Positions 1 through 63,289 of a stretch of DNA of 63,289 nt are shown piece after piece. Under the pieces are notes generated by a model. It was not told the origin of the DNA. It saw nothing but the letters and a program-made list of their open reading frames with translations, and searched no databases. The DNA is taken from the NCBI GenBank assembly GCA_030765845.1, contig JAVCDJ010000028.1, positions 1 through 63,289 on the forward strand, written 5' to 3'. The stretch comes from Candidatus Stygibacter australis. Lineage in GTDB: Bacteria > Cloacimonadota > Cloacimonadia > Cloacimonadales > TCS61. A program made the position numbers and the translations under genes. Numbering within the stretch: the first letter of the stretch is position 1; each line of letters begins with the position of its first letter.

Positions 1-2
1 AT

Positions 3-779
3 TATCAAAAACAGAATATTGCCTATTTTGCAACCTTTGCAGTTTCATCACTGCTATCGGTATTTTTGATTGCTGCGGGAAAGACATCACTTGCTTTGAT
101 GGATACTGTGTGGGGAATTGGTCTTACTGCCCTGATATTTTTTTATTATCTTAAAAGTACTCACAATTACCACACAGCTTTTATGTATAGCTCAGGAAAT
201 GGTGTCTTATATGGATTTGTCAGACAATTGCTGTATGGGCAGTTCATAAATGATCAAATCAGTGAAAGTAGTTATCAAAGTCTGGAAATGATGAAAGAGA
301 TGTTCAAGGACAATCCAGAGTTCTTAACCCTGGCGGAACAATCTACCCAAACCAGTGTCACATTTTTTCATAATCACGGAACAGCTATCTGGTTTATGGT
401 GATTTTCTTTGCTCTTTATCTGGGCTCACTCTGGCTTTCTGCCAGAACAAAAACTAACTGGAATCATGCTGCATTTGCTCTGCCATACTGGTCTGCTTAT
501 CTGCTTATTTCAGCTATGCTTTTCTTTTTGATACCTGCAACGAGAACAACAGGAGCAAATCTTTTACTCATAATATTGCCATGTTTCTTGATTCAGGGTA
601 TTGCAGTTTCCTTTTATTTCTGGAAATTTACAACAACCAGCAATCGATTTGTGCTTTTCTTAATAATTTCAGTTATATTACTGAATTATATTCTTATTCT
701 CTTACTGATTTTGCTTGGTATTGCTGATCTCTGGTTACAATTCCGGCAAAAGCATCAGCAAAAATTGAAGTCGATGTAA
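3..779 (+). CDS. YybS/DUF2232-like membrane protein, 5' truncated by the window edge
   Basis: Frame is open back to base 3; multiple hydrophobic helices; ends LLGIADLWLQFR like YybS; lies directly upstream of rplI, the usual context. Confidence 0.6.
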   Translation, partial: YQKQNIAYFATFAVSSLLSVFLIAAGKTSLALMDTVWGIGLTALIFFYYLKSTHNYHTAFMYSSGNGVLYGFVRQLLYGQFINDQISESSYQSLEMMKEMFKDNPEFLTLAEQSTQTSVTFFHNHGTAIWFMVIFFALYLGSLWLSARTKTNWNHAAFALPYWSAYLLISAMLFFLIPATRTTGANLLLIILPCFLIQGIAVSFYFWKFTTTSNRFVLFLIISVILLNYILILLLILLGIADLWLQFRQKHQQKLKSM

Positions 780-807
780 AAAAAAATATTCATATCTGGA
801 GGTATAG

Positions 808-1254
808 ATGAAAGTAATATTAAAACAAGATATAAACAAAAAGGGACAGGCGGGTGACGTTATCAAAGTCGCTGACGGCTTTGCGCGTAATTATCTGCTT
901 CCCAGAGGTATTGCCATTGTAGCAAATACCTATAATCTCTCAAAAGTGGAAGCCATTCGCAAAGATGCTGAATTGGCTCGCCTGGAACTGGAGAACAAAT
1001 ATAAAGCTATAGCTGCTCAAGTGGCTGATGTCATTCTCACATTTAAAAGAAAAGCCGATGAACAAGAACATTTATTTGGCTCAGTTTCTGAAAACGACAT
1101 TGCTGATGTTTTAGCAGAAAAAGGTCTTGAAGTTCATAGGTCTAATATCAAAATGGAAAATCACCTGAAAAGTATTGGTGAATTCCAGGTTGCAATTTCT
1201 TTCCCTGGAGATATTAATTCTTCTCTGAAAGTTGTAGTAGAAAAAGACCAATAA
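808..1254 (+). CDS. rplI: 50S ribosomal protein L9
   Basis: MKVIL...G..GDVIKVADGFARNYLLPRG and LFGSV motifs; GGAGG RBS. Confidence 0.97.
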   Translation: MKVILKQDINKKGQAGDVIKVADGFARNYLLPRGIAIVANTYNLSKVEAIRKDAELARLELENKYKAIAAQVADVILTFKRKADEQEHLFGSVSENDIADVLAEKGLEVHRSNIKMENHLKSIGEFQVAISFPGDINSSLKVVVEKDQ

Positions 1255-1266
1255 CTGGAGGTTATA

Positions 1267-1836
1267 GTGAAGAAGATCCTCAATAAGGTAGTGAATGTTA
1301 TAGGCTGGCTTGTTCTGCTTTTAGCTTTTTCATCCATAGGCTTTGCTACCAGTAAACCTGCTCAGGGTGTTCCCCTGTATATGCTTTTTTTCCTTCTCGT
1401 TTTTGCTGGGGTATATTACTTTGTATCCAAGCAGAAGCATGATCAAAAGAAAGTAGCGGAAAAGAATAGTATTTTTCCCAGAATTATAGGTGGTGTTATA
1501 TTAGTTATCGCCTTATTAATGCCCTGGTTTGTTTTTGCCAAGATCAATCTCGCACCCTCTACCTATATTATCATTATAGCATTTACTGCTGTAATGATTT
1601 TTTTAGCACTTCTGGCAATAAGAATAATTAATCGGGCAGGGGAAAATACTAAACTTCGTCTTGCGGGTTATCTCATCCTCGTTGCTTTGGCTGCGATTCC
1701 GGCGATAGCTGCTATATATTTCTTTTTGCAGTATTTCAATAGACCCTATGATGCATTGGGTACAGCTTACTGGTGCACTGTTGCTATTGCGGTTTTCGCC
1801 TGGTGGGGATTTTCTTTAGTCGGTAAAAAATCATAG
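1267..1836 (+). CDS. hypothetical integral membrane protein (~6 TM)
   Basis: GTG start after GGAGG; alternating hydrophobic segments; tightly packed in the operon. Confidence 0.75.
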   Translation: MKKILNKVVNVIGWLVLLLAFSSIGFATSKPAQGVPLYMLFFLLVFAGVYYFVSKQKHDQKKVAEKNSIFPRIIGGVILVIALLMPWFVFAKINLAPSTYIIIIAFTAVMIFLALLAIRIINRAGENTKLRLAGYLILVALAAIPAIAAIYFFLQYFNRPYDALGTAYWCTVAIAVFAWWGFSLVGKKS

Positions 1837-1838
1837 TT

Positions 1839-2126
1839 ATGGCTTTTCGGGCTACCGGTGATTTTCTATATGATCTGATTATCAGAATTGCCGGAGAAGA
1901 CAACAAAGATTATACCACTATTCTGATGGGATGGAAGAAAATAGTTGGTAAATCTGTTGCTGAAAAAGCAAAACCTGTTAAATATGAAAATAATGTCCTG
2001 AAAGTTACTGTATCCAATAATATCTGGTTACAGGAAATGATTCTGTACAAGCATAAGATCCGGGCTAAATACCGGAAAAAATATGGTTTAGATATTCAGG
2101 ATATTATCTTTTTCGTTAAAACTTAG
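1839..2126 (+). CDS. DUF721 / DciA-like replicative helicase loader
   Basis: WKKIVGKSVAEKAKPVKYENNVLKVTVSNNIWLQEM fits the DUF721 pattern (W..IVG..IA....P......L.V.V.S..W.QEL). Confidence 0.7.
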   Translation: MAFRATGDFLYDLIIRIAGEDNKDYTTILMGWKKIVGKSVAEKAKPVKYENNVLKVTVSNNIWLQEMILYKHKIRAKYRKKYGLDIQDIIFFVKT

Positions 2127-2177
2127 GTAAATTATGCCGGGGATAATATTATCTCCGGCAAAAAATATGGTATTCTT

Positions 2178-2822
2178 ATGAAAATAGCTCCTTCAATACT
2201 CTCGGCTGATTTCCTCAATCTTGAGCGTGAGCTCAAAAAGGTGATCAAAGCTGGAGCAGACATATTACATCTTGATGTTATGGATGGGCATTTTGTTCCC
2301 AATCTTACATTTGGATACCCCTTGATCAAAAAGCTCAGACAAAATTTTGATATTCCACTGGATGCTCATTTAATGATCACAAATCCTGAAAGCTATATTC
2401 CGCTTCTGGCTGAAATCGGAGTGGATTTCATTTCTATTCATCAGGAAACAGTATATCACCTGCATCGCTATATTCAAATGATCAAGGATTATGGAATCAA
2501 AGCCGGGATTGCCTTAAATCCCTCTACCCCGGTTTCTACTATATTCCCAATCATCGAGCATCTTGATTTTGTGCTCATTATGAGCGTAAATCCTGGGTTT
2601 GGAGGTCAAAAATTCCTTCCCCTGGTTCTAAGAAAAATCTCTGAACTTAGGAATAAAGCTGAACAATTGAATCCAGATCTGTTAATTGAAGTTGATGGTG
2701 GAGTTAATCATATAAATGCTGCTGAACTAAAGAAAGCAGGGGCAGATATTCTGGTTGCCGGGTCATATATATTCGACTCGGAAGATCCATCTATCCCCAT
2801 TAACCTGCTTAAAAATCTATAG
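2178..2822 (+). CDS. rpe: ribulose-phosphate 3-epimerase
   Basis: IAPSILSADF, HLDVMDGHFVPNLTFG, MSVNPGFGGQKF, VDGG motifs. Confidence 0.97.
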   Translation: MKIAPSILSADFLNLERELKKVIKAGADILHLDVMDGHFVPNLTFGYPLIKKLRQNFDIPLDAHLMITNPESYIPLLAEIGVDFISIHQETVYHLHRYIQMIKDYGIKAGIALNPSTPVSTIFPIIEHLDFVLIMSVNPGFGGQKFLPLVLRKISELRNKAEQLNPDLLIEVDGGVNHINAAELKKAGADILVAGSYIFDSEDPSIPINLLKNL

Positions 2823-2830
2823 GATAATAT

Positions 2831-4156
2831 ATGTTTAATAGTCTCCAGGAAAGATTTGATGTGATTTTCCGAAAACTGAAAGGTAAAGGAAAACTCAATG
2901 AAGATAACATCAAAGATGCAATGCGCGAAATAAGACGGGCTTTACTGGAAGCTGATGTTAATTTTAAAATAGTAAAAAACTTTGTTGCTCAGGTTTCTGA
3001 AAAGGCAGTGGGACAGGAAGTTATGAAAAGTCTCACTCCTGGTCACCAAGTTGTGAAGATTGTTCACGAGCAATTGATACATCTGATGGGTACTGAGAAT
3101 TTTAAATTTACTCTTAATGACAATAAGATCAATAAAATTATGATGGTTGGTTTGCAGGGTTCTGGTAAAACCACAACAGCTGCTAAGCTTGCAAATCTCG
3201 GCAGAAAAAAGTTCAAAGGTATAGAACCCACTCTTGTGGCTTGTGATGTTTATCGTCCTGCAGCTATTGAGCAATTAACTGTTTTAGGAAAACAACTGGA
3301 TATCCCCACTTTCACCATAGATACCAAAAATGTTGTTAAAATTGCCAAGAAAGCCTTGAAACAGGCCGAAAACGATAATCATAATCTCATGATCTTTGAT
3401 ACTGCCGGAAGACTTCATATCGATCAAGTGCTTATGAAAGAGCTTAGAGACCTGAAACAGGCTATCCAGCCAGATTATATCTTTTTTGTGGCTGACGCAA
3501 TGACCGGACAGGATGCTGTTAATATCGCTCGAGAGTTCAATCAGCAACTGGAATTTGATGGAGTGATCCTCACCAAAATGGATAGTGATGCCAGAGGTGG
3601 AGCAGCTCTTTCCATAAAAGCAGTTACTGGGAAACCAGTTGTTTTTATTGGAGCAGGAGAAAAGGTCAGTGATCTGGAAGAATTCTATCCCAAGCGGATG
3701 GCTGATCGTATTCTTGGTATGGGAGATGTGTTATCTCTCATAGAAAAGGCTGAAACAGCCATTGATGAAGAAGAAGCCCTTAAATTAGCTGATAAAATGA
3801 AGAAAAATCAGTTCAATTTAACTGATTTTCTCAACCAGTTAGCTCAAATTAAAAAAATGGGTCCCATGGATCAGCTTCTGGGTATGCTGCCCGGAATGAA
3901 TAATAATGCCATGAAAAACATTAAAGTTGATGATAATGAAATGGGGAAAATTGAAGCAATTATCCTCTCGATGACTCCTCGTGAGAGAGATAAACCAGCC
4001 CTGATAAACGGCAGCAGAAGATTACGCATTGCCAACGGCAGTGGAACTACAGTACAACATGTGAATCGCCTGCTTAAGCAATTTGAGCAAATGAAGAAGA
4101 TGATGAAAAAATTTAGCAGCCCTAAGTTTATGAAAAGTGGTATGTTGCCTTTTTAA
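2831..4156 (+). CDS. ffh: signal recognition particle protein
   Basis: GLQGSGKTT, DTAGR, TKMDSDARGG, Met-rich M domain with RRLRIANGSG. Confidence 0.98.
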   Translation: MFNSLQERFDVIFRKLKGKGKLNEDNIKDAMREIRRALLEADVNFKIVKNFVAQVSEKAVGQEVMKSLTPGHQVVKIVHEQLIHLMGTENFKFTLNDNKINKIMMVGLQGSGKTTTAAKLANLGRKKFKGIEPTLVACDVYRPAAIEQLTVLGKQLDIPTFTIDTKNVVKIAKKALKQAENDNHNLMIFDTAGRLHIDQVLMKELRDLKQAIQPDYIFFVADAMTGQDAVNIAREFNQQLEFDGVILTKMDSDARGGAALSIKAVTGKPVVFIGAGEKVSDLEEFYPKRMADRILGMGDVLSLIEKAETAIDEEEALKLADKMKKNQFNLTDFLNQLAQIKKMGPMDQLLGMLPGMNNNAMKNIKVDDNEMGKIEAIILSMTPRERDKPALINGSRRLRIANGSGTTVQHVNRLLKQFEQMKKMMKKFSSPKFMKSGMLPF

Positions 4157-4228
4157 TTTTTACTTGACGAGATTAAGACTTAAAAAAAATTTCCTTAATA
4201 TTCTGGAAATGTAAATAAAGGAGTGTGA

Positions 4229-4597
4229 ATGGTAAAACTGAGACTGAAAAGAATGGGCACTGTAGATAAGCCCTTCTATCGTATTGTTGCTGTTGACTCA
4301 AGAAAGAAAAGAGATGGAAAGTACCTGGAATGTGTGGGATATTATGATCCCAAGACAGATCCACTTACACTCAAGGTTGAAGCTGACCGGGTTATATATT
4401 GGTTAGGTGTTGGTGCTCAACCTTCTGACACTGTCCGTTCTCTTTTCAGAAAAGCAGGTGTAATGGAAAAATGGCATAACCTGCGCTTTACAGCAAAAAC
4501 TGATCAAGAAACTGAAATTGTGGATGAAATTGTAGAAGAAATAGTACCTGTTACTGTTGAAACTGAAATTGCCGCTGAAACTGAAGGAGATATCTAA
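4229..4597 (+). CDS. rpsP: 30S ribosomal protein S16 with acidic C-terminal extension
   Basis: [10 protein letters not shown]...[14 protein letters not shown]. Confidence 0.97.
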
Positions 4598-4827
4598 TGA
4601 AAGAACTGATCGAATTTGTCGTGAAAGCTCTGGTAGACGATCCAGCTACTATCGAAGTTACTGAAGTAGCCGGAGATAAAGTGACAATCTTCGAACTTAG
4701 AGCAGATAAAGCAGATATCGGTAAGATCATTGGTAAAAAAGGACGCACCGCTGGTGCTATTCGTACCATCCTCAACGCCGTTTCTGCAAGACAAGGAAAG
4801 CGTGCTGTTCTCGAAATTATCGAGTAA
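4597..4827 (+). CDS. khpA: KH-domain RNA-binding protein
   Basis: DIGKIIGKKGRTAGAIRTIL GxxG KH motif; located between rpsP and rimM. Confidence 0.9.
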   Translation: MKELIEFVVKALVDDPATIEVTEVAGDKVTIFELRADKADIGKIIGKKGRTAGAIRTILNAVSARQGKRAVLEIIE

Positions 4828-5342
4828 TGACATTTGATGACCTTGTTCAAATAGGTAAATTAGGAAATTCCAATCGTGCCCCTGAGGGCTTCCTCAGATT
4901 TCAGCCTAATTGGAATTTCCATACTTATTTTCTCGATATTAAAGATATTTTTTTGGTCTTTACAGATCATAGAGTGCGTTATGTGACAATAGAAGATATT
5001 CGTCAGGATAAATTCTTTTGGATCAAGATTAAGGAAAGTGATGTTATTGAAGAAGTGATTGCTTGTAAATCTGTGCAATACTGTCTCCCGAAATCTTTGG
5101 TCAAATCTTCCCAATATCAGAATGATGATGATTTTCTCACTGGTATGACAGTGATGGTCGATAACCTCACTATAGGACAGGTAGTGGAGTCATTCTACAA
5201 TGGTGCTCATAATACTCTGGTCGTGAATACTACTGATCAGAAAGAAATTATGATACCTATTGTGGATAGATATATTATCTCCATTGACAAATCAAATCAT
5301 CTTATCATGGCAAAAAACGTTAAGGAACTTCTTGAACTATGA
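4827..5342 (+). CDS. rimM: ribosome maturation factor RimM
   Basis: C-terminal PRC barrel (GQVVESFYNGAHNTLVV...EIMIPIVDRYIISID); rpsP-khpA-rimM-trmD synteny. Confidence 0.85.
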   Translation: MTFDDLVQIGKLGNSNRAPEGFLRFQPNWNFHTYFLDIKDIFLVFTDHRVRYVTIEDIRQDKFFWIKIKESDVIEEVIACKSVQYCLPKSLVKSSQYQNDDDFLTGMTVMVDNLTIGQVVESFYNGAHNTLVVNTTDQKEIMIPIVDRYIISIDKSNHLIMAKNVKELLEL

Positions 5343-6016
5343 TTATTGATGTCATCACTCTCTTTCCTGAAATGTTTTCCTCATTTCTGCAAAGCAGCAT
5401 CGTTAATCGAGCTATCAAAGCCAAAGCTGTTGAAGTGAGATTCACTCAACTCAGGGATTTTGGTATTGGAAATTATAACCAGGTGGATGATTATCCCTAT
5501 GGGGGTGGTGCTGGTATGGTGTTGAAACCAGAACCGGTCTATCAGGCACTGCAAGCATTAAAGTTTCAGCAGAATAAGCGCCCTGTTATTTTCTTTACAC
5601 CACAGGCACCTTTGCTCAAACAAACTGACGTGAACCGGCTTTGCCAGACTGAACAGCTTATCATCATCTGTGGACATTATAAAGGTATTGATCAACGGGT
5701 TAGAGACGCATATGTAACCGAAGAATTCTCTATAGGTGATTATGTACTCACAGGCGGAGAACTTCCAGCCATGGTCTTTATAGATGCCGTAGCGAGGTTG
5801 CAGGATGAAGTGCTGGGTGATATGGAATCTGCTCTTACGGATTCACATCAGGACGGATTACTGGGTTGCCCCCAATATACAAGACCTGCTGTGTTCAATC
5901 AGATGACTGTTCCCGATGTTCTTACCAGTGGAGATCATAAAAAAATCTCTCAGTGGAGACAGGATAAAGCCTGGGAACTTACAAAAAAGATCAGACCAGA
6001 TTTAATCGATGAATAA
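5339..6016 (+). CDS. trmD: tRNA (guanine37-N1)-methyltransferase
   Basis: VDDYPYGGGAGMVLK, CGHYKGID.R, SIGDYVLTGGE, PQYTRP. Confidence 0.97.
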   Translation: MIIDVITLFPEMFSSFLQSSIVNRAIKAKAVEVRFTQLRDFGIGNYNQVDDYPYGGGAGMVLKPEPVYQALQALKFQQNKRPVIFFTPQAPLLKQTDVNRLCQTEQLIIICGHYKGIDQRVRDAYVTEEFSIGDYVLTGGELPAMVFIDAVARLQDEVLGDMESALTDSHQDGLLGCPQYTRPAVFNQMTVPDVLTSGDHKKISQWRQDKAWELTKKIRPDLIDE

Positions 6017-6575
6017 ACCTAATATCTATCTGGCTTTGATACATCATCCAGTAATTAATAAATTTGGTGATATTATCACTACCTCAATCACCAACCTGGA
6101 TATTCACGATATATCTCGATCCTGCCTTACTTTTGAGGTTAAGAATTTCTTTATTGTCACTCCGCTTTCCAGTCAGAAAGAGATGATCAGCAGAATTATG
6201 AAATTCTGGCAGACTGAAGCTGCAAGTAATTACAATGCTTTCCGCTCTCAGGCTTTAAATATTGTCAGACATGCTGATACTTTTGATGACGTGATTAAGT
6301 ATATACAAAAACAGGAAAGCAACGATCCAGTAGTCGTCGGCACAACCGCTATTGAAAGAAATGACCAGATCAATTATGGTGATTTCTGTAAAAATTACTT
6401 AGCAGGCTCATCTCCCGTTTTACTGCTTTTTGGTACCGGGAATGGCTTGGCTCAATCAATATTGTCCGAGTGTGACCTGATTTTGAAACCTGTTTATGGT
6501 TCTGGTCAATATAATCACCTCTCGGTGAGAAGTGCTGCTGCTATTATCCTGGACCGTTTGACTTCCGAAAAATAA
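6009..6575 (+). CDS. SPOUT-class RNA methyltransferase (Methyltrn_RNA_4-like)
   Basis: [28 protein letters not shown]; LLFGTGNGL; [17 protein letters not shown]. Confidence 0.85.
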
Positions 6576-6585
6576 AGGAGGTAAC

Positions 6586-6933
6586 ATGAATATTATTCAT
6601 GAAGCTACTGCTGATCAGCTGAGAACTGATCACCCCGAATTCCGAGTCGGTGATACTATCAAGGTTCACTATCTAATCAAAGAAGGCTCAAAAGAAAGAA
6701 TTCAGGTTTTCCAAGGTATCGTGATGCAAAGAAGAGGTGAAAAAGTCTCTCAATCATTTACGGTGCGTAAGATAAGCAATGGCGTTGCTGTAGAAAGGGT
6801 TTTCCCCTTTCATTCCCCACACGTAAGCAAAATTGAAGTGATCAGATTTGGTCGCGTTAGACGTGCAAAACTTTTCTATCTCAGAAGAGTGAAAGGTAAA
6901 GCTGCTCGTGTGAAGGAAAAGAAACGCTATTAA
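6586..6933 (+). CDS. rplS: 50S ribosomal protein L19
   Basis: [12 protein letters not shown]...RIQVFQG...FTVRKIS.GV.VER.FP.HSP; [10 protein letters not shown]. Confidence 0.98.
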
Positions 6934-6941
6934 TCCATATT

Positions 6942-6966
6942 AGGGAGCGTCAGCTCCCTTTTTTTT
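6942..6966 (+). terminator. Rho-independent terminator after rplS
   Basis: AGGGAGC-GTCA-GCTCCCT followed by a T run. Confidence 0.9.
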
Positions 6967-6981
6967 ATCCTGGAGTTATAA

Positions 6982-7617
6982 ATGAAAATTATTGCCATAC
7001 TCACATTGATACTGATCATCACCTCTTCCCTATACGCTGTTTCTGATCAGCAGAATAAGTTAAATATTTCCTACCTTGATGATCTTGATCTTAAGCTGGT
7101 TGATTCTATAGATCTCATTATTGCTTTTAATAAAACCGCTGAGAATATGAAAGGATATATTGAAGGGGCTGAAGATTTCAGTGAATATCTTTTGGCTCTC
7201 ACAATGGAGATATCAACTCTCAGAAAAATGATCCAGCAGTCACAAGACCTTGATCCTGATCAAAGAGAAATTACTATCCGAAAAATTATGGAAGAAATGC
7301 AACCGGAAAGAATTAAAGTTAAAGAAAATATCGATAATGACCTGGATAAACAGAATTCCAAATATCTTGAGCAAAGACTCGTTAAATTAAGTCAACAGCT
7401 TATTTCCTATAAAACTGAGATAATGAAAGAGGAAAACATCATCTCGGAATCTCAAAAGATATCTCAAAATTATCTGGGTACTCATAATAGACATTTTGTT
7501 TATCATTTGCTTTATTGCTTCGCTTTGGATTATTCAATTCTTTCAAAAACTAATCGTCAGTTTCTCGTAGATCTCATTACTGCCGTGGATATGAATATCT
7601 ACAAGCAAAAATTATAA
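6982..7617 (+). CDS. hypothetical exported helical protein
   Basis: GGAG RBS; signal-peptide-like N terminus (MKIIAILTLILIITSSLYA); family not recognised. Confidence 0.75.
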   Translation: MKIIAILTLILIITSSLYAVSDQQNKLNISYLDDLDLKLVDSIDLIIAFNKTAENMKGYIEGAEDFSEYLLALTMEISTLRKMIQQSQDLDPDQREITIRKIMEEMQPERIKVKENIDNDLDKQNSKYLEQRLVKLSQQLISYKTEIMKEENIISESQKISQNYLGTHNRHFVYHLLYCFALDYSILSKTNRQFLVDLITAVDMNIYKQKL

Positions 7618-7635
7618 TAAAATTATATCAGATAT

Positions 7636-7673
7636 AAAAAAATCCCTCTACATTAGCAGAGGGATTTTTTTTT
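7636..7673. terminator. bidirectional Rho-independent terminator
   Basis: AAAAAAATCCCTCT-8nt-AGAGGGATTTTTTT between convergent genes. Confidence 0.9.
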
Positions 7674-7684
7674 AAGCTATTGCT

Positions 7685-7888
7685 TTATTTGCCCTGAAAT
7701 AAATCTTCTTCATTACATTTGCAAACTTTAATAAATTCATAACGAGGCATCCAGGTACCTGCTTTGGAAGCCCGGTTCCTGATCAGCTTCACTTTCTTGA
7801 TCTCTGTATTACACTTGGGACACATTACTTTCCCTTCTGTACTTAACTCATGCGCCAGTTTGGCTGCAAATGATCTTCCCTTTGCCAT
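7685..7888 (-). CDS. small basic Cys4 (CPKC...CKC) protein, possibly DUF4295-related
   Basis: AAGGAG RBS; 67 aa, Lys/Arg-rich; C23/C26/C56/C58; starts 16 nt after the efp stop. Confidence 0.75.
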   Translation of the reverse strand: MAKGRSFAAKLAHELSTEGKVMCPKCNTEIKKVKLIRNRASKAGTWMPRYEFIKVCKCNEEDLFQGK

Positions 7889-7904
7889 ATTATTACTCCT
7901 TGAG

Positions 7905-8465
7905 TTATACTCTTTCTATGTATTCTCCCGTCCTGGTGTCTATACGTACCTTATCGCCCACTTCTATGAAAAAGGGGACTGTCAGGTCTAAACCACGGTC
8001 GGTCGTCGCTTTCTTGCCACTTACGGAAGCCGAATTACCCCTCACATTGGGCTCGCATTCCTCAATGGCCTGCTCCACCACTATCGGTAACTCGATGCCT
8101 AAAATCTCGCCTGTCGGTCCAAGCTTCATCGCTACTTCCATATTATCTACTAAAAATTTTTCTGCATTCCCTATCGTTTCAGGGGGTACATTCAATTGCT
8201 CATAAGTGGTGCTGTCCATAAATACGTAAAAAGTACCATCAAAATATAAATATTCCTTCTTGTGCTTTTCCACCCGAACTTCGTCCAGCTTCTCACTTGT
8301 CCGAAATGTATTATCTATAACTTTACCAGTTCTGATATTTTTCAGCTTTGTGCGTACAAAAGCTGCACCTTTACCTGGCTTTACATGCTGAAATTCAACT
8401 ATCTCATAAAGACCATTTTTAAAATCGATGATCATTCCGTTTCTGATATCTGATGTAGTTGCCAT
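7905..8465 (-). CDS. efp: elongation factor P
   Basis: EFQHVKPGKGAAFVRTKLKNIRTG, VPFFIEVGDKVRIDTRTGEYIERV; ATG at 8465 chosen from the AGGAG spacing. Confidence 0.97.
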   Translation of the reverse strand: MATTSDIRNGMIIDFKNGLYEIVEFQHVKPGKGAAFVRTKLKNIRTGKVIDNTFRTSEKLDEVRVEKHKKEYLYFDGTFYVFMDSTTYEQLNVPPETIGNAEKFLVDNMEVAMKLGPTGEILGIELPIVVEQAIEECEPNVRGNSASVSGKKATTDRGLDLTVPFFIEVGDKVRIDTRTGEYIERV

Positions 8466-8572
8466 CAGCACTCCTTTTTCCTTCTTACAATTAACTTTAA
8501 CTCAATTTTTTCCTAAAAAAGCAATAAAATTTTTAACTCTATATCTGGCAAGCAAATTATTCAAATATACCC

Positions 8573-9550
8573 TTAGCGATATCTTCTTAAACGCTTGTGT
8601 TCTGTCTGATGTTTGCTTCCAGAAAATTTGTAGCCCAGGGTAAAGGTCAAATTATGCTGCTTATATTCCCAGGATTTCCGTAGAAAATCCTCAAGCATGT
8701 TACCTGATATAAATATTTCATTACTGAAATGCGGTGCATTGATACTTGTAATGCCATATATATAATTCAAATCGAGTATGAACCTTCTTCCTTCCAGACC
8801 CGCACCTGATATCAAATTAAATGAAAATCTATTTAATTCATCAAGGTCTATTTTGCCTGAGGTTTCCATAGGCGACTCATAATACGATGCATTTTCCCAA
8901 TAACTCCATTTTGAGGTTCCCTGCAGGTAGATATTTACTGCTATTCCCAATGAAATATGATGCCGTAAGTTCTTGGATACCTTCAGTTTATACTTTAATA
9001 CCAGAGGAACCTCCAGGTAATGCAAATGATAATCTATTGAAAGTTTGTTATTGATCTTAGATATCCCCAAGTCGACTTTAAGTATATTTTTCCAGTCTTT
9101 GCTGCTGTTATTGACTTTATAGTTAATTTCTGGCTGAAAGCCCAAGTGCTCAGTCAACCGCCAGGACAAAAACCAGCCACCTCTGAATCCAAATAGCGAA
9201 CCCATGAAAGTTTCCAGATCATCATTTAATTGCTCTCCCTCAACCGCTGAATGCAATCCATCAACCCTTCTGCGCATAGATTTAATATTATTCCAGCTAA
9301 GCTTGATCCCATAAGAAAATAGTTCATCGCTTAAAAACCGGCTTGCCAGCCATTTATAGAACTCTTTTTTTTGCTTGAATTCCCTGCCGCTTGGAGCATC
9401 CATCAACCTGTCATTCAGATAAAAACTCTCTCCTGGTATGTCATTTACATCATATTTACCTGGAAGATTGATCATTTTATCCTCTTCCTGGGCAAGCATA
9501 TTCATAGTCAGTATTACAGCTATAAATATCCCTAATAATTTAATGTTCAT
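8573..9550 (-). CDS. outer-membrane beta-barrel protein (PorT-like)
   Basis: Signal peptide; FQPEINY, YLEVPLVLKYK, GIAVNIYL, LDLNYIYGITSI and FTLGYKF strands typical of PorT/OMP_b-brl_2 proteins. Confidence 0.7.
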   Translation of the reverse strand: MNIKLLGIFIAVILTMNMLAQEEDKMINLPGKYDVNDIPGESFYLNDRLMDAPSGREFKQKKEFYKWLASRFLSDELFSYGIKLSWNNIKSMRRRVDGLHSAVEGEQLNDDLETFMGSLFGFRGGWFLSWRLTEHLGFQPEINYKVNNSSKDWKNILKVDLGISKINNKLSIDYHLHYLEVPLVLKYKLKVSKNLRHHISLGIAVNIYLQGTSKWSYWENASYYESPMETSGKIDLDELNRFSFNLISGAGLEGRRFILDLNYIYGITSINAPHFSNEIFISGNMLEDFLRKSWEYKQHNLTFTLGYKFSGSKHQTEHKRLRRYR

Positions 9551-9589
9551 CTGCGTATTAACACTCTTCTACTTTATAAATTAATTCTT

Positions 9590-10258
9590 TTATAATTTAA
9601 TGAAATTTTCAAAAATTACTTTGTTATTAAGTGCTGACATAAATGAAGGTACGGTATTCTTATAATATCTGATCCATTCAGGATTATTTCTGATCTTGCG
9701 CTCCCAGGATGCCAATCCATTAAAATAATCATATTCAGGATGAAATTGAAGTCCCCATATCCGGCTATCACGATACTGAAAGCCCTGGATTACACCTTCA
9801 TCATCTTCTGCAATTATTTCAAAAGCTTTACCCAGATTTGTTACTTCATCAAAATGTGCCACCATGCTGTATACACTCTGAATGTCTCTAAAAAGCTCAT
9901 TAGAGCTTGTAATGATGCGCCTGAACCCAAACTGCGGGTTAGGCGATCTGCGCACGCAGGATGGACCTTCCAGATACTTGGCCAATAACTGATGCCCATA
10001 GCAGATGCCTAATATCGCTTTATGATTATCTACAAAATGACTTATTACTTCAAAAAATCTCGACTCCCACTCGCTACCATTTACGGTTGATAAACCCGAA
10101 CCACTGATTAATAGATGACTATAGTCTTGCAGATTGCCTGTTTCAGCACTCAGATTCAAATCCCTTACGGGTAGATCAGGATATATATAATCTCTCACAC
10201 AGCTTTCGAATCGCTGCCGATATTCCTCATTAGTTATAGTATTCAAAATTAAAATCAT
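9590..10258 (-). CDS. class I glutamine amidotransferase (GMP-synthase GATase-like, standalone)
   Basis: LLISGSG, ILGICYGHQ nucleophile elbow, GLQFHPE. Confidence 0.88.
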   Translation of the reverse strand: MILILNTITNEEYRQRFESCVRDYIYPDLPVRDLNLSAETGNLQDYSHLLISGSGLSTVNGSEWESRFFEVISHFVDNHKAILGICYGHQLLAKYLEGPSCVRRSPNPQFGFRRIITSSNELFRDIQSVYSMVAHFDEVTNLGKAFEIIAEDDEGVIQGFQYRDSRIWGLQFHPEYDYFNGLASWERKIRNNPEWIRYYKNTVPSFMSALNNKVIFENFIKL

Positions 10259-10321
10259 CTAAGTCCTCCAGTTTCACCTTTATCATACTACTTTTATTGG
10301 TCAAGCTCTTACTATTCCTCT

Positions 10322-10357
10322 TATAAGTCCTATAAGTCCTATACGATCTATAAATCT
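10322..10357. repeat. 9-bp tandem repeat x4 (TATAAGTCC, degenerating)
   Basis: TATAAGTCC TATAAGTCC TATACGATC TATAAATCT. Confidence 0.7.
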
Positions 10358-10426
10358 ATCTCAAATTAAACAAAATAATCTTATAACAACTCACCAAAAA
10401 CAGAATATGAAACGGCAAACAGGTGT

Positions 10427-10519
10427 AACAACAAAGCACAATCTAACAAAAAAATGTCACTATGTGCTTTGTTGTTCCATCTGATAGCTACTTATTGACA
10501 TTAGACAAGCTTAAGAGAT
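10427..10519. repeat. dispersed hairpin repeat, copy 1
   Basis: Perfect 14-bp IR AACAACAAAGCACA-N22-TGTGCTTTGTTGTT; ungapped homology to 32635-32727. Confidence 0.8.
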
Positions 10520-10871
10520 TCTAATGATATGATATAAACCATATTATAACAAGTTTACATAATATTTAGTTAAAATTAATGGAAAACTTAGTAGAAACAG
10601 TTTGATTCAGAAAGAACGTATTATGATAAGGGACAGTTTAATTGTGAAATTTAACCATTATGAGTAAACGAGCTGGATAAGATAGAAATATATAGATTCA
10701 ACATGAAGATCATCTGGTTGATTAATTGAGATAATTATATCAGAAGTAATGAGTGCCTAAATTAATTCAATCATCTTTCTTAATAGTGCTTAAGACCCTG
10801 TATAAAATAAATATCTTGACCGTACTGAAAAGGCAAAAATAATGAAAAAAAAAAATTAATATGGGGGAAAC

Positions 10872-11777
10872 ATGATCCAAAATTTTGATGAGATGCTGGA
10901 TAGAGTGAAAAGCAGTCCTTTAAAAACGATTGTGATCGCTGCTGCTCATACTGCTTCTGCAATGGATGCTGCAATTATGGCATATGATCTTAAGCTGGCT
11001 AAATGTATCCTGGTAGGAGAACTGAATATCATCAAGAACTATCTCCAGGAAAAAGTACCAGAGACTGCTTCTGAATATGAAGTTATTGACTGTGGGGAAG
11101 ATTTGAATGCCGCAGCGGAAACTTCAGTAAGGCTGGTTCATGAGCAAAGAGCGGATTTGATCATGAAGGGTTTGTGCGATTCAGGAACTTTATTGAAAGC
11201 AATCCTTGATAAAGATAAGGGACTGAGGACAAATAAGATAATGAGTGATGTACTTGCCTATGAAACTCCAGATAAAATCATGCTGATGGGTGATGGCGGA
11301 TTTATTCCTCTGCCGGATATTACTGATAAACTTTCCATAATTGCAAATTGTGTTCAGGTTGCACATGCTCTGGGAAACAAATTACCACGGGTAGCAATTC
11401 TTACCCATAGTGAAATGGTAAGTTTAAAAAATCAGTCAACTGTGGATGCAGCGATACTTAATGTAATGAACAAACGTGGTCAGATCAAAGGTTGTATTGT
11501 TGATGGACCCCTTGCTTTTGATAATGCCATTTCCAGAGAAGCTGCACAGATCAAGGGTATTGATTCTGAAGTTGCTGGAGATGCTGATATTTTAATTGTA
11601 CCCAACATTGAGGCAGGTAATATTTTCGGTAAAAGTATCACCTATTATTGCAAGTACAGGGTGGCTCATGTAGTATTAGGAGCAAAAGTCCCCGTACTGA
11701 TCGCATCAAGAGCGGATAGCGCTGAAATTAAGATGCTGACTATGGCTCTAGGGATCATTACCTGCGGTGTCTGTTAG
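10872..11777 (+). CDS. ptb: phosphate butyryl/acyltransferase (PTA/PTB family)
   Basis: ADLIMKG, MGDGGFIP.PD, VDGPLAFDNAIS.EAA.IKGI.SEVAGDADILIVPNIEAGN, SRADS. Confidence 0.9.
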   Translation: MIQNFDEMLDRVKSSPLKTIVIAAAHTASAMDAAIMAYDLKLAKCILVGELNIIKNYLQEKVPETASEYEVIDCGEDLNAAAETSVRLVHEQRADLIMKGLCDSGTLLKAILDKDKGLRTNKIMSDVLAYETPDKIMLMGDGGFIPLPDITDKLSIIANCVQVAHALGNKLPRVAILTHSEMVSLKNQSTVDAAILNVMNKRGQIKGCIVDGPLAFDNAISREAAQIKGIDSEVAGDADILIVPNIEAGNIFGKSITYYCKYRVAHVVLGAKVPVLIASRADSAEIKMLTMALGIITCGVC

Positions 11778-12225
11778 TATTCTGGCTATTGGTAAAACAA
11801 AGCAGGACTATCTGATACAGGGGATAGATGAATTTCAAAAGAGATTAAGCCGTTATACTGCTGTAAAGCTAATAGAATTGCCTGATATAAAAACAAAAAA
11901 ATCTACTGAAGAAGAATTAAAATTCAAAGAAGCTGAATTATTATTAAGGAATATAAAACCCAATGATATATTAATTGCTTTGGATGAAAGGGGAAAAATG
12001 CTTTCATCCAAAGCATTTTCTGAATTTCTGGAAAAGCAAATGAGACGAGATCTTGTATTTTGTATTGGTGGTGTGCATGGCTTGGACAAATCGATATTAA
12101 CCAGGGCGGATTTTGTCTTAAGTTTTTCAAGATTTACTTTTACGCATCAAATGATCAGACTATTATTATTTGAACAGATTTACAGGGCTTTAAATATTTT
12201 GCAGGGTGGACAATATCACAAATAA
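11767..12225 (+). CDS. rlmH: 23S rRNA (pseudouridine1915-N3)-methyltransferase
   Basis: IALDERGK.LSS..F, FCIGGVHG, LSFS.FTFTHQMIRLLLFEQIYRA..I..G..YHK. Confidence 0.95.
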   Translation: MSVSILAIGKTKQDYLIQGIDEFQKRLSRYTAVKLIELPDIKTKKSTEEELKFKEAELLLRNIKPNDILIALDERGKMLSSKAFSEFLEKQMRRDLVFCIGGVHGLDKSILTRADFVLSFSRFTFTHQMIRLLLFEQIYRALNILQGGQYHK

Positions 12226-12230
12226 CTTGA

Positions 12231-12246
12231 TGTTTCACGTGAAACC
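12231..12246. promoter_or_regulatory. parS site (ParB binding)
   Basis: TGTTTCACGTGAAACC, 15/16 match to TGTTTCACGTGAAACA. Confidence 0.85.
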
Positions 12247-13337
12247 TATTGATTTGTATTGAGTTCAGTCAGCCAACCTAAAGTAGTTTGATAATTGAGA
12301 GTAGCATTCCATAGGAGATATCCGGCGGCTCCAGCTTCTCGACAGGCAGCAACCTGAGCAGCAATATATTCCTTTTTATAAATGACCAGCCAATTATTAG
12401 CCTGAATATATGGTACTACTTCACATCCTGGAGTTAATTTACTCGTAGTTCGTTTAATGCCTTTAAAAATTATGTCATAAGGTTCATTGTGAACATCTTG
12501 TCTATAACCGAAACCGTTATCAAAATGTGAAGAATAGATCATAGGGTGAATGACATCAAGATACTTTGACATTCGGCGTATATCCTGTCCGGTCGCTTCA
12601 ATATCACGCTGATTCTGCCAACTCACAATGGCAAAAATATCGGCAGTGAAATGTACCTTGTTACCCTTATATCGCTTATCCACTTTCCTAAGGAAATCCT
12701 CTATGATATCCATCTTCGATTTTGCTACATAAGTGCTGTCCAGGAATAACTGACGATCATTTTCCCGCTGAAATTCAAAGATTGCTTTAGATACATTTCC
12801 TTGAGTTGGAAATCTAATATAGTCAAATTGAATTTCATCAACACCTGCTTTTATTACAACATCCATAAGCTTAAATAAATCATTTTGTACATCAACCAGA
12901 GATGGATCAAGCCATTGAGGACCTTTGGATGGAATTTCTATCCATCTATTCCCAAGACTATCTTTTGGACAGAATGAAGAATCAACTTTGGCAGCCCGGT
13001 TATTATGAAAAGCTACGATCCTGGCAGTAGCCATCATATCTGCAGCATGGATTTTACTTACTAACTCAGGAAGGTTTACTATTAAATCCCCTGGCTTATT
13101 GAGTAACGTAGGGCAGTCATTTATTTTAACATATAATTTGCCTTTCATGTCTTTTATATCGAAGACAACATTATTGATACCTGATTGCGCGGCAATGGTT
13201 AGAAGGGTGTCAAAATTAGCTCCAGCAACAATATCTGTGCGCAGATACATACCTTGTCTAAATTCAGAATCTGTATTTGAGCCAAATATATTCAGAGTAA
13301 AAAGTAGTAAGAAACAGAGGGATATTAATTTCATCAT
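12246..13337 (-). CDS. exported putative glycoside hydrolase (DUF4015-like TIM barrel)
   Basis: Signal peptide; INNVVFDIKDMKG, WLDP, GVDEIQFDYIRFP, DVIHPMIYSSHF, VPYIQA, GYLLWNA. Confidence 0.8.
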   Translation of the reverse strand: MMKLISLCFLLLFTLNIFGSNTDSEFRQGMYLRTDIVAGANFDTLLTIAAQSGINNVVFDIKDMKGKLYVKINDCPTLLNKPGDLIVNLPELVSKIHAADMMATARIVAFHNNRAAKVDSSFCPKDSLGNRWIEIPSKGPQWLDPSLVDVQNDLFKLMDVVIKAGVDEIQFDYIRFPTQGNVSKAIFEFQRENDRQLFLDSTYVAKSKMDIIEDFLRKVDKRYKGNKVHFTADIFAIVSWQNQRDIEATGQDIRRMSKYLDVIHPMIYSSHFDNGFGYRQDVHNEPYDIIFKGIKRTTSKLTPGCEVVPYIQANNWLVIYKKEYIAAQVAACREAGAAGYLLWNATLNYQTTLGWLTELNTNQ

Positions 13338-13358
13338 TTATCAGTATAGAGAGAGAAA

Positions 13359-13751
13359 TTAACTAATTGTAATTCTGGCAACTGCTTTCTTGAGAGCATT
13401 TTCTGCTCGGCGGAAATCTATATCGCTTTGATTGCTTTTTATTCTTTTCTCAGCTCTTTCTTTGGCAGCTTCTGCCCTTGTTTTATCAACTTCTTCGGCT
13501 CTTTCAATTAATTCACAAAGTATGGTTACTACATTATTCTCCACAGTTACATAACCATCATGAAGAGCATATTTTGTTACTTCTTTATCATTATAAATTT
13601 CCATCACTCCAGGTCTGATCACAGAAATAAAGGGAGTGTGACCATAAAACACGCCAAAATCCCCGTCTTTGCCGGGGATAATGATGTCATCAAATTCTGT
13701 TTCCAGCACTATTTTTTGAGGTTGGATTATTATTAATTTTAACTTTTCCAT
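13359..13751 (-). CDS. atpC: ATP synthase F1 epsilon subunit
   Basis: IPGKDGDFGVFYGHTPFI, ALHDGYVTV, RAEAAKERAE. Confidence 0.95.
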   Translation of the reverse strand: MEKLKLIIIQPQKIVLETEFDDIIIPGKDGDFGVFYGHTPFISVIRPGVMEIYNDKEVTKYALHDGYVTVENNVVTILCELIERAEEVDKTRAEAAKERAEKRIKSNQSDIDFRRAENALKKAVARITIS

Positions 13752-13752
13752 A

Positions 13753-15144
<1,392 letters not shown>

Positions 15145-15158
15145 TTATTTTCCCCTTA

Positions 15159-16016
15159 TCATTGATTTTGGGCTTCTGCACCAGAAGCAATCTCAATAAT
15201 TTCATTTGTTATAGCAGCCTGACGGACCATATTGTATTGCAAAGTAAGTGATTGTATCAGGTCAGTGGCATTATCTGTGGCACTATCCATAGCGGTCATT
15301 CTAGCTCCCTGTTCCGCAGCAGAAGATTCCAGCAGGATACGCCAGATTTCCACATTAATATACTTATTTGTTAATTCCTCGATCACTTCTTCTTCACCAG
15401 GTTCATATATAAAGTCAAGCAGCGATACGCCTTCCAATTCTTCACTATCTGGGATTGGCAGTACCTGTTTGTGGATCACATTCTGCTGCATAATACTTTT
15501 GAATTCATTATAAATCACTTCTACCTGATCGTATTCTTTCTGAAAAAACTGCTGTTTGAGATCACTGGCTATCTCAGTTGAAACACTGAAATTCATCTCA
15601 TTAAAGAGGCCAGTATAAGACTTCAGCATTTTAACATCTCTCTTTTTAAAAATATCAGTGCCCTTTTTACCTATACAGAAAAGGTCTGTTTTAGGATGAT
15701 CTTTTAAATACTGGACAGCTGCTTTGATCACAAATGAATTAAAGGATCCGCAAAGTCCTCGATCAGCAGTGACCACAACTAATGCTGTTTTAGCATCAGG
15801 TTTTGGTTGTTTGAATATCCTTTGATCAGTCTCTTGGGTCTTATATTTAACGGTTGCCAGCATTCGATTAATATTATCAGCATAAGGCCTGGCTTTAATG
15901 ATGCCATTTTGGGCCTTACGTAATTTAGCAGCTGCAACCATCTTCATTGCATTAGTGATTTGACGTGTATTTCTTATACTGTCAATTCTACTTTTTATAT
16001 CACGGATATTACCCAT
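15159..16016 (-). CDS. atpG: ATP synthase F1 gamma subunit
   Basis: ITNAMKMVAAAKL, ADRGLCGSFNS, ARMTAMDSATDNA, RQAAITNEIIEI. Confidence 0.98.
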   Translation of the reverse strand: MGNIRDIKSRIDSIRNTRQITNAMKMVAAAKLRKAQNGIIKARPYADNINRMLATVKYKTQETDQRIFKQPKPDAKTALVVVTADRGLCGSFNSFVIKAAVQYLKDHPKTDLFCIGKKGTDIFKKRDVKMLKSYTGLFNEMNFSVSTEIASDLKQQFFQKEYDQVEVIYNEFKSIMQQNVIHKQVLPIPDSEELEGVSLLDFIYEPGEEEVIEELTNKYINVEIWRILLESSAAEQGARMTAMDSATDNATDLIQSLTLQYNMVRQAAITNEIIEIASGAEAQNQ

Positions 16017-16024
16017 TGCGCAAC

Positions 16025-17524
16025 CTAAAATTTCGCTTTAATATTTTCACAGATTTCTTTCATCTTTTCCGTCATCTCTTCTGTAATAGTACTTTTGATG
16101 AGTTCTTTCAAGAAATCTTTATGCTGCAGGTCAAGAGTAGTGAAGAGGTCCTCTTCCAAATGGTTAATTTTGCTTAAATCAATATCATCCAGATATCCCT
16201 GATTTGCCATAAAGATAATAAATACCTGCTTTGAAACGTCAATTGGTTGATACTGTCCCTGTTTGAGAATTTCCTGAAGTCTTTCACCACGCCTTAACTG
16301 AGCCATTGTTGCCTTATCAAGATCACTGCCAAACTTGGCAAATGCCTGCAATTCTGTGAATTGTGCCAGATCAAGACGTAATTGCTTTACTACTGCTCGC
16401 ATTGCTTTGATTTGAGCACTACCACCCACTCGAGATACAGAAAGTCCTGCATTAATGGCTGGTCTTTGACCTGAATGGAATAATTTACTGCTCAAATATA
16501 TCTGTCCGTCAGTAATTGAGATCACATTAGTAGGAATATAAGCAGAAATATCTTCCGCCTGTGTTTCTATGATCGGCAAGGCAGTTAAGGAACCGCCACC
16601 TAATTCATCATTCAGCTTGGAAGCTCTTTCCAGCAGGCGTGAATGCAGATAAAATACATCACCTGGATATGCTTCTCTTCCTGGAGGTCTGCGCAGCAGC
16701 AGAGATATTTCTCTATATGCCACAGCATGCTTGGAAAGGTCATCATAAATGATCAAGGCGTGCTTGCCCTTATCTCTGAAATATTCACCAATTGTGCAGC
16801 CTGAATATGGCGCGATGTAATTCATAGAGGCCGGATCAGAAGCTGAAGTACTAACCACAATAGTGTATTCCATGGCATTATTTTCCTGCAATTTCTTTAC
16901 TATCTTTGCTACTGATGATTTCTTTTGTCCAATAGCAACATAAATGCAGTAAACATCGCTATCTCTCTGGTTTATAATAGTATCTATAGCAATTGCTGTT
17001 TTACCGGTTTGACGGTCACCAATGATCAATTCACGCTGACCTCTGCCTATAGGGATCATGGAATCAATAGCTTTAATTCCAGTCTGCAGTGCTTCTTTTA
17101 CCGGCTGACGCTGGATAACTCCCAGTGCCTTTCGTTCAATAGGCTGACTGATTTCTGATACGATATCACCCTTGCCATCAATAGGTTCTCCTAAAGCATT
17201 CACGACTCTTCCCAGGAGGGCTTCTCCTACGGGGATCTGCAAAATCTTATTAGTTCTGCGGACAATATCCCCTTCCTTAACTTTACTGGTTTCACCAAAA
17301 AGAATGCAGCCCACATTGGTTTCTTCCAGATTAAGTGCCATGCCCATAACGCCATTAGGGAATTCCAGCATTTCACTGGTCATCACATTATTTAAACCAT
17401 GCACCTGGGCAATACCGTCACCCACCTGGATAACTTTTCCTGTCTCAGCGATGTCAATCTCGAATTTAAAAGAACTTATCTTTTCCTTAATTATCGAGCT
17501 TATTTCATCAGGTTGGATTTTCAT
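16025..17524 (-). CDS. atpA: ATP synthase F1 alpha subunit
   Basis: [31 protein letters not shown]. Confidence 0.99.
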
Positions 17525-17535
17525 CTTAACCTCAT

Positions 17536-18081
17536 TTATACCTGTTTTGGTTGTTTTTTTGTTACAAAGATTTTTAAATTATTCTTGAGTGATCCATCCA
17601 CGATCATAGTTTCAGATTCTGCATAAAAACCACCCAGCAGCTCTGGATCATACTCGATATCAGCAATTACTTCTTTTTTATAGATCCCCTCTAAATAAGC
17701 TATTATCTTATCAGTAGTGGATTTATCCTGCTTGTGTGCCAGCTTCAAACTTACTACCAGAGCATTCTGCTTTTTATAGACTTCATTCTCTAATTCTTTG
17801 AGAATATTTACTATCTTATGGAATCGGTTGTGATGGATCAGCAGAAAAAACAGCTTTTCCCACATCTCACTAAAATGCAGATTATCAATAACCTCTCGGA
17901 TGAGAAGAGTTTTTTGCTCCTTACTAACAAGGCTGGTTTTTAATATTTCAATTAGTTCCGGTTGCTCAATAAAGAGTGCTTTCAAGTTTTCAGCATCGTT
18001 CAGGCAGATGTGATATTCTTCATGCTCTATAACTTCTGCAACTGATTTAGCATATTTCTTGATAATTAATAAGTCATTCAA
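17536..18081 (-). CDS. atpH: ATP synthase delta subunit
   Basis: KKYAKSV N terminus; DPELLGG...MIVDGSLK; sits between atpF and atpA. Confidence 0.88.
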
Positions 18082-18558
18082 CTATTCACCTTCTTTGATG
18101 ATCGCCTCAATCAATTCCTTATCATGCTTATTATCGACTTTTTTATTGAGCAATTTAGCTGTTAGATCAGACACTAAAACAGCAATATCCTGCTCTATCT
18201 GCTGCTGAGCTACTTTCTGCTTATGAGTCAATTGCTCTTCAGTTTCCTGCATTATATGCTTTTTTCTTTCTTTGGCTTCCAATAAGATGTCGTCTGCTTT
18301 CAGCTCAGCTTCCTTCTTTGCTTTATGAGTAAGCTGTCTGATATCTTCAGAAGATTTTTTGAGCTCTTCATCTCTCTGTTGCAGTAATTCATCGGCAGAT
18401 TTATGCTTATCTTTTGCCTGATCTATTTCCTGCTGGACACTTTTCTGTCTTTCTGTCAAATACTGCTTCAAAGGCTTGAAAAGCAGTTTATTAAGAACTA
18501 TCAGCAGAAGAATAAAATTCAGAATTACGATTATCATCGAATAATCAATACTGATCAT
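18082..18558 (-). CDS. atpF: ATP synthase F0 b subunit
   Basis: One N-terminal TM (ILNFILLLIVLNKLLFKPL) followed by a long charged coiled coil. Confidence 0.93.
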   Translation of the reverse strand: MISIDYSMIIVILNFILLLIVLNKLLFKPLKQYLTERQKSVQQEIDQAKDKHKSADELLQQRDEELKKSSEDIRQLTHKAKKEAELKADDILLEAKERKKHIMQETEEQLTHKQKVAQQQIEQDIAVLVSDLTAKLLNKKVDNKHDKELIEAIIKEGE

Positions 18559-18599
18559 GCTAACTTCCTTAGTTACGCTATTTTAATACAATACACAAA

Positions 18600-18836
18600 T
18601 CAGGTTGAGAAGATGAGCAGTAATGCGATTACCAGAGAATAAATTCCCGTAGATTCTGATACAGCCTGACCTACAAGCATTGTTCTGGTTATCAAGCTGG
18701 CGTGTTCGGGGGCTCTGGCAATACCTTCACAGGCTTTTCCTGCCACAAAACCTTCACCGATACCAGGACCCAGTGCTCCTATTCCCATAGCGATACCTGC
18801 ACCTAAAAGAGCAGCGGCTCTTGCTAATTGATCCAT
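18600..18836 (-). CDS. atpE: ATP synthase c subunit, single hairpin, Na+-type (E28/E61-S-T...Y)
   Basis: GPGIGEG and [19 protein letters not shown] motifs. Confidence 0.96.
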
Positions 18837-18861
18837 AGTTTCCTCCGTTTATATTTTATTT

Positions 18862-19623
18862 CTATTTCACCGAAAAAATTAATAAAAATGATACTACCAG
18901 CGCATAGATAGCAGTTGATTGTGATACTGCAGCACCCAGGAACATAGTTCTCATAATATGTGATTTTTGACCCGGGAATTTGCCCACCATTCTGCAGCCC
19001 TTTCCTGCCACATTACCGATACCAGCACCAGGTCCAATAGTTCCAATACCAATTGCCAGTCCGGCACCTAAGTATGCTACTGATCTCAAAAGGATATGTC
19101 CCGCACTAAGATTGGGGATACTGTCCTGTAATGGTGTAGAATATAATAATAATAGGCTAACAAGCAGAGCAAATATACTGGAAGTCTGAGCTAAGGCCTG
19201 ACCGATCAGCATATATCCAAGAATGGAATTTGATTGCCGAGGCATTCTACTTATAGCATGACATGCCTGTCCCCCAGCGTATCCTGCTCCGGTAACTGGT
19301 CCCAGAGAACCAATTCCCACGGCAATTCCTGCTGATAATAAGGCAGAAAATCTGAACCAGCCACCTTCAACAACATCAAATCCACCAAACATAAGCAAAA
19401 GGGCTATAACCAGGGAGAAAATTCCACCTGTCTCTGTAACTGCCTGTCCTATGAACATTGCTCTAAATAATTTATCATGTGAATCTGGTTGTCTCATAAT
19501 ACCATAAGAAGCAGCGCTGGCGATATATCCGACACCGATCCCGCAAGTTATAGAGGCTATGCCTACGCTGAGTGCAGCTCCCAGAAAGGCAGCTATTTGA
19601 ATCGTTTCCATTGTAAAAATCAT
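18862..19623 (-). CDS. atpE: triple-hairpin (6-TM) ATP synthase c subunit
   Basis: Three tandem c-subunit repeats: GQAVTETGGIF, GQALAQTSSIF, GAAVSQSTAIY. Confidence 0.92.
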   Translation of the reverse strand: MIFTMETIQIAAFLGAALSVGIASITCGIGVGYIASAASYGIMRQPDSHDKLFRAMFIGQAVTETGGIFSLVIALLLMFGGFDVVEGGWFRFSALLSAGIAVGIGSLGPVTGAGYAGGQACHAISRMPRQSNSILGYMLIGQALAQTSSIFALLVSLLLLYSTPLQDSIPNLSAGHILLRSVAYLGAGLAIGIGTIGPGAGIGNVAGKGCRMVGKFPGQKSHIMRTMFLGAAVSQSTAIYALVVSFLLIFSVK

Positions 19624-19630
19624 ATCTTAG

Positions 19631-20914
19631 TTACTCCGCAATTTCTACACCGATATATGTCAGTGCCAGCATGGTAAAAACAAATGCCTGCACAGTTCCA
19701 ACAAATATTCCAAAGAATAAATTAAGACCCACAGGTAATACTATATAACTCACTAAGGAAGAAACAACAACGATGATTATGGCTCCTCCCAGGATATTAC
19801 CAAATAATCTGAACGAAATTGAAATTACCTTGGAAAATTCACTCACAATGTCTAAGGCAGCCAGGGGGTTTTTTATGGGATTAAGATAGTGTTCAAAATG
19901 ACCCCATAATCCTTTTACTCTGATCGCAGTGAAATGAACTACTAAAATAACTATAATTCCCATTCCCAGAGGGACATTGATATTTCTGGTTGGTTCCATA
20001 AACCCGGGAATAGGTATCAATCCCACCATATTGCAAATCCAGATAAATAAAAATATTGTAACAATATAGGGTGTGAAATTTAATCTATCCTGACCGAGAG
20101 TGTCAGAAACGAAATCCTCAAAGGTTTTATAGATCATTTCCATGATCAATTGTCCCTTAGAGGGTTTACCGGAAAGACTCTTTTTCAGGAAGATTATTAA
20201 TAAAAGGAATATTATATCGACAATCAGTAACATTCTTATAAGATAAAAAGCGCCCAAAGCAGAAGTTTCTCCAAATAATGACCTGCATATCTGATATGCC
20301 TTGTAGCTGCCGTAAATTCTAGGTAAATGCTCTTGTCTGGATAAAATGGTTTCAGGAATAATGCCTTCAATTACAAGTCGATTTAAGCGGGAAATATCCA
20401 GTGGTGTCAAACCAGGAGTTTTTTTCTTTAATTCAGAAAGATAATACTCTGTTTCGGTAGTATGCTCTTTGATATAACCCTTAAATCCTGCTTCGTAAAA
20501 TTTTGGATTGCTGATCACCTTTTTATTTAATTCATTAATCAATTCAGTTTTTATGCTGGCATTCCAGGTTGTATCAGAGTCTCTCAAATGATTTTTTATG
20601 CCAGTATTAAAAACGCTAAAAGCTTTAGACATAACAGGATTGTCACTTGCAAGGTACTCAGTGAATTTCTGGAAATCAGGAATTTCATATAAATGAAGCC
20701 GGGTATTTTTGATCAAAAACTCGTCACGTTGGAAATCCTCAGTAATTTTATCCTGAAGATCATAGTGACTCGCTTTATTTCTGATTACCAGCTTTCCTGA
20801 ATCAATACCGATCTCTAATTCTTTTTTAAATCCAGAACTTATCAGCACTAAAGCAACTTCAATTACTATAAAAATGAGAAAAACCCATCTCAGGTTTCCC
20901 TTCTTTTTAGCCAT
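19631..20914 (-). CDS. atpB: ATP synthase F0 a subunit with a large N-terminal soluble insert
   Basis: PSKGQLIMEMIY, PTRNINVP, SFRLFGNILGG (essential Arg), GTVQAFVFTML; 427 aa. Confidence 0.95.
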   Translation of the reverse strand: MAKKKGNLRWVFLIFIVIEVALVLISSGFKKELEIGIDSGKLVIRNKASHYDLQDKITEDFQRDEFLIKNTRLHLYEIPDFQKFTEYLASDNPVMSKAFSVFNTGIKNHLRDSDTTWNASIKTELINELNKKVISNPKFYEAGFKGYIKEHTTETEYYLSELKKKTPGLTPLDISRLNRLVIEGIIPETILSRQEHLPRIYGSYKAYQICRSLFGETSALGAFYLIRMLLIVDIIFLLLIIFLKKSLSGKPSKGQLIMEMIYKTFEDFVSDTLGQDRLNFTPYIVTIFLFIWICNMVGLIPIPGFMEPTRNINVPLGMGIIVILVVHFTAIRVKGLWGHFEHYLNPIKNPLAALDIVSEFSKVISISFRLFGNILGGAIIIVVVSSLVSYIVLPVGLNLFFGIFVGTVQAFVFTMLALTYIGVEIAE

Positions 20915-20916
20915 TT

Positions 20917-21303
20917 TTACTCCTGTTCCTCACTGTCTTTGGGAAACCTGATTAGATATAAGATAAATATCCAAATCTGCCCGGACAGTAAGCCGACACC
21001 GAATATAATAATATTCAGGCTTAAAAATTTCACTGCCAAAATGGAACCAGCAATAAGGATCAAATATCTGAAATTAAAATCCTTATATGCCATTAATTTC
21101 GCTTTGTTTTCACCCGAATAGAGATTCTTCTCTATTTTAAGCGACATTAACCAGACATTGATGAGACTCAGAAAAGCACCGCAAATCCAGCTCAAACTCT
21201 GTCTTGGCATCAGGGGCAAAAAAATTAAAGCAATGATGTTTGTCAAGCTAATTAATCTAAGTAAAACAACTATAAATTCTTTATTCTTTAACACTTGATT
21301 CAC
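20917..21303 (-). CDS. atpI: ATP synthase protein I
   Basis: ~4 TM, 128 aa, FRYLILIAG; immediately upstream of atpB. Confidence 0.75.
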   Translation of the reverse strand: MNQVLKNKEFIVVLLRLISLTNIIALIFLPLMPRQSLSWICGAFLSLINVWLMSLKIEKNLYSGENKAKLMAYKDFNFRYLILIAGSILAVKFLSLNIIIFGVGLLSGQIWIFILYLIRFPKDSEEQE

Positions 21304-21562
21304 TTTTTGAAATAATCTTTTTCAGCAATCTGTAGCTTCCAAGCATTCCTGTAAATACACCCATAATGATACCTGCTGCCTGCCATATTTGTCCAATCCC
21401 TAAAATTTTCGTAAGGTATCTTGACAAAAAGAACCAGATCAAGATGCTGATGATCATAACAAACCCTAATTGACCAGCCAGGGCAAGATATTTGATGAAA
21501 CCGTAATCTTTCATACTCATTTCTGCTAATATCTGCTGCTTCTGAATATCTTTATTCTTCAT
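21281..21562 (-). CDS. atpZ: AtpZ/AtpI-family (ATPase gene 1) protein
   Basis: Two TM helices; GQLGFVMIISILI...GIIMGVFTG pattern; first gene of the atp cluster. Confidence 0.7.
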   Translation of the reverse strand: MKNKDIQKQQILAEMSMKDYGFIKYLALAGQLGFVMIISILIWFFLSRYLTKILGIGQIWQAAGIIMGVFTGMLGSYRLLKKIISKSESSVKE

Positions 21563-22199
21563 TATTTCCTGTATTTAATAATCTGAATGGATCGATAAAC
21601 TGTCCATTTAGCTGGATTGAAAAATGCAAGTGTGGTCCCGTGCTGAATCCAGTTGAACCAACTGTGCCAATGACGTCTCCTTTTTCGGCAAAACTGCCAG
21701 AAGCAGCAAAAATCCGATCAAGATGTCCATAAAAGGTATAATAGCCGTTAAAATGCTCAATAATAATCAGGTTTCCAAAATATTCATCCTGCTTAAAAAC
21801 TTCTAGTTTTCCTGCGGCACTTGCTATCACCTCTGTTCCACGGGGTGCTGCCAGGTCAATTCCGGGATGTTTGTCCGAAAACTTCTGACTGACTACTGTT
21901 TTAACAGACAAAGGTCTCAGGTCAGGGATAAATCTATTCTCTATCGTTATGCTGTCTGGTTGATAATTGCCACCATTTTGCTCTTTAAGATAATTTGCCA
22001 GGATATTTTTTAAATCTTCAGTATTATCCTTAACAGGTATTATCCCATCATCTATGGGATTCTGTTCAGAGAAAGAAGCTGTGTTTGGCAGTTCGGATTT
22101 TATGGTTACCAACTCATTTTTGATCTTATAATAATCAATCAGGAAAATTATCCCGATTATCAGAATAATAATAGTCAAATAGCAGCAGGTTTTGTTCAT
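21552..22199 (-). CDS. M23 family metallopeptidase, N-terminally anchored
   Basis: HPGIDLAAPRGT, YGHL, STGPHLHF. Confidence 0.9.
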   Translation of the reverse strand: MNKTCCYLTIIILIIGIIFLIDYYKIKNELVTIKSELPNTASFSEQNPIDDGIIPVKDNTEDLKNILANYLKEQNGGNYQPDSITIENRFIPDLRPLSVKTVVSQKFSDKHPGIDLAAPRGTEVIASAAGKLEVFKQDEYFGNLIIIEHFNGYYTFYGHLDRIFAASGSFAEKGDVIGTVGSTGFSTGPHLHFSIQLNGQFIDPFRLLNTGNNEE

Positions 22200-23059
22200 T
22201 ATTTATTTTTCAAAGCGTCCAGTATCTTATTCATTTCCTCCCGGGAATTGAAAAAGAAACTTATCCTGCCTTTATCATTTTTTTGAGTGATATTAACCCG
22301 GCAGGAATAACTGCCATGAAGTTTATTTTCCCATTCTTTCAGATGGATAGATATCTCGCCACCACGCGGTTTAGCTGGTTTATCAACATTTTTCTTTTCG
22401 ATTGCTTTCCGGGCATATTCTTCTGTCATTCGCACTGACATCTGCTTATCGAAAATCAGGTTAGCAAAGTCCTGCCGGCTGCTTTCGGGAACCTGTAATA
22501 TTGCCCTGGCATGACCGGAAGTAATTTTTCCTTCCTGGATCATTACTTGTATACTTTCATCAAGTTTGAGGAGCCGGATCAGATTTGACACAGTAGTCCT
22601 TTCTTTTCCCACCACTTCACTAATTTGAATATGAGTGAGTCCAAATTCTTCGTTTAATTGCTGATATGCTTTCGCTTCTTCAATAGCATTTAGATCTTCT
22701 CTCTGAATATTTTCTATAATGGCGAACTGCAATTGTTCTTGAGGAGTAATACTACGAATGATAACCGGTATCTCTGGAATATCTGCAAGCTTGGCTGCTT
22801 CCAGGCGTCGTTCCCCGGCAACTAATTCATATTGGCTGTCAGCATTTTTTGTAACTATTACAGGTTGAAGAATACCATTTGTTTTCATTGATTCAGCCAG
22901 CTCAGCAAGTTTCGCTGCATCAAAAAATTTCCGAGGTTGATACCTGTTAGGAATAATACTATCTATTTTAAGAGTAGTAATACCAGTTGTGCGGTCAGTG
23001 GATTCTGGTCCACTGGAGAACAAAGCCTCTAATCCTTTACCTAAGCTTTCTCTTGACAT
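22199..23059 (-). CDS. parB: chromosome partitioning protein ParB
   Basis: [44 protein letters not shown] with [14 protein letters not shown]. Confidence 0.97.
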
Positions 23060-23811
23060 CTTTTTACCACTTCCTTTGCTAAATCTAAGTAACCTTTTGA
23101 TCCTGTTGAGGAAATATCATAATGAAAGATAGATTTCCCGAAACTGGGACTTTCAGACAGCTTAACACTTCGATGTATAACTGTGTCAAAGACCTTATTC
23201 TGGAAATATCTACGTACCTCGCGTGCTACTTGACGAGATAAATTCAAACGACGGTCAAACATAGTCAACAGGATCCCTAAAATATTTAAAGAGGGATTCA
23301 GTGACTTGCGAACCATATTAATGGTTGTCATCAGTTGAGCAACGCCTTCCAGAGCATAATATTCACATTGAATCGGTACAATCACTTCATCACAGGCAGT
23401 TAAGGCATTAACTGTTAATAAGCTTAAAGAAGGTGGGCAATCAATGATGATAAATTCATAATCAGCTTCAATAGAATCTATGGCAGATTTCATTTTAGTT
23501 TCACGCATAAATTCTCGAACGAGCTCAATTTCCGCTCCAGAAAGATCTACACTGGCCGGAACCACATAAAGGTCTTTTAATGCTTCATAATCGCACGTAA
23601 CTTCATCTATGGTTTTCTTGCCAATTATAACATCATAAATATTAGCTGAGTTTTTATTAATATCCAGACCACTTGAACTATTTCCCTGAGGGTCAAAATC
23701 AATCAGCAAAGTTTTTTTCTCAAAGATAGCCAGTGCTGCTGATAAATTTATGGCAGTGGTTGTCTTCCCAACTCCACCTTTTTGATTCACAATCGCTATT
23801 ACTTTTGCCAT
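23041..23811 (-). CDS. parA: chromosome partitioning ATPase ParA/Soj
   Basis: [42 protein letters not shown]. Confidence 0.97.
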
Positions 23812-23820
23812 TTACCTTTT

Positions 23821-24459
23821 TTATGTTCCACGTGGAACATCTTCCTTTTTCAATTCTATCAAAGTTCTTGTTCCCACTAATTCATGTGAGATATTATGCT
23901 TAAGAGCATTTGATAATATCTCCATATCATCCAGCTTCTTTGCTTTATATATAAATAATTTGCCTGCTCTACTGCTGAGTTTATTCAACTCTCGCCAATA
24001 TTTCTCTTCAATTTTAACTGAACGGCAGACTATTACATCAAAGTAATTATGCCAGCTTTTATCTAATAATTCTATTCGAGAACAAATTGTTAGACATTCA
24101 TGCAGGTCAAGCTTTTTTATTATCTTTTTCACTGCTTCCATCTTTCGTTGACGAGAGTCCAGCAGATACATATAGCTCTCGGGGAAAATTATTTTTAAGG
24201 GAATTCCCGGTAATCCTCCCCCAGTTCCAAAATCGAGAATTGTTTTACCATTCAAAGCCATGATTCCCACAGGTAAAAGACTATCCAGAATATGATTAAG
24301 CCAGATATCCGTTACATTAGCTTTTCGTGATATCAGATTTATCAGTTTATTAGTCTCGATAAGTAGCTTTACATACTGGTCAAGCAACTGCATTTTCTTG
24401 TCAAGATCAGCAATTCCATTTTTTTTTAAAAAAACTTCTACAATATCTTTACCTTCCAT
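23821..24459 (-). CDS. rsmG: 16S rRNA m7G527 methyltransferase
   Basis: NLISR, HILDSL, LDFGTGGGLPGIPL; ATG at 24459 follows CAGGAG. Confidence 0.93.
   Translation of the reverse strand: MEGKDIVEVFLKKNGIADLDKKMQLLDQYVKLLIETNKLINLISRKANVTDIWLNHILDSLLPVGIMALNGKTILDFGTGGGLPGIPLKIIFPESYMYLLDSRQRKMEAVKKIIKKLDLHECLTICSRIELLDKSWHNYFDVIVCRSVKIEEKYWRELNKLSSRAGKLFIYKAKKLDDMEILSNALKHNISHELVGTRTLIELKKEDVPRGT
23824..23839. promoter_or_regulatory. parS site in the last codons of rsmG
   Basis: Perfect palindrome TGTTCCACGTGGAACA. Confidence 0.9.
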
Positions 24460-24475
24460 AAAAACTCCTGCTGCA

Positions 24476-24503
24476 ATTGTTTGCACCTTTCCCCTACTGT
24501 CAA
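24476..24503 (-). promoter_or_regulatory. candidate sigma70 promoter of the rsmG-par-atp run
   Basis: TTGACA-N16-AACAAT on the minus strand just upstream of the rsmG RBS. Confidence 0.35.
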
Positions 24504-24666
24504 GCTTACTGATAAATGATCTGGAGATTATTATTATTTAACTTTTAAGCAATATGATTAAAAAGAAATCTGCTTAAATTCATTTACTGGCAAAAATTAT
24601 CTTTTATATTGACTATATTCTAAGATATCTAAAACTTTGAAAAGCAGATGTTAGGTTGTGTGAAAA

Positions 24667-26340
24667 ATGGTAGATAACTTGATAAGGCAGGATATGTCCA
24701 AAGTAAGAAAGAATTTTGAGAAACTTCCAATAGATGTTCTATTCGTAGAAGATGAGGAAATGATGCGAGATTCTATTGCAGAAATAATGAGGCGAAGAGT
24801 AAATAATGTACTTGTTGCCGGTAACGGACATATTGGTCTTGAATTGTACAAAAAACACCATCCACACGTGATTATAACAGATATTCGTATGCCCATAATG
24901 ACTGGATTGGAAATGCTGGAGAAAATCAGGGAAATTGATGAAAATGTTAAAGTTATTGTTGTATCTGCTCATAATGATACCCAATATTTTCAGCAGGCTA
25001 TTAATTTGGGAGTTGATGGATTTTTACTTAAGCCAATTAATGTAAACAATGTTATTAAGCAGATCTCCAAAATTACCAGACAGTTAGTATATCAGCAAAA
25101 AGCTCTGGAATTTGAAGATAAGATCCAGAAATTCAATGAACTTATTTTCCAGAATAAAGCTCGTGCTTCTGCGATGCAGACCTCAATGGCTCCATCCTGG
25201 CTCTTGTCTGAAAAGAAATTACTGTTTTCTTCAAATTATATAGTTGATGAAAGGACACCCAGTGGTGATTTCTTTGATATTATTCCCATTTCTGAAACTC
25301 GTTATATTGCTTATATGGGTCACTTCCCGCATCAGGACATCAAGGGTACACTTTTTATGCTCACCATTAAAGTCACCATGGACAACATTATAAAAAATGA
25401 GCTGGAAATGGCTTCTCCGGGAGTTATACTTGATCGACTCGTGAGTATCCTGGGAACAGATAATATTACAGATAGTATGGAACTGCTGGTGTGTTTAATA
25501 GATTCTGATTTTGAGTTTGTCCGATATGCAAAAATAGGTTCAGTGAATATTCTGCAATATGATTTGGCATCGAACTCTTTTTGTGATCTGGAGAAAGCGC
25601 AGATTTCATTGAATTCAGATAGCACAGATGAATTGGAGAAACCTAAGAGCTCCTTTGAGGAGCAGGAATTTTCCTTTAATGATCAGAAGCTAAATATCAT
25701 ATATACTTGTGAATTACAGAATTATAGTTTAAACGAGAAGAAGCTGGGGTTAGATGGTATAAAACGGATTATTTCAGAAATTGATGATCCAAATTCGTTC
25801 CTGATGCCATATATATTTAACGAAAAACTTTTAAAAGAGGGTTATACCTCAATCACATCAGATTTCTCTTTTGTACTATTTAGAACAAATAACCTGATGC
25901 AGAATGTAGATAATCGTTTTCTGGTAACATTTAAATCTGTTCTTACCAATACTTCCCATATAAGGCGGCAGTGCGAAAAATTTATCCTGGATAACACGGG
26001 ACAGGATGATCTGGCATTTGAAGTTGAACTGGTTATTGCTGAAATACTCACAAATGTGATCGTGCATGGCTTAAAAAACAAACCGGACACGATGGTAGTG
26101 CTATCGCTGGTAATCACTGACAATGTAATTATCAGTATTTGGGATAAAGGTATTGAATGGATAATACCCATATTAAAAAAAGAAGATGCATTTGATCTGG
26201 TGGCAAACGATGCCACTTCTGGAAGAGGGTTACCTATTATTGTTACCCTGTCTGATGAAATAACAAGAAAAAGAATTGATTCTATAAATCAAACACGGAT
26301 TATATTCACTATTGACTCTGATAAGGAGAGCTTATGTTAG
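24667..26340 (+). CDS. REC + degenerate PP2C/SpoIIE + RsbW-like HATPase fusion
   Basis: REC ITDIRMP/LKP; SGDFFD present but MGHFPHQD replaces GDVSGHG; HATPase EILTNVIVHG, WDKG, SGRGL. Confidence 0.88.
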   Translation: MVDNLIRQDMSKVRKNFEKLPIDVLFVEDEEMMRDSIAEIMRRRVNNVLVAGNGHIGLELYKKHHPHVIITDIRMPIMTGLEMLEKIREIDENVKVIVVSAHNDTQYFQQAINLGVDGFLLKPINVNNVIKQISKITRQLVYQQKALEFEDKIQKFNELIFQNKARASAMQTSMAPSWLLSEKKLLFSSNYIVDERTPSGDFFDIIPISETRYIAYMGHFPHQDIKGTLFMLTIKVTMDNIIKNELEMASPGVILDRLVSILGTDNITDSMELLVCLIDSDFEFVRYAKIGSVNILQYDLASNSFCDLEKAQISLNSDSTDELEKPKSSFEEQEFSFNDQKLNIIYTCELQNYSLNEKKLGLDGIKRIISEIDDPNSFLMPYIFNEKLLKEGYTSITSDFSFVLFRTNNLMQNVDNRFLVTFKSVLTNTSHIRRQCEKFILDNTGQDDLAFEVELVIAEILTNVIVHGLKNKPDTMVVLSLVITDNVIISIWDKGIEWIIPILKKEDAFDLVANDATSGRGLPIIVTLSDEITRKRIDSINQTRIIFTIDSDKESLC

Positions 26341-26675
26341 ACATTACTTTCAATCTAAATGAGAATATTGGAATTGTAAAAATTAGCGGTGAGCTTGATG
26401 CCTCTAATTCAAAGGATTTACGAAAAGCATTTGATGATTACTTTTTGAGAACTAACAAGTTTATACTTGATTTTTCTGATCTACAGTTTATGGATAGCAC
26501 CGGGCTGGGAACTATCATCAGGATTTTCAAAGTTACAGAACAGAAAAATGGTTATCTTTGTATCGCTAATCCCCGTAATAAAGCCGCCCGAGTATTAAAA
26601 ATGACTCAGGCGCATAAAGTGATAAATATTTTTGAGACTTTTGAAGAGGCTTTATCTAAATTGCAGGGCTCTTAA
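26334..26675 (+). CDS. STAS anti-sigma-factor antagonist (SpoIIAA/RsbV-like)
   Basis: SGELDAS, ILDFSDLQFMDSTGLG with the phospho-acceptor Ser. Confidence 0.92.
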   Translation: MLDITFNLNENIGIVKISGELDASNSKDLRKAFDDYFLRTNKFILDFSDLQFMDSTGLGTIIRIFKVTEQKNGYLCIANPRNKAARVLKMTQAHKVINIFETFEEALSKLQGS

Positions 26676-26750
26676 GAATAGGTTAATTTAATTCAAGAAT
26701 TTCCTTTTTCTGAAAGCCCTTAATCACTTTCAATTCCAATTAGTTATATA

Positions 26751-27491
26751 TTAATAATAATCTTTGTTTAAATTATAATTCAATCCCGATAATTGTGATA
26801 AAGCTGCAATTGCAGCAGTTTCTGCCCTTAAAATATGATTACCTAGAGAAAATGATATCACCTCTTCTTTGCTTAAGAATTCCTTTTCCTGCTGAGAAAA
26901 TCCACCTTCCGGTCCAATGATAATCCCTAAAGATCCACCAGGGAATTGGTTCTTGATCTCGAATAATGAACGCTGTCTCTCGGTTTCCAGTGCAACTACA
27001 GGTACAAAACCGTCTTTCCGCATCAGGTCAGGAATTTTTCTAAGATCAACACATTCGTTAATCAGTGGTAACCAGGCATTATCACACTGTTTCATTGCTG
27101 CTATGGCAATTTTGTGAAATTTATTCTGTTGGTTAGCTGAATTTTTCCGAATAGTACGCTCTGTTTCCAGAGGATAAAATCTTGAACACCCCAGCTCAGT
27201 TGCTTTTTCAATTATCAAACTGTCATGTTTATTTTTTAATAAGGCAAATGCGAGAGCCATCCGGGGTTCACTTCGTTCATAAGTCTGACGGTTTTCAATC
27301 TCGATCAGCAAACTTCTTCGCTCTATTTTCACAATCCGGCAGTCAGCAAGTAGTCCACAGCCACTTGTGACCAGAATGGTATCTCCTTCACGCTTTCGCA
27401 GCACCTGACTTATATGGTGAAATTCCTCACCTTCAATGCTATACTGCCCTTCTTGTGAATCGCAAATGGCTGGCACATAATAACAGGGCAC
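26751..27491 (-). CDS. rsmE: 16S rRNA m3U1498 methyltransferase
   Basis: HISQVLRK, IEKATELG, AMKQC, IIGPEGGFS, SLGNHILRAETA. Confidence 0.95.
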   Translation of the reverse strand: MPCYYVPAICDSQEGQYSIEGEEFHHISQVLRKREGDTILVTSGCGLLADCRIVKIERRSLLIEIENRQTYERSEPRMALAFALLKNKHDSLIIEKATELGCSRFYPLETERTIRKNSANQQNKFHKIAIAAMKQCDNAWLPLINECVDLRKIPDLMRKDGFVPVVALETERQRSLFEIKNQFPGGSLGIIIGPEGGFSQQEKEFLSKEEVISFSLGNHILRAETAAIAALSQLSGLNYNLNKDYY

Positions 27492-27506
27492 TTGTCTGAT
27501 CTCTAA

Positions 27507-28667
27507 CTAAATTATATTAAAAAGATGCTTGAATTTACTAAAGAAGCTCTTCTTGGGCTCATATTTCTTTTCTTTATCTATTTCGGCAAGTTCAGTGTAC
27601 AATTCTTTTTCCCTACCAGTAACCTTTGTAGGGATCATTACGATTATGTGCACAAACAAATCCCCACTATATCCGCTATTGAGGTAGGGAAGACCCTGTC
27701 CTCTCACGCGGAAGGTTTTCCCTGATTGAGTTCCGGCAGGTACTTTCATTTTAACTTTTCCAGACAAAGTGGGAACTTTAATTTCGCAGCCAATTACTGC
27801 CTGAGAGACTGTAATGGGAAAATTGATCCTCAAATTACTTTCTTCCCGGTCAAATTCAGGGTGTTCCTTTTCTTTGATGTGTACCAGGATATCTCCATTT
27901 TCTCCACCATTTTTGCCTTTATTACCTTTACCTCGGAGTCTGATATATTGTCCTTCTGCTACTCCGGCAGGGATTTCCACTTCAAGTGGCTTTAATTTAT
28001 TTACTCTGCCTTCACCGTGGCAAACCTTGCACTTCTTTTCTATCAGTTTCCCTTCACCATTACAGGTGGGACATCGCACCACAGTTTGCATCTGACCAAA
28101 TAATGAACGGGATGTCTGCATAACCTGGCCAGTACCTCGGCATTGAGGACAGGCTTGAGTTTTTCCATCTTCTGATCCACTGCCATGGCAATGATCACAG
28201 GAATCTTTTATATTTATCTTTAGTTTTTTCTTCACGCCTTTAGCAATTTCTTCCAATGTCAGGGATAATGATAACTGCAGGTCTTCACCTTTATTACGAC
28301 GGCTGCCTCCACGGCTGCGTCCCATACTGCCACCAAACAAGTGCTCAAAAATTCCTCCAAGCCCTTCACCACCAAAGATATCATCAATATCTGAGAAATG
28401 AGAAAAGTTACCCCAGTCAAAGCCACTGCCACCAAATGCGCCTTCCAGTCCAGCATGACCGAATCTGTCATACTTACTGCGTTTATCAGCGTCGCTCAGC
28501 ACTTCATAGGCTTCCGAAGCTTCTTTAAAATTCTTTTCGGCTACTTTATCATCAGGATTTTTGTCAGGGTGATACTTCATTGCAAGTTTACGATATGCTT
28601 TTTTGATCACGCTTGCATCTGCTGTTTTATCAATACCCAGCACTTCATAATAATCTCTTTTTTCCAT
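27507..28667 (-). CDS. dnaJ: chaperone DnaJ
   Basis: HPD J-domain, G/F region, four CxxCxGxG repeats. Confidence 0.98.
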
Positions 28668-28697
28668 TATTTATCCCTTATAAAATTTCCTTATATA

Positions 28698-28737
28698 TCT
28701 TGTAGCTAACCAGATACATCAATGATCAGCTACAGGA
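28698..28737. other. inverted repeat / stem-loop upstream of dnaJ
   Basis: TCTTGTAGCT-N20-AGCTACAGGA (10-bp stem, one non-Watson-Crick position). Confidence 0.5.
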
Positions 28738-28748
28738 GATACAAGAAA

Positions 28749-28780
28749 ATAGGCAATGCACCATTAAGCGCATTGCCTAT
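28749..28780 (-). terminator. stem-loop/terminator between dnaK and dnaJ
   Basis: ATAGGCAATGC-N10-GCATTGCCTAT; short T tract on the minus strand. Confidence 0.7.
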
Positions 28781-28791
28781 ATTACTATCAG

Positions 28792-30759
28792 TTATTTATC
28801 GTCGTCAACTACTTCAAAATCAGCATCAACAGGACCTTCTTCAGGTTCTGCCTGCTGCTGTCCACCTGCCTGTCCACCCATTTTGCTGGGATCAAAATCT
28901 GCATTATGAGGTCCTTCACCACCGTCAGCCTGTTGTTGTTTCTGCATATCAGCATAGAGTATTTCACTCATTTTCTGTGCTTTCTTGGAAAGTTCTTCTT
29001 TAATGCTTTCATATTCTTCTTTGGTTCCAGCTTTTTCCATTTTTTCCTTAGCTTCTTTCACGGCAGCTTCCACTTTGGCTTTTTCATCAGCAGGAATTTT
29101 TTCACCATATTCAGAAAGGCTTTTTTCAACTGAGAAAATAAAGGTGTCAAGTTCATTATGAGCAGTCACTTTTTCCTTCTCCAATTTATCGCTCTCAGCG
29201 TGTGCTTCTGCATCTTTTACCATTTTTTCGATTTCTTCTTCATTCAAGGAGCCTGTTCGCTCAATGCGGATAGACTGTTCCTTTCCTGTTCCCTTATCTT
29301 TAGCGGACACATGCAATATACCATTAGCATCGATATCAAATGTAACCTCTATTTGAGGTGTTCCCCGGGGTGCTGGTGGGATATCTGTGAGATCAAATTT
29401 GCCCAGTGTACGGTTATCATTTGCCATGGAACGCTCTCCCTGAAGCACGTTTATGCTCACTGCCGGCTGATTATCCGCTGCTGTAGAAAATACCTGGCTC
29501 TTATTAGTGGGGATGGTGGTATTACGTTCAATAAGCTTGGTCATCACTCCACCTAATGTTTCTATACCCAGTGAAAGAGGAGTTACATCGAGCAGAAGCA
29601 CGTCATTAAGACTTTCGTCTCCACCCAGAATTCCACCCTGAATTGCAGCACCAACTGCCACTACTTCATCAGGATTAACGCTCTTATTTGCCTTCTTACC
29701 AAAATATTTCTCAACTGCTTCCTGTACTGCAGGAATTCGCGTACTGCCACCTACCAGCAAGATCTCATCTATGTCACTGGGGTTCAATTTTGCATCTTTC
29801 AAAGCTTTACGGCAGGGTTCTATTGATCTTTCCACCAGGTCTGCTGTCATTCGATTAAATTCTGCTTTGCTCAGATCAAGACTCAAATGCTTGGGACCAG
29901 AGGCATCAGCTGTTATAAACGGCAGATTTATATTTGTGGTTCCTGTACCGGATAATTCCACTTTTGCTTTCTCTGCAGCTTCCTTGATCCGCTGTACTGA
30001 CATAGCATCACTGGACAGATCTATCCCTTCCTGCTGTTTAAATTTATCCATGATCCAGTCCATGATCTTCTTATCAAAATCATCTCCACCCAGGTGAGTA
30101 TCTCCGTTTGTAGAAAGAACTTCTACAACACCCTCTGCTACTTCCAGAACCGATATGTCAAAAGTTCCGCCACCAAGGTCATAAACTGCAATTTTCTCTT
30201 CTTTTTCTGAATTTAATCCATAAGCCAAAGCTGCGGCTGTAGGTTCATTAATGATGCGTCTCACTTCCAGTCCGGCGATTTTTCCTGCATCTTTTGTCGC
30301 CTGGCGCTGAGCATCATTAAAATAGGCTGGTACAGTGATCACTGCTTCAGTGATTTCCTGACCTAGATGTGATTCTGCAGTTTCTTTCATTTTCCTAAGT
30401 ACCATAGCCGAGATTTCCTGGGGTGAATAATCCTTATTTTCTATGGGAATATGCACAACTGCTTCTTTAAATTTTCCACTTCTTATCTCATAATTCACGT
30501 TTGAGATCTCTGATTGTACTTCATCGATCTGGCGTCCCATAAAACGCTTGATAGATGAGATTGTATTACGCGGATTGGTAACAGCCTGGCGCTTTGCCAA
30601 TTGTCCCACCAATCGTTCATTATCCTTTGTGAATGCCACTACTGAGGGCGTAGTACGAGATCCTTCCACACTCTGGATCACATTAGCCTTACCACCTTCC
30701 ATCACGGCTACGCAAGAATTTGTGGTGCCTAAGTCTATTCCTATGATTTTACCCATCAT
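28792..30759 (-). CDS. dnaK: chaperone DnaK
   Basis: [38 protein letters not shown]-like tail ([10 protein letters not shown]). Confidence 0.99.
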
Positions 30760-31406
30760 ATCCTCCTGTTTCTATTTTTTTTTTTATCAGCTTTCTTATC
30801 AGCAGTTTTTTCTGGTTTTTCACCATTTGATACTGCCACACGTGCTGCTCTTATCAATTTGCCGTTCATCAGATAGCCATTCTGAATAGTTGCGGCAATT
30901 TTGTTCTCTTTCAGCTCAGAAGGGATATGGGCTAATGCCTCGTGATATTCAGGATTAAAGTCCCGTTTATCAGTTTCGACCTTTTCCACTCCTTCCCTTT
31001 TAAGAATATTTGAGATTTGATTATAGATCATCTCAATTCCTTTCTGATAATGTTTGGCATTGCCTTCATCATGATCACCTGCCAAAGCCCGTTCAAAATT
31101 ATCTGTCACATCACATAATTCCAGGATCAGACGCTGATTAGCATTTTTTATCCAAGTTGATTTTTCTACAGTACTCCGCCGTCTGAAATTCTCAAATTCT
31201 GCTACGGATCGCAGCCATTTATCCTTCATTTCCGCTTTCTCGCGTTCCAGCTGCATAATTTTTTCCAGCAATCCCGTTTCCTCTGTTGAATCAACTATTT
31301 CCACATCCACTATTTCATTTTCAGTAGTTTCTTCCACCAGATCCTGCTGCTCTTGCTGTAATGCTTCCTGTTTTAATTTTTTATCTATTTTACTAGTTTC
31401 TGACAT
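30756..31406 (-). CDS. grpE: nucleotide exchange factor GrpE
   Basis: [48 protein letters not shown]. Confidence 0.96.
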
Positions 31407-32457
31407 TTTGCTTCACCATCATCCCTTTCTTCGTAGTCTCGGTTATTGTTCTGGCGAAATCTCTCACCAGGGGTATATTTTTTTTATAATTCATCCGCAC
31501 TGGTCCCACAATCCCGAGGTAACCCGGTACGCCATATATCTCATATTTAGCATAGATCATGGCATATTCAACCAGTTCTGGTCTGACAAGGTCTTCCCCC
31601 ATTAAAATGGAATAATCCTTATCACTTTCATGTCTTTTCATCAGATTTATCAGATTATCCTGACGCTGAATGAATCCTAAAAATGATAGTATTGATTTGC
31701 GCTCATTAAATTCAGGCTGCTCCAGGAAATTCATGTTACCGTCAAAATGAATATAATAACTCGAAATCTGACTTAATGCATGATGTAATCCCCGTAAAAA
31801 ATTCTTGAATAAGGCACTCTCTCTGCCTATTTTATTCTGGATTTCCTGCAGATATTTATTTTGAATGTCATATATCCGCAATCCTCCCAGTTCTTCATTG
31901 ATATGACGGACAATGATCTTGAGTTGACGAGGATTGATCTCACTCTCAACATTCAGGATCACAGTCTTATCAAGCCCGGAATCCAGACTGACCACAAAAA
32001 GAAGTTTGCGGGGAGTAATATGGAATACATCCAGCTTTTCAAGATAACCAAAAGATATCTGAGGTTCAGCCACAAATGAGAGCTGATCTGTTTCTTTTGC
32101 CAGCACTTGCATGATATAATGCAATGCCATAGGTGTATCACGGTAATATTGCACCAGCAGATTTCTCAATAATTCATTCTCTTGAAAATGCTGAGCCTCA
32201 AACTCCGGATTGACCATTCGTAAATATTCCCGATAACCCATGATCGTTGGGATCCTGCCTGCTGAGGTGTGCGGCTGAAAGATCATATCTTCCTTTTCAA
32301 GTTTATTCAAATCTATCCGAATTGTGGCTGAAGAACAATCCGGTAAATATTTACTGCAAATCTGCTTTGATGATACCGCTTCCTGATGCTCGATATATTC
32401 CTCTACCAGGAATCTTAATACCTCTCTGCGTCTTATATCATTCTTTTTCATCACCAA
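31393..32457 (-). CDS. hrcA: heat-inducible transcription repressor HrcA
   Basis: SSATIRIDLNKLE, QPHTSAGRIPT..GYR, LGIVGPVRMNY. Confidence 0.96.
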   Translation of the reverse strand: MVMKKNDIRRREVLRFLVEEYIEHQEAVSSKQICSKYLPDCSSATIRIDLNKLEKEDMIFQPHTSAGRIPTIMGYREYLRMVNPEFEAQHFQENELLRNLLVQYYRDTPMALHYIMQVLAKETDQLSFVAEPQISFGYLEKLDVFHITPRKLLFVVSLDSGLDKTVILNVESEINPRQLKIIVRHINEELGGLRIYDIQNKYLQEIQNKIGRESALFKNFLRGLHHALSQISSYYIHFDGNMNFLEQPEFNERKSILSFLGFIQRQDNLINLMKRHESDKDYSILMGEDLVRPELVEYAMIYAKYEIYGVPGYLGIVGPVRMNYKKNIPLVRDFARTITETTKKGMMVKQNVRN

Positions 32458-32471
32458 TCACATCCTTTATT

Positions 32472-32498
32472 TTAGCACTCTAATCAACCACCTGCTAA
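32472..32498. promoter_or_regulatory. CIRCE element (one arm degenerate)
   Basis: TTAGCACTC-N9-ACCTGCTAA, 14 nt upstream of the hrcA start; extra GAGTGCTAA half-site at 32548-32556. Confidence 0.82.
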
Positions 32499-32634
32499 TT
32501 CCAGTGACATTCAATAATTTAAAGAAAAACTGTCAATCTAAAAATAAGAGTGCTAACTTTTTCTCCCCCTATACGTAAACTGCCCTGAAAACACTTACCT
32601 GACTGCTCTTGATCTCCAAATGGATTTCTTGCGG

Positions 32635-32727
32635 AACAACAAAGCACGTACTCACATAAAAATGTCACTATGTGCTAAGTTGTTACTCGAGTAGTCCACT
32701 AGATGACAGTAGATGAATATAAGTGAT
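32635..32727. repeat. dispersed hairpin repeat, copy 2
   Basis: AACAACAAAGCAC...AAAATGTCACTATGTGCTAAGTTGTT; 43/50 identical to 10427-10476. Confidence 0.8.
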
Positions 32728-32886
32728 GGTGATATGGCAATTTAGCTGTTTTTTATATAAAATTAGTATTCCAAAGAGTAAAATTATAGTTACAAAAGAT
32801 GAATAATTTTGAAAAGAAACTAAATATTTACAGGAAATATTTGACAAAGTACTGGTAGAGATATAAATGAAGAAAAAGGAGTAGAA

Positions 32887-33174
32887 ATGTCAGAGAGCAA
32901 CCTTAATCAGGAAATTCGGGGGGAATATATTATTTCAGGACGGGTTCAGGGAGTAGGTTACAGGTACTTTGTTCTTCAGGCAGCTTATAAATATAATATT
33001 CGTGGAAGAATAAAAAATTTGAGCAATGGCACAGTGAGAGTGAGAGCAATAGGTAGTGATCTGCAAAGTTTTGAAAATGAGCTCTGGCAAGGGTCAGTTT
33101 TTTCTACAGTAGAGCAGGTAAAGAAATCAGAACTACCTGAATCATTGGGATATGCGGATTTCTCCATCGAATAG
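32887..33174 (+). CDS. acyP: acylphosphatase
   Basis: ISGRVQGVGYRYF...G.IKNL.NGTV.V. Confidence 0.92.
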   Translation: MSESNLNQEIRGEYIISGRVQGVGYRYFVLQAAYKYNIRGRIKNLSNGTVRVRAIGSDLQSFENELWQGSVFSTVEQVKKSELPESLGYADFSIE

Positions 33175-34099
33175 TCTTTTATTACTTCTTTTGATCACTA
33201 TTTTGGTGAATCTGTCAGGGATGAGCAGTAGACCTTTATATGTTACTCCTTCAGATAAATATTATATCGTGAAGCCCGGAGATACTCTCAGCCTGATCAC
33301 TCGTCAGTCAGGAGTTTCCGTAGCCAATTTAAAGTTATATAATAATCTTGATAGTGACAGGATTGAGATTGGTCAAAAAATCTATTATGCACCGCACCAG
33401 GCAATGAAGCGCAATTATATCACAGAACGTAAGGTGCCACCAGATGGCAGGCACACTGTATCAAAGAGTGAGGATTTACCCTTGATCGCCAAAATGTATG
33501 GTCTTGATCTGCTGGATCTCGTGCATTATAACAAGATAACCAGTTGGGAATTAACTCCCGGAGATGTGATATATCTGAACGAGAAGGGACTTGATAAAGA
33601 ATCTCTGACAGAAAAGAAGACAGAAAAAGCAGCTGTCCCCAGGCAACCGATTGCATCAACCAGTAAGCCCAAACCGAAACCAGTTAAAACCCGGGAAAAA
33701 GACAAAAGCTCCAAAGCTCCTGATATGCTTCAGCATCAACCAGTGGAAAATTATACGATCACCTGCCGTTTTAATAAAAAAGAGCGTCACCAGGGGATAG
33801 ACCTGGCAGCACCTCTGGGCACTCCAATTTATGCAGTATTAGATGGGAAAGTAATCTATTCCGGCGTACAGAAAGGTTATGGTAATCTAGTAATATTGGA
33901 GCATCCTGATCGGGTGATGACAGTCTATGCACATAATGAGGCAAATATTGTGGAAGCAGGAGAAAGCGTTCAGGCAGGAGATAAAATAGCCTCGATGGGT
34001 TCAACGGGAAGATCGACGGGAAATCATCTTCATTTTGAAATCAGAAAGGCAGGTCAACCGCTTGATCCTGAACCTTATTTAAAGATTCAAGGAAGATAG
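33152..34099 (+). CDS. LysM x2 + M23 peptidase (NlpD/MepM-like)
   Basis: YIVKPGDTLSLI LysM, second LysM-like repeat, HQGIDLAAP, YAHN, STGNHLHFE. Confidence 0.9.
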   Translation: MRISPSNSLLLLLLITILVNLSGMSSRPLYVTPSDKYYIVKPGDTLSLITRQSGVSVANLKLYNNLDSDRIEIGQKIYYAPHQAMKRNYITERKVPPDGRHTVSKSEDLPLIAKMYGLDLLDLVHYNKITSWELTPGDVIYLNEKGLDKESLTEKKTEKAAVPRQPIASTSKPKPKPVKTREKDKSSKAPDMLQHQPVENYTITCRFNKKERHQGIDLAAPLGTPIYAVLDGKVIYSGVQKGYGNLVILEHPDRVMTVYAHNEANIVEAGESVQAGDKIASMGSTGRSTGNHLHFEIRKAGQPLDPEPYLKIQGR

Positions 34100-34100
34100 A

Positions 34101-34421
34101 ATGAATGAGAAAGAATTTTATTATATAGGCGAAGTTGCTAAGCAGATAAATATCCATGAGCAGACAATACGTGAATATGAAAGGCGGGGATTGATCAAAC
34201 CTCAGCGTAGCAATCGCAATACCAGAATATTTTCCAAAAAAGACTTGCTTCAAATAGAAATAATAATCACTTTGACTCAAGAATTGGGAATAAATTTATC
34301 TGGAGTAAAGCTGGTAATGAAATTGGCAGAGATCAGCAAAATGAGTGATGATGAGCTTCTCGATTTTGTTACAGACAATATGCCTGAATTTCAGGAATTT
34401 GCCCCTAAAACAAAAAGTTGA
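34101..34421 (+). CDS. MerR-family regulator, HspR-like
   Basis: YIGEVAKQINIHEQTIREYERRGLIKPQRS..NTRIFS; ELGINLSGV fits the HspR subfamily. Confidence 0.85.
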   Translation: MNEKEFYYIGEVAKQINIHEQTIREYERRGLIKPQRSNRNTRIFSKKDLLQIEIIITLTQELGINLSGVKLVMKLAEISKMSDDELLDFVTDNMPEFQEFAPKTKS

Positions 34422-34445
34422 CGAGATAACGTATTAAGATAAAAT
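34418..34445 (+). promoter_or_regulatory. candidate sigma70 promoter of the sigma factor gene
   Basis: TTGACG-N16-TAAAAT. Confidence 0.45.
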
Positions 34446-34520
34446 TGCTGATTAGATTAGAGAAATTGGTAATTTTATCTAGGATATGGGGTATTCTGGA
34501 AGGGAATAAGGAGATGGTGA

Positions 34521-35393
34521 ATGAGTGAAAATGTGTTTGAAGATCGGGGTTTGCAATCATATTTAAATGAGATTGCGCAGGTCGATCCGTTAACACGTGA
34601 AGAGGAAGAGAAATTAGCAGTTAAAGCCCAGAAAGGTGATAAAGAAGCTATAAATAAAATTTTGACAGCAAACTTGAAGTTTGTGGTACGCGTAGCAGCA
34701 CGATATCAAAATCGTGGACTTACCTTAAGCGAATTGATAAGTGAAGGTAATCAGGGTTTGATCAAAGCCATAGAGAAATTTGAACCTGAGCGTCACAATA
34801 AATTTATTTCCTACGCTGTCTGGTGGATCAAACAGCGTATCATCAGTGCCTTAACAGAGAAAAACAATCTAATTCGTATGCCTCTTGATAAAGTAAATCT
34901 GTTGAATAAAATAAATAAACAAAAAGAAAGGACCTACAGTATTACTGGTAGTCGTCCTGATGAGCAAGAAATATCTGAAGATACTAATGTACCTCTGAAG
35001 CATATTAAAAAAGTAAAGATGCAGGAGATCAACACAGTATCTATTCATGATAAAAGCCACAGTTCACATCAGGGTCAGATTGATTTTGATAATTTTTTGA
35101 GAGATGTATCTATTGCTGATCCCAAAGAGCTTTATCTGGCAAAAAGGCGCGATAAGAAGATAGAAAGGGCATTGAACGAATTGCCGGCTCGAGATTCTTT
35201 TATAATCAGAGAATATTTTGGTCTGGAAGGTAAAAAGGGTAAAAACTTTGCCCAAATAGCCGAAGAGCTTGGTTTATCAAGGGAGCGGGTGCGTCAAATC
35301 CAGAAAAAAGCACTTGAAAGAGTGTCAGAGACATTGGATTTTGATTATGAAGATGAATTTATCTATAATACAAATTCCACTAATACACCGTAA
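34521..35393 (+). CDS. RNA polymerase sigma factor, RpoD/SigA family lacking region 1.1
   Basis: LQSYLNEI, NLKFVV.VA.RY, LISEGNQGLIKA.EKF, KFISYAVWWIKQ, LSRERVRQI. Confidence 0.93.
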   Translation: MSENVFEDRGLQSYLNEIAQVDPLTREEEEKLAVKAQKGDKEAINKILTANLKFVVRVAARYQNRGLTLSELISEGNQGLIKAIEKFEPERHNKFISYAVWWIKQRIISALTEKNNLIRMPLDKVNLLNKINKQKERTYSITGSRPDEQEISEDTNVPLKHIKKVKMQEINTVSIHDKSHSSHQGQIDFDNFLRDVSIADPKELYLAKRRDKKIERALNELPARDSFIIREYFGLEGKKGKNFAQIAEELGLSRERVRQIQKKALERVSETLDFDYEDEFIYNTNSTNTP

Positions 35394-35484
35394 CGAGGTA
35401 AATTCCGTTTGAAAGGCTTTTCTAAAGAGAGAAAAACTATACAATACAAAAGTTACGTATTCTTATGAAAAACGGAGGTTGTTC

Positions 35485-35853
35485 ATGTATAAACTGAATG
35501 TGATATCAGAATTTTCTTCAGCTCACAGGCTGGAAGGATATCAGGGAGCCTGTCATAATCTTCATGGGCATAACTGGAAAGTTCGAGTTGGCGTTCTGGC
35601 ATCCCAGGTTGATGATATCGGTATGACACTGGATTTTGGAGTGGTAAAACAACATTTAAATTCCCTGATGGCAGAGCTTGATCATGGTTATCTAAACGAA
35701 ATGGCGTGTTTTGAAGGGATGAATCCTACATCTGAGAACATTGCCAAATATATATTTAATCGTCTCAGTGAAGTGTTGAATGGGGATTTTGTCCGGGTAG
35801 CAGAAGTTGAGATCTGGGAGAGTGAACGCTCCTCAGTGGTATATTTTGAATGA
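35485..35853 (+). CDS. queD: 6-carboxytetrahydropterin synthase
   Basis: FSSAHRL...CHNLHGHNW, LDHGYLNE, PTSENIA, EIWES; ATG chosen from the GGAGG spacing. Confidence 0.93.
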   Translation: MYKLNVISEFSSAHRLEGYQGACHNLHGHNWKVRVGVLASQVDDIGMTLDFGVVKQHLNSLMAELDHGYLNEMACFEGMNPTSENIAKYIFNRLSEVLNGDFVRVAEVEIWESERSSVVYFE

Positions 35854-36455
35854 TCAGAATAGTAGAATCTGAATTTTTAACAAGTGCTGTCACGACAGAT
35901 CAGTATCCAGCCAGTCTTTTTGCTGAATTTGCCTTTGTGGGCAGGTCAAATGTTGGGAAATCTTCGCTCTTGAACACGCTTTTAAACCGTAAAGCACTGG
36001 CAAAAGTTAGTGGACAACCAGGAAAAACCCGATTGGTGAATTTCTTTAAGGTAAGGTTCAAGGCAGAAGAAGAGGATGGATTTTTCACGTTAGTGGATCT
36101 CCCTGGATATGGTTTTGCCAAAGTGAGTAAAACGGAACGTGATAAATGGAAAGTAATGATCAATGAGTATTTCAGCACCCGTTTACAGTTACAGGCAGTA
36201 TTTGTACTCGTGGATATTCGTCATAAAGCAGATCCCAAAGATATTGATGTAATCCGCATGCTGTCTGAAATTGGTAAAACCTGCTGTGTTATAGCCACAA
36301 AAAGTGATAAAATAGCCATTTCCAAACAACCGGCAAGGTTGCGTGAATTAAGATCTGGATTAGGATTGCAGCAGGAAAAGATATTTGCCTTCTCTGCTTT
36401 GAAGAAAAAAGGTGTTAATGAAGTCCTAAAATGGCTTGATAGTATCGTAACTTAG
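35850..36455 (+). CDS. engB: ribosome biogenesis GTPase YihA/EngB
   Basis: EFAFVGRSNVGKSSL, PGKTRLVNFF, VDLPGYGFAKVS, TKSDK. Confidence 0.96.
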   Translation: MIRIVESEFLTSAVTTDQYPASLFAEFAFVGRSNVGKSSLLNTLLNRKALAKVSGQPGKTRLVNFFKVRFKAEEEDGFFTLVDLPGYGFAKVSKTERDKWKVMINEYFSTRLQLQAVFVLVDIRHKADPKDIDVIRMLSEIGKTCCVIATKSDKIAISKQPARLRELRSGLGLQQEKIFAFSALKKKGVNEVLKWLDSIVT

Positions 36456-36472
36456 GAATAAGAGGTTTTTTA

Positions 36473-38341
36473 ATGATATTAGAAAAGATAACCAGCCCGG
36501 AAATGATAAAGAAATTAAGTATCAGTGAATTACGGGCTTTGGCAGAAGAAGTGCGTAAACGCATTATTGAAGTAACTGCCAAAAATGGGGGACATATAGC
36601 TCCCAGTCTGGGAGCAACAGACCTGGCAATAGCACTGCTGCACGTTTTTGTACCAGACCAGGACAGGATAGTGTGGGATGTGGGACATCAAAGCTATGCC
36701 TATAAAATTTTAACAGGTCGTAATGACAGATTTGACACTTTACGTGAATATGGCGGTATAAGTGGATTCAATCGGATAAGTGAAAGCAAATATGATGCTT
36801 TTGGAGTGGGGCACAGCAGTACATCAATCTCAGCAGCTCTGGGGATCACCATGGCAAAAGAATGTCTGCAAGAACCGGGTCTGGCAATTGCGGTGATCGG
36901 TGATGGAGCACTTACGGGCGGAATGGCATTTGAAGCCTTAAATCATGCCGGGCACCTTAATAAGAATCTGATTGTAATATTGAATGATAATAATATGTCA
37001 ATTTCACCCAATGTGGGAGCATTGCAGAAATATTTTGCTGATTTTCTGGTGAGCAGGTCATATAATAAGTTAAAAGGTAAAATCTGGGATATTTTGCAGA
37101 ATCTGCCTGCTTCAGATCATAATAAACGGAGGATTTTACATTTTGCTCAGAAATTTGAGGGGAATATTGTTAGTACCTTTGCCCCGAATATAATTTTTGA
37201 GGATATGGGTTTTAAATATGCAGGACCAATTGATGGACATAATATTGCCCAACTCACCCGTACTTTCCGCAGAGCACGTGATAATATGGAAGGCCCCGTT
37301 CTTTTGCATGTGATTACCCGCAAAGGTAAGGGTTATGTACCCGCAGAAGCAAATGCCGCCAAATTTCATGGATTGGGACCATTTCAAGTGGAAACTGGTG
37401 AGTGCCTTAGTAAATCTGAAGTTACTTATTCAAGGGTATTTGGAAATAAATTAACTGAGCTTGCCCGGGAGAATGAGCGCATCGTGGCTATTACGGCAGC
37501 GATGACCGATGGTACGGGATTATCTGAATTTGCCAAAGAATTTCCAGACCGGTTTTTTGATGTAGGAATTGCTGAACAGCATGCAGTCACCTTTGCAGCA
37601 GGTTTTGCTACTCGCAAAATGAAACCAGTTGTGGCTATATATTCCACTTTTATGCAAAGAGCTTATGATCAATTGATCCATGACGTGGCTTTGCAGAAAT
37701 TGCCAGTAGTGTTCTGTCTTGATAGAGCAGGACTGGTGGGAGAAGATGGGGCAACGCATCATGGCAGTTTTGATATCTCATATCTGGGATTGATACCTGA
37801 TCTTGTGGTTATGGCACCCAGCAGCAGCGATGAGTTGGAAAAAATGCTTTCCTTTGCCTGCAATTATGAGTCTGGTCCTGTGGCAATCCGTTATGCTCGT
37901 GGCTTAGCACCACTATGCAATTCAAGAGAAGCAGAGATCATTCTGGGGAAATCAGTCGTAGTATCTGAAGGTGAAAAGGTTGCAGTGATTGGAGTTGGAA
38001 ATTATTTCTTTGAGGCAGAAAAACTGGTGAAGATGATCAGGGATAAATATCAAATTGAACCTGTATTGATCGATCCCCGTTTTATCAAACCCCTTGATAC
38101 CGAATTGCTTGAAAATTTGAAATCCCAAGTGGACATTGTGATAACTCTTGAAGATAATGCCTTGAAAGGTGGTTTTGGTATGAATATCAGTAATTACTAT
38201 TGTAATACCGACATCAAGGTATATTCATTTGGTCTTCCGGATGAATTTATTACCCATGGCAAAATAGCAATTCTTAAATCCCATTATGGTTTGGAAGCGA
38301 CTCACATTTTTAAAGAGCTTGAAGAGAAGGACATATTTTAG
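36473..38341 (+). CDS. dxs: 1-deoxy-D-xylulose-5-phosphate synthase
   Basis: WDVGHQSY.YKILTGR, GHSSTSISA, GDGALTGGMAFEALN, GIAEQHAVT, DRAGLVGEDG.TH. Confidence 0.98.
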   Translation: MILEKITSPEMIKKLSISELRALAEEVRKRIIEVTAKNGGHIAPSLGATDLAIALLHVFVPDQDRIVWDVGHQSYAYKILTGRNDRFDTLREYGGISGFNRISESKYDAFGVGHSSTSISAALGITMAKECLQEPGLAIAVIGDGALTGGMAFEALNHAGHLNKNLIVILNDNNMSISPNVGALQKYFADFLVSRSYNKLKGKIWDILQNLPASDHNKRRILHFAQKFEGNIVSTFAPNIIFEDMGFKYAGPIDGHNIAQLTRTFRRARDNMEGPVLLHVITRKGKGYVPAEANAAKFHGLGPFQVETGECLSKSEVTYSRVFGNKLTELARENERIVAITAAMTDGTGLSEFAKEFPDRFFDVGIAEQHAVTFAAGFATRKMKPVVAIYSTFMQRAYDQLIHDVALQKLPVVFCLDRAGLVGEDGATHHGSFDISYLGLIPDLVVMAPSSSDELEKMLSFACNYESGPVAIRYARGLAPLCNSREAEIILGKSVVVSEGEKVAVIGVGNYFFEAEKLVKMIRDKYQIEPVLIDPRFIKPLDTELLENLKSQVDIVITLEDNALKGGFGMNISNYYCNTDIKVYSFGLPDEFITHGKIAILKSHYGLEATHIFKELEEKDIF

Positions 38342-38342
38342 A

Positions 38343-39698
38343 GTGAATTTTAATCAGGATACAATAGCTGCTCAATCGACTGCTGCCGGTAAGGGAGCAA
38401 TCCATATAATTCGTTTGAGTGGAGCTGATGCCATCAAGATTTGTGATAAAATATTCAAAGCCCAAAAAACTTTGGCAGAAACTCCCAGCCGCTATGCGAC
38501 TTTTGGCAAGATATATGCTTGTGAACAATTAATTGATGAAGTGCTTATTACAGTATTTCGAGCTCCTGACAGTTATACCGGTGAAGATGTTGTGGAAATA
38601 TCCTGCCATGGCAATCAATATATTGCAGCTCAGATACTGGAAAATATCCTTCAATTTGCCCGTCTGGCTGATCCTGGAGAATTTACACAACGAGCCTTTC
38701 TGAATAATAAACTTGATCTTACCCAGGCAGAAGCTGTGGGAGACCTGCTTTCTGCATCTACGCGCTTTTCACATAAAACTGCTATTGATCAGATGGAGGG
38801 CCGGCTCAAACAGAAGATCAGTAATATTTTAGATATTATTACTGAGATCCGCATTGCGCTGGAATTAGAGATAGATTTTCCTGAAGATTATCAGGAATCA
38901 ATTTCTTTAGAGGATATTGAAACTAAGATTTCCAGATTAAAAAAAGACCTGGAAATGCTAGTGAAAAGCGGTAGAGATGGAATGATCTTGAGGAATGGTT
39001 ACAGGGTAAGTCTGGTGGGAAGACCTAATGTTGGTAAATCAAGTATTTTTAATGCTCTGCTTGATTCAGAAAGAGCTATTGTCACACCAGTGCCGGGAAC
39101 AACCAGAGACTATTTGGAAGAGGCTATTGCTTTATCTGGTTTTTTGATTGTTTTTTATGATACTGCAGGATTGCGGGATTCGGAAGATGCTCTGGAAAAA
39201 CTGGGAATGGCTCGCAGTATGGGTATAATTGATAAATCTGACCTGGTGATCTATGTAACTGATTCTGAAATGCAGGATAATGAGATAAATAAATTAGAAG
39301 AGACAGTAAAAAATAAAAAACTGCTCAAAGTACTTAATAAAACTGATATTATTGCACCTACCCTTATCAGTGAATACCTCCGGCAGGATTATATACCATG
39401 TTCAACGGTTATCTCAGATGGACTAAATGAGCTTAAAACTGCCATATTACAGGAAATCAATATCAAACCGGAGGAATTTAAGGTTCCACCTTTGACTAAT
39501 ACGCGTCAACTTGCTGCTGCCAGAAAAGCTCTAAATGAATTGCTGCAGTTTCAGGAAACCTTGAAATCTGAAGGAAGTATTGAGTTCTTGGCTTTTGATC
39601 TTTTGCAGGTAAGTAAGGCACTTGAAGAGATCACGGGAGTGATAACCACAGATGATATTCTGGATAAAATTTTCTCCAGTTATTGTATTGGTAAATAG
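38343..39698 (+). CDS. mnmE: tRNA modification GTPase MnmE/TrmE
   Basis: DTIAA, GEFTQRAFLNNKLDLTQAE, GRPNVGKSS, PGTTRD, DTAGLR, IFSSYCIGK; GTG start at 38343 after the dxs stop. Confidence 0.97.
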   Translation: MNFNQDTIAAQSTAAGKGAIHIIRLSGADAIKICDKIFKAQKTLAETPSRYATFGKIYACEQLIDEVLITVFRAPDSYTGEDVVEISCHGNQYIAAQILENILQFARLADPGEFTQRAFLNNKLDLTQAEAVGDLLSASTRFSHKTAIDQMEGRLKQKISNILDIITEIRIALELEIDFPEDYQESISLEDIETKISRLKKDLEMLVKSGRDGMILRNGYRVSLVGRPNVGKSSIFNALLDSERAIVTPVPGTTRDYLEEAIALSGFLIVFYDTAGLRDSEDALEKLGMARSMGIIDKSDLVIYVTDSEMQDNEINKLEETVKNKKLLKVLNKTDIIAPTLISEYLRQDYIPCSTVISDGLNELKTAILQEINIKPEEFKVPPLTNTRQLAAARKALNELLQFQETLKSEGSIEFLAFDLLQVSKALEEITGVITTDDILDKIFSSYCIGK

Positions 39699-39832
39699 AT
39701 GCATCCGGGAGCATTCACTAAATTTAATTGACAGTTATTGTAAGAAATTTTAATCAAATACTGGGTGATGAAGATGATTTTTCAGCTACTGAGGTTATCT
39801 TTAAGAATTGGAAAAAAAGAGGAAAAATTAAA

Positions 39833-40912
39833 ATGAAAATTGGATTAATCGGTTTACAAAACTCAGGAAAAACCACAATATTTAATGCCCTTACAGGTTT
39901 GGAAGCAGAAGTTACCTCATATAGCAGTCAAAAGCTTGAACCTAATATTGGAGTGGTGGAAGTTCCAGATGAAAGAATTGATTGGCTTTCAGATCATTAT
40001 CAACCCAAGAAAACAATATATACTCATATAGAATTCACTGATTTTGCTGGACTAAATTCCGGCAGTAAGGATGGCGAAGCGTTCTCAGCAGAATCTTTAG
40101 GTTTGATAAAAACCTCAGAAGCACTTGCGCTGGTGATCAGAAATTTCAATGATGAAATTATCGCTCAAAGCCAGGGTGATCCCGATCCCTTATCAGATAT
40201 TGAACAGATCATGGAAGATATGATTATCAGCGATATGATCATTGTTGAAAAAAGACTGGAAAGGATCGTGAAAGATAAAAAAAGAGGTGTTAATCTGGCA
40301 GAATTGCAGATAGAAGAACACATTCTCTCCCGGATCAGTGAACAGCTGAATAATTCCACACCAGTGCGAGACCTGGAATTTAGTGTTGAAGAAGCAAAGG
40401 CGATCAGGGGATTCAGATTGCTTACCGAGAAGCCAATTATGATAATCCTGAATTCTGATGAAAATAATTTCGGAAAAAATGATGATCTTATTAATAAAAT
40501 AGAAGAAAATTATCGTGTTATTGAATTAGCAGGTAATTTTGAAATGGAATTAAGCAAACTAGACAGCGAAGAAGCTGAGATGTTCATGGAAGATATGAAT
40601 ATAAGCGAATCTGCTGTTAACCGCTTAATTAGATTTTCTTATGATATGCTTGGATTGATCAGCTTTTTTACTGTTGGTAAAGATGAAGTGAGAGCCTGGA
40701 CAATCACGCGGGGTGATAATGCTGTTCTGGCTGCTGGAAAAATTCACTCAGATCTTGCTCGTGGCTTCATCCGGGCAGAGTGTTTTCATTATGAAAAACT
40801 TAAGGAACTAGGTTCGGAAAAAGCATTAAGAGAAAAAGGACTCTTCAGGTTGGAGGGCAAAAATTACATCGTACAAGATGGGGATGTTATTAATATAAGG
40901 TTTAGTGTGTGA
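39833..40912 (+). CDS. ychF: Obg-family ATPase YchF
   Basis: MKIGLIGLQNSGKTTIFNALT, DFAGL, AGKIHSDLARGFIRAE, EGKNYIVQDGD; start moved to ATG 39833. Confidence 0.93.
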   Translation: MKIGLIGLQNSGKTTIFNALTGLEAEVTSYSSQKLEPNIGVVEVPDERIDWLSDHYQPKKTIYTHIEFTDFAGLNSGSKDGEAFSAESLGLIKTSEALALVIRNFNDEIIAQSQGDPDPLSDIEQIMEDMIISDMIIVEKRLERIVKDKKRGVNLAELQIEEHILSRISEQLNNSTPVRDLEFSVEEAKAIRGFRLLTEKPIMIILNSDENNFGKNDDLINKIEENYRVIELAGNFEMELSKLDSEEAEMFMEDMNISESAVNRLIRFSYDMLGLISFFTVGKDEVRAWTITRGDNAVLAAGKIHSDLARGFIRAECFHYEKLKELGSEKALREKGLFRLEGKNYIVQDGDVINIRFSV

Positions 40913-43233
40913 TTATGGATGAAAAACAGACAATTAATTTTAAATCAATAATTATCTGGCTACTACTCTTGATTTTATCAATTTTATTGCTGGTGGCAAT
41001 CAGTGTAGATAGTCAGAAGATTATCACAGATTACGATAATATTATCCAGAGTGGTATGTCATTTCTGGATGTGGTAAAGATGGATTTCCCAGATGTGAGT
41101 AACCCAATTGGGCCTTTTGGAGCCTGTATGAGCTATTGGCTCAGCTATCTATTTGGTAGAATACTCTGTATTTCTCTCCTGCTGGGTATGATAATGCTCT
41201 CATTTTTTAATATTTTCACATCTAATCAGGAAAATATCCTTAGTAAGATAATCTGCTTTGTGATCATGGCATTCTTTGTGAATATCATTGTGATCACAGT
41301 AACTCATAAGCAGTCTCAGATACCAGGTTTGTTTACTAAATTCTTCAGAACTTTTCTCAATAACATGTTTGGTACCGCAGGAACTATCATTATTGCTTCA
41401 GTGATAATTATTGTGATGGTGATAATAATATTTGAACTGGGACTTATCTGGCGCTTCTTCTGCTGGCTTGCTAAAATCTTCAGCAGTTTTTTTGGGCTGA
41501 TATTCAAACCACGTAAAAAGATAGAAATAGAAGGAAAACCTGCTCCCAAAGCACGAAAGCCCAAATTAATAATTCATTCAGAACCGGCTGAAGATATTGA
41601 AGAAGATCCTCAGATAAGTTTGGATATTGAGGAAATAATTGAGGAAATTCCTAAAAAAAAGGTTAAAACTCCTCCAATTAATAATACTCCTCCTAAAAAG
41701 GAAGAAAAGAAAGTTTTAAAACAGGTTAAAAGACGTGATAATCCCAATAATTATCAACCACCTGCTGATGGAAAATATCATCTTCCCAAAATCCCGAATT
41801 TTCTGCAGGAGTCTTCTGCTCAAATCTCTGACCGCAAATCCATAGAAGATAATATTGCCAAAGTAAGTAATGTCCTGCAGAATAAACTTGCTGAATTCCA
41901 GGTAGAAGCAACCGTAAAAAATGTCAATATTGGACCTATAGTAACGCAATATGAACTGGAACCTGCACCGGGAGTTAAAGTAAATACTTTTAATAACTTA
42001 TCAAAAGATCTGGCGCTGGCACTCAAAGCCACAAGTCTGAGGGTGGAAGCTCCTATCCCGGGAAAGGGATTTATTGGTATTGAAGTACCTAATGACCAGC
42101 GTGATATTATTTATCTGCGTGATATTATGCTTTCACCACAGATGAAGAAGATGAAGAGTAAACTTGCTTTTGCCCTGGGAAAAGATATAGCAGGAAATCC
42201 TGTAGTAGCGGATCTTGCACGTATGCCGCACCTTTTGATAGCAGGTGCCACTGGTTCAGGGAAAAGCGTCTGCGTAAATTCCATTATTGTAAGTCTGCTG
42301 CTGCGGAGCACACCTTCGGAGCTTCGTCTTATTCTCATTGATCCCAAACGCATTGAATTAGTCGGTTATGAAGGTATTCCTCATCTAATTCAAAACGTGG
42401 TTACAGAAACTGATCATGTGATGATGGCGCTAAATTGGGCAGTCACTGAAATGGAAAGAAGATATAAGCTGCTGCAGAATTACACAGTAAGGAATCTGGA
42501 AGATTATAATAATAAGATCAGAGAATTAAAGTCAATTGGAGAAGAACCGGAAGATAATGAACTTCCCTGTATTGTGGTGATCATTGATGAATTCTCAGAT
42601 CTGATAATGACGGCTACAAAGGAAATAGAACGCCCGGTAACCCGTCTGGCACAGATGGCTCGTGCGATAGGAATACATTTGATCCTGGCTACACAGCGTC
42701 CTTCCACAAAGGTTATCACCGGTTTGATCAAGGCAAATTTTCCTGCGAGAATAGCATTCAAGGTTTCTCAAAAGATCAATTCACGAGTTATCATGGATTC
42801 TAATGGTGCTGAGCAATTGCTTGGAAAAGGTGATTCTCTCTATCTGGGTCCAGGAAAAGCCATCCCGGAAAGAATTCATGGAGCTTTTGTATCAGATGAT
42901 GAGATCAATGATCTGGTAGATTATCTGAGAGTGCAGCCCAAACCAGAAAACGATATTATAATTATTCAGGAAGAAGGTGCGGCTTTGGTAAATTTCGATT
43001 TTGATGACGATTTATTCCCGGAAGCTGCCTATGCTGTAGTTACCGCAGGATCTGCTTCGGTTTCAATGCTTCAGCGTCATTTTAAAATTGGATATGCCCG
43101 AGCAGGTAGATTGATCGACCTGCTGGAACAGGCAAATATTGTTGGTCCACATCTGGGCAGTAAATCAAGAGAAGTGCTGGCAGATTTAGAAGATCTGGCA
43201 AGATTGGGCTACTTGCCTGAGGAGTTATTATGA
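40909..43233 (+). CDS. ftsK: DNA translocase FtsK/SpoIIIE
   Basis: N-terminal TMs, PHLLIAGATGSGKS, IDEFSDL, ATQRPS, gamma domain SMLQRHFKIGYARAGRLID. Confidence 0.97.
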   Translation: MIMDEKQTINFKSIIIWLLLLILSILLLVAISVDSQKIITDYDNIIQSGMSFLDVVKMDFPDVSNPIGPFGACMSYWLSYLFGRILCISLLLGMIMLSFFNIFTSNQENILSKIICFVIMAFFVNIIVITVTHKQSQIPGLFTKFFRTFLNNMFGTAGTIIIASVIIIVMVIIIFELGLIWRFFCWLAKIFSSFFGLIFKPRKKIEIEGKPAPKARKPKLIIHSEPAEDIEEDPQISLDIEEIIEEIPKKKVKTPPINNTPPKKEEKKVLKQVKRRDNPNNYQPPADGKYHLPKIPNFLQESSAQISDRKSIEDNIAKVSNVLQNKLAEFQVEATVKNVNIGPIVTQYELEPAPGVKVNTFNNLSKDLALALKATSLRVEAPIPGKGFIGIEVPNDQRDIIYLRDIMLSPQMKKMKSKLAFALGKDIAGNPVVADLARMPHLLIAGATGSGKSVCVNSIIVSLLLRSTPSELRLILIDPKRIELVGYEGIPHLIQNVVTETDHVMMALNWAVTEMERRYKLLQNYTVRNLEDYNNKIRELKSIGEEPEDNELPCIVVIIDEFSDLIMTATKEIERPVTRLAQMARAIGIHLILATQRPSTKVITGLIKANFPARIAFKVSQKINSRVIMDSNGAEQLLGKGDSLYLGPGKAIPERIHGAFVSDDEINDLVDYLRVQPKPENDIIIIQEEGAALVNFDFDDDLFPEAAYAVVTAGSASVSMLQRHFKIGYARAGRLIDLLEQANIVGPHLGSKSREVLADLEDLARLGYLPEELL

Positions 43234-43835
43234 AGATTTCCATGATATTACTATTCCTTATTATTTCACTTTATTTATCTGCGGATCAATTGGATGATAT
43301 TTATAATCAGATCATCGATGAATACAGTAAAATTTCTTCGTTTGAAGCAACTCTTATTCAGGAAAACCACTGGTCAGAGATTGATCGAACAAAATCAACA
43401 ACCGGGAAAATATATTATAATACTGATTCACTATATGTTTCCTATGATCCTCCCGATGAACAGGAATTATTCGTCCAGGAAAACACTGTGATCATGCACG
43501 ATAAGAAGAGTGGACAGGCGATTTATATGGATAAAGGAGATTTTTTGATCCGACCTTTAAGTATAATCAAATCTTACTGGAATGAAAGTGAAAAACAATT
43601 GCTTCCAGTTCAGGATGATTTCATTATGTTATTAATAAAAAGAGCTGATGAAGAAATTATAATCAGCTTGAAATCAGGACTGATCACTTCATTACTTATT
43701 ACTGATAAAGACAATAATTCTGTAAAATATCAATTTCTTGATGAGAAAATTAATTCTGTGCTTCCCAAAAGTATCTTTATACCGGCATTTCCTGAGAATA
43801 CAAATATAATAGATAACCGCACAAACGGAGAATAA
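43230..43835 (+). CDS. lolA: outer-membrane lipoprotein carrier LolA-like
   Basis: Signal peptide; SFEATLIQ, GKIYY, follows ftsK with a 4-nt overlap. Confidence 0.75.
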   Translation: MKISMILLFLIISLYLSADQLDDIYNQIIDEYSKISSFEATLIQENHWSEIDRTKSTTGKIYYNTDSLYVSYDPPDEQELFVQENTVIMHDKKSGQAIYMDKGDFLIRPLSIIKSYWNESEKQLLPVQDDFIMLLIKRADEEIIISLKSGLITSLLITDKDNNSVKYQFLDEKINSVLPKSIFIPAFPENTNIIDNRTNGE

Positions 43836-43837
43836 AA

Positions 43838-44893
43838 ATGATTGCTCTAATTATGGCAGGAGGAGTTGGCTCCCGATTTTGGCCCCTTTCCAGAGAAGAT
43901 AATCCCAAGCAGTTTTTGCCCATCGTTAGCACAGATTCCATGATAAAGCTTACTGTAGATCGACTGCTCAAAATAGTATCAATTAAAGATATTTATATTG
44001 TCACTGCCGCCAGACAGGCTGAATTGGTAAAATATCATCTTCCTGAGCTTAATCCCCAAAATATCATTATTGAACCTTTTGGAATGAATACTGCCCCATG
44101 CATTGCACTAAGCTTAGCCTGGCTGGGAAATAAGTATCCTGAAGATGAAACCATGCTGGTAGCTGCTGCAGATCATTTGATCACAGACACAGATGAATTC
44201 TATAAATGCGTGGATATTGCCCAGGCTGCTGCCAGGCAGGATATGCTGGTTACATTTGGTATTACACCTACGTATTCAGCAACCAGCTATGGATATATAG
44301 AAAGTGGTGAGCAAATAAATAATAATTCATTTCAGGTAGTTAGCTTCAAGGAGAAACCTGATAAGAAAACAGCCCAGGAATATCTGGAGAGAGGTAATTT
44401 TTTCTGGAATAGTGGTATGTTTATCTGGAATTTGAAGACAATAAGAGAAGCATTTATCACGCTGCAGCCTGCAATCTGGGATTTACTGGATAAAATTAAA
44501 GCTATTTGGCAAAAATATGAAAGAGGCAGTGATTTCACATCTCTTTATAAGCAAATGCCGCGTCTCCCCGTTGATATTGGTATCATGGAAAAATCAGATA
44601 ATATTGCGGTTATCCCGTCAAATTTTGGCTGGAGTGATGTGGGCAGCTGGAAAGCACTATATGACATTTCACCTAAAGACAAGGATAATAACGTCTCAAA
44701 AAGAGAATTTCTTGCTATTGACAGCAAGGATAATTACATTTTTTCAGATAGACTGGTAAGTTTGATTGGAATCAATAACCTGGTGATAGTAGAAACTGAA
44801 GATTCACTCCTGATAGCAGATATGGAAAGGTCAGAAGAAGTTAAAAAACTGGTCAGCTATTTAAAGGATAATAATCTGAACGGTTATTTATAA
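43838..44893 (+). CDS. manC: mannose-1-phosphate guanylyltransferase
   Basis: MAGGVGSRFWPLSR..PKQFL, EP.G.NTAPCI, F.EKPD, WNSGMF, WSDVGSW; no cupin PMI domain. Confidence 0.93.
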   Translation: MIALIMAGGVGSRFWPLSREDNPKQFLPIVSTDSMIKLTVDRLLKIVSIKDIYIVTAARQAELVKYHLPELNPQNIIIEPFGMNTAPCIALSLAWLGNKYPEDETMLVAAADHLITDTDEFYKCVDIAQAAARQDMLVTFGITPTYSATSYGYIESGEQINNNSFQVVSFKEKPDKKTAQEYLERGNFFWNSGMFIWNLKTIREAFITLQPAIWDLLDKIKAIWQKYERGSDFTSLYKQMPRLPVDIGIMEKSDNIAVIPSNFGWSDVGSWKALYDISPKDKDNNVSKREFLAIDSKDNYIFSDRLVSLIGINNLVIVETEDSLLIADMERSEEVKKLVSYLKDNNLNGYL

Positions 44894-46558
44894 GTGATGA
44901 CAGAAAGCATAAAAAAGCAGATAATCAATTTGAAAGTCCTGCTTTGCGAAGATTCAGAAAATACATTGCATTCTCTGAAGAACATCCTGATCCGCAGATT
45001 TACTAAGGTGATCACTGCTGAAGATGGGTTATCCGGGCTACAGAAATACAAATCAGAAAAACCTGATCTGATCATTACTGACATTAGAATGCCGCAAGTT
45101 ACAGGCCTGGAAATGATTAAAACAATCAGAGAAGAAGACAGTCATATTAAGATCATTATCATTTCTGCTCACAGAGATATTAAATATTTTATGGAAGCTA
45201 TAGATTTCCATATCAGCGCATTCATCAGCAAACCGGTAGATTTTAAGATTTTTGAAAACCATCTGAAAGAGATTTCTGCTGATATACTTTTGCAGCAAAG
45301 GATCAAAATCGCAGAAGAAAAGCAGATTGCCATCTCCAAGCAGCAGGAAAGAATGTTTTTGGAGATCAAGCAGGATCTTTCTTTGGCTCGCACTGTACAG
45401 GAATATCTCCTTCCCGAATGGTTGTTGATAAGTGATGAGTTGATCTTTTCAACAGCCTATGTTCCTTCTCTGGATGTTGGGGGTGATCTTTTTGGGTATC
45501 ATGCAGTTGATAAAGATAATTATGTCTTTTATCTGGGTGACGTATCAGGGCATGGACTAAAGGCTGCCATGCTCATGATGGCTGCAAATGCTACAATTAA
45601 TATGCTAATTGATCAGGCAAAACCGGATATCGTCCCTTCACAGATACTTAATTTGCTCAATAAAATACTCTGTAAGTACCTGTTTATTAATAATAATTAT
45701 ATGACTATTATTCTGGGCACAGTAAATGTTTCCACAAATGAAATCCGCTATATTAGAGCCGGGCATCCTGAAATTATTGTTTATGATCATCAGGAAGAGA
45801 AAGCCAGGCTCATAGAAAATGATAAGGGGAATATCCCGGTAGGTTGGCTGCCAAATCATCTATATTCTGAAACGGATGAAAATAACCTCCTTATTAATGA
45901 TGATCAGACAATATTTATTTATACTGATGGCTTATTTGAATGCACACTTCCTGATAATTCACGCCTTGGTCAGGAAGCTCTTCTCAAAGTATTAAATGAC
46001 AAAATCCCTGGTACACATCCTTTTACTGCATCTTTGGAAATTATGGAGCATATTAAAATGTCGGGCTATGACATCAGCCAGGATGATTTCACTCTTGTAT
46101 CCTTTTTTAAAACAAAATCCTTCTCTATGAAGGGTATCAGGGAATATTATCAGGCAGACATTCCTGAGGATCTTGAACTCGAAGATATCCAATGCAGTGA
46201 TTTTTTATTCCAATACACTAATAACAAAGCATTTGCCAGGTTATTTGAGCGTGATATCAATCGTTTATTCAGTTCAGAAACTTTTCAGGGTGAAAGTAAT
46301 TTCATTTCAGGTTTTCTTCTGCTTCAAGTATTTGATAATGGTAATGTAGAGTGTCATTTCTGGTTAAAAACTTACAATTCGAATGAAAATGATGTTTATC
46401 TTTATGATCAATCGCTGATGCAACCTTTGACCAAGGATCAGATTGTTTTGCAACTCAATGCACTGGATATTAAATCTGAAGGTTATTTAAAGAAGGTAAA
46501 ATTTAAAACTCTGGGTGAAATACTCCAGGTTATATGTCTGCTTGACCCTAAAATTTGA
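44894..46558 (+). CDS. REC + intact PP2C/SpoIIE phosphatase + degenerate HATPase-like tail
   Basis: ITDIRMP/SKP; GGDLF, GDVSGHG, YTDG and DDFT all present. Confidence 0.9.
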   Translation: MMTESIKKQIINLKVLLCEDSENTLHSLKNILIRRFTKVITAEDGLSGLQKYKSEKPDLIITDIRMPQVTGLEMIKTIREEDSHIKIIIISAHRDIKYFMEAIDFHISAFISKPVDFKIFENHLKEISADILLQQRIKIAEEKQIAISKQQERMFLEIKQDLSLARTVQEYLLPEWLLISDELIFSTAYVPSLDVGGDLFGYHAVDKDNYVFYLGDVSGHGLKAAMLMMAANATINMLIDQAKPDIVPSQILNLLNKILCKYLFINNNYMTIILGTVNVSTNEIRYIRAGHPEIIVYDHQEEKARLIENDKGNIPVGWLPNHLYSETDENNLLINDDQTIFIYTDGLFECTLPDNSRLGQEALLKVLNDKIPGTHPFTASLEIMEHIKMSGYDISQDDFTLVSFFKTKSFSMKGIREYYQADIPEDLELEDIQCSDFLFQYTNNKAFARLFERDINRLFSSETFQGESNFISGFLLLQVFDNGNVECHFWLKTYNSNENDVYLYDQSLMQPLTKDQIVLQLNALDIKSEGYLKKVKFKTLGEILQVICLLDPKI

Positions 46559-47452
46559 TCAATACAGTCTTGATCTTTTCACCAGATAGTCGAGTAGATT
46601 CTTCTCAAACGGTGTCGATGTGGTAATAGGATTATACTCGATTCCAGCTTCATAACATCGTCTTTTAAGTTCTTTGGTATAATTCCCATATTCCTGCTGA
46701 TAATCCCTTCTGATCATCCAGGGATTTACGGTTATCTTTTCTTTAGTCTCAGCATCGATGAATTCTGTCTCCCGTTTGAAATCAAAATCAAGCTCATCCT
46801 GATCCTGAATATGAAATAGTATCACTTCGTGTTTCTGATGTCTGAAATGCTGTAAACCCGAAAATAGCTCGTCAAGATCATCCAGCATATCAGAGATGAG
46901 AACGATCAACCCTCGCTTGCGCACCTGCTCTGCCAGTTTATGAAGCACTTTTGCTGTACTGGTTCTATCACCACTTTCCAGATTATATAATTTCTTGAAT
47001 ATCTCATCCAGATATGAACGGAGTGATCGGGGAGGTAAATAAGAAGTAAGTTCATTATTATAGGTAATTAAACCCACAGCATCCTGTTGGCTCATCATCA
47101 GCCAGGCAAGTGATGATGCCAGTGCCTTGCCGTATTCAAGTTTATTCATTTTGCCCTTTCCATAGCCCATAGATGCACTATGATCAAGCAGAATATAGCT
47201 CTTCAGATTCGTTTCTTCTTCATAGCGCTTGATGTAATAGCGGTCAGTTTTGCCAAACACCTTCCAGTCAATATGTGCCACTGGATCACCTGGATTATAT
47301 TGCCGGTGATCAGAGAATTCCACACTGAATCCGTGGTAAGGTGATTTATGCAATCCTATTTTAAATCCTTCCACTATCAGACGTGCACGCAAAGAAAATT
47401 TATTCAAAGTTGCAATAAATTCGTCTGATAAATAATTTCGATTATCTGCCAT
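46559..47452 (-). CDS. DUF58 (VWA-like, MoxR-associated) protein
   Basis: GLHKSPYHGFSVEFSDHRQY.PGD...IDWKVFGKTDRYYIKRYEEETN, LDHSASM, ISD. Confidence 0.93.
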   Translation of the reverse strand: MADNRNYLSDEFIATLNKFSLRARLIVEGFKIGLHKSPYHGFSVEFSDHRQYNPGDPVAHIDWKVFGKTDRYYIKRYEEETNLKSYILLDHSASMGYGKGKMNKLEYGKALASSLAWLMMSQQDAVGLITYNNELTSYLPPRSLRSYLDEIFKKLYNLESGDRTSTAKVLHKLAEQVRKRGLIVLISDMLDDLDELFSGLQHFRHQKHEVILFHIQDQDELDFDFKRETEFIDAETKEKITVNPWMIRRDYQQEYGNYTKELKRRCYEAGIEYNPITTSTPFEKNLLDYLVKRSRLY

Positions 47453-47665
47453 CTACTTCCGCTTTTTTTGTCGCCCGTTTTCTTCACCAGTACTTCTATC
47501 TGCACCGCTAATTATTGCTGCGGGGAATAATATGGCATAAGCCACGACGAGCAATATTGGGGAAATCGTATTATCTCCGGTTCCCATGATCAGATACCCG
47601 ATCACAGTCACAATAATGGCAATCACCATTAATATCGTATTCAGTTTGCCAAATACAAATCGCAT
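47453..47665 (-). CDS. DUF3098-like small membrane protein
   Basis: N.ILMVIAIIVTVIGYLIM...ISPILLVVAY. Confidence 0.8.
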   Translation of the reverse strand: MRFVFGKLNTILMVIAIIVTVIGYLIMGTGDNTISPILLVVAYAILFPAAIISGADRSTGEENGRQKKRK

Positions 47666-47673
47666 CCTGCCTC

Positions 47674-49569
47674 CTAATATTTTTCTTTTATTAATGTCAT
47701 AAGTTCTTTTGCTCTTTCCTGGAATTCCTCTTCTCCCTCAAATCCGCTTAACAAGTTTAGATACATCAGGGCTTCATCATAAAGTTGGGATTCATAGAGG
47801 ATTGCTGCATAATGATAAAGAATTTCAGCATGTCCCATGGCTATATTATCAGTATGCTTCATTGCGTTAAGTGCATCATTATATCTCTCCATCCGGTAAA
47901 AAAGCCAGCCCAGACTATCCCAATACATAGCATTTTCTGGTTCCATCTCAAGTGCTTTTATCAGGTTGTTTTCTGCTTCTGAATATAATTCTTCTTCTTC
48001 CTCAACCGCAATTTGATAGCCATAGAAATTTAATATATTACCATTATCTGGATAATGCTCAACACCCCAGCTTAAGACGGGTAATATCTTCTCTTCATCA
48101 GATTTATCGACATATATTCCAGCCAGTGCTATCACTCCCTGGGCATTCAATTCACCAGATTCAAATGAGCTTTCCAGATATGGTAATGCCTTATCTTGAT
48201 CCTGTAGATAAAAATACATCAAACCAGTAAGCATACTGTCACCATTGAATTTGGAAATAATGAATTCAATATCTTTATCTTTATAAACAGAAGCTACTGG
48301 TGCTACCAGATCATTATCTTTTATATATTGATTATCTACCAGTGAAAGCAGTTCTTCACCGCGTTCACGCTCTCCTCTGGTTAGATTAAATATACTCAAT
48401 AAGAACATCCCGGAAGCTTTATCATCGGTCAATTTATAATAATTTTCCAGAAATTCTGATAATAATTCCTCAGTATCATTGTCAGTCATTAATCCTATTA
48501 TCAGTCCCATTTTATCCAAAACATTTTCTATCTTCTCAAAATTCTCCAGGGCCTTTGTCCAATTCCCAGCCTTCATCTCCAGTTCCCAGAGACTGCCATA
48601 AAAAGATGGATAATATTCATCATCAATGAACCCGGCAGCCAACAGCAGATCTGCAGTCTGATGACTTAGTTTATAATTTCCTGCTTGCAGAGCAGATAGA
48701 AATAGTATTCTCATAACCATAGAATCACCAGTAGAACGGCATTCTTCTTCCAGATTAATCACTTTCTCAAATTCCCCGGACTCATAATACACACTGATCA
48801 GGTACTTAAACAGCCCCACTGGCAGATCAGCTTCATTATCCTGACGATCAGAAAGCAGTTCTATAGTTAAATCCCAATCATCAAGCAATTGATTTAGTGC
48901 CACTACATTCGTTAAAGATTGCATACTGCGCCAGTGATGATATGCTTTCAATAATAGATCTCTGGCTCTTTTTTCCTTATGAAGTGTTTTATATATATCT
49001 ATTATCTCATAAATGATGTTTTCTTCTTCGGTTTTCCATTCTCCAGCAATTGCCTTATTTAAAAGCAGCGTGTCAGCAGGGGGATAATAACTATTCCTGA
49101 ATAAAAAATAGCTTAGATACTGTTCTCTTTTGGCATCGGCTCCCAGACTGCCAGCAAAATATTTATCTGCCAGTTCGATATCTCCCTGAAATATACATGC
49201 CTGGGCCAGGTTGTATAAGATCTTGTTGCTGTAATATCCAGATTCATACCATTCACTGCCCAGACGGATCATATAATCAGCTATAGTGCTGTCCCGTCGG
49301 GCCTGACCTTTCAAATAATCAAATATCTTCTCTTTCAGATAAACACTTTCCGGACTGTTTTGTTCTGCCAGTCGCACCAGATCAAAGGCTGTATCATAAT
49401 TACCCTCTAAGCGCATATATTCAGAACTGGAATAATAGATCATCGATTTCAGATAATTCAGATCTACCGGTTTTGCCTGTTTTTCTGAGGGCTTCTGATG
49501 TATGTCCTTATTGACTGCACAACCCGAAAGAACCAGCAGTAATAGTAACAGGTAATTAAATTTCTTCAT
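47674..49569 (-). CDS. TPR-repeat lipoprotein
   Basis: Lipobox LSGC at residue 17; C-terminal TPRs LNFYGY, ALEMEPEN..YWDSLGWLFY. Confidence 0.85.
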   Translation of the reverse strand: MKKFNYLLLLLLVLSGCAVNKDIHQKPSEKQAKPVDLNYLKSMIYYSSSEYMRLEGNYDTAFDLVRLAEQNSPESVYLKEKIFDYLKGQARRDSTIADYMIRLGSEWYESGYYSNKILYNLAQACIFQGDIELADKYFAGSLGADAKREQYLSYFLFRNSYYPPADTLLLNKAIAGEWKTEEENIIYEIIDIYKTLHKEKRARDLLLKAYHHWRSMQSLTNVVALNQLLDDWDLTIELLSDRQDNEADLPVGLFKYLISVYYESGEFEKVINLEEECRSTGDSMVMRILFLSALQAGNYKLSHQTADLLLAAGFIDDEYYPSFYGSLWELEMKAGNWTKALENFEKIENVLDKMGLIIGLMTDNDTEELLSEFLENYYKLTDDKASGMFLLSIFNLTRGERERGEELLSLVDNQYIKDNDLVAPVASVYKDKDIEFIISKFNGDSMLTGLMYFYLQDQDKALPYLESSFESGELNAQGVIALAGIYVDKSDEEKILPVLSWGVEHYPDNGNILNFYGYQIAVEEEEELYSEAENNLIKALEMEPENAMYWDSLGWLFYRMERYNDALNAMKHTDNIAMGHAEILYHYAAILYESQLYDEALMYLNLLSGFEGEEEFQERAKELMTLIKEKY

Positions 49570-50345
49570 TATATCTCAAAATAATATTTTAACCTGATTG
49601 ATCGATCTGCCAGACTGGTATCTCCCCGATTGCCCAACAGGTCATTAAATTTCATCTGAAGATATAGGTTGGAATTAAAATATACTCCCACTCCGGCATT
49701 CAAATAGCCTTTGTTGAAGTATTCTTCGTCATTCATGACAGTTTCCAGCCATTTTTCATCTTCATTGATTGCCATGTCATATTCCAGACTCATCACCACT
49801 ACATCACCGATGGTCTTATCTATTCCCGTAAAAATATTCAAGTGACGGTCATTTTCAGTGTTTTCCAGACTGTAGTTCATGCCCAGATGTGTTCCTAAAT
49901 TCCCTAAAAAGCCAAAATTCTTGGTCATGGTAAAAAAGAAGCCCTTAGATTTGATGTCATAACGTCTTACTTCGTCCCCATCCTCGCTTTCCTTATAAAA
50001 CCTGCCGTGACCCTGAGAATCATAGCCTAGCGCCATTGCAGGCATATTTATCGTCTCATCTATGATTCTGAATTTACCGTAAAATTCCACCTGATCATGC
50101 CATTCCGGGTCATTATTGCCAACCACGTTTTCTGCTCCGTAACTCACACCGATCATTATTCGGTCTATTATTCCTACCCGAACTCCCAGAAGTAAACCAT
50201 TGTCTTTATAAAATTCAGTAAAGATATCGGTTTGGCCACGCTGCAGCATACCCGCTGTGGGTGAATCCACCAGGGTATCCATCTCATATCCGCAAAGGGG
50301 AAAGATCATAACCAGCACTATCAATAGAATTATATGCCTCATCAT
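49569..50345 (-). CDS. YjbH-like outer-membrane beta-barrel protein
   Basis: Signal peptide; VDSPTAGML, IGVSYG, amphipathic strands, aromatic C terminus. Confidence 0.65.
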   Translation of the reverse strand: MMRHIILLIVLVMIFPLCGYEMDTLVDSPTAGMLQRGQTDIFTEFYKDNGLLLGVRVGIIDRIMIGVSYGAENVVGNNDPEWHDQVEFYGKFRIIDETINMPAMALGYDSQGHGRFYKESEDGDEVRRYDIKSKGFFFTMTKNFGFLGNLGTHLGMNYSLENTENDRHLNIFTGIDKTIGDVVVMSLEYDMAINEDEKWLETVMNDEEYFNKGYLNAGVGVYFNSNLYLQMKFNDLLGNRGDTSLADRSIRLKYYFEI

Positions 50346-50430
50346 TACCTCCTGTATTGCTCTTTATACAATTTGTAAATTTATCTAACTGTTTTTTATA
50401 GTCAAGACTTTTGAACTAAAGTGAAGATAA

Positions 50431-51204
50431 CTATAAAAGTTTTTGCTCAATATAAACCCTGATCATCTGAAATATTTCCCCTAATCCTTCATCTGAAGGA
50501 AGAGAATCCTCGATCATTGATAGATAACCACGCTCTTTGAACAATCGGATAGTAGGGATGAAATTTACTTCAAATACCCATCCCGCCTGAAGCAGCTTGA
50601 AATCATTCAGGTTTTTGATCATTTTGAAATCCACTGGTTGTCTCTGCTTAACCGATTCGTATACTATCCTGCTCACGTCACCGGTTTCCGGCAGGTCAAG
50701 CTCCAGCGTCTCATTTCTACCTAAATAACGGATTTTATAATAATCAGTTACCACTTTGAAAATATCTAGCTTATCTGCATCACGCAGAAGTTTACTGTAA
50801 AAAATCAATTCTTCCGATTCGTTTTCAGGTATCGTGAGTTTATTGTGATATTTTATTGAGTTGAGCACAATTTCCCGAATGCCTTGCGGAAGGTCCTGCA
50901 AAATTTCCTTTTCTATAATGATCTCCACTCCCAGCTCAGCATGATCAATTGATTTCGTATCACTAAAGGTGCCATAGCGCCGATATTGCTCGAATCTACC
51001 TATGTCATGCAGCAAACCAATTATCTTTGCCAGATCAAGCCTGGTCCTGGTTAATCCCAATTCTATGCCAATCTCATTTATATCTGATACTACTCTCTGC
51101 GTATGCTCTATCTTCAGGATGATATTATGCCGGTCAGTTCCTTCTGCATAATCAGATGTATATTCATCAAACCAGTTTCTCAGGTTTTTATATTCCACTT
51201 CCAT
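50431..51204 (-). CDS. HD-domain phosphohydrolase
   Basis: KIEHT.RV, LLHDIGRFEQY, DHAELG, HNK, RDADKLD. Confidence 0.9.
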   Translation of the reverse strand: MEVEYKNLRNWFDEYTSDYAEGTDRHNIILKIEHTQRVVSDINEIGIELGLTRTRLDLAKIIGLLHDIGRFEQYRRYGTFSDTKSIDHAELGVEIIIEKEILQDLPQGIREIVLNSIKYHNKLTIPENESEELIFYSKLLRDADKLDIFKVVTDYYKIRYLGRNETLELDLPETGDVSRIVYESVKQRQPVDFKMIKNLNDFKLLQAGWVFEVNFIPTIRLFKERGYLSMIEDSLPSDEGLGEIFQMIRVYIEQKLL

Positions 51205-51310
51205 TCACCGCCTTATCATATTTATCACTCTCATATCTTAACAGATACCAATTAAATCCCGGATAAAATTTTGACAATATATATCCTAATATATCAACAT
51301 TGTACATCAA

Positions 51311-51408
51311 GGGGCAGACCTATGTGTCTGCCCGGGGTAGGAATTGGGGGTGGGGGGGGGGATAATAATCCTGATTAGAAGAGGGCAGACACACGGGTCT
51401 GCCCCTAC
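51311..51408. repeat. inverted REP doublet (REPIN-like)
   Basis: GGGCAGAC-N6-GTCTGCCC at 51312-51333 and 51383-51404; the second copy reads GTAG-GGGCAGAC-CCGTGT-GTCTGCCC on the minus strand. Confidence 0.85.
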
Positions 51409-51898
51409 GGAGTGGCGGGAAATTTCTCAATTTTCTCAAAATTGATAATTTATCTGTGGAAACGTTATAATAATAACTGAAAACAGAAATGAAGCTTGAA
51501 GTTGCGAATATTAAAAATAGTACACTTGTAACCCACAGGGAACCTACTGTAGGGCCACTGCCTTATATTTGAGGGAGAAAAATACAGTTAAAATAAAATA
51601 TATCAGGTAGTTAGGCGGAAATACCTGATAAATAGCCCAAATCAGGGAAAATAGAACAATTGATTAAGTTAAAGATACATGCTAAAACATAAAAGATATT
51701 AGAGAACAGTTGTTTAGGTAAAAAGGCACTAGTCAGATGCACAATTATGGGATGGAGATACTTCAAGTAAGCAACTTACTGCTGAATTATCAGGATATAT
51801 ACTTATTGTAATGTCAAAATATAACCTATAGGGATCATAAGACCTATAATACTAATAAAAAGTAATCACTTAGGTCATAAGATAGGAGTGATATTTGA

Positions 51899-53254
51899 TT
51901 AGAATTTCAGGGTGAAGGTGGTGGCTTGATAGGGTTTGGATTCTACTGAGATGGAGCCACCGTGGATACGCATGATCTGACGTGAGAGGCTGAGCCCAAT
52001 ACCTGAGCCATTTGATTTGGTGGTAAAAAACGGGATGAAGATCTTATCAATTACATCTTTAAGAATGCCAGCGCCATTATCTGATACCTGGATAGCTACG
52101 CGTCCCCGATTTTCCAGGAAAGCGCAAAGTTCGATTTTGGGATTTTCAGATCCTTCAACAGCATGACAGGAATTTTTGAGAAGATTTAAGAGAACCTGCT
52201 CTATCTGTTCCTGATCGACGGTAAGTTCCAGTGAATGAGGATCAATGTTTGACGTAAAGATGACATTTTTGTTTTTGATATCTTCATCAAGCAGATTGTG
52301 AATATTCTTGAAGATATTGCTAACTGGTACAATAGCAAACTTTGGTTTGGGGATTTTAGTCAGATTACGGTAAGATTCCACGAAATGAATTAAGCCAGTT
52401 GACCTTTTATTGATCGTGATCATGGAACTGCGGATATCGTCAATGGTTTCATTATCAAGGGGCAATGGGTTACCATCATCATCTTTTGCTTCATTGAGCA
52501 GATGATTTACAGTTGACGAAAGAGAGGCGATAGGGGTTATGGAATTCATAATTTCGTGAGTAAGCACTGAGATAAGTTTTTGCCAGGCAGCCATTTCCTG
52601 TTCTTCGAGTTCAGATTGGATATTTTGCAGAGAGACGAGTTTTATGGCTCTATCTTTGAGTTTAAATTCGGTAGCATACATGGCCAGCTGCATGATATTA
52701 TCATTATCAGCTATCTGGATGAGGGTGCGGTCACCAGTAGAAAGCGAGAGAAGAGTATAGGGTAATTTTTCATTTAATGGGGCAAGTTCCGAGATATTTT
52801 TCAGTCGATGCACCTGGAACAGCTTTTTGGCAGCATTATTGGTCATTTCAAGTTCACCATCCTGATTAAAGGCAATAAGTCCAATGCCTATGTGCTGAAT
52901 AACATTTTGCAGATAATGATAGTTTTCTTCCTTATCAGAGCGAATTTTCTGGAAATCGGCAATAACCAGGTTAAATACTTTTTTTAGTTCATCATACTTG
53001 GAACCCAGACCTTCAATCTGAAAGGAACGGGAGAAATCAGCATAGCGGATAGATTCCAGAAAAGTGGTGAGATATAGATTTATCTTCTGAATATAGCTGA
53101 AAAGTGAAATGAACTGGATAATGGTGGTAATTGCCAGAAGTACTGGTGTGATATGGTAACTGAGCTCGCTGATAGAATAATAAACTAGAAAAAGATTGGC
53201 AGAAATCAGTAAAAGGCGGACAATACAATTGAGTTTGAAGTTTTTATAGATCAT
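51899..53254 (-). CDS. sensor histidine kinase (NtrY-like; TM-HAMP-PAS-HisKA-HATPase)
   Basis: VLTHEIMNSITPI H-box, NLLKN, DNGAG, FIPFFTTK.NGSGIGL. Confidence 0.95.
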   Translation of the reverse strand: MIYKNFKLNCIVRLLLISANLFLVYYSISELSYHITPVLLAITTIIQFISLFSYIQKINLYLTTFLESIRYADFSRSFQIEGLGSKYDELKKVFNLVIADFQKIRSDKEENYHYLQNVIQHIGIGLIAFNQDGELEMTNNAAKKLFQVHRLKNISELAPLNEKLPYTLLSLSTGDRTLIQIADNDNIMQLAMYATEFKLKDRAIKLVSLQNIQSELEEQEMAAWQKLISVLTHEIMNSITPIASLSSTVNHLLNEAKDDDGNPLPLDNETIDDIRSSMITINKRSTGLIHFVESYRNLTKIPKPKFAIVPVSNIFKNIHNLLDEDIKNKNVIFTSNIDPHSLELTVDQEQIEQVLLNLLKNSCHAVEGSENPKIELCAFLENRGRVAIQVSDNGAGILKDVIDKIFIPFFTTKSNGSGIGLSLSRQIMRIHGGSISVESKPYQATTFTLKF

Positions 53255-54620
53255 ATCTTTTTAACCTTCTATATAGTGACGCACGGGTTAAACCAAGTTC
53301 CTTGGCTGCTGCGCTGATATTTCCGTTTTTTTGCCGCATCACTTTCTGGATAAGTGATTTTTCCACATCTTCTATATTGAAGCTGTCGATGCCAATTTCC
53401 TCATGATGCTGATCGGTAGGGGAGAGAATAAAATTATCAGGTAATAGAATCTGACAATCGCTCAGAATAACAGCCCTCTCCAGAGCGTGCTGAAGTTCCC
53501 TAACATTACCAAGCCAGGTGTAATCCTGGAGTTTTTTTAGGGCAGAACTGCTGATAGAGCGAATATCTTTTTTATATTTGTGAGCAATTTTGGGGAGAAA
53601 ATGATCAACCAGCGGTTTGATGTCATCAATTCGTTCTCTCAAAGGAGGAATTTTTATTTCCACGGTATTTATCCTGTAAAGCAGGTCACGTCGGAAAGTG
53701 TTTTCACTCACCATCTGATATAGTGGCATATTAGTGGCGCAGATGAGGCGTACATCAACAGGTACTGGATGATTAGCTCCCACGCGGGTAACCTGGCGAC
53801 GCTCGATCACTGTGAGTAATTTAGCCTGTAATGGGAGTGAAAGATTGCCAATCTCATCCAGGAATATGGTTCCGCGGTCAGCAACTTCAAAGCGTCCTGG
53901 TTTGCTGGCTTTGGCATCAGTGAAGGCACCTTTTGTGTGCCCGAATAGTTCACTTTCAAACAGGGTTTCGGTTATTGCACCAAGGTCAACTGAGAGGATT
54001 AGTTTATCTTTTCGGCTGGAATTACGATGCAGGGCTCGGGCAACAAGTTCCTTTCCAGTACCGTTTTCTCCCAGGATAAGCACATTTGCATCAGTGCCGG
54101 CAACTTTTCTGATCGTGTTAAATACTTCCTGCATGGGCTGTGAGCGTCCAATGAAATCACGAAAAGACCGATCTATTGTATTAGAGAGTTCTTTCTGCTG
54201 AAGACGCAATTTGCTGTTCTCTTCTTGCGAGTGTTTCAGCTTAAGAGTTGATGATAGTGTAGCAAGCAGTTTTTCATTCTGCCAGGGCTTGAGCACAAAA
54301 TCCACCGCACCACGGCGGATTGCCTGCACTGCCCTTTCCACATCTCCATAAGCTGTGATAAATATCACGATACTTTCTGGATTGATCTCCAATATCCGAT
54401 CCAGCCAGTGAAATCCTTCCTGACCACTAATCGAATCTTTGGTGAAATTCATATCAAGCAGAATAAGATCAAAATCCTCTGCTTCCATTAATTCAGGGAT
54501 ACGGTCAGGATTTTTTTCCAGAACTACTTTACCAACCTGATTCTTGAGCAGCAGCTTAAGGCTGAATAATATGTCTTCATTATCATCAACTGCAAGGATT
54601 TTGGCTGTCTTATCTATCAT
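53244..54620 (-). CDS. sigma54-dependent response regulator (NtrC family)
   Basis: REC LLDMNF; GENGTGKE, ESELFGH.KGAFTDA, FLDEIG, W.GNVREL, Fis-type HTH. Confidence 0.96.
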   Translation of the reverse strand: MIDKTAKILAVDDNEDILFSLKLLLKNQVGKVVLEKNPDRIPELMEAEDFDLILLDMNFTKDSISGQEGFHWLDRILEINPESIVIFITAYGDVERAVQAIRRGAVDFVLKPWQNEKLLATLSSTLKLKHSQEENSKLRLQQKELSNTIDRSFRDFIGRSQPMQEVFNTIRKVAGTDANVLILGENGTGKELVARALHRNSSRKDKLILSVDLGAITETLFESELFGHTKGAFTDAKASKPGRFEVADRGTIFLDEIGNLSLPLQAKLLTVIERRQVTRVGANHPVPVDVRLICATNMPLYQMVSENTFRRDLLYRINTVEIKIPPLRERIDDIKPLVDHFLPKIAHKYKKDIRSISSSALKKLQDYTWLGNVRELQHALERAVILSDCQILLPDNFILSPTDQHHEEIGIDSFNIEDVEKSLIQKVMRQKNGNISAAAKELGLTRASLYRRLKRYDL

Positions 54621-54703
54621 TGAAACTCCTTTTTAAGCAATTATCAGAGATCAAATCTGCGAAAGCCTTATACATGATAAGCAAATATTTCGTCAACAAA
54701 AAG

Positions 54704-54719
54704 TGTTCGTAAGCGTACA
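54704..54719. promoter_or_regulatory. candidate regulator binding palindrome
   Basis: TGTTCG-N4-CGTACA (5/6 dyad), ~85 nt upstream of the response regulator start. Confidence 0.4.
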
Positions 54720-54736
54720 GTAATTAAAAATACTAT

Positions 54737-55111
54737 ATTATCTTGTAAAAGCTGGCATCCCCCTGTTTTTTTATATATTCAGGGCATGTTTATAATAGAT
54801 AATTGACCAGATAAGTAGGACTTGCAGCGCTGATGGTACTCCGGAAGTGCGGCGAGAATTACGGGCAGTTATCAGTTGCTGTCTATGTATTTATCCTCAG
54901 CAGTTTTTTTATTCGCAGGAATGGGTGATAGTGGTCGTCATCTGCGCCGCACCTGTGAGTACACCGGCGCTGCACAATGGGCATTTATATCTCCGATGGC
55001 TCTTCGTTTCACCGGAGGCTATGCGTCTTTATCCCCTACCGGGGAATAATTAAAAAAACAGCTGAGATTATCCATTAAATTTCGGGGGGATGCTTAATTA
55101 TCTTGTAAAAG
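54737..55111. mobile_element. candidate MITE-like insertion bounded by 15-bp direct repeats and 9-bp inverted repeats
   Basis: ATTATCTTGTAAAAG at 54737-54751 and 55097-55111; GCATCCCCC (54755-54763) / GGGGGATGC (55085-55093) just inside; no transposase. Confidence 0.45.
54823..54974. ncRNA. candidate structured RNA/ssDNA: ~50-bp interrupted rod with a branched apex
   Basis: TGCAGCGC/GCGCTGCA, GTACTC/GAGTAC, GTGCGGCG/CGCCGCAC and TATCA/TGATA nest in register; GC-rich in an AT-rich context; family not recognised. Confidence 0.45.
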
Positions 55112-55114
55112 TAT

Positions 55115-55144
55115 TTGACAGTTTACTGCTATTTGGCATAAACT
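55115..55144 (+). promoter_or_regulatory. candidate sigma70 promoter of the PAS gene
   Basis: TTGACA-N18-TAAACT. Confidence 0.4.
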
Positions 55145-55180
55145 AATTTTGAAGGGTTTTTGGGAGAAAGTGAGGAGAAA

Positions 55181-56578
55181 ATGAGAAATACTGATCGTGA
55201 ATATTTGAAAATTATTGAGAATCCTGGAGATCTGGTAGTGATCACTAATTCTGATTACGAAATTATTTATGCTAACAAATCATATTGTCTTTTATTCAAC
55301 GAGACTTTGCAGGATATGGAAGGGACGCGAATATTTACTCGTGTGTTTTCAACAGATATTGAAAGGGTGAAAGTTAATCTTGCGATTCTAACTCCCGCGA
55401 ATAGTACAATTAGTTTTCAGGAAGAATTGTTAATAGAAGATAAAGCTATCTGGGTGGACTGGAATGTAAAGGGTTTTTTTGATAATAATGGAGCATTGCG
55501 AGAAATTATCGGTTCTGGAAGAAATATCACTGAAGGTAAGGAAAATGAAAACACTTTGGATCTATTCAAATATTCTCTGATGTATGCCCGGGTTGGTACT
55601 TACTGGCTGAATGAATCCAAAGAGCTTCATTATGTGAATGATTATGGTTGCAAGATGCTGGGTTACAGCAGAGAGCAGATGAATGAATTTAACTGGGAAG
55701 ATATCATTCCTGACAGTTATCAGGAAAATAAGGAAATTTTCTGGCAGGAAGTTCAAAACGAGGATTTTAAGAAATATGATACTGAACTTATGCGAAAAAG
55801 TGGCGAAAAGCTGCTGGTGGAGATATTGATCCATCATCAGGAATTTTCTGGAGTAAATTATAAATTTGTATTTATCAATGATATCAGTGAAAGAAAACAA
55901 TTAATGGAAAAGCTGGAATCTAATGAAATCAAATTCAGGAGTTTATTTGAAAATTCTCCCATTTCTCTCTGGGAGGAAGATTTCTCAGAACTTAAGCGTT
56001 ATTTAGATAATTTACCATTTGAAACCCCAAAAAACCTGAAGTCCTATTTTGATGAGAATCCAGAGGAATTATTTAAATGCGCAGAAATGGTGAAAGTGAT
56101 CAGAGTTAATACAAAAACCGTAGAAATGTTTGAAGCTAACTCAAATCATGAATTTATGATCTCTTTGAATAAGATATTCACGGAATACTCAACAAAGACA
56201 ATGCAGGATGAGATATGCTGGCTTTATTCCAATAAGGGATCATTTGTAGCAGAAACTGAGGAACTAACCTTCAATGGTAATTTAATGAATGTGGAAATTA
56301 CTGTTAATATAGCTCCGGGTTATGAAAAAGACTGGGAAAAAATATATGTAGCAATCGTGGACATCACAAAGCGGAAAAAAGTGGAAAACGAGTTACGAAT
56401 GCATCGTGACCATCTGGCAGAGCTGGTTGAAGAAAAAACAGCTGAGATACAAAAGAAATACAATGAGCTTAACCATCAGTTTAGTGTCATGGTGAATAGA
56501 GAATTCAGGATAAAGGAACTCAGAGACGAAATCAAGGAACTTAAAGAGAAATTAGATATATTTGAAAACCTTCATTAA
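55181..56578 (+). CDS. multi-PAS sensor protein without catalytic output domain
   Basis: Three PAS/PAC repeats (WVDWN...GSGRNITE; FINDISERK; FENSPISLWEEDFS...VDITKRK); ends in a coiled coil with NREFRIKEL; ATG 55181 follows GAGGAG. Confidence 0.85.
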   Translation: MRNTDREYLKIIENPGDLVVITNSDYEIIYANKSYCLLFNETLQDMEGTRIFTRVFSTDIERVKVNLAILTPANSTISFQEELLIEDKAIWVDWNVKGFFDNNGALREIIGSGRNITEGKENENTLDLFKYSLMYARVGTYWLNESKELHYVNDYGCKMLGYSREQMNEFNWEDIIPDSYQENKEIFWQEVQNEDFKKYDTELMRKSGEKLLVEILIHHQEFSGVNYKFVFINDISERKQLMEKLESNEIKFRSLFENSPISLWEEDFSELKRYLDNLPFETPKNLKSYFDENPEELFKCAEMVKVIRVNTKTVEMFEANSNHEFMISLNKIFTEYSTKTMQDEICWLYSNKGSFVAETEELTFNGNLMNVEITVNIAPGYEKDWEKIYVAIVDITKRKKVENELRMHRDHLAELVEEKTAEIQKKYNELNHQFSVMVNREFRIKELRDEIKELKEKLDIFENLH

Positions 56579-57078
56579 CGAAAGAAAAAATCTGTTGCCC
56601 AGCTAAATTGAATACCTGCATTAAGGGCACATTGCTCGTCAGTATCCCGGTCACCCACCATTATGCTTTTTGTCCAGTCAATGATAATCCCCTGCTGCCA
56701 GGCTTGAAGTTCGCACTGAACAAGCATTCCGATATCAGGTTTTCGCAATAAAGAACGGTGATTGTAGGGGAATATTTTTCCTCCCGGCATTTGGTAGCAG
56801 GAAATGATCATATCAAAAGGGTCATTTGTGAACAGTTCTCCAGTATACTTTAGTTCTGCTTCATTATCTTCCGGCGTTTTGTGTCCATAGGCAATTCCAC
56901 CCTGATTGGAGATACCGCAAATTAGGAATCCTTCATTTTTATAGCCCCAGATGGTTTCTTCTACGCCATCAAACAGGACTATATCAGCAGGACTATTGAT
57001 ATAATCTCCTTTCTTGCTGTAGCGGACAGTATCATCCAGATCAAGGCACAATGCTGGTCTTAAAACATAGTTTACCAT
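56575..57078 (-). CDS. HAD-IIIA phosphatase (GmhB/PNKP-like)
   Basis: LDLDDTV DxDxT, SNQGG, RKPDIGM, MVGDRDTD..CA.NAG. Confidence 0.88.
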   Translation of the reverse strand: MVNYVLRPALCLDLDDTVRYSKKGDYINSPADIVLFDGVEETIWGYKNEGFLICGISNQGGIAYGHKTPEDNEAELKYTGELFTNDPFDMIISCYQMPGGKIFPYNHRSLLRKPDIGMLVQCELQAWQQGIIIDWTKSIMVGDRDTDEQCALNAGIQFSWATDFFFR

Positions 57079-57088
57079 ATTACCTTCT

Positions 57089-57892
57089 TTATAAGTACTG
57101 CTTCATCTCTCTCCCGATCACACCAGCAGTGAGTTCGATATATTTCTTTACAGGGCTTGATTGGATCTTGGGATAAAGCACTTCTTCGATCTGGAAGAAA
57201 CCCACAGATTCAACCATTTGCACCTCTATTTTAATCGGTCTGATATCTCCTCTTACAATTTTTACCTTCTTGATGGCACTGGAGGAATATCGGTGAATAT
57301 CTCCACGTCGGGCAATATCAGCAAGTTTAAGAGAAATTCTTGCTCGTCCCTGCTCCATGTCGCAACCATCACCAATCAGTACCAGTCCAGCTTCCAACGA
57401 CTGGATTTTCTGGGTTGCCATATGTCCCAGAATACATTCCAGTATTATAGAGCGTAGGATCACACGCTTGGTCATATCATCTGAATAATAATTCTCTAAT
57501 ATCCGGTTAACTATCGGCAATGCTAAATTAACGCCCATAAATTCATGCTTATCTCGAGATACTGTCATGCCAATATCATGCAGCAAAGCGGCAATCAACA
57601 CCACTACCCTGCTATCGTCATTATCACCAATTCCCTCGCTTTTAAGATTAAGGTCAATGCCGGCATCAATCAGCAGATCGAGCATTGAGAGAGCATTTAA
57701 GGTTGCTTTGAGCATGTGCACGGGACCATGATCATTAAAGCCCAGCCGTTTGATCGACACGATATTAGCATAATCCTGTAGAGCCAGGATTTCCTCATCC
57801 ATAAACATATATTCAGCAATATTATGGGATACGCCACGTAGTTTTTTGAGAACCTGTTTTTCCATGTGGGTTTGTTTAATTGATTTTTTCAT
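57089..57892 (-). CDS. HD-domain phosphohydrolase
   Basis: GFNDHGPVH, AALLHDIG..V.R..HE, GDGCDM..GRAR. Confidence 0.88.
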   Translation of the reverse strand: MKKSIKQTHMEKQVLKKLRGVSHNIAEYMFMDEEILALQDYANIVSIKRLGFNDHGPVHMLKATLNALSMLDLLIDAGIDLNLKSEGIGDNDDSRVVVLIAALLHDIGMTVSRDKHEFMGVNLALPIVNRILENYYSDDMTKRVILRSIILECILGHMATQKIQSLEAGLVLIGDGCDMEQGRARISLKLADIARRGDIHRYSSSAIKKVKIVRGDIRPIKIEVQMVESVGFFQIEEVLYPKIQSSPVKKYIELTAGVIGREMKQYL

Positions 57893-57907
57893 ATTGTTTT
57901 CCTTTTA

Positions 57908-59785
57908 TTATTTTTGCAGTAATTCTTCCCATCTCAGGAGTAATTCTTCCAGATGGGCATCACAATCATCTTTTTCATGGTGTAATTCCATTAATTTCTG
58001 ATAATCGGTAGAATTTTTTTCCATTGCATCTACCATAGCCTGCCTTCTTATTTCCACTTCTTCAATCTCATATTCCAGTTGAGAGACCAGAAGAGGGTTA
58101 ACTTTGCGACTGGTCTGGGTTTTAGGTTTCGATGCAGCAGCCGGTTTATGAATTTGCTGATTAGCTTTCTGTTTTATTTTTTGACGATAGTAGTCATAAT
58201 TACCTTCATATCTTTTAAAAGAGGCATTCTCCAGAGCCACTACTGAATCAGCAATTTTATTGATGAAATAGCGATCATGTGAGATAAATATAATAGATCC
58301 TTCAAATTCAGCAAGTGCTTCTTCTATCATTTCCCGGGACTCAATATCAAGGTGATTTGTAGGCTCATCCAGCATGAGAAGATTAAGGTTGCTATGCATC
58401 AGAAAGCAGATACGCAATCTTACCTTTTCACCACCGGAAAGTACGGCAATTTTCTTGAAAACATCATCTCCACGAAACAGAAATTTTGCCAGGATATTAC
58501 GTGCTTCACCTTCAGTCATGGGAAATGCTTCCCGGAAGGTTTCTATCACGGTCGATTTACTGTCAGAAAACCTGATATCCTGTTCCATCACCCCTGGAAG
58601 GGTACTGGCTCCCAGCCTTATATTACCGTTATCAGGCTTTTCTTCCTGCAATGCCATTTTGAAAAAAGTGGTTTTCCCACTGCCATTACGACCGATAAAT
58701 GCCATTCTCTCTTTGTATTTCATAAGGAAATCTGCCTTCTTAAAAAGCAGCTTGTCTCCAAAACTTTTTGTGAGTTTTTCTGCTATCAGCACGTCATTAC
58801 CTGATCTTCTTGTTCCTGAGAATTGCATCTTGATCTTATATTTTTCCTGAGGTTTATCTATTTGCTGCAGTTCTTCTATCCTGGCTTCCAGTTTCTTTGC
58901 TCTGGCAAAATGAGCGCTATTATCAGGGTTGATCCTGCCCCAGATGCGATATCTCTCTGCTGCTGCTTTCATAGCTTTGATCTTCTTCTGGATATTTTTG
59001 AAATTCTCAAATTCTGTCAGTAAACGGCGTTCCTTTTCCTGACAATAAGCAGAATAATTGCCTGCAAACCGCATTGACTTTCCTGCTTCAATCTCAATAA
59101 TCCCATTTACCGTCTTATCAAGGAAATAGCGATCATGCGAGATGATCAATGCTGCTCCTGCATAGCTTTTCAAGTAATCTTCCAGCCATTCACTTGCGGC
59201 AATATCAAGATGATTTGTGGGCTCATCCAGAAGTAGTACATCAGGTTTTTCCAGCAGAATTTTTGCCAGCATTACCCGTGTTTTTTCTCCTCCACTTAGC
59301 AAAATAAAGGATTGCATCAGCATAGATTGCGGAATTTCCAGTCCGGTGCAGATCTTTGCCAGTTCCACTTCGATCTGATAGCCTTCCTGCTGTTCAAAGT
59401 CTGCCAGAAGATTGCCATACTCATTGGTCAAGGATTCCAGATGATCACCCCTGGCATCAGCCAGCTCTATTTCCAGATATTGTAATCGCTCTGCCTGCTT
59501 AAGTTGTTCTTTAAAAGCCAGCAATATTACTTGTCGTACGGTTTCAGTATCATAATTATCAGGTTCCTGCTGCAAATAACCAGCACGACAACCTTTTCGA
59601 AGAGTTATCTGCCCGGAATCTGCCCCTTCAAGTCCGGTTATGATCTTGAATATAGTGGTTTTGCCTGTGCCATTACTGCCCACCATACCCAGTTTTTCTC
59701 CAGTTTGTATATCAAAGGATATATCAGTGAATACTGGTTGGGTAGAAAATCTTTTTGCCAGTCCATTCACGCCGATTTCAATCAT
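57908..59785 (-). CDS. ABC-F family ATPase
   Basis: Two NBDs (GSNGTGKT/LSGGEK/LDEPTNHLD, twice), helical linker, C-terminal coiled coil; no TM domain. Confidence 0.95.
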   Translation of the reverse strand: MIEIGVNGLAKRFSTQPVFTDISFDIQTGEKLGMVGSNGTGKTTIFKIITGLEGADSGQITLRKGCRAGYLQQEPDNYDTETVRQVILLAFKEQLKQAERLQYLEIELADARGDHLESLTNEYGNLLADFEQQEGYQIEVELAKICTGLEIPQSMLMQSFILLSGGEKTRVMLAKILLEKPDVLLLDEPTNHLDIAASEWLEDYLKSYAGAALIISHDRYFLDKTVNGIIEIEAGKSMRFAGNYSAYCQEKERRLLTEFENFKNIQKKIKAMKAAAERYRIWGRINPDNSAHFARAKKLEARIEELQQIDKPQEKYKIKMQFSGTRRSGNDVLIAEKLTKSFGDKLLFKKADFLMKYKERMAFIGRNGSGKTTFFKMALQEEKPDNGNIRLGASTLPGVMEQDIRFSDSKSTVIETFREAFPMTEGEARNILAKFLFRGDDVFKKIAVLSGGEKVRLRICFLMHSNLNLLMLDEPTNHLDIESREMIEEALAEFEGSIIFISHDRYFINKIADSVVALENASFKRYEGNYDYYRQKIKQKANQQIHKPAAASKPKTQTSRKVNPLLVSQLEYEIEEVEIRRQAMVDAMEKNSTDYQKLMELHHEKDDCDAHLEELLLRWEELLQK

Positions 59786-59938
59786 GTTAAACTCCCATTG
59801 GCAAACAAATAATTAATCTTCTTAAGGGCAAGTAAAAAAAGAGAAAGAGTAACTGATTATAGACGGTTGATATGTGTATATAAAATAAAAATCTTTTAAT
59901 AATTCAAGTCTATGAAATTAAAATTCTATATCTGGTTT

Positions 59939-61267
59939 TTATTTAGAGAGTTTCCTCTTTAATGCCTTCACTTCTTCGCGTAGCTCTTTGATCCTGAACT
60001 CTCTGCCAATAAACAGCTTATTATATCTCTGCAATTCGGCATTTTTTTCTTCCAGGTCTTGTGTCCTCTGCAAAACAAGCTCTTCCAGTTTCTCACGATA
60101 TTGTTTCAATTCTGTGATATCCACGTGAGTTCCTACAATACGCACTGCTTTACCGTTTTTATCCAGAACTTTATTTGCTCTTGAGAGAATATCCACCCAG
60201 TGACCATCTTTATGCTTCATTTTAAATTCAATCTCTAAACGATCAATTTTCCCTTTAAGTAAATCATCAACCATCTTCATAGTGATATCGACATCATCTG
60301 GATGAGTGAGTCTTTCCCATTCCGAAAGAATATTTGATACTTCATCATCTTCGTATCCCAGCATTTTCTTCCAGTGTGGAGAATAATAAACTTGATCTGT
60401 TTTGAGATTCCAGTCAAAAAGACCATCATTAGTTGCTTTAATCGCCTGCTGAAAGCGTTCTTCACTCTCGGCAAGAGATTGTTCCAATTTCTTTTCTTCC
60501 GTTACATCCAGATTGAGAACTATTGCTCCTTCAATTTTACTCTCATTATTCATTACCGGAGCAGTATAATTCAGGATCAGTTTCTTTTTCCCATCAAAGG
60601 CTTCAATTTCCAAAAGCTCATTTTCAATTGTCACACCTTCTTTGATAGTATGTGCCAAAGCCCAGTCCTCGGGCAAGATCTCTTCGTGTCCGGGCATGCG
60701 CCAGGCTTTAAATACTCCATATTCTTCCATGCTAACGTGTGGCTCTGCACCCCAGATTTTTACTCCGGCAGGATTTCCACTCACCAGCTTACCATTTTCA
60801 TCCGTTATCCATAAACCTATTGGCAGCAGATCAAATATTTTCTGCAATTGCAGTTCTTTTTTCATTAATGCCGAACTTGTGTCCTTAAGATCTGTGATAT
60901 CTTTTCCAGAACTCAGCAAGCCCGTTACATTATTTTTCCTGTCATATGTAATGGAATTATGCCACAAGATAGTTTTTAATTCTCCAGTACTGGTTAACAC
61001 TTCATTTTCAAAGAATTCTACTGATGTGATCTCTCCAGAAATTAATTTTGCAAAAACAGCTCTGATCTCTTCCCCTTCTGATCCGGGAATAAAACTCTTA
61101 AACCAGTTCTTTCCAGTGATCTCGTCTATGGGAAAGCCCAATATTTCAGAAGCTTTCGCATTTGCCAGGATAACAATTCCCATTTTATCAAGTCCAATAA
61201 ACATGCCACTGGAAATATCAAGACATTGCTGTAATAAACTTTCTTTTTCTAAATGTCTAAAACGCAT
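59939..61267 (-). CDS. multi-PAS sensor protein without catalytic output domain
   Basis: Three PAS/PAC repeats (WHNS...GKDITD; LPIGLWITD; DGLFDWNL...VGTHVDITE); ends GREFRIKEL; ATG 61267 chosen from the GGGAG spacing. Confidence 0.87.
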   Translation of the reverse strand: MRFRHLEKESLLQQCLDISSGMFIGLDKMGIVILANAKASEILGFPIDEITGKNWFKSFIPGSEGEEIRAVFAKLISGEITSVEFFENEVLTSTGELKTILWHNSITYDRKNNVTGLLSSGKDITDLKDTSSALMKKELQLQKIFDLLPIGLWITDENGKLVSGNPAGVKIWGAEPHVSMEEYGVFKAWRMPGHEEILPEDWALAHTIKEGVTIENELLEIEAFDGKKKLILNYTAPVMNNESKIEGAIVLNLDVTEEKKLEQSLAESEERFQQAIKATNDGLFDWNLKTDQVYYSPHWKKMLGYEDDEVSNILSEWERLTHPDDVDITMKMVDDLLKGKIDRLEIEFKMKHKDGHWVDILSRANKVLDKNGKAVRIVGTHVDITELKQYREKLEELVLQRTQDLEEKNAELQRYNKLFIGREFRIKELREEVKALKRKLSK

Positions 61268-61439
61268 AAACACTCCCTCAAAATTGAGATTACTTAACTA
61301 AGACAATATGTAGCAGAATTCAAATTTATAGTCAACTAAAATAAATTTAAAGGGACAATTATCATTCTGATCAGGGATACCATTTGACACATAATCCCTG
61401 CTAAAATAATCAGACATAAAATTATTAAGGAGTATAGGA

Positions 61440-62186
61440 ATGGAAAATAAGATTCTTGCAAAAGTGAATGGCAAAGAAATCTCTCTGCTGGATGTGGAAA
61501 ATTTTATCCAGAGACTCGAACCTCAAACTGCAGCCCAATATAGAAATGAAGAAGGTATTAAACACGTATTGAACGAACTCATCAATCAGGAATTATTCTT
61601 AAATGACGCTATTGAACGCAAGCTTGATGAAACTGAATCCTATCAGCAGGAAATGGCAAAAGCACGAGATTTTATCCTCACGCAGCTGAACATCAACAGC
61701 GTTATGGCGGCAACTAAGATCAATAATGACGATTTACGCGCTCATTTTAATCAGGATCCCACAAAATTCGGGAAAAAAGAAACCGCTGATACAAGCCATA
61801 TCCTGGTGGATTCTGAAGAGCTGTGCCTTGAACTGAGAAATAAGATTGTTAGTGAAGAGATCAGTTTTGAAGATGCTGCCAAACAGCATTCAACCTGTCC
61901 TTCTAATGAACGCGGTGGAACCCTTGGCAGTTATGAAAGGGGACAAATGGTACCTGAATATGACAACATAGCTTTCACTTTAGCCATAAATGAAATCTCA
62001 ATACCCGTAAAAACTCAGTTCGGCTATCATCTGATCAAGCTTAACAGCAAAACTGAAAGTGAAAAACCAGTATTTGATAAAGTCAAAGATAAGGTAAAAA
62101 AAGACTTAAGCTCTCAGCTGCAGCGGGAAACATATCTCGCCAAGGTTAATGAAATGAGGAAGAAATTCCTGGTTGAGATGTTTTAA
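61440..62186 (+). CDS. parvulin/PpiC-type peptidyl-prolyl isomerase, no signal peptide
   Basis: SHILV, FEDAAKQHSTCPS.ERGG.LG, GQMVPEYD..AF, PVKTQFGYHLIK. Confidence 0.93.
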   Translation: MENKILAKVNGKEISLLDVENFIQRLEPQTAAQYRNEEGIKHVLNELINQELFLNDAIERKLDETESYQQEMAKARDFILTQLNINSVMAATKINNDDLRAHFNQDPTKFGKKETADTSHILVDSEELCLELRNKIVSEEISFEDAAKQHSTCPSNERGGTLGSYERGQMVPEYDNIAFTLAINEISIPVKTQFGYHLIKLNSKTESEKPVFDKVKDKVKKDLSSQLQRETYLAKVNEMRKKFLVEMF

Positions 62187-62217
62187 GAGCAATATTACTT
62201 TTACTCACGCATAAATT

Positions 62218-62254
62218 TACCGGCTGGTGGAAATCTACCAGCCGGTATTATTTT
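62218..62254 (+). terminator. Rho-independent terminator after the PPIase gene
   Basis: TACCGGCTGGTGG-AAAT-CTACCAGCCGGTA followed by TTATTTT. Confidence 0.8.
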
Positions 62255-62382
62255 CAGGTTAATTTACTCTCAATTTTGTCTTTATTCCCTGCTGATTTCC
62301 CCTGTATTTTGAAGATGGAAACTGCCTAACAATCAGATATTATATGAGTTAAGTATGATTCCAGTTGTTAATTTTCTCAATC

Positions 62383-62575
62383 TCATTAACCACCGATTTT
62401 AATCGGTGGGCTGAATATAACAAAAACATATTGTGGCTTCAGCCACTTTTATAATTCTATGCTTAGATTATTCATTTGAAAATTTCATAAATATTTATAT
62501 AAGTTGTTGAAGTCACTAAAGTGACTACACATCTTTTGTATTCAATGCCCACCAACTGAAGTTGGTGGTTAATGA
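62383..62575. repeat. four-hairpin palindromic cassette (REP/IS200-IS605-end-like)
   Basis: Two inverted ~66-bp units, each with an 8-bp and a 5-bp hairpin closed by TTYA loops. Confidence 0.8.
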
Positions 62576-62791
62576 AAATGGCTTAATATAATAATTCAGC
62601 GCTGACGCAATTGCAATTAATTTCGAGGGGATGCGTGAATATCAGGAAGGTCTTGGATGGTGGAAACTAAACTGTCTTCTTTCGGGAAATCAGAGAGTAT
62701 AACAAAAAAAGATTGACCCTTTGCAGGCAAGGGATATAAATTTGCTTTAGTGAGAATTTTGCAGCTGGAGAAGAAAATATCTGGAGGAATT

Positions 62792-63241
62792 ATGGGTTCT
62801 GGATCAAATGATTTATTACGGCAGATTTTTAACGGTGATTCAATCATTATTATAATGATGGCAGCATTTTTACTGGTCATCACGATTGTGATCATTATGG
62901 CTTTAAAGATCAAGAAAGAGAATGAGGAAGCTGAAGGTATTCAATCAGAGAAGAATCGCATTGGCAGGGGAATTGCGACCTTTATGCCCTTGGGTTTTGC
63001 TATATCGTTACCCATTGGTATTGCTTTGAAACAAATCATTGTGGGGATAGTTTTAGGCCCGGCATTCGGATTGGCTCTGGGAGTGGTGATAGGTTCAATG
63101 AAAGAGAAGAAGCTGAGAAAGGAAAAACGACCACTTACTCCAAGAGAGATCAAATTTAAAGTTGTTTCGCAGTTAATGCTGACTGGTTTAATTGCTTTAG
63201 GAGCTATTTTATATTGGATAACTTATTTTGTACTTAGATGA
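62792..63241 (+). CDS. hypothetical membrane protein (~4 TM)
   Basis: ATG after GGAGG; hydrophobic Gly-rich helices (GIATFMPLGFAI, GIVLGPAFGLALG). Confidence 0.75.
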   Translation: MGSGSNDLLRQIFNGDSIIIIMMAAFLLVITIVIIMALKIKKENEEAEGIQSEKNRIGRGIATFMPLGFAISLPIGIALKQIIVGIVLGPAFGLALGVVIGSMKEKKLRKEKRPLTPREIKFKVVSQLMLTGLIALGAILYWITYFVLR

Positions 63242-63289
63242 TTTAATAAACTATTTATTCAGAATCGAAAAGGTAATATAAAAAATAAA

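What the first reader, a model, noticed from the sequence alone, without database searches (positions are those of the whole stretch)
18600..19623. Heteromeric F-type rotor: a triple-hairpin c subunit with only one carboxylate beside a normal c subunit
Seen: a canonical-order F-type atp operon has two c genes. One is 78 aa. The other is 253 aa and consists of three tandem c hairpins. Only hairpin 1 keeps the ion-binding Glu (E64, AVTETGGIF); hairpins 2 and 3 have Gln (Q146, Q235). All three hairpins lack the helix-1 Q/E ligand (V31, A113, I202). Hairpin 1 also has G and F where Na+ c subunits have T and Y, so its one site may be H+-type or inert. Established: Acetobacterium woodii builds an F/V hybrid ring from single c subunits plus a double-hairpin c1 with one site, and triplicated c subunits are known from archaeal A1AO enzymes (Methanocaldococcus jannaschii). 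Inference: a ring carrying two or three consecutive non-binding hairpins would lower the ion/ATP ratio more than in A. woodii, tuning the enzyme's thermodynamics or biasing it to ion pumping. It could also be a mixed Na+/H+ ring.
Basis: partly seen in the sequence, partly recalled or inferred. Interest (0 to 1): 0.87.

Follow-up and report, generated by a model that had tools for sequence, protein, structure and literature searches.

The report
Three-hairpin ATP synthase rotor subunit
The only ATP synthase of this uncultured anaerobe (phylum Cloacimonadota) encodes a normal sodium-binding rotor subunit and, next to it, a conserved fusion of three rotor hairpins, two of which cannot bind an ion. 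The fusion probably puts blank positions into the rotor ring and lowers the ions moved per ATP, and I found no published description of this design, which occurs with 2-6 hairpins in many anaerobic phyla.

Summary
A complete minus-strand F-type operon (atpZ-I-B-c3x-c-F-H-A-G-D-C) carries a 253-aa protein with three ATP-synt_C hairpins (E64, Q146, Q235; helix-1 V31, A113, I202). Next to it lies a 78-aa c subunit with a full two-carboxylate Na+ motif (E28/E61-S-T..Y). This is the genome's only rotary ATPase.

The c3x + c pair is present in 110 of 201 Cloacimonadota genomes (50 of 61 genera) and is under strong purifying selection. Each hairpin is orthologous across the phylum. The number of carboxylates per c3x varies from 0 to 3.

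The best reading is an A. woodii-like hybrid rotor of independent origin, with two consecutive blank positions that lower the ion/ATP ratio. The +1/+2/+5 ligands of a site come from the preceding hairpin. G66 and F69 therefore belong to the dead Q146 site. The E64 site lacks only its helix-1 ligand (V31).

The same a-cNx-c-b layout, with N = 2-6, occurs in Desulfobacterota (including cultured Desulfosarcina and Desulfatibacillum), Planctomycetota, Verrucomicrobiota, Chloroflexota and others. I found no published description. Ring incorporation, stoichiometry and ion coupling are inferred, not shown.

The parts
21281..21562 (-). AtpZ-like small membrane protein (ATPase_gene1), first gene of the operon
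   Evidence: PF09527, 3.5e-07
20917..21303 (-). AtpI
   Evidence: PF03899, 9e-10
19631..20914 (-). Subunit a (427 aa). The ATP-synt_A domain covers residues 228-421 and is preceded by an N-terminal extension of about 200 aa. The essential Arg is present in ISFRLFGN.
   Evidence: PF00119, 1.2e-46; sequence read
18862..19623 (-). c3x: three-hairpin c subunit, 253 aa
   Evidence: 3 x PF00137. Best PDB sequence hit is A. woodii c1, 4BEM_J, 3e-29. AlphaFold pLDDT 94.7 with six helices. Best fold match is 4BEM_J, then V-type c subunits.
19381..19623 (-). Hairpin 1 (residues 1-81): V31 / E64-T65-G66..F69, loop R-Q-P. It holds the only carboxylate (E64 codon at 19432-19434).
19135..19374 (-). Hairpin 2 (residues 84-163): A113 / Q146-T147-S148..F151, loop R-M-P. 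No carboxylate (Q146 codon at 19186-19188).
   Evidence: Gln in 110 of 112 family members.
18868..19113 (-). Hairpin 3 (residues 171-252): I202 / Q235-S236-T237..Y240, loop K-F-P. No carboxylate (Q235 codon at 18919-18921). It keeps S-T..Y, which would complete the Na+ site of the following hairpin.
   Evidence: S-T-Y in 108 of 112 family members, including all 52 with a dead hairpin 1.
18600..18836 (-). Single-hairpin c subunit (78 aa) with the two-carboxylate Na+ motif E28 / E61-S62-T63..Y66. It is preceded by a strong GGAGG ribosome-binding site.
   Evidence: PF00137, 5.2e-18. 5.5e-21 to F. nucleatum c, 3ZK1. VSESTGIY is invariant in 30 relatives. RBS.
18082..18558 (-). Subunit b
   Evidence: PF00430
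17536..18081 (-). Subunit delta (OSCP)
   Evidence: PF00213
16025..17524 (-). Subunit alpha
   Evidence: PF00006, PF00306, PF02874
15159..16016 (-). Subunit gamma
   Evidence: PF00231, 5e-97
13753..15144 (-). Subunit beta
   Evidence: PF00006, PF02874
13359..13751 (-). Subunit epsilon
   Evidence: PF02823, PF00401

Best explanation
c3x is a rotor subunit that co-assembles with the single-hairpin c into one heteromeric c ring of a Na+-coupled F1Fo ATP synthase/ATPase. An ion site is built from the helix-1 residue and the helix-2 carboxylate of one hairpin, plus the +1/+2/+5 residues of the preceding hairpin. On that geometry the three hairpins of c3x contribute as follows. (i) The E64 site has S-T..Y from the preceding hairpin but Val in place of the helix-1 Glu/Gln ligand. 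It is therefore a weakened, probably H+-preferring or permanently protonated site. (ii) The Q146 and Q235 positions are two consecutive neutral blanks. (iii) S236, T237 and Y240 of hairpin 3 complete the normal Na+ site of the single c that follows. Each c3x in the ring thus removes 2 (or 3) ion sites without shrinking the ring, which lowers ions per ATP. For an 11-hairpin ring with one c3x the ratio would be about 2.7-3.0, against 3.67 for a plain c11 ring. SHOWN: gene anatomy, conservation, purifying selection, fold, sole-ATPase status, and Na+ motif of the partner c. INFERRED: co-assembly, stoichiometry, ion specificity and the energetic consequence.
For: Anatomy and operon.

Sole rotary ATPase in a 95%-complete genome. 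RnfD/NqrB genes are present. Ca. Stygibacter relatives are described with Rnf, Nqr, a Na+-PPase and a Na+ F-type ATP synthase.

Conservation: the c3x + c pair occurs in 110 of 201 genomes and 50 of 61 genera. All 30 fetched loci have c3x immediately followed by a c with invariant VSESTGIY. dN/dS is about 0.03-0.04 for each hairpin, including the carboxylate-less ones. All three cytoplasmic loops keep the R/K-x-P motif.

Evidence for a heteromeric ring rather than a c3x-only ring:
- 9 of 112 family members have no carboxylate at all.
- Hairpin 3 keeps S-T..Y in 108 of 112 members, including all 52 whose hairpin 1 has no carboxylate. In those members the only hairpin that could use these ligands is the single c.
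- E31 and E64 co-occur in 48 of 48 cases, reproducing the single c's two-carboxylate site.

Site geometry:
- In F. nucleatum, S66 and V63 come from the adjacent subunit.
- The published rule for double-hairpin c places Glu in hairpin 2 and [STQ][STQ]xxY in hairpin 1.
- In multi-hairpin proteins, E/E hairpins are preceded by ..Y hairpins.

Precedent and fold: the A. woodii c9:c1 hybrid ring. A. woodii c1 is the best sequence match and the best fold match.

Translation signals: a dedicated GGAGG site precedes the single c in all loci whose start was called correctly. c3x has only a GGAG embedded in the atpB stop. This fits an excess of c over c3x.

Sister families of the phylum that lack this operon carry a double-hairpin V-type c instead, which is another way of having fewer sites per hairpin.
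Against: Two or three consecutive blanks have no characterised precedent. In an 11-hairpin ring they leave a 98-131 degree arc without an ion-binding carboxylate, and it is unclear how ion-driven torque would cross that arc in the synthesis direction.

The preceding-hairpin rule rests on published single- and double-hairpin structures and on sequence patterns, not on a structure of this protein. In the heterogeneous representative set the statistical support is modest (odds ratio 4.3, p = 0.03).

In most family members hairpin 3 carries a Glu with Ile at helix 1 and Phe from hairpin 2. This does not match either known site type and is unexplained.

Ring size is unknown, so the quoted ion/ATP values are illustrations only.
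Confidence: 0.65

Rival explanations
1. c3x is in the ring, but its main role is structural. A covalent three-hairpin block would nucleate assembly or fix the ring size (possibly AtpI-assisted), and the loss of ion sites would be a tolerated side effect rather than the selected function.
For: Fusion length (2-6 hairpins) and carboxylate count (0-3) vary widely between lineages while the fusion itself is kept. AtpI and AtpZ are always in the operon. The linkers are conserved, for example EGGW and P164.
Against: Gln at hairpin 2 is almost invariant (110 of 112) rather than drifting. Carboxylate loss recurs in independent fusions, namely A. woodii c1 and the Desulfobacterota c4x-c6x. That points to selection for fewer sites. 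Single c subunits assemble into rings on their own in many bacteria (established knowledge).
Confidence: 0.15
2. c3x and c build two alternative homo-oligomeric rings, giving two enzyme isoforms with different gear ratios, rather than one hybrid ring.
For: In the window protein a (c3x)n ring would still have one carboxylate per three hairpins. Hairpin 3's S-T..Y could serve hairpin 1 of the next c3x.
Against: 9 of 112 orthologues have no carboxylate, and 52 of 112 have a dead hairpin 1 yet keep S-T..Y on hairpin 3. A c3x-only ring would be useless or pointless in those lineages. The two genes are adjacent and co-oriented in every locus, with no sign of separate regulation. The A. woodii precedent is a mixed ring.
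Confidence: 0.08
3. This concerns the E64 site only. E64 would be a working coupling site that carries H+ rather than Na+, making a mixed Na+/H+ ring, instead of being a silent protonated residue.
For: E64 is retained and receives S-T..Y from the preceding hairpin, but the helix-1 ligand is Val. A same-genus relative has Glu there (L011). Loss of the helix-1 Gln/Glu ligand is expected to shift selectivity towards H+. This rests on my recollection of P. modestum/I. tartaricus mutant and free-energy studies and was not checked here.
Against: Nothing was tested. One H+ per turn alongside 8 or more Na+ would be energetically minor. The V31/E64 combination occurs in only about 8 of 112 family members, so it may be a near-neutral intermediate on the way to Gln or Gly, which 52 of 112 members have.
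Confidence: 0.25
4. c3x is a decaying tandem duplication or an assembly artefact with no function.
For: Two of the three carboxylates are lost.
Against: The frame is intact in about 110 genomes. dN/dS is about 0.04. 41 columns are invariant across 55 sequences. The protein is identical or near-identical in independent MAGs. The fold prediction is confident.
Confidence: 0.02

Closest known systems
Acetobacterium woodii F1Fo hybrid (F/V) rotor: c1 (AtpE1, two hairpins, E62/Q162) plus nine c2/c3; PDB 4BEM. Also Clostridium aceticum c1/c2.
   Same: An F-type operon encodes a multi-hairpin c next to a single-hairpin Na+-motif c. Glu is replaced by Gln in a hairpin. The last hairpin keeps T/S-T..Y and the first has Phe at +5. 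A. woodii c1 is the best sequence hit (3e-29) and the best fold hit (TM 0.81 on the target).
   Different: There are three hairpins rather than two, and two consecutive blanks rather than one. The remaining carboxylate lacks its helix-1 ligand. The partner c has the two-carboxylate (E/E) motif rather than Q/E. The origin is independent: A. woodii c1 hairpins cluster with A. woodii c2, and Cloacimonadota H1, H2 and H3 form their own clades. Nothing has been shown biochemically.
Methanocaldococcus jannaschii A1Ao proteolipid (triplicated c, six helices, two carboxylates). Recalled from memory, not checked here.
   Same: Three covalently linked hairpins with fewer carboxylates than hairpins.
   Different: It is archaeal and A-type, and its ring is presumed to be homo-oligomeric with two sites per three hairpins. 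Here the enzyme is a bacterial F-type with one (impaired) site per three hairpins and a separate single c partner.
V-type/bacterial A-type proteolipids (Enterococcus hirae NtpK 2BL2; yeast and mammalian c)
   Same: The fold of two of the three hairpins matches (TM about 0.8 on the target). The principle is the same: fewer ion sites per hairpin gives a lower ion/ATP ratio. The site is built from hairpin i plus the outer helix of hairpin i-1.
   Different: These are encoded in V/A-type operons and have regular alternation of one site per two hairpins. Sequence identity is only 18-25%. Sister Cloacimonadota families carry such a c in place of this operon.
Fusobacterium nucleatum c11 ring with the two-carboxylate Na+ motif (3ZK1)
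   Same: The 78-aa single c has the same E32/E65-S-T..Y motif (5.5e-21; mechanism).
   Different: F. nucleatum has a homomeric ring and no fused partner.

Membership tests
F-type ATP synthase subunit c (AtpE, PF00137) | Helical-hairpin ATP-synt_C domain | tested here: met
   Three domains in c3x (2.2e-42) and one in c. The model has six helices, pLDDT 94.7.
F-type ATP synthase subunit c (AtpE, PF00137) | Encoded between subunits a and b of a complete F1Fo operon | tested here: met
   atpZ-I-B-c3x-c-F-H-A-G-D-C
F-type ATP synthase subunit c (AtpE, PF00137) | Ion-binding carboxylate in the middle of helix 2 of each hairpin | tested here: not met
   Only hairpin 1 has one (E64). Hairpins 2 and 3 have Gln. 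The single c meets the feature (E61).
F-type ATP synthase subunit c (AtpE, PF00137) | Polar cytoplasmic loop R/K-x-P that contacts gamma/epsilon | tested here: met
   RQP, RMP and KFP in the window protein, conserved in the family
A. woodii-type hybrid (F/V) rotor | Multi-hairpin c with at least one Glu-to-Gln hairpin, encoded beside a single-hairpin c with a full Na+ motif | tested here: met
A. woodii-type hybrid (F/V) rotor | Both proteins present in one c ring | not testable with these tools
   Indirect support only: zero-carboxylate orthologues, and conserved S-T..Y on hairpin 3.
A. woodii-type hybrid (F/V) rotor | Na+ dependence of the enzyme | not testable with these tools
   Only the motif (E/ESTxxY), Rnf/Nqr in the genome and the literature on relatives.
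A. woodii-type hybrid (F/V) rotor | Common descent of the fused gene with atpE1 | tested here: not met
   In the hairpin tree, A. woodii c1 H1/H2 group with A. woodii c2, I. tartaricus and F. nucleatum (100/98). Cloacimonadota H1, H2 and H3 form separate clades. The alignment has only 81 columns, so deep nodes are weak.
V/A-type proteolipid (NtpK/AtpK) | Encoded in a V/A-type operon (A/B catalytic subunits, subunit I) | tested here: not met
   The operon is F-type. There is no second rotary ATPase in the genome.
Archaeal triplicated proteolipid (M. jannaschii type) | Three hairpins with two carboxylates, forming the ring alone | tested here: not met
   There is one carboxylate, a separate single c partner, and a bacterial F-type context.

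The most novel reading that the evidence does not exclude
Fused multi-hairpin c subunits would act as a natural, evolvable gearbox of Na+ F-type ATP synthases in many anaerobic phyla. By switching single Glu/Gln (or Gly) residues in a 2-6-hairpin block, lineages would set the number of blank rotor positions. Cloacimonadota c3x alone carries 0-3 carboxylates, and this varies even within a genus. In this organism the rotor would have to cross 2-3 consecutive blanks, about 98-131 degrees of an 11-hairpin ring, which is as large as a whole 120-degree catalytic step. That would mean either that elastic energy storage in the rotor is far larger than current models assume, or that these enzymes are kinetically rectified and work mainly as high-gear ATP-driven Na+ pumps.
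Probability: 0.35. Interest if true: 0.88.

Novelty: new variant of a known kind. Interest (0 to 1): 0.72.

Why it matters
The ion/ATP ratio sets the thermodynamic limit at which a cell can make ATP or build a gradient. In bacteria it is thought to be tuned mainly by ring size. A. woodii's single blank position is treated as a rarity, and a 2026 survey still states that c duplications are much rarer in F- than in A-ATPases.

This locus shows a phylum-wide, strongly conserved three-hairpin subunit with two adjacent blanks in the organism's only ATP synthase. It led to a cross-phylum class with up to six fused hairpins, some in cultured and genetically accessible sulfate reducers.

If these subunits sit in the ring, they give natural test cases for two open questions. 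One is how Fo generates torque across long stretches without carboxylates. The other is how organisms at the energetic limit (fermenters, syntrophs, sulfate reducers, anammox bacteria) gear their ATP synthases.

Tried and rejected
- The A. woodii ring-structure paper (Matthies 2014) is not held by DOI or PMC id. I took site geometry from the F. nucleatum paper, from a 2026 preprint's rule for double-hairpin c, and from my memory of E. hirae NtpK.
- The review by Brandt & Müller (2015) on the distribution of hybrid rotors could not be read. I saw only citing sentences, so I cannot exclude that it lists longer fusions.
- Eight literature searches found no paper linking Cloacimonadota or any bacterium with a 3- to 6-hairpin F-type c. 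A ninth attempt was rejected for syntax and did not run.
- A formal covariation test of the preceding versus the following hairpin, on the 50%-identity representatives, gave only modest support. That set mixes unrelated families, for example a roughly 320-aa Q/E..S/Q..L/E..S/D group. The curated operon set is clearer.
- The pseudogene and artefact explanations were rejected on conservation.
- Descent from A. woodii c1 was rejected on the hairpin tree.
- Coordinates of the AlphaFold model are not returned, so I could not measure contacts around E64.
- A ring (multimer) model cannot be built with these tools.

Full report
OBSERVATION

The window carries a complete F-type ATP synthase operon on the minus strand. 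Pfam assigns, in order:
- AtpZ-like (PF09527, 21281-21562)
- AtpI (PF03899, 20917-21303)
- subunit a (PF00119, 19631-20914)
- a 253-aa protein with three ATP-synt_C stretches (18862-19623)
- a 78-aa ATP-synt_C protein (18600-18836)
- b, delta, alpha, gamma, beta and epsilon

I aligned the three hairpins with the single c and with the I. tartaricus c. Hairpin 1 is V31 / E64-T-G..F. Hairpin 2 is A113 / Q146-T-S..F. Hairpin 3 is I202 / Q235-S-T..Y. The single c is E28 / E61-S-T..Y (codons checked).

IS IT REAL AND FUNCTIONAL?

- The protein is 97% identical to proteins of independent Cloacimonadota MAGs, including Ca. Stygibacter frigidus.
- A search of 201 Cloacimonadota species genomes finds c3x in 110 of them (50 of 61 genera), nearly always with the single c as a second hit beside it.
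- All 30 fetched loci have c3x directly followed by a single c.
- dN/dS against the closest unsaturated relative is about 0.04 overall and 0.03-0.04 for each hairpin. It is 0.006 for the single c.
- 41 columns are invariant across 55 sequences.
- AlphaFold gives six long helices in three hairpins, with pLDDT 94.7 and pTM 0.88.
- The best structural matches are A. woodii c1 (4BEM_J) and then V-type proteolipids. No solved chain covers all three hairpins.
- All three cytoplasmic loops keep the R/K-x-P motif.

The gene is therefore a conserved, selected rotor-type protein. It is not a decaying duplicate.

CONTEXT

The genome is 3.8 Mb and 95% complete. Its only PF00137 hits are these four hairpins. 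The only alpha/beta-type ATPases besides this operon is one 421-aa PF00006 protein elsewhere, which I did not follow up. This is therefore the organism's only rotary ATPase. Two RnfD/NqrB-family genes are present. The published description of Ca. [quoted passage not shown] It never mentions the c subunits. Two sister families of the phylum lack this operon and instead have a double-hairpin V-type c.

THE FAMILY

Among 112 three-hairpin sequences, the carboxylate position of hairpin 2 is Gln in 110. Hairpin 1 is Glu in 60, Gln in 41 and Gly in 11. Hairpin 3 is Glu in 91 and Gln in 21. Per protein there are 0 (9 sequences), 1 (55), 2 (46) or 3 (2) carboxylates. The window's E-Q-Q pattern is shared by 12 sequences. 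Its helix-1 Val is found in the closest relatives, while a same-genus species has Glu there. The single c is invariant (VSESTGIY, with Glu or rarely Gln on helix 1).

A hairpin tree shows H1, H2 and H3 each monophyletic across the phylum (100/99, 98/94, 100/100), so the fusion arose once. H3 nests with the single c sequences. The hairpins of A. woodii c1 group with A. woodii c2 and with the I. tartaricus and F. nucleatum c. The two fusions are therefore independent (only 81 columns, so deep nodes are weak).

In Na+ c rings the ion is bound by the helix-1 Gln/Glu and the helix-2 Glu of one subunit. Ser66 and the Val63 carbonyl come from the adjacent subunit, and Thr67 and Tyr70 support the site. 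For fused subunits, a 2026 survey uses this rule: Glu in the second hairpin, [STQ][STQ]xxY in the first. This agrees with my recollection of the E. hirae NtpK structure. The partner is therefore the preceding hairpin.

The sequences bear this out:
- The last hairpin of the fusions keeps S-T..Y, and the first has Phe at +5.
- Hairpin 3 has S-T..Y in 108 of 112 Cloacimonadota proteins, including all 52 whose own hairpin 1 has no carboxylate.
- In Desulfobacterota c4x/c5x proteins, an internal E/E hairpin is preceded by a Q-T-T..Y or Q-S-T..Y hairpin.
- In the mixed representative set the association is modest. The odds ratio is 4.3 (p = 0.03) for the preceding hairpin and 0.29 for the following one.

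It follows that T65, G66 and F69 of hairpin 1 line the dead Q146 position and not the E64 site. The E64 site takes S-T..Y from whichever hairpin precedes it and lacks only the helix-1 ligand. S236, T237 and Y240 complete the Na+ site of the next hairpin. In lineages with a dead hairpin 1, that next hairpin can only be a single c. Together with the zero-carboxylate orthologues, this is the strongest sequence argument for a mixed ring.

MECHANISM (INFERRED)

One or more c3x blocks sit among single c subunits in a Na+-coupled ring. Each block adds two neutral blanks and one weakened site. For an 11-hairpin ring, which is the size of the solved Na+ F-type rings, one block would give 8-9 sites, or 2.7-3.0 ions per ATP, against 3.67. 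Two blocks would give 5-7 sites.

A lower ratio allows ATP synthesis at low phosphorylation potential, or a steeper Na+ gradient per ATP hydrolysed. This is the argument made for V-type c subunits.

The single c has its own GGAGG ribosome-binding site in all loci whose start was called correctly. c3x has only a GGAG inside the atpB stop region. This is consistent with c being made in excess.

How the rotor crosses 98-131 degrees without a carboxylate is not explained by current models. It is easy under ATP-driven rotation and problematic under ion-driven rotation. The enzyme may therefore be biased towards pumping. This is speculative.

BEYOND THE PHYLUM

A profile-free scan of 1.84 billion representative proteins found 303 proteins at E <= 1e-10. 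Many have 3, 4 or 5 hairpins, and a few have 7 or more. Genome scans with alignments of these proteins found the same a-cNx-c-b arrangement with N = 2-6. The partner c is almost always E/EST..Y. The arrangement occurs in:
- Desulfobacterota, including cultured Desulfosarcina variabilis, Desulfatibacillum alkenivorans, Desulfocarbo indianensis, Dethiosulfatarculus sandiegensis and Desulfoferrobacter suflitae
- Planctomycetota (Brocadiaceae, Phycisphaerae)
- Verrucomicrobiota
- Anaerolineales
- Armatimonadota
- Hydrogenedentota
- Latescibacterota

The usual pattern is a first hairpin E/E..F, middle hairpins x/Q-T-P..F, and a last hairpin x/Q-S-T..Y. That is one site per block, which is the window's pattern apart from V31. 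D. variabilis and D. alkenivorans have additional single-c genes elsewhere in the genome. The Cloacimonadota genome does not.

LITERATURE

Eight full-text searches, plus reading of the relevant papers, found A. woodii and C. aceticum two-hairpin c1, archaeal multi-hairpin c, and remarks that Rnf-dependent anaerobes often have several atpE copies. They found no description of 3- to 6-hairpin c subunits in bacterial F-type operons. The 2015 review on hybrid rotors could not be read, so prior mention cannot be excluded.

Earlier notes of this scan flagged the same class in other genomes. They agree with this reading but are not independent evidence.

VERDICT

This is a new variant of a known kind, the hybrid F/V-like rotor, with independent origin, longer fusion and consecutive blanks. 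Nothing has been shown biochemically.

Noticed in passing
window 19631-20914 (-), residues 1-227 of subunit a: Subunit a is 427 aa, with an N-terminal extension of about 200 aa before the ATP-synt_A domain. Long a subunits (276-553 aa) accompany c3x in loci of Cloacimonadota, Planctomycetota, Anaerolineales and Verrucomicrobiota. Desulfobacterota operons with c4x-c6x have normal a subunits of 223-225 aa.
   Followed up: partly
L143, L176, L148, L174, L063, L151 (genome-contig loci): Cultured, sequenced sulfate reducers carry 3- to 5-hairpin c genes next to a single Na+-motif c in F-type operons, annotated simply as subunit C. They are Desulfosarcina variabilis, Desulfatibacillum alkenivorans, Desulfocarbo indianensis, Dethiosulfatarculus sandiegensis and Desulfoferrobacter suflitae. 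A Desulfonema limicola MAG has the same arrangement. The cultured strains would be tractable for biochemistry.
   Followed up: partly
L073 (Thermodesulfobacteriota MAG): A six-hairpin c (487 aa; E,Q,Q,Q,Q,Q) sits beside a single c. This is five consecutive blank positions, the longest seen here.
   Followed up: no
G003, G004, G012, G014, G019, G021 (Cloacimonadota families f3 and f5): These families lack the F-type c3x operon. They have a double-hairpin (about 160-180 aa) V/A-type c instead, so the phylum is split between two kinds of rotary ATPase.
   Followed up: partly
family alignment, hairpin 3 (window residues 202, 235; hairpin 2 residue 151): In 91 of 112 orthologues hairpin 3 has Glu. 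Helix 1 then has Ile, and the preceding hairpin contributes T-S..F (no Tyr). This carboxylate environment matches neither the Na+ type nor the usual H+ type. It is unexplained.
   Followed up: no
P0192, P0197, P0200, P0216 (representative library): c-subunit proteins of 524-1139 aa with seven or more detected hairpins that all carry Glu, resembling the Methanopyrus-type monomeric rotor. Their origin is unknown because the library carries no names.
   Followed up: no
P0155, P0168, P0175 and about 50 further representatives of about 315-323 aa: A large separate family of four-hairpin c proteins with the pattern Q/E-T..L, S/Q-T-P..F, L/E-T-P..F, S/D-T..Y (about 30% identity to c3x). It probably matches the Dependentiae four-hairpin proteins flagged by earlier notes. 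I did not examine it.
   Followed up: no
window 21552-24486 (-): An M23 peptidase, parB, parA and rsmG (gidB) lie directly upstream of the atp operon on the same strand (parA/parB/rsmG named from their sequences only).
   Followed up: no
L064, L072, L074, L075, L077, L078, L079, L090: In Planctomycetota and Anaerolineales loci with c3x (and one unclassified MAG with a two-hairpin c, L078), the b subunit is about twice the normal length (250-336 aa). It may be a b-b' or b-delta fusion.
   Followed up: no

What the first reader, a model, noticed from the sequence alone, without database searches (positions are those of the whole stretch)
20255..20827. ATP synthase a subunit carries a ~190-aa extracytoplasmic domain
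Seen: AtpB is 427 aa. A basic N terminus and one TM (res ~10-27) are followed by ~190 hydrophilic residues (30-220) before the conventional core, which includes the essential Arg in SFRLFGN. By the positive-inside rule the insert faces the periplasm, at the entry side of the ion half-channel. Part of it (ELINELNKKVISNPKFY...LTPLDISRLNRLVIEGIIPETI) reads like a small helical module I recall as an unannotated insert in unrelated membrane proteins; that recollection is unverified. Inference: it may gate ion access, stabilise passage over the carboxylate-free hairpins of the triple c subunit, or dock a partner.
Basis: partly seen in the sequence, partly recalled or inferred. Interest (0 to 1): 0.66.

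Follow-up and report, generated by a model that had tools for sequence, protein, structure and literature searches.

The report
Folded periplasmic domain on ATP-synthase subunit a
The membrane stator (a) subunit of this uncultured Cloacimonadota bacterium's only ATP synthase has an extra membrane helix and a confidently predicted, all-helical 125-residue outer domain with no known relative; only a few related genera have the domain, it does not track the unusual triple rotor gene, and it is probably a dispensable accessory.

Summary
Observation confirmed. AtpB (window 19631-20914, minus strand) is 427 aa. The Pfam ATP-synt_A core covers only residues 228-421 and includes the essential Arg369 (SFRLFGN). 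Before the core lie a basic tail, one extra TM helix (TM0, 10-27) and about 195 hydrophilic residues.

These residues are two things:
- **A phylum-wide scaffold.** It has TM0 with a conserved mid-helix E/Q, a beta-hairpin, an acidic EDFQxDE motif and a pre-aH1 helix. It occurs in every Cloacimonadota family sampled.
- **A roughly 125-aa insert (residues 68-196).** It sits in the scaffold's variable loop and occurs in 9 of about 110 genomes that have the F-type enzyme.

The triple c plus single c pair is in all of those genomes, so the insert does not co-vary with it.

AlphaFold2 models the insert confidently (pLDDT 86-96) as a compact helical bundle. It has no Pfam, NCBIfam, PDB-sequence or Foldseek match. 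Its only credible relatives among 1.84 billion representative proteins are AtpB proteins with this same extension.

The insert evolves fast (27% identity against 69% for the core), but dN is far below dS. Its net charge varies between lineages, and it was probably lost several times.

Best reading: an orphan periplasmic accessory domain that caps or stabilises Fo near the ion inlet. New variant of a known kind; moderate interest.

The parts
19631..20914 (-). atpB, F-type ATP synthase subunit a, 427 aa, long form
   Evidence: ORF and translation. PF00119 at residues 228-421. TIGR01131 above its cut-off. It is the only PF00119 gene in the genome.
20834..20914 (-). Residues 1-27: basic cytoplasmic tail (MAKKKGNLR) plus the extra TM helix TM0 (10-27). 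TM0 has a conserved mid-helix Glu19, which is E or Q throughout the phylum. It is probably an uncleaved signal anchor.
   Evidence: Hydropathy peak over residues 5-31. AF2 helix 8-25. E19 is at least 90% conserved in A2, and E or Q is present in all families examined.
20714..20833 (-). Residues 28-67: periplasmic beta-hairpin (31-48) and acidic motif YDLQDKITEDFQRDEF. This is part of the phylum-wide scaffold.
   Evidence: Shared with the roughly 300-aa short forms. Present in families f1, f2, f4, f6-f8 and f11-f16. 53% mean identity among diverse long forms. The hairpin is predicted with low confidence, pLDDT 51-61.
20327..20713 (-). Residues 68-196: lineage-restricted all-alpha insert of about seven helices, with a conserved RLNR...E helix (R176, L177, N178, R179, E183).
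   Evidence: Absent from short forms, which close the gap with 5-10 residues. AF2 pLDDT is 83-91 in the full model and 86-96 in the domain model, pTM 0.73. No family or fold match. Invariant residues are listed.
20249..20326 (-). Residues 197-222: conserved pre-aH1 segment (LPRIYGSYKAY...FGE), an amphipathic helix leading into aH1. This is part of the scaffold.
   Evidence: Shared with short forms of most families and missing in f14-f16. AF2 helix 204-214.
19634..20248 (-). Residues 223-427: canonical subunit-a core (aH1 to aH6), with the essential Arg369 at bases 19808-19810.
   Evidence: Pfam and NCBIfam matches. Foldseek of the full model hits chloroplast, Chloroflexus and E. coli a subunits. 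R369 is invariant.
18862..19623 (-). Triple-hairpin c subunit (253 aa). Ion-site residues are E, Q and Q in hairpins 1, 2 and 3. Given as context; it is not part of the insert.
   Evidence: Three PF00137 stretches. Column analysis.
18600..18836 (-). Single c subunit (78 aa). Context.
   Evidence: PF00137.
20917..21562 (-). atpI (20917-21303) and the atpZ-like gene (21281-21562), directly upstream of atpB. Context.
   Evidence: PF03899 and PF09527.

Best explanation
SHOWN. This is the stator a subunit of the organism's single F-type ATP synthase. All Cloacimonadota a subunits examined carry an N-terminal scaffold not found elsewhere:
- a basic tail;
- an extra TM helix (TM0) with a conserved buried E/Q;
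- a short beta-hairpin;
- an acidic EEFQPD-type motif;
- in most families, an amphipathic helix that leads into aH1.

The loop between the motif and that helix varies in length. It is 5-10 aa in most lineages and about 35 aa longer in family f6. In the window's genus and five other genera it holds a roughly 125-aa insert that AlphaFold2 models confidently as a compact all-alpha domain. The insert has a single origin, because it is homologous and sits at the same position in all long forms. It is absent from about 92% of relatives that have the same rotor genes. It has no detectable relative in sequence or fold.

INFERRED. TM0 acts as a signal anchor that exports the scaffold and the insert, so both lie on the periplasmic face of Fo beside aH1, on the side where the coupling ion enters. 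The ion is probably Na+. The insert most likely works as a passive structural accessory: a cap or buttress that covers the periplasmic surface of the a subunit and the a/c interface and stabilises or shields it. It is probably not an essential part of ion translocation. Most relatives lack it, and its surface charge is not conserved.
For: - Core identity and a single atpB copy.
- The alignment of 16 long and 5 short forms places the insert at residues 68-196 between conserved flanks.
- Distribution: 9 long forms among about 110 genomes with this AtpB, out of 201 sampled.
- The scaffold is present in families f1, f2, f4, f6-f8 and f11-f16.
- All named database hits to the scaffold, and all 10 genome loci found with its motif, are Cloacimonadota.
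- AF2 domain model: pTM 0.73, insert pLDDT 86-96; full model 83-91 over the insert.
- No Pfam, NCBIfam or PDB-sequence hit. Foldseek best E is 1.3 against PDB and 0.21 against BFVD.
- Exhaustive phmmer found only proteins with this AtpB N terminus, plus one chance hit.
- Selection, window against G125: dN/dS is about 0.13 in the insert and 0.03 in the core.
- Mean identity is 27% in the insert and 69% in the core. Insert pI ranges from 4.5 to 9.5.
- Patchy distribution: 4 state changes on the AtpB core tree and 3 on the triple-c tree. The triple-c data reject the long-form genomes as one clade (p-AU 0.004).
- Precedent for a lineage-specific a-subunit appendage capping a half-channel: the C-terminal tail of Pseudomonas aeruginosa subunit a (PMC12796488).
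Against: - No experiment or complex model places the insert relative to the channel. The AF2 full model has a poor core (pLDDT below 50), so the packing of domain against core is unknown.
- Purifying selection and a fold kept at 27% identity argue for some function, but they do not say which.
- The invariant RLNR...E helix could be a specific binding or gating surface rather than a structural one.
- dS is near saturation, so the dN/dS values are rough.
- TM0 could be a cleaved signal peptide (possible ISS|G site). That would change the scaffold picture but not the periplasmic location.
- The AtpB core tree does not reject the long forms as one clade (p 0.705). The number of losses, and so the argument that the insert is dispensable, is therefore uncertain.
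Confidence: 0.5

Rival explanations
1. Gate or regulator of ion access. The domain would open and close the periplasmic half-channel mouth, for example to block wasteful ATP-driven ion pumping or ion leak.
For: The domain lies on the inlet side (topology). It has a small set of invariant charged residues: R176, R179, E154 and E183. A regulatory cap on the other half-channel is documented in P. aeruginosa (PMC12796488).
Against: About 92% of relatives with the same rotor and the same scaffold lack it. Nothing in the sequence suggests a sensor or switch: there are no Cys or His clusters, and net charge varies between lineages.
Confidence: 0.15
2. Adaptation to the heteromeric rotor. The insert would stabilise the a/c interface while the carboxylate-free hairpins of the triple c pass by.
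For: Every insert-bearing genome also has the triple c. The inter-hairpin linkers of the triple c are periplasmic, on the same side as the insert (established c-subunit topology).
Against: The triple c is phylum-wide, so the co-occurrence is trivial. Genomes with the same EQQ or EQE patterns, and with more blank hairpins (QQE, QQQ, GQQ), manage with the short form. Long forms occur with two different patterns, EQQ and EQE.
Confidence: 0.05
3. Docking or oligomerisation platform. The helical domain would bind a periplasmic or envelope partner, or a second ATP synthase, to localise or cluster the enzyme.
For: It is a compact folded domain with one conserved helix surface (RLNR...E), while the rest diverges freely. 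That pattern is typical of a single conserved interface.
Against: No partner gene is conserved next to the long-form operons. Gene order is the same as in short-form genomes, apart from an unrelated bactofilin-like gene. No known binding motif was found.
Confidence: 0.15
4. A nearly neutral passenger. A fragment inserted into a permissive loop would be kept only because a misfolded periplasmic domain is harmful, and it would add nothing to the enzyme's function.
For: The loop is permissive; f6 has an independent insertion of about 35 aa there. The insert evolves fastest of all segments. Its distribution is patchy, with probable repeated loss.
Against: dN is far below dS. The fold, the length (123-141 aa) and a handful of invariant residues are kept across lineages that are only about 27% identical.
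Confidence: 0.14
5. Annotation or assembly artefact: a wrong start codon, or a fusion of two genes.
For: None found.
Against: The reading frame is continuous. The N terminus is conserved. The same architecture appears in 9 genomes and in further independent contigs.
Confidence: 0.01

Closest known systems
Canonical bacterial F-type subunit a (E. coli AtpB, e.g. PDB 6OQR; chloroplast AtpI, 6VM4)
   Same: The core from aH1 to aH6, the essential Arg in the R-L-F-G-N motif, and the position in the atpI-atpB-atpE operon. Foldseek of the full model hits these chains. Pfam and TIGR01131 scores are above their cut-offs.
   Different: The known proteins have 220-270 residues and a short periplasmic N terminus. 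They have no extra TM helix. This protein adds TM0 and about 195 periplasmic residues, including a folded domain.
Short-form Cloacimonadota AtpB (about 275-336 aa; e.g. Ca. Tenebribacter, P0050, P0015)
   Same: The same TM0 with a buried E/Q, the hairpin, the EEFQPD-type motif, the pre-aH1 helix and the core. The operon is the same, with triple c plus single c.
   Different: These proteins lack residues 68-196, and a loop of 5-10 residues closes the gap.
Pseudomonas aeruginosa subunit a C-terminal tail, which caps the cytoplasmic half-channel around a metal ion (PMC12796488)
   Same: It is a lineage-specific appendage of subunit a that sits over a half-channel mouth. Changing it alters the balance of synthesis and hydrolysis, yet it is absent from related enzymes.
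   Different: It lies on the opposite side of the membrane. It is a short tail with a metal site rather than a 125-aa folded domain. There is no sequence relationship. The resemblance is one of concept only and was not tested here.
His-rich or acidic periplasmic N-terminal tails on a subunits of other uncultured lineages
   Same: A signal anchor plus an N-terminal extension predicted to lie beside the ion inlet.
   Different: Those tails are described as disordered, low-complexity and His-rich. This one is a folded helical domain without His or Cys enrichment. The notes are unchecked AI notes and I did not verify them.

Membership tests
F-type ATP synthase subunit a (Pfam PF00119 / TIGR01131) | Profile match above the curated cut-off | tested here: met
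   PF00119 scores 159.7 bits against a cut-off of 33.9, over residues 228-421. TIGR01131 scores 125.6 bits against 102.6.
F-type ATP synthase subunit a (Pfam PF00119 / TIGR01131) | Essential stator Arg in the penultimate long helix (the R-L-x-x-N motif) | tested here: met
   R369 lies in SFRLFGN. R369, L370, F371, G372 and N373 are invariant in 100 sequences.
F-type ATP synthase subunit a (Pfam PF00119 / TIGR01131) | Operon context with c, b, delta and alpha subunit genes | tested here: met
   The gene order is atpZ-atpI-atpB-c3-c1-b-delta-alpha on the minus strand.
N-ATPase (alternate F1Fo) subunit a, TIGR03306 | Profile match above the curated cut-off | tested here: not met
   89.3 bits against a cut-off of 302.1.
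Long AtpB families with N-terminal extensions in NCBIfam (NF009953 / PRK13419, NF009952 / PRK13417) | Match above the cut-off that includes the N-terminal 100-115 profile positions | tested here: not met
   NF009953 scores 77-79 bits against a cut-off of 460 and aligns only profile positions 115-331. NF009952 scores 21.7 bits against 531. Neither model passed its cut-off in any control genome, so I could not establish which taxa these models represent.
   I could not fetch a Bacteroidota AtpB sequence for a direct comparison. The indirect evidence is negative. NCBIfam and Pfam give no hit for residues 28-222 or for a short-form N terminus. The exhaustive phmmer search and the word search return only Cloacimonadota-type proteins. 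The motif scan of 185,579 species genomes returns only Cloacimonadota.
Any described protein domain family (for the insert, residues 68-196) | A significant profile or fold match | tested here: not met
   The best Pfam hit has E 0.074 (DsrD, 13.8 bits against a cut-off of 24.2). NCBIfam gives none. The best PDB profile search hit has E 0.16. The best Foldseek hit has E 1.3 against PDB (TM at most 0.19) and E 0.21 against BFVD. AlphaFold DB was not available.

The most novel reading that the evidence does not exclude
In this reading the whole N-terminal apparatus is an extra stator element, not described for any rotary ATPase. It comprises TM0 with its strictly conserved mid-membrane Glu/Gln, the periplasmic hairpin and acidic motif and, in the long forms, the folded helical domain. 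TM0 would pack at the a/c-ring interface and contribute its buried E/Q to the Na+ entry path, or to the handling of the blank (Gln) rotor positions. The helical domain would form a vestibule over the inlet. The phylum-wide co-occurrence of the scaffold with the triple c rotor would then be functional rather than merely inherited.
Probability: 0.1. Interest if true: 0.8.

Novelty: new variant of a known kind. Interest (0 to 1): 0.42.

Why it matters
To my knowledge, and in the literature searches I ran, bacterial F-type ATP synthases studied so far have a bare periplasmic face on subunit a. A folded periplasmic domain and an extra TM helix on the stator would be a new structural elaboration of Fo. 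In this phylum it comes with another oddity, a three-hairpin c subunit whose hairpins are partly blank.

Long and short forms exist in close relatives with otherwise identical operons. That is a natural deletion series for asking what, if anything, a periplasmic cap does for ion entry, ring stability or regulation in a probable Na+-coupled enzyme of energy-limited anaerobes.

The insert is also a confidently predicted orphan fold.

The practical limits are real. The organisms are uncultured, the insert is confined to a few genera, and the evidence suggests that it is dispensable.

Tried and rejected
1. **Module shared with unrelated membrane proteins: rejected.** The exhaustive phmmer search found 8 hits. 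Seven carry this AtpB N-terminal extension. The eighth (P0014, 2896 aa, 25% identity, 9 repeated stretches) looks like a eukaryotic giant repeat protein with ankyrin/death-domain-like parts. I treat it as a low-complexity chance match.

2. **Link between the insert and a carboxylate in hairpin 1 of the triple c: rejected.** This looked promising after the first few loci. All 8 long forms scored (G092 could not be, because its triple c lies on another contig) do have Glu in hairpin 1, but so do 47 of the 92 short forms.

3. **NF009953 and NF009952 as proxies for a 'Bacteroidota-type' AtpB: inconclusive.** Neither model passed its cut-off in any control genome.

4. **Foldseek with the full-length model: uninformative for the insert.** It recovered only a-subunit cores, so I re-predicted the domain alone.

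5. **The extra 35 aa or so in family f6 as a remnant of the long insert: no support.** hhalign aligned only the hairpin and the motif.

7. **Extra operon genes specific to long-form genomes: none.** The only difference seen upstream is a bactofilin-like gene in short-form genomes.

8. **Literature searches.** They found no description of an a-subunit periplasmic domain or extra TM helix. Two searches targeted a-subunit extensions in general and one targeted Cloacimonadota ATP synthase. [quoted passage not shown]

Full report
**1. What is there**

The minus-strand ORF 19631-20914 encodes a 427-aa protein. It lies in an atp operon with this gene order:
- atpZ-like gene (PF09527);
- atpI (PF03899);
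- atpB;
- a 253-aa triple-hairpin c subunit;
- a 78-aa single c subunit;
- b, delta and alpha subunits.

The operon sits just downstream of parA, parB and an M23 peptidase gene.

Pfam ATP-synt_A covers only residues 228-421 (159.7 bits). TIGR01131 covers 225-422, above its cut-off. The stator Arg is R369 in SFRLFGN. This is the only subunit-a gene in the 3.8-Mb genome.

The finding's coordinates, 20255-20827, are exactly codons 30-220. The named homologues are Ca. Stygibacter frigidus and Cloacimonetes, so the organism belongs to the Cloacimonadota.

**2. Anatomy of the extra 227 residues**

Aligning 16 long forms with 5 short forms splits the N-terminal part into four pieces:
1. Residues 1-27 are a basic tail (4 K/R in 9 residues) and a hydrophobic helix, TM0. 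TM0 spans residues 10-27, and its Kyte-Doolittle peak is 2.68.
2. Residues 28-67 are a predicted beta-hairpin and the acidic motif YDLQDKITEDFQRDEF.
3. Residues 68-196 are present only in long forms.
4. Residues 197-222 (LPRIYGSYKAY...FGE) lead into aH1.

Pieces 1, 2 and 4 are shared with the short forms of about 300 aa. In those, a loop of 5-10 residues replaces piece 3.

I read the N termini of 17 further genomes from the other families. The same scaffold is present in f2, f4, f6, f7, f8 and f11-f16. It consists of the tail, TM0, a hairpin of the hIGxxPxTGKF type and an EEFQPD-type motif. The pre-aH1 helix is missing in f14-f16. TM0 always carries a Glu or Gln in mid-helix.

Family f6 has about 35 extra residues at the same loop. 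They show no detectable similarity to the long insert.

**3. Topology**

In every solved bacterial F-type enzyme the N-terminal end of aH1 faces the periplasm (established knowledge; E. coli and related structures were retrieved by Foldseek). Here aH1 is followed by the Lys-rich loop KKSLSGKPSKG, and TM0 is preceded by MAKKKGNLR. Both ends therefore agree on an N-in, TM0, out, aH1-in arrangement, which puts residues 28-222 in the periplasm.

A large exported N-terminal segment needs an export signal, and TM0 supplies one. TM0 has 18 hydrophobic residues, is conserved, and has a conserved buried E/Q. These features favour an uncleaved anchor over a cleaved signal peptide, but this was not tested.

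**4. Distribution and the triple c question**

I searched 201 Cloacimonadota genomes:
- 113 have an AtpB match. Three of these are weak, divergent matches in family f3.
- The triple c plus single c pair occurs in the same genomes.
- Full-length matches to residues 28-222 occur in only 9 genomes. These are the window's genus (4 of 4), three other genera of the same family (G043, G069, G092) and one genus each in two other families (G070, G088).

The insert is therefore present in about 8% of the genomes that carry the triple c.

I also scored the ion-site residue of each of the three hairpins in 100 genomes. Long forms have EQQ or EQE. Short forms have EQE (35), QQE (31), EEE (9), GQQ (5), QQQ (5), GQE (4) and EQQ (3). 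The insert does not go with any particular pattern of blank hairpins. Lineages with more blank hairpins than this one use the short form.

**5. History**

All long forms share the insertion point, and the inserts are homologous (E from 1e-14 to 1e-89), so the insert arose once.
- On a tree of the AtpB core, the long forms fall into three neighbouring groups mixed with short forms. That gives 4 state changes, but an AU test does not reject a single clade (p 0.705).
- The adjacent triple-c gene does reject a single clade for these genomes (p-AU 0.004, 3 changes).
- The long-form genomes also sit in three different families.

The most economical reading is one early gain followed by several losses. 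Exchange of atpB between lineages cannot be excluded. Either way, the enzyme works without the insert in most lineages.

**6. The insert as a protein**

Two AlphaFold2 runs were made:
- The 21-sequence alignment gave a poor core (pLDDT below 50, because the alignment is shallow). Over the insert, however, pLDDT was 83-91.
- A domain-only run (residues 28-222, 16 sequences) gave pTM 0.73 and pLDDT 86-96 over the insert. The model is a compact bundle of about seven helices. The hairpin was modelled with low confidence.

No relative was found by any method:

| Search | Best result |
|---|---|
| Foldseek, PDB | E 1.3, TM at most 0.19 |
| Foldseek, BFVD | E 0.21 |
| Pfam | E 0.074 |
| NCBIfam | no hit |
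| Profile against PDB sequences | E 0.16 |
| phmmer, 1.84 billion representatives | 8 hits |

Seven of the eight phmmer hits carry this AtpB N terminus. The eighth is a 2896-aa repeat protein that I regard as a chance match. The genome has no paralogue of the insert.

The insert is the fastest-evolving part of the protein. Mean pairwise identity is 27% in the insert, 53% in the hairpin and motif, and 69% in the core. Its net charge swings from -11 to +6, with pI between 4.5 and 9.5. Between the window and a congener, dN/dS is about 0.13 in the insert and 0.03 in the core, although dS is near saturation.

The invariant residues are few. They are F84, E154, R176 and R179, with L177, N178 and E183 nearly invariant. 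Most of them lie on the last helix, just before the chain returns to the membrane.

**7. Mechanism**

What is shown:
- The insert is an exported position on the stator.
- It has a confidently predicted, conserved fold.
- It is under purifying selection.
- Its electrostatics are not conserved.
- It has one conserved helix.
- It is absent from most relatives.

From this I infer a passive accessory. The domain would sit on the periplasmic face of subunit a, anchored through the RLNR...E helix, and would cover or buttress the a/c interface and the inlet region. It would be useful but not required.

The variable charge argues against a cation-collecting antenna. The distribution argues against a role tied to the triple c.

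Three alternatives remain open: a gate, a docking or clustering surface, and a nearly neutral passenger in a permissive loop. Each has its own test in the rivals section. A lineage-specific a-subunit tail that caps the other half-channel and tunes activity in P. aeruginosa shows that such appendages exist (PMC12796488).

**8. Comparison with what is known, and novelty**

The core is an ordinary F-type a subunit. It is not an N-ATPase a subunit (TIGR03306 scores far below its cut-off). No AtpB family model aligns to the N-terminal part.

All named hits to the scaffold are Cloacimonadota, and so are all 10 loci recovered by a motif scan of 185,579 species genomes. A direct comparison with Bacteroidota AtpB was not possible, so that membership test is formally inconclusive, with negative indirect evidence.

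[quoted passage not shown] My searches found no description of an extra TM helix or a folded periplasmic domain on a bacterial a subunit.

Earlier notes of this scan report N-terminal periplasmic tails on a subunits in other phyla, but those are described as disordered and His-rich (unchecked).

I class this finding as a new variant of a known kind. The insert is an orphan fold, and the scaffold with its buried E/Q in TM0 is arguably the more interesting phylum-level feature.

**9. Verdict**

The location is right. The proposed link to the triple c and the recalled shared module are not supported. Interest is moderate at 0.42. The feature is real, undescribed and structurally distinctive. However, it is confined to a few uncultured genera, is probably dispensable, and has no tested function.

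Noticed in passing
window 20858-20860 (codon of Glu19 in TM0); also L133-L149 and alignments A2, A6: The extra TM helix of every Cloacimonadota a subunit examined has a Glu or Gln in mid-helix. It is E in f1, f2, f6, f8, f12 and f14-f16, Q in f4, f11 and f13, and either one in f7. A buried polar residue at about the depth of the rotor ion site, on an extra stator helix, has no explanation so far.
   Followed up: partly
window 18862-19623 and L034-L132 (alignment A3): The ion-site residues of the three hairpins of the triple c vary across the phylum. The counts in 100 genomes are EQE 38, QQE 31, EEE 9, EQQ 8, GQQ 5, QQQ 5 and GQE 4. In the QQQ and GQQ lineages the triple c has no carboxylate at all. 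These lineages are the small complete genomes of about 1.6 Mb in family f13, plus G010, G057, G177 and G183.
   Followed up: partly
L135 (G025) and L136 (G045), family f6: AtpB has an independent insertion of about 35 aa at the same loop between the EEFQPD-type motif and the pre-aH1 helix. hhalign finds no similarity to the 125-aa insert.
   Followed up: yes
L007 (G092:C101) and L029 (G092:C105): In this long-form genome atpZ-atpI-atpB is followed by an unrelated 127-aa membrane protein, and the triple c gene lies on a different contig. The atp operon appears to be split there.
   Followed up: partly
L012, L013, L017, L018, upstream of atpZ; compare window 21552-22199: Short-form genomes have a 132-141-aa gene between the M23 peptidase gene and atpZ. 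I recognised it as bactofilin-like by eye and did not scan it. The window and L006 lack it.
   Followed up: no
window 18600-18836 (single c subunit): The single c has [11 protein letters not shown]...VSESTGIYS. From my memory of the Ilyobacter tartaricus c subunit, there is a Glu where the Na+-binding Gln32 sits, in addition to the E-S-T-x-x-Y motif. That would be a two-carboxylate Na+ site. I did not check this against a reference sequence.
   Followed up: no
P0093 (450 aa) and P0011 (280 aa): Further long-form variants exist in metagenomes. One is 450 aa on a 565-kb contig, and one is truncated at a contig end.
   Followed up: no

Follow-up and report, generated by a model that had tools for sequence, protein, structure and literature searches.

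Bacterial MITEs include Correia/NEMIS of Neisseria, RUP of Streptococcus pneumoniae and ERIC/IRU of enterobacteria. REP/REPIN elements are without Tn5-type termini or the accompanying duplications, and the tetranucleotide GTAG adjoins the REPs of E. coli. For the IS4 superfamily, which includes Tn5/IS50, IS4, IS231 and IS701, strict promoter-proximal, oriented insertion is to our knowledge undescribed. Such placement has until now been documented for TnGBS, ISLre2 and ISKra4, whose unrelated, prokaryotic Mutator-like transposases insert in a fixed orientation, 15–17 bp upstream of the sigma-A −35 box (PMC3942029).

We analyzed a window of 63,289 nucleotides (contig JAVCDJ010000028.1) from the genome of Candidatus Stygibacter australis (designated G000; 278 contigs, 3.8 Mb, here numbered C1, C20, C33 and so on), in which a structured intergenic element is very probably a MITE mobilised in trans by a Tn5-fold transposase of the IS4 superfamily and inserted 3 nt upstream of TTGACA. 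Like the bacterial MITEs above, the element is short, non-coding, intergenic and present in many copies, with terminal inverted repeats that match an autonomous IS, target duplications and the possibility of folding as a long hairpin. It differs from them in its long duplication of 12–16 bp, in insertion at a fixed 3 nt upstream of TTGACA, in a hairpin that is internal cargo rather than the product of paired termini, and in interior modules that are swapped between subfamilies. The parent IS resembles members of the IS4 superfamily in its single YREK DDE transposase, predicted Tn5-like fold and short terminal inverted repeats, but it lies below the named NCBIfam cut-offs, its family makes duplications of 12–16 bp as against 9 bp for Tn5, and its insertion is strictly promoter-proximal and oriented.

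The features of the locus are listed in Table 1. The initial annotation had described a 375-bp element with 15-bp direct repeats and inner inverted repeats between an NtrC gene and a PAS gene, containing neither a credible ORF nor a transposase. The repeats were both located exactly, and the two flanking genes were confirmed. The longest ORF within the element encodes 68 aa (54847–55053) and runs across the junction of two interior modules; because this junction is found in the window copy alone, the ORF is not a conserved gene. The repeat ATTATCTTGTAAAAG occurs exactly twice in the window, and no third copy was found in the 63 kb, even allowing two mismatches. Each direct repeat is followed 3 nt inside the element by its terminal motif, GCATCCCCC (54755–54763) on the left and GGGGGATGC (55085–55093) on the right. 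In the window copy, the right tip is TTA where the consensus has CAG, so that this copy may now be immobile. A promoter scan called TTGACA-18-TAAACT ahead of the PAS gene, whose ORF begins 61 nt past the TTGACA. The nearest relatives of the NtrC-type activator outside Stygibacter, among species-representative genomes, are mostly from Bacteroidales MAGs (63–66% identity), which rank level with those from other Cloacimonadota.

Table 1 Features of the element and its surroundings, in window coordinates.
Feature	Position	Strand	Basis or remark
Left 15-bp target-site duplication, ATTATCTTGTAAAAG	54737–54751	.	Exactly two copies in window
Right 15-bp target-site duplication, ATTATCTTGTAAAAG	55097–55111	.	
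MITE proper, 345 bp, non-coding	54752–55096	+	Termini match the IS at G000 C1:1301-2786; site empty in G002
Left terminal inverted repeat, CTGGCATCCCCCTG, then T-run	54752–54765	+	Resembles transposase-downstream end (IRR) of parent IS
Right terminal inverted repeat, CGGGGGGATGCTTA = CGGGGGGATGC + tip TTA, preceded by AAATTT	55083–55096	+	Resembles transposase-upstream end (IRL) of parent IS
Promoter-like boxes 5' of hairpin: TATAAT 54791–54796, GATAAT 54798–54803, TTGACC 54803–54808	54791–54808	+	Sequence, copy comparison
Conserved ~180-nt imperfect hairpin ('core')	54809–54986	+	Covariance-model match, 190.9 bits
Second module, with hairpins CTCCGATGG...CACCGGAG and CCCC-TACC-GGGG	54981–55082	+	Aligns to C20:23401-23527 (83%) and C9:10588-10688 (81%)
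TTGACA, −35-like box of PAS gene promoter	55115–55120	+	TAT (3 nt) after right duplication; insertion-site landmark
NtrC-type activator, REC-sigma54 AAA+-HTH_8	53244–54620	minus	
PAS-domain protein	from 55181	plus	

The same promoter was compared in two congeners, G002 and G003 (Candidatus Stygibacter frigidus). In G002, whose NtrC protein is 90% identical, the intergenic region contains no element and the TTGACA is present. The G002 spacer, from ...GTCAACAAAAAGTGT-CGTAA...ACAGT to TTTGACAGT, is 31 nt long, and the window without the element and one repeat has 32 nt, in agreement with the earlier suggestion that such a removal would leave a short divergent promoter region. In G003 (NtrC 96% identical), a different MITE subfamily is present in tandem at this promoter, with the duplication GTACAGTAAAAAAA followed by TAT and then TTGACA. 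This single promoter has received two independent insertions and also exists as an empty allele. The repeats might alternatively be chance matches in AT-rich intergenic DNA; shuffled sequences gave on average 0.57 matches to the 15-mer with up to two mismatches. The match is, however, exact over 15 nt, and each copy lies 3 nt from an inverted terminus. With the same architecture found at dozens of loci and an empty allele in existence, a chance origin is refuted and its probability negligible.

BLAST and a profile search with nhmmer revealed that the interior is repeated in G000, in full about 16 times and in part about 30 times. Positions 54752–54976 recur at C42:1192-1415 (96% identity) and C5:13113-13329 (92%), with further matches in G000 at 87%, 81% and lower. 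The last ~120 nt of the element match other loci (on C20 and C9) rather than this set, and the window copy is therefore a mosaic of two modules, the second of which was borrowed from another MITE subfamily and takes the place of the usual 3' tail of the core. A 9-nt terminal motif marks further elements of 200–340 bp in G000 with unrelated interiors, and elements with the termini of the window copy, each between flanking repeats of its own, are found across G000 and its relatives. Among 26 elements with paired ends, the flanking repeats are all different and 10–16 bp long (up to 20 bp counting tip bases). Because they vary by copy, they are target duplications, with no fixed att site. The initial annotation had proposed that checks of this kind, namely a search for other copies, a search for an empty site and a comparison of the flanking repeats, would discriminate between a non-autonomous element inserted by a transposase and site-specific integration. 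The first search found dozens of copies in G000 and congeners, the second the empty site in G002, and the third repeats that vary between copies; together with an autonomous IS with matching ends, these identify a non-autonomous mobile element. A site-specific recombinase acting on a fixed att sequence would accommodate a 15-bp repeat longer than most IS duplications, and the highly selective insertion sites, but the flanking repeat differs in every copy with only the neighbouring TTGACA constant, and the product of the matching autonomous IS is a DDE transposase rather than an integrase. The variable repeats refute a fixed att site, and this alternative is rejected as extremely improbable. 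At 345 bp (below about 600), with no coding gene, with terminal inverted repeats and variable duplications, in multiple copies, present or absent at a given site, and accompanied by a matching autonomous element, the element is a MITE.

The window contains another MITE of this superfamily, in a decayed state, at 62291–62635. Its right end, ...AATTAATTTCGAGGGGATGCGTG, lies at 62612–62637, and its left end has degenerated to GATTTCCCCTG. The interior matches the subfamily represented by C33:17173-17511 and C128:8554-8892, and contains a four-hairpin stretch (62383–62575). Separately, an extra module of ~40 nt (…CGCCAAGGCTACGGCA…) is present in the hairpin 5' arm at C16:10325-10540, C181:5545-5761, C19:9847-10059 and C32:20282-20470, and is inverted in the 3' arm at C12:25273-25465, which suggests that it is another small mobile or recombining module.

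The parent IS, located at C1:1301-2786 in G000, is 1,486 bp long and contains one ORF of 443 aa; its termini are the same as those of the MITE, and it is flanked by a 12-bp duplication, ATTTTGTAATAA. Terminal and subterminal sequence is common to its ends and those of the MITE over 17 to about 35 nt, the MITE left end resembling the transposase-downstream end of the IS (CTGGCATCCCCC-Y-GTTTTT) and the right end the upstream end (CCCCCCGAAATT...). The 443-aa protein scores 41.2 bits with Pfam DDE_Tnp_1 (PF01609; cut-off 23). Its segment YRLRWKIEEFHRHVK contains the Y-x2-R-x3-E-x6-K signature, and Y330, R333, E337 and K344 are invariant in 40 homologues. A search of PDB sequences with the transposase gave insignificant Tn5 matches only (E about 0.6–0.9). 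Its AlphaFold model (pLDDT 85.3) was aligned by Foldseek over the full length with Tn5 transposase (3ecp/1muh) at E = 1.7e-14 and a TM score of about 0.6. The Pfam match, the signature and the modelled structure together indicate that the parent transposase is an IS4-superfamily DDE enzyme with a Tn5-like fold. The named IS4, IS701 and IS1380 models of NCBIfam all missed their cut-offs (best 43 bits against 160), and the enzyme is therefore assigned to an unclassified lineage within the superfamily.

The named relatives of the transposase come from Cloacimonadota MAGs, and the family is present in 55 of the 121 genomes of the order. The G000 assembly holds a single full transposase gene, that of the parent IS, and congeners with 9–53 hairpin-bearing copies contain transposase fragments only. 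This scarcity is weak evidence either way, because MAG assemblies often lose multi-copy IS. We infer that this particular lineage is the mover of the MITE.

The target rule was analyzed in the 26 paired-end elements of the Stygibacter group and in 20 copies of identical IS found in complete genomes that represent four other genera. In the latter, TTGACA lies exactly 3 nt past the duplication in 8/8, 4/4, 4/4 and 3/4 copies (19/20). The same offset was observed for 16 of the 26 Stygibacter-group elements, most of the exceptions having another element next to them in tandem. Among loose matches to the element end, 7.7% have TTGACA at a distance of 14–24 nt, compared with 0.28% of random positions (~28-fold). 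Of 27 such TTGACA sites, 23 precede an ORF of 100 aa or more on the same strand, which mostly starts 40–60 nt downstream. Matches to the −10 hexamer are modestly enriched downstream of targeted boxes; a logo of the sequence downstream of 79 of them showed no sharp −10 consensus. The targeted TTGACA is thus designated a promoter on the basis of its position and gene context, together with this modest enrichment.

With the element end 13–19 bp (the duplication plus 3 nt) upstream of TTGACA and genes avoided, the placement is like that of TnGBS, ISLre2 and ISKra4. The transposase, by contrast, belongs to an unrelated superfamily (DDE_Tnp_1, Tn5 fold), and the NCBIfam models for ISLre2 and ISKra4 gave no match to the parent transposase at E <= 0.01. 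The resemblance is best described as a functional analogy, not membership. The end facing TTGACA is the transposase-downstream end in full IS copies and the upstream-like end in MITEs, each class being strictly oriented, and this opposite facing does not fit a simple orientation imposed by the transposase.

Elements of different subfamilies are stacked at C33:17173-17790, with the same spacer three times, as would be expected were each insertion to restore the target beside TTGACA. At least three hairpin-bearing MITEs were likewise observed head-to-tail in G002 (C116:11581-12150; L052, L056), with the same 18-nt spacer, AGAATAACAGGGAATACA, between them. The junctions of abutting elements (e.g. 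C33:17496-17550) have the form GGGGGGATGC - 19 nt - GCATCCCTC followed by TGTTTTTTTT, and fold on the plus strand as a terminator-like hairpin with a T-run.

The core hairpin was searched for across the phylum Cloacimonadota (232 genomes, 66 genera) with a covariance model built from ten copies. It was detected in four of the five genomes of the genus (30, 31, 53 and 9 copies) and also in two genomes outside it, which belong to two further genera of the same family, and nowhere else in this set (in total 6/232 genomes and 3/66 genera). In the relatives, it again lies within the same termini, with 12–15-bp duplications and the 3-nt rule. Rfam 15 returned nothing relevant for the window at gathering thresholds, and no covariance match at E <= 1 for the element or six other copies. 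A candidate SRP-RNA-like origin of the CCGGAAG/GCCAAGGC motifs was rejected, having no Rfam support. Derivation of the hairpin from the remnant long termini of a larger IS was also rejected, as no pair of 5' and 3' arms flanks an ORF and as the solo arms follow stop codons or adjoin decayed ends of MITEs.

Pairing statistics were obtained for 51 copies from four genomes, with the ten-copy structure mapped onto the alignment; RNAalifold on the 51 copies was unusable owing to a few rows with a replaced 5' arm, and the cmsearch alignment was left out because it mixes both strands of this palindromic element. Pairing is kept in 82% of cells, compared with 32–52% with slid partners, and helices 1–3 are about 90% paired. 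Compensatory pairs were found at alignment columns 27-178, 52-156 and 70-138, and pairs with changes on both sides number 20, compared with 15–19 in slid controls, among copies related by descent. G-U cells outnumber A-C cells by 196 to 87 (~2:1), and wobble majority columns favor the plus strand 5:1. The calculated folding energy is −123.8 kcal/mol for the plus strand and −107.5 kcal/mol for the minus strand, a gap of 16 kcal/mol. The G-U bias and the better plus-strand fold suggest that a plus-strand single-stranded form may occur, a signal that is indecisive because the copies share descent.

In most copies, a −10-like box lies 5–18 nt 5' of the core, and the (T)GATAATTGACCAGATAAG stretch at the promoter-like boxes of the window copy is present again in most copies; a consensus promoter scan called no promoter at the boxes at 54791–54808. 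The plus strand of the hairpin is always directed at the downstream gene, and no terminator was found between the two. Transcription of the hairpin is conceivable from these sequence features. On one alternative reading, the hairpin, as a transcribed structured RNA (an sRNA, a 5' leader or a portable upstream promoter), would be the selected unit and the transposon ends its vehicle, which is compatible with the MITE. The pairing held across 51 copies, the three compensatory column pairs, the strand-specific wobble and folding bias, and the arrangement of box, hairpin and terminator-free gap all speak for this reading. Against it, there is no Rfam family, and the patchy distribution, with 9–53 copies per genome, is the pattern of a selfish repeat. 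Many copies are reduced to one arm, the arms of the G048 subfamily form a perfect 34-bp palindrome, and the apical third is unconserved. The double-change pairs barely exceed those in slid controls, and the support from shuffle tests is inflated by shared descent. We consider selection on a structured RNA unlikely.

Hairpin arms also occur alone (about 20 in G000). In another genus, three or more 47-nt 5'-arm units are arrayed in tandem at G048:C76:20755-21120 (L240), with two 3' arms after them at the end of the contig, a BIME-like clustering of the arm module. Like REP/REPIN elements with RAYT, the arms are found singly, as inverted doublets and, at least once, in a tandem array. The arms might be REP/REPIN-like units that are moved as folded ssDNA by a Y1 (RAYT/IS200-type) transposase and lie within Tn5-type MITEs incidentally. 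The solo arms and the L240 array are in line with this, as are an AAGTAG motif 5' of the hairpin 5' arm, reminiscent of the GTAG of E. coli, and five Y1_Tnp genes of IS200/IS605 or RAYT type in G000 (C150:1238-1582, C32:943-1287, C54:3518-3772, C161:1598-1888 and C199:3499-3687). However, the genome-wide match list places no core arm next to any of these five genes, and, in a further departure from REP/REPIN elements, full copies sit within Tn5-type termini and duplications. Most full-length cores, in five genomes, are at a fixed distance inside such termini. Mobility of the arms by a Y1 transposase is very unlikely.

The observations are best accounted for by the following mechanism, in which a Tn5-fold DDE transposase would move the MITE in trans, recognising its ~14-bp termini, CTGGCATCCCCC(Y)G. 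Cutting of the target with a stagger of about 12–16 bp, here 15 bp, and repair of the cut would yield both copies of ATTATCTTGTAAAAG. On its promoter side, the duplicated block ends exactly 3 nt upstream of a gene-preceding TTGACA, which at this locus is the −35-like box belonging to the PAS gene. The TTGACA could be recognised by direct readout of the DNA, or through a sigma factor or RNA polymerase bound at the promoter. The element has landed between two divergent genes, interrupting neither a gene nor a core promoter, and it may influence expression of the PAS gene. Its interior is a non-coding mosaic of the ~180-nt hairpin, the hallmark cargo of one subfamily, and a hairpin module of another.

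Taken alone, the locus is an ordinary MITE, and this identity accounts for the puzzling intergenic structure; what sets the family apart is its promoter-proximal target rule and conserved hairpin cargo. Annotators should call the cargo a riboswitch or an sRNA gene only on the strength of expression data. A more far-reaching proposal is that the hairpin is transcribed from the −10-like box of the MITE toward the gene, so that homing of the transposase to −35 boxes spreads a structured RNA over dozens of promoters. We hold this to be quite improbable; if true, the spread RNA would be a leader, upstream promoter or insulator module, rewiring genes in Candidatus Stygibacter and its relatives. The target rule itself means that a Tn5/IS4-type lineage common in Cloacimonadota puts both its own copies and the miniature elements derived from it 3 bp upstream of TTGACA. 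This would be a convergent 'safe-harbour' strategy and would offer a compact system for studying how a DDE transposase reads a promoter, and the insertions mark likely promoters in a phylum without genetics.
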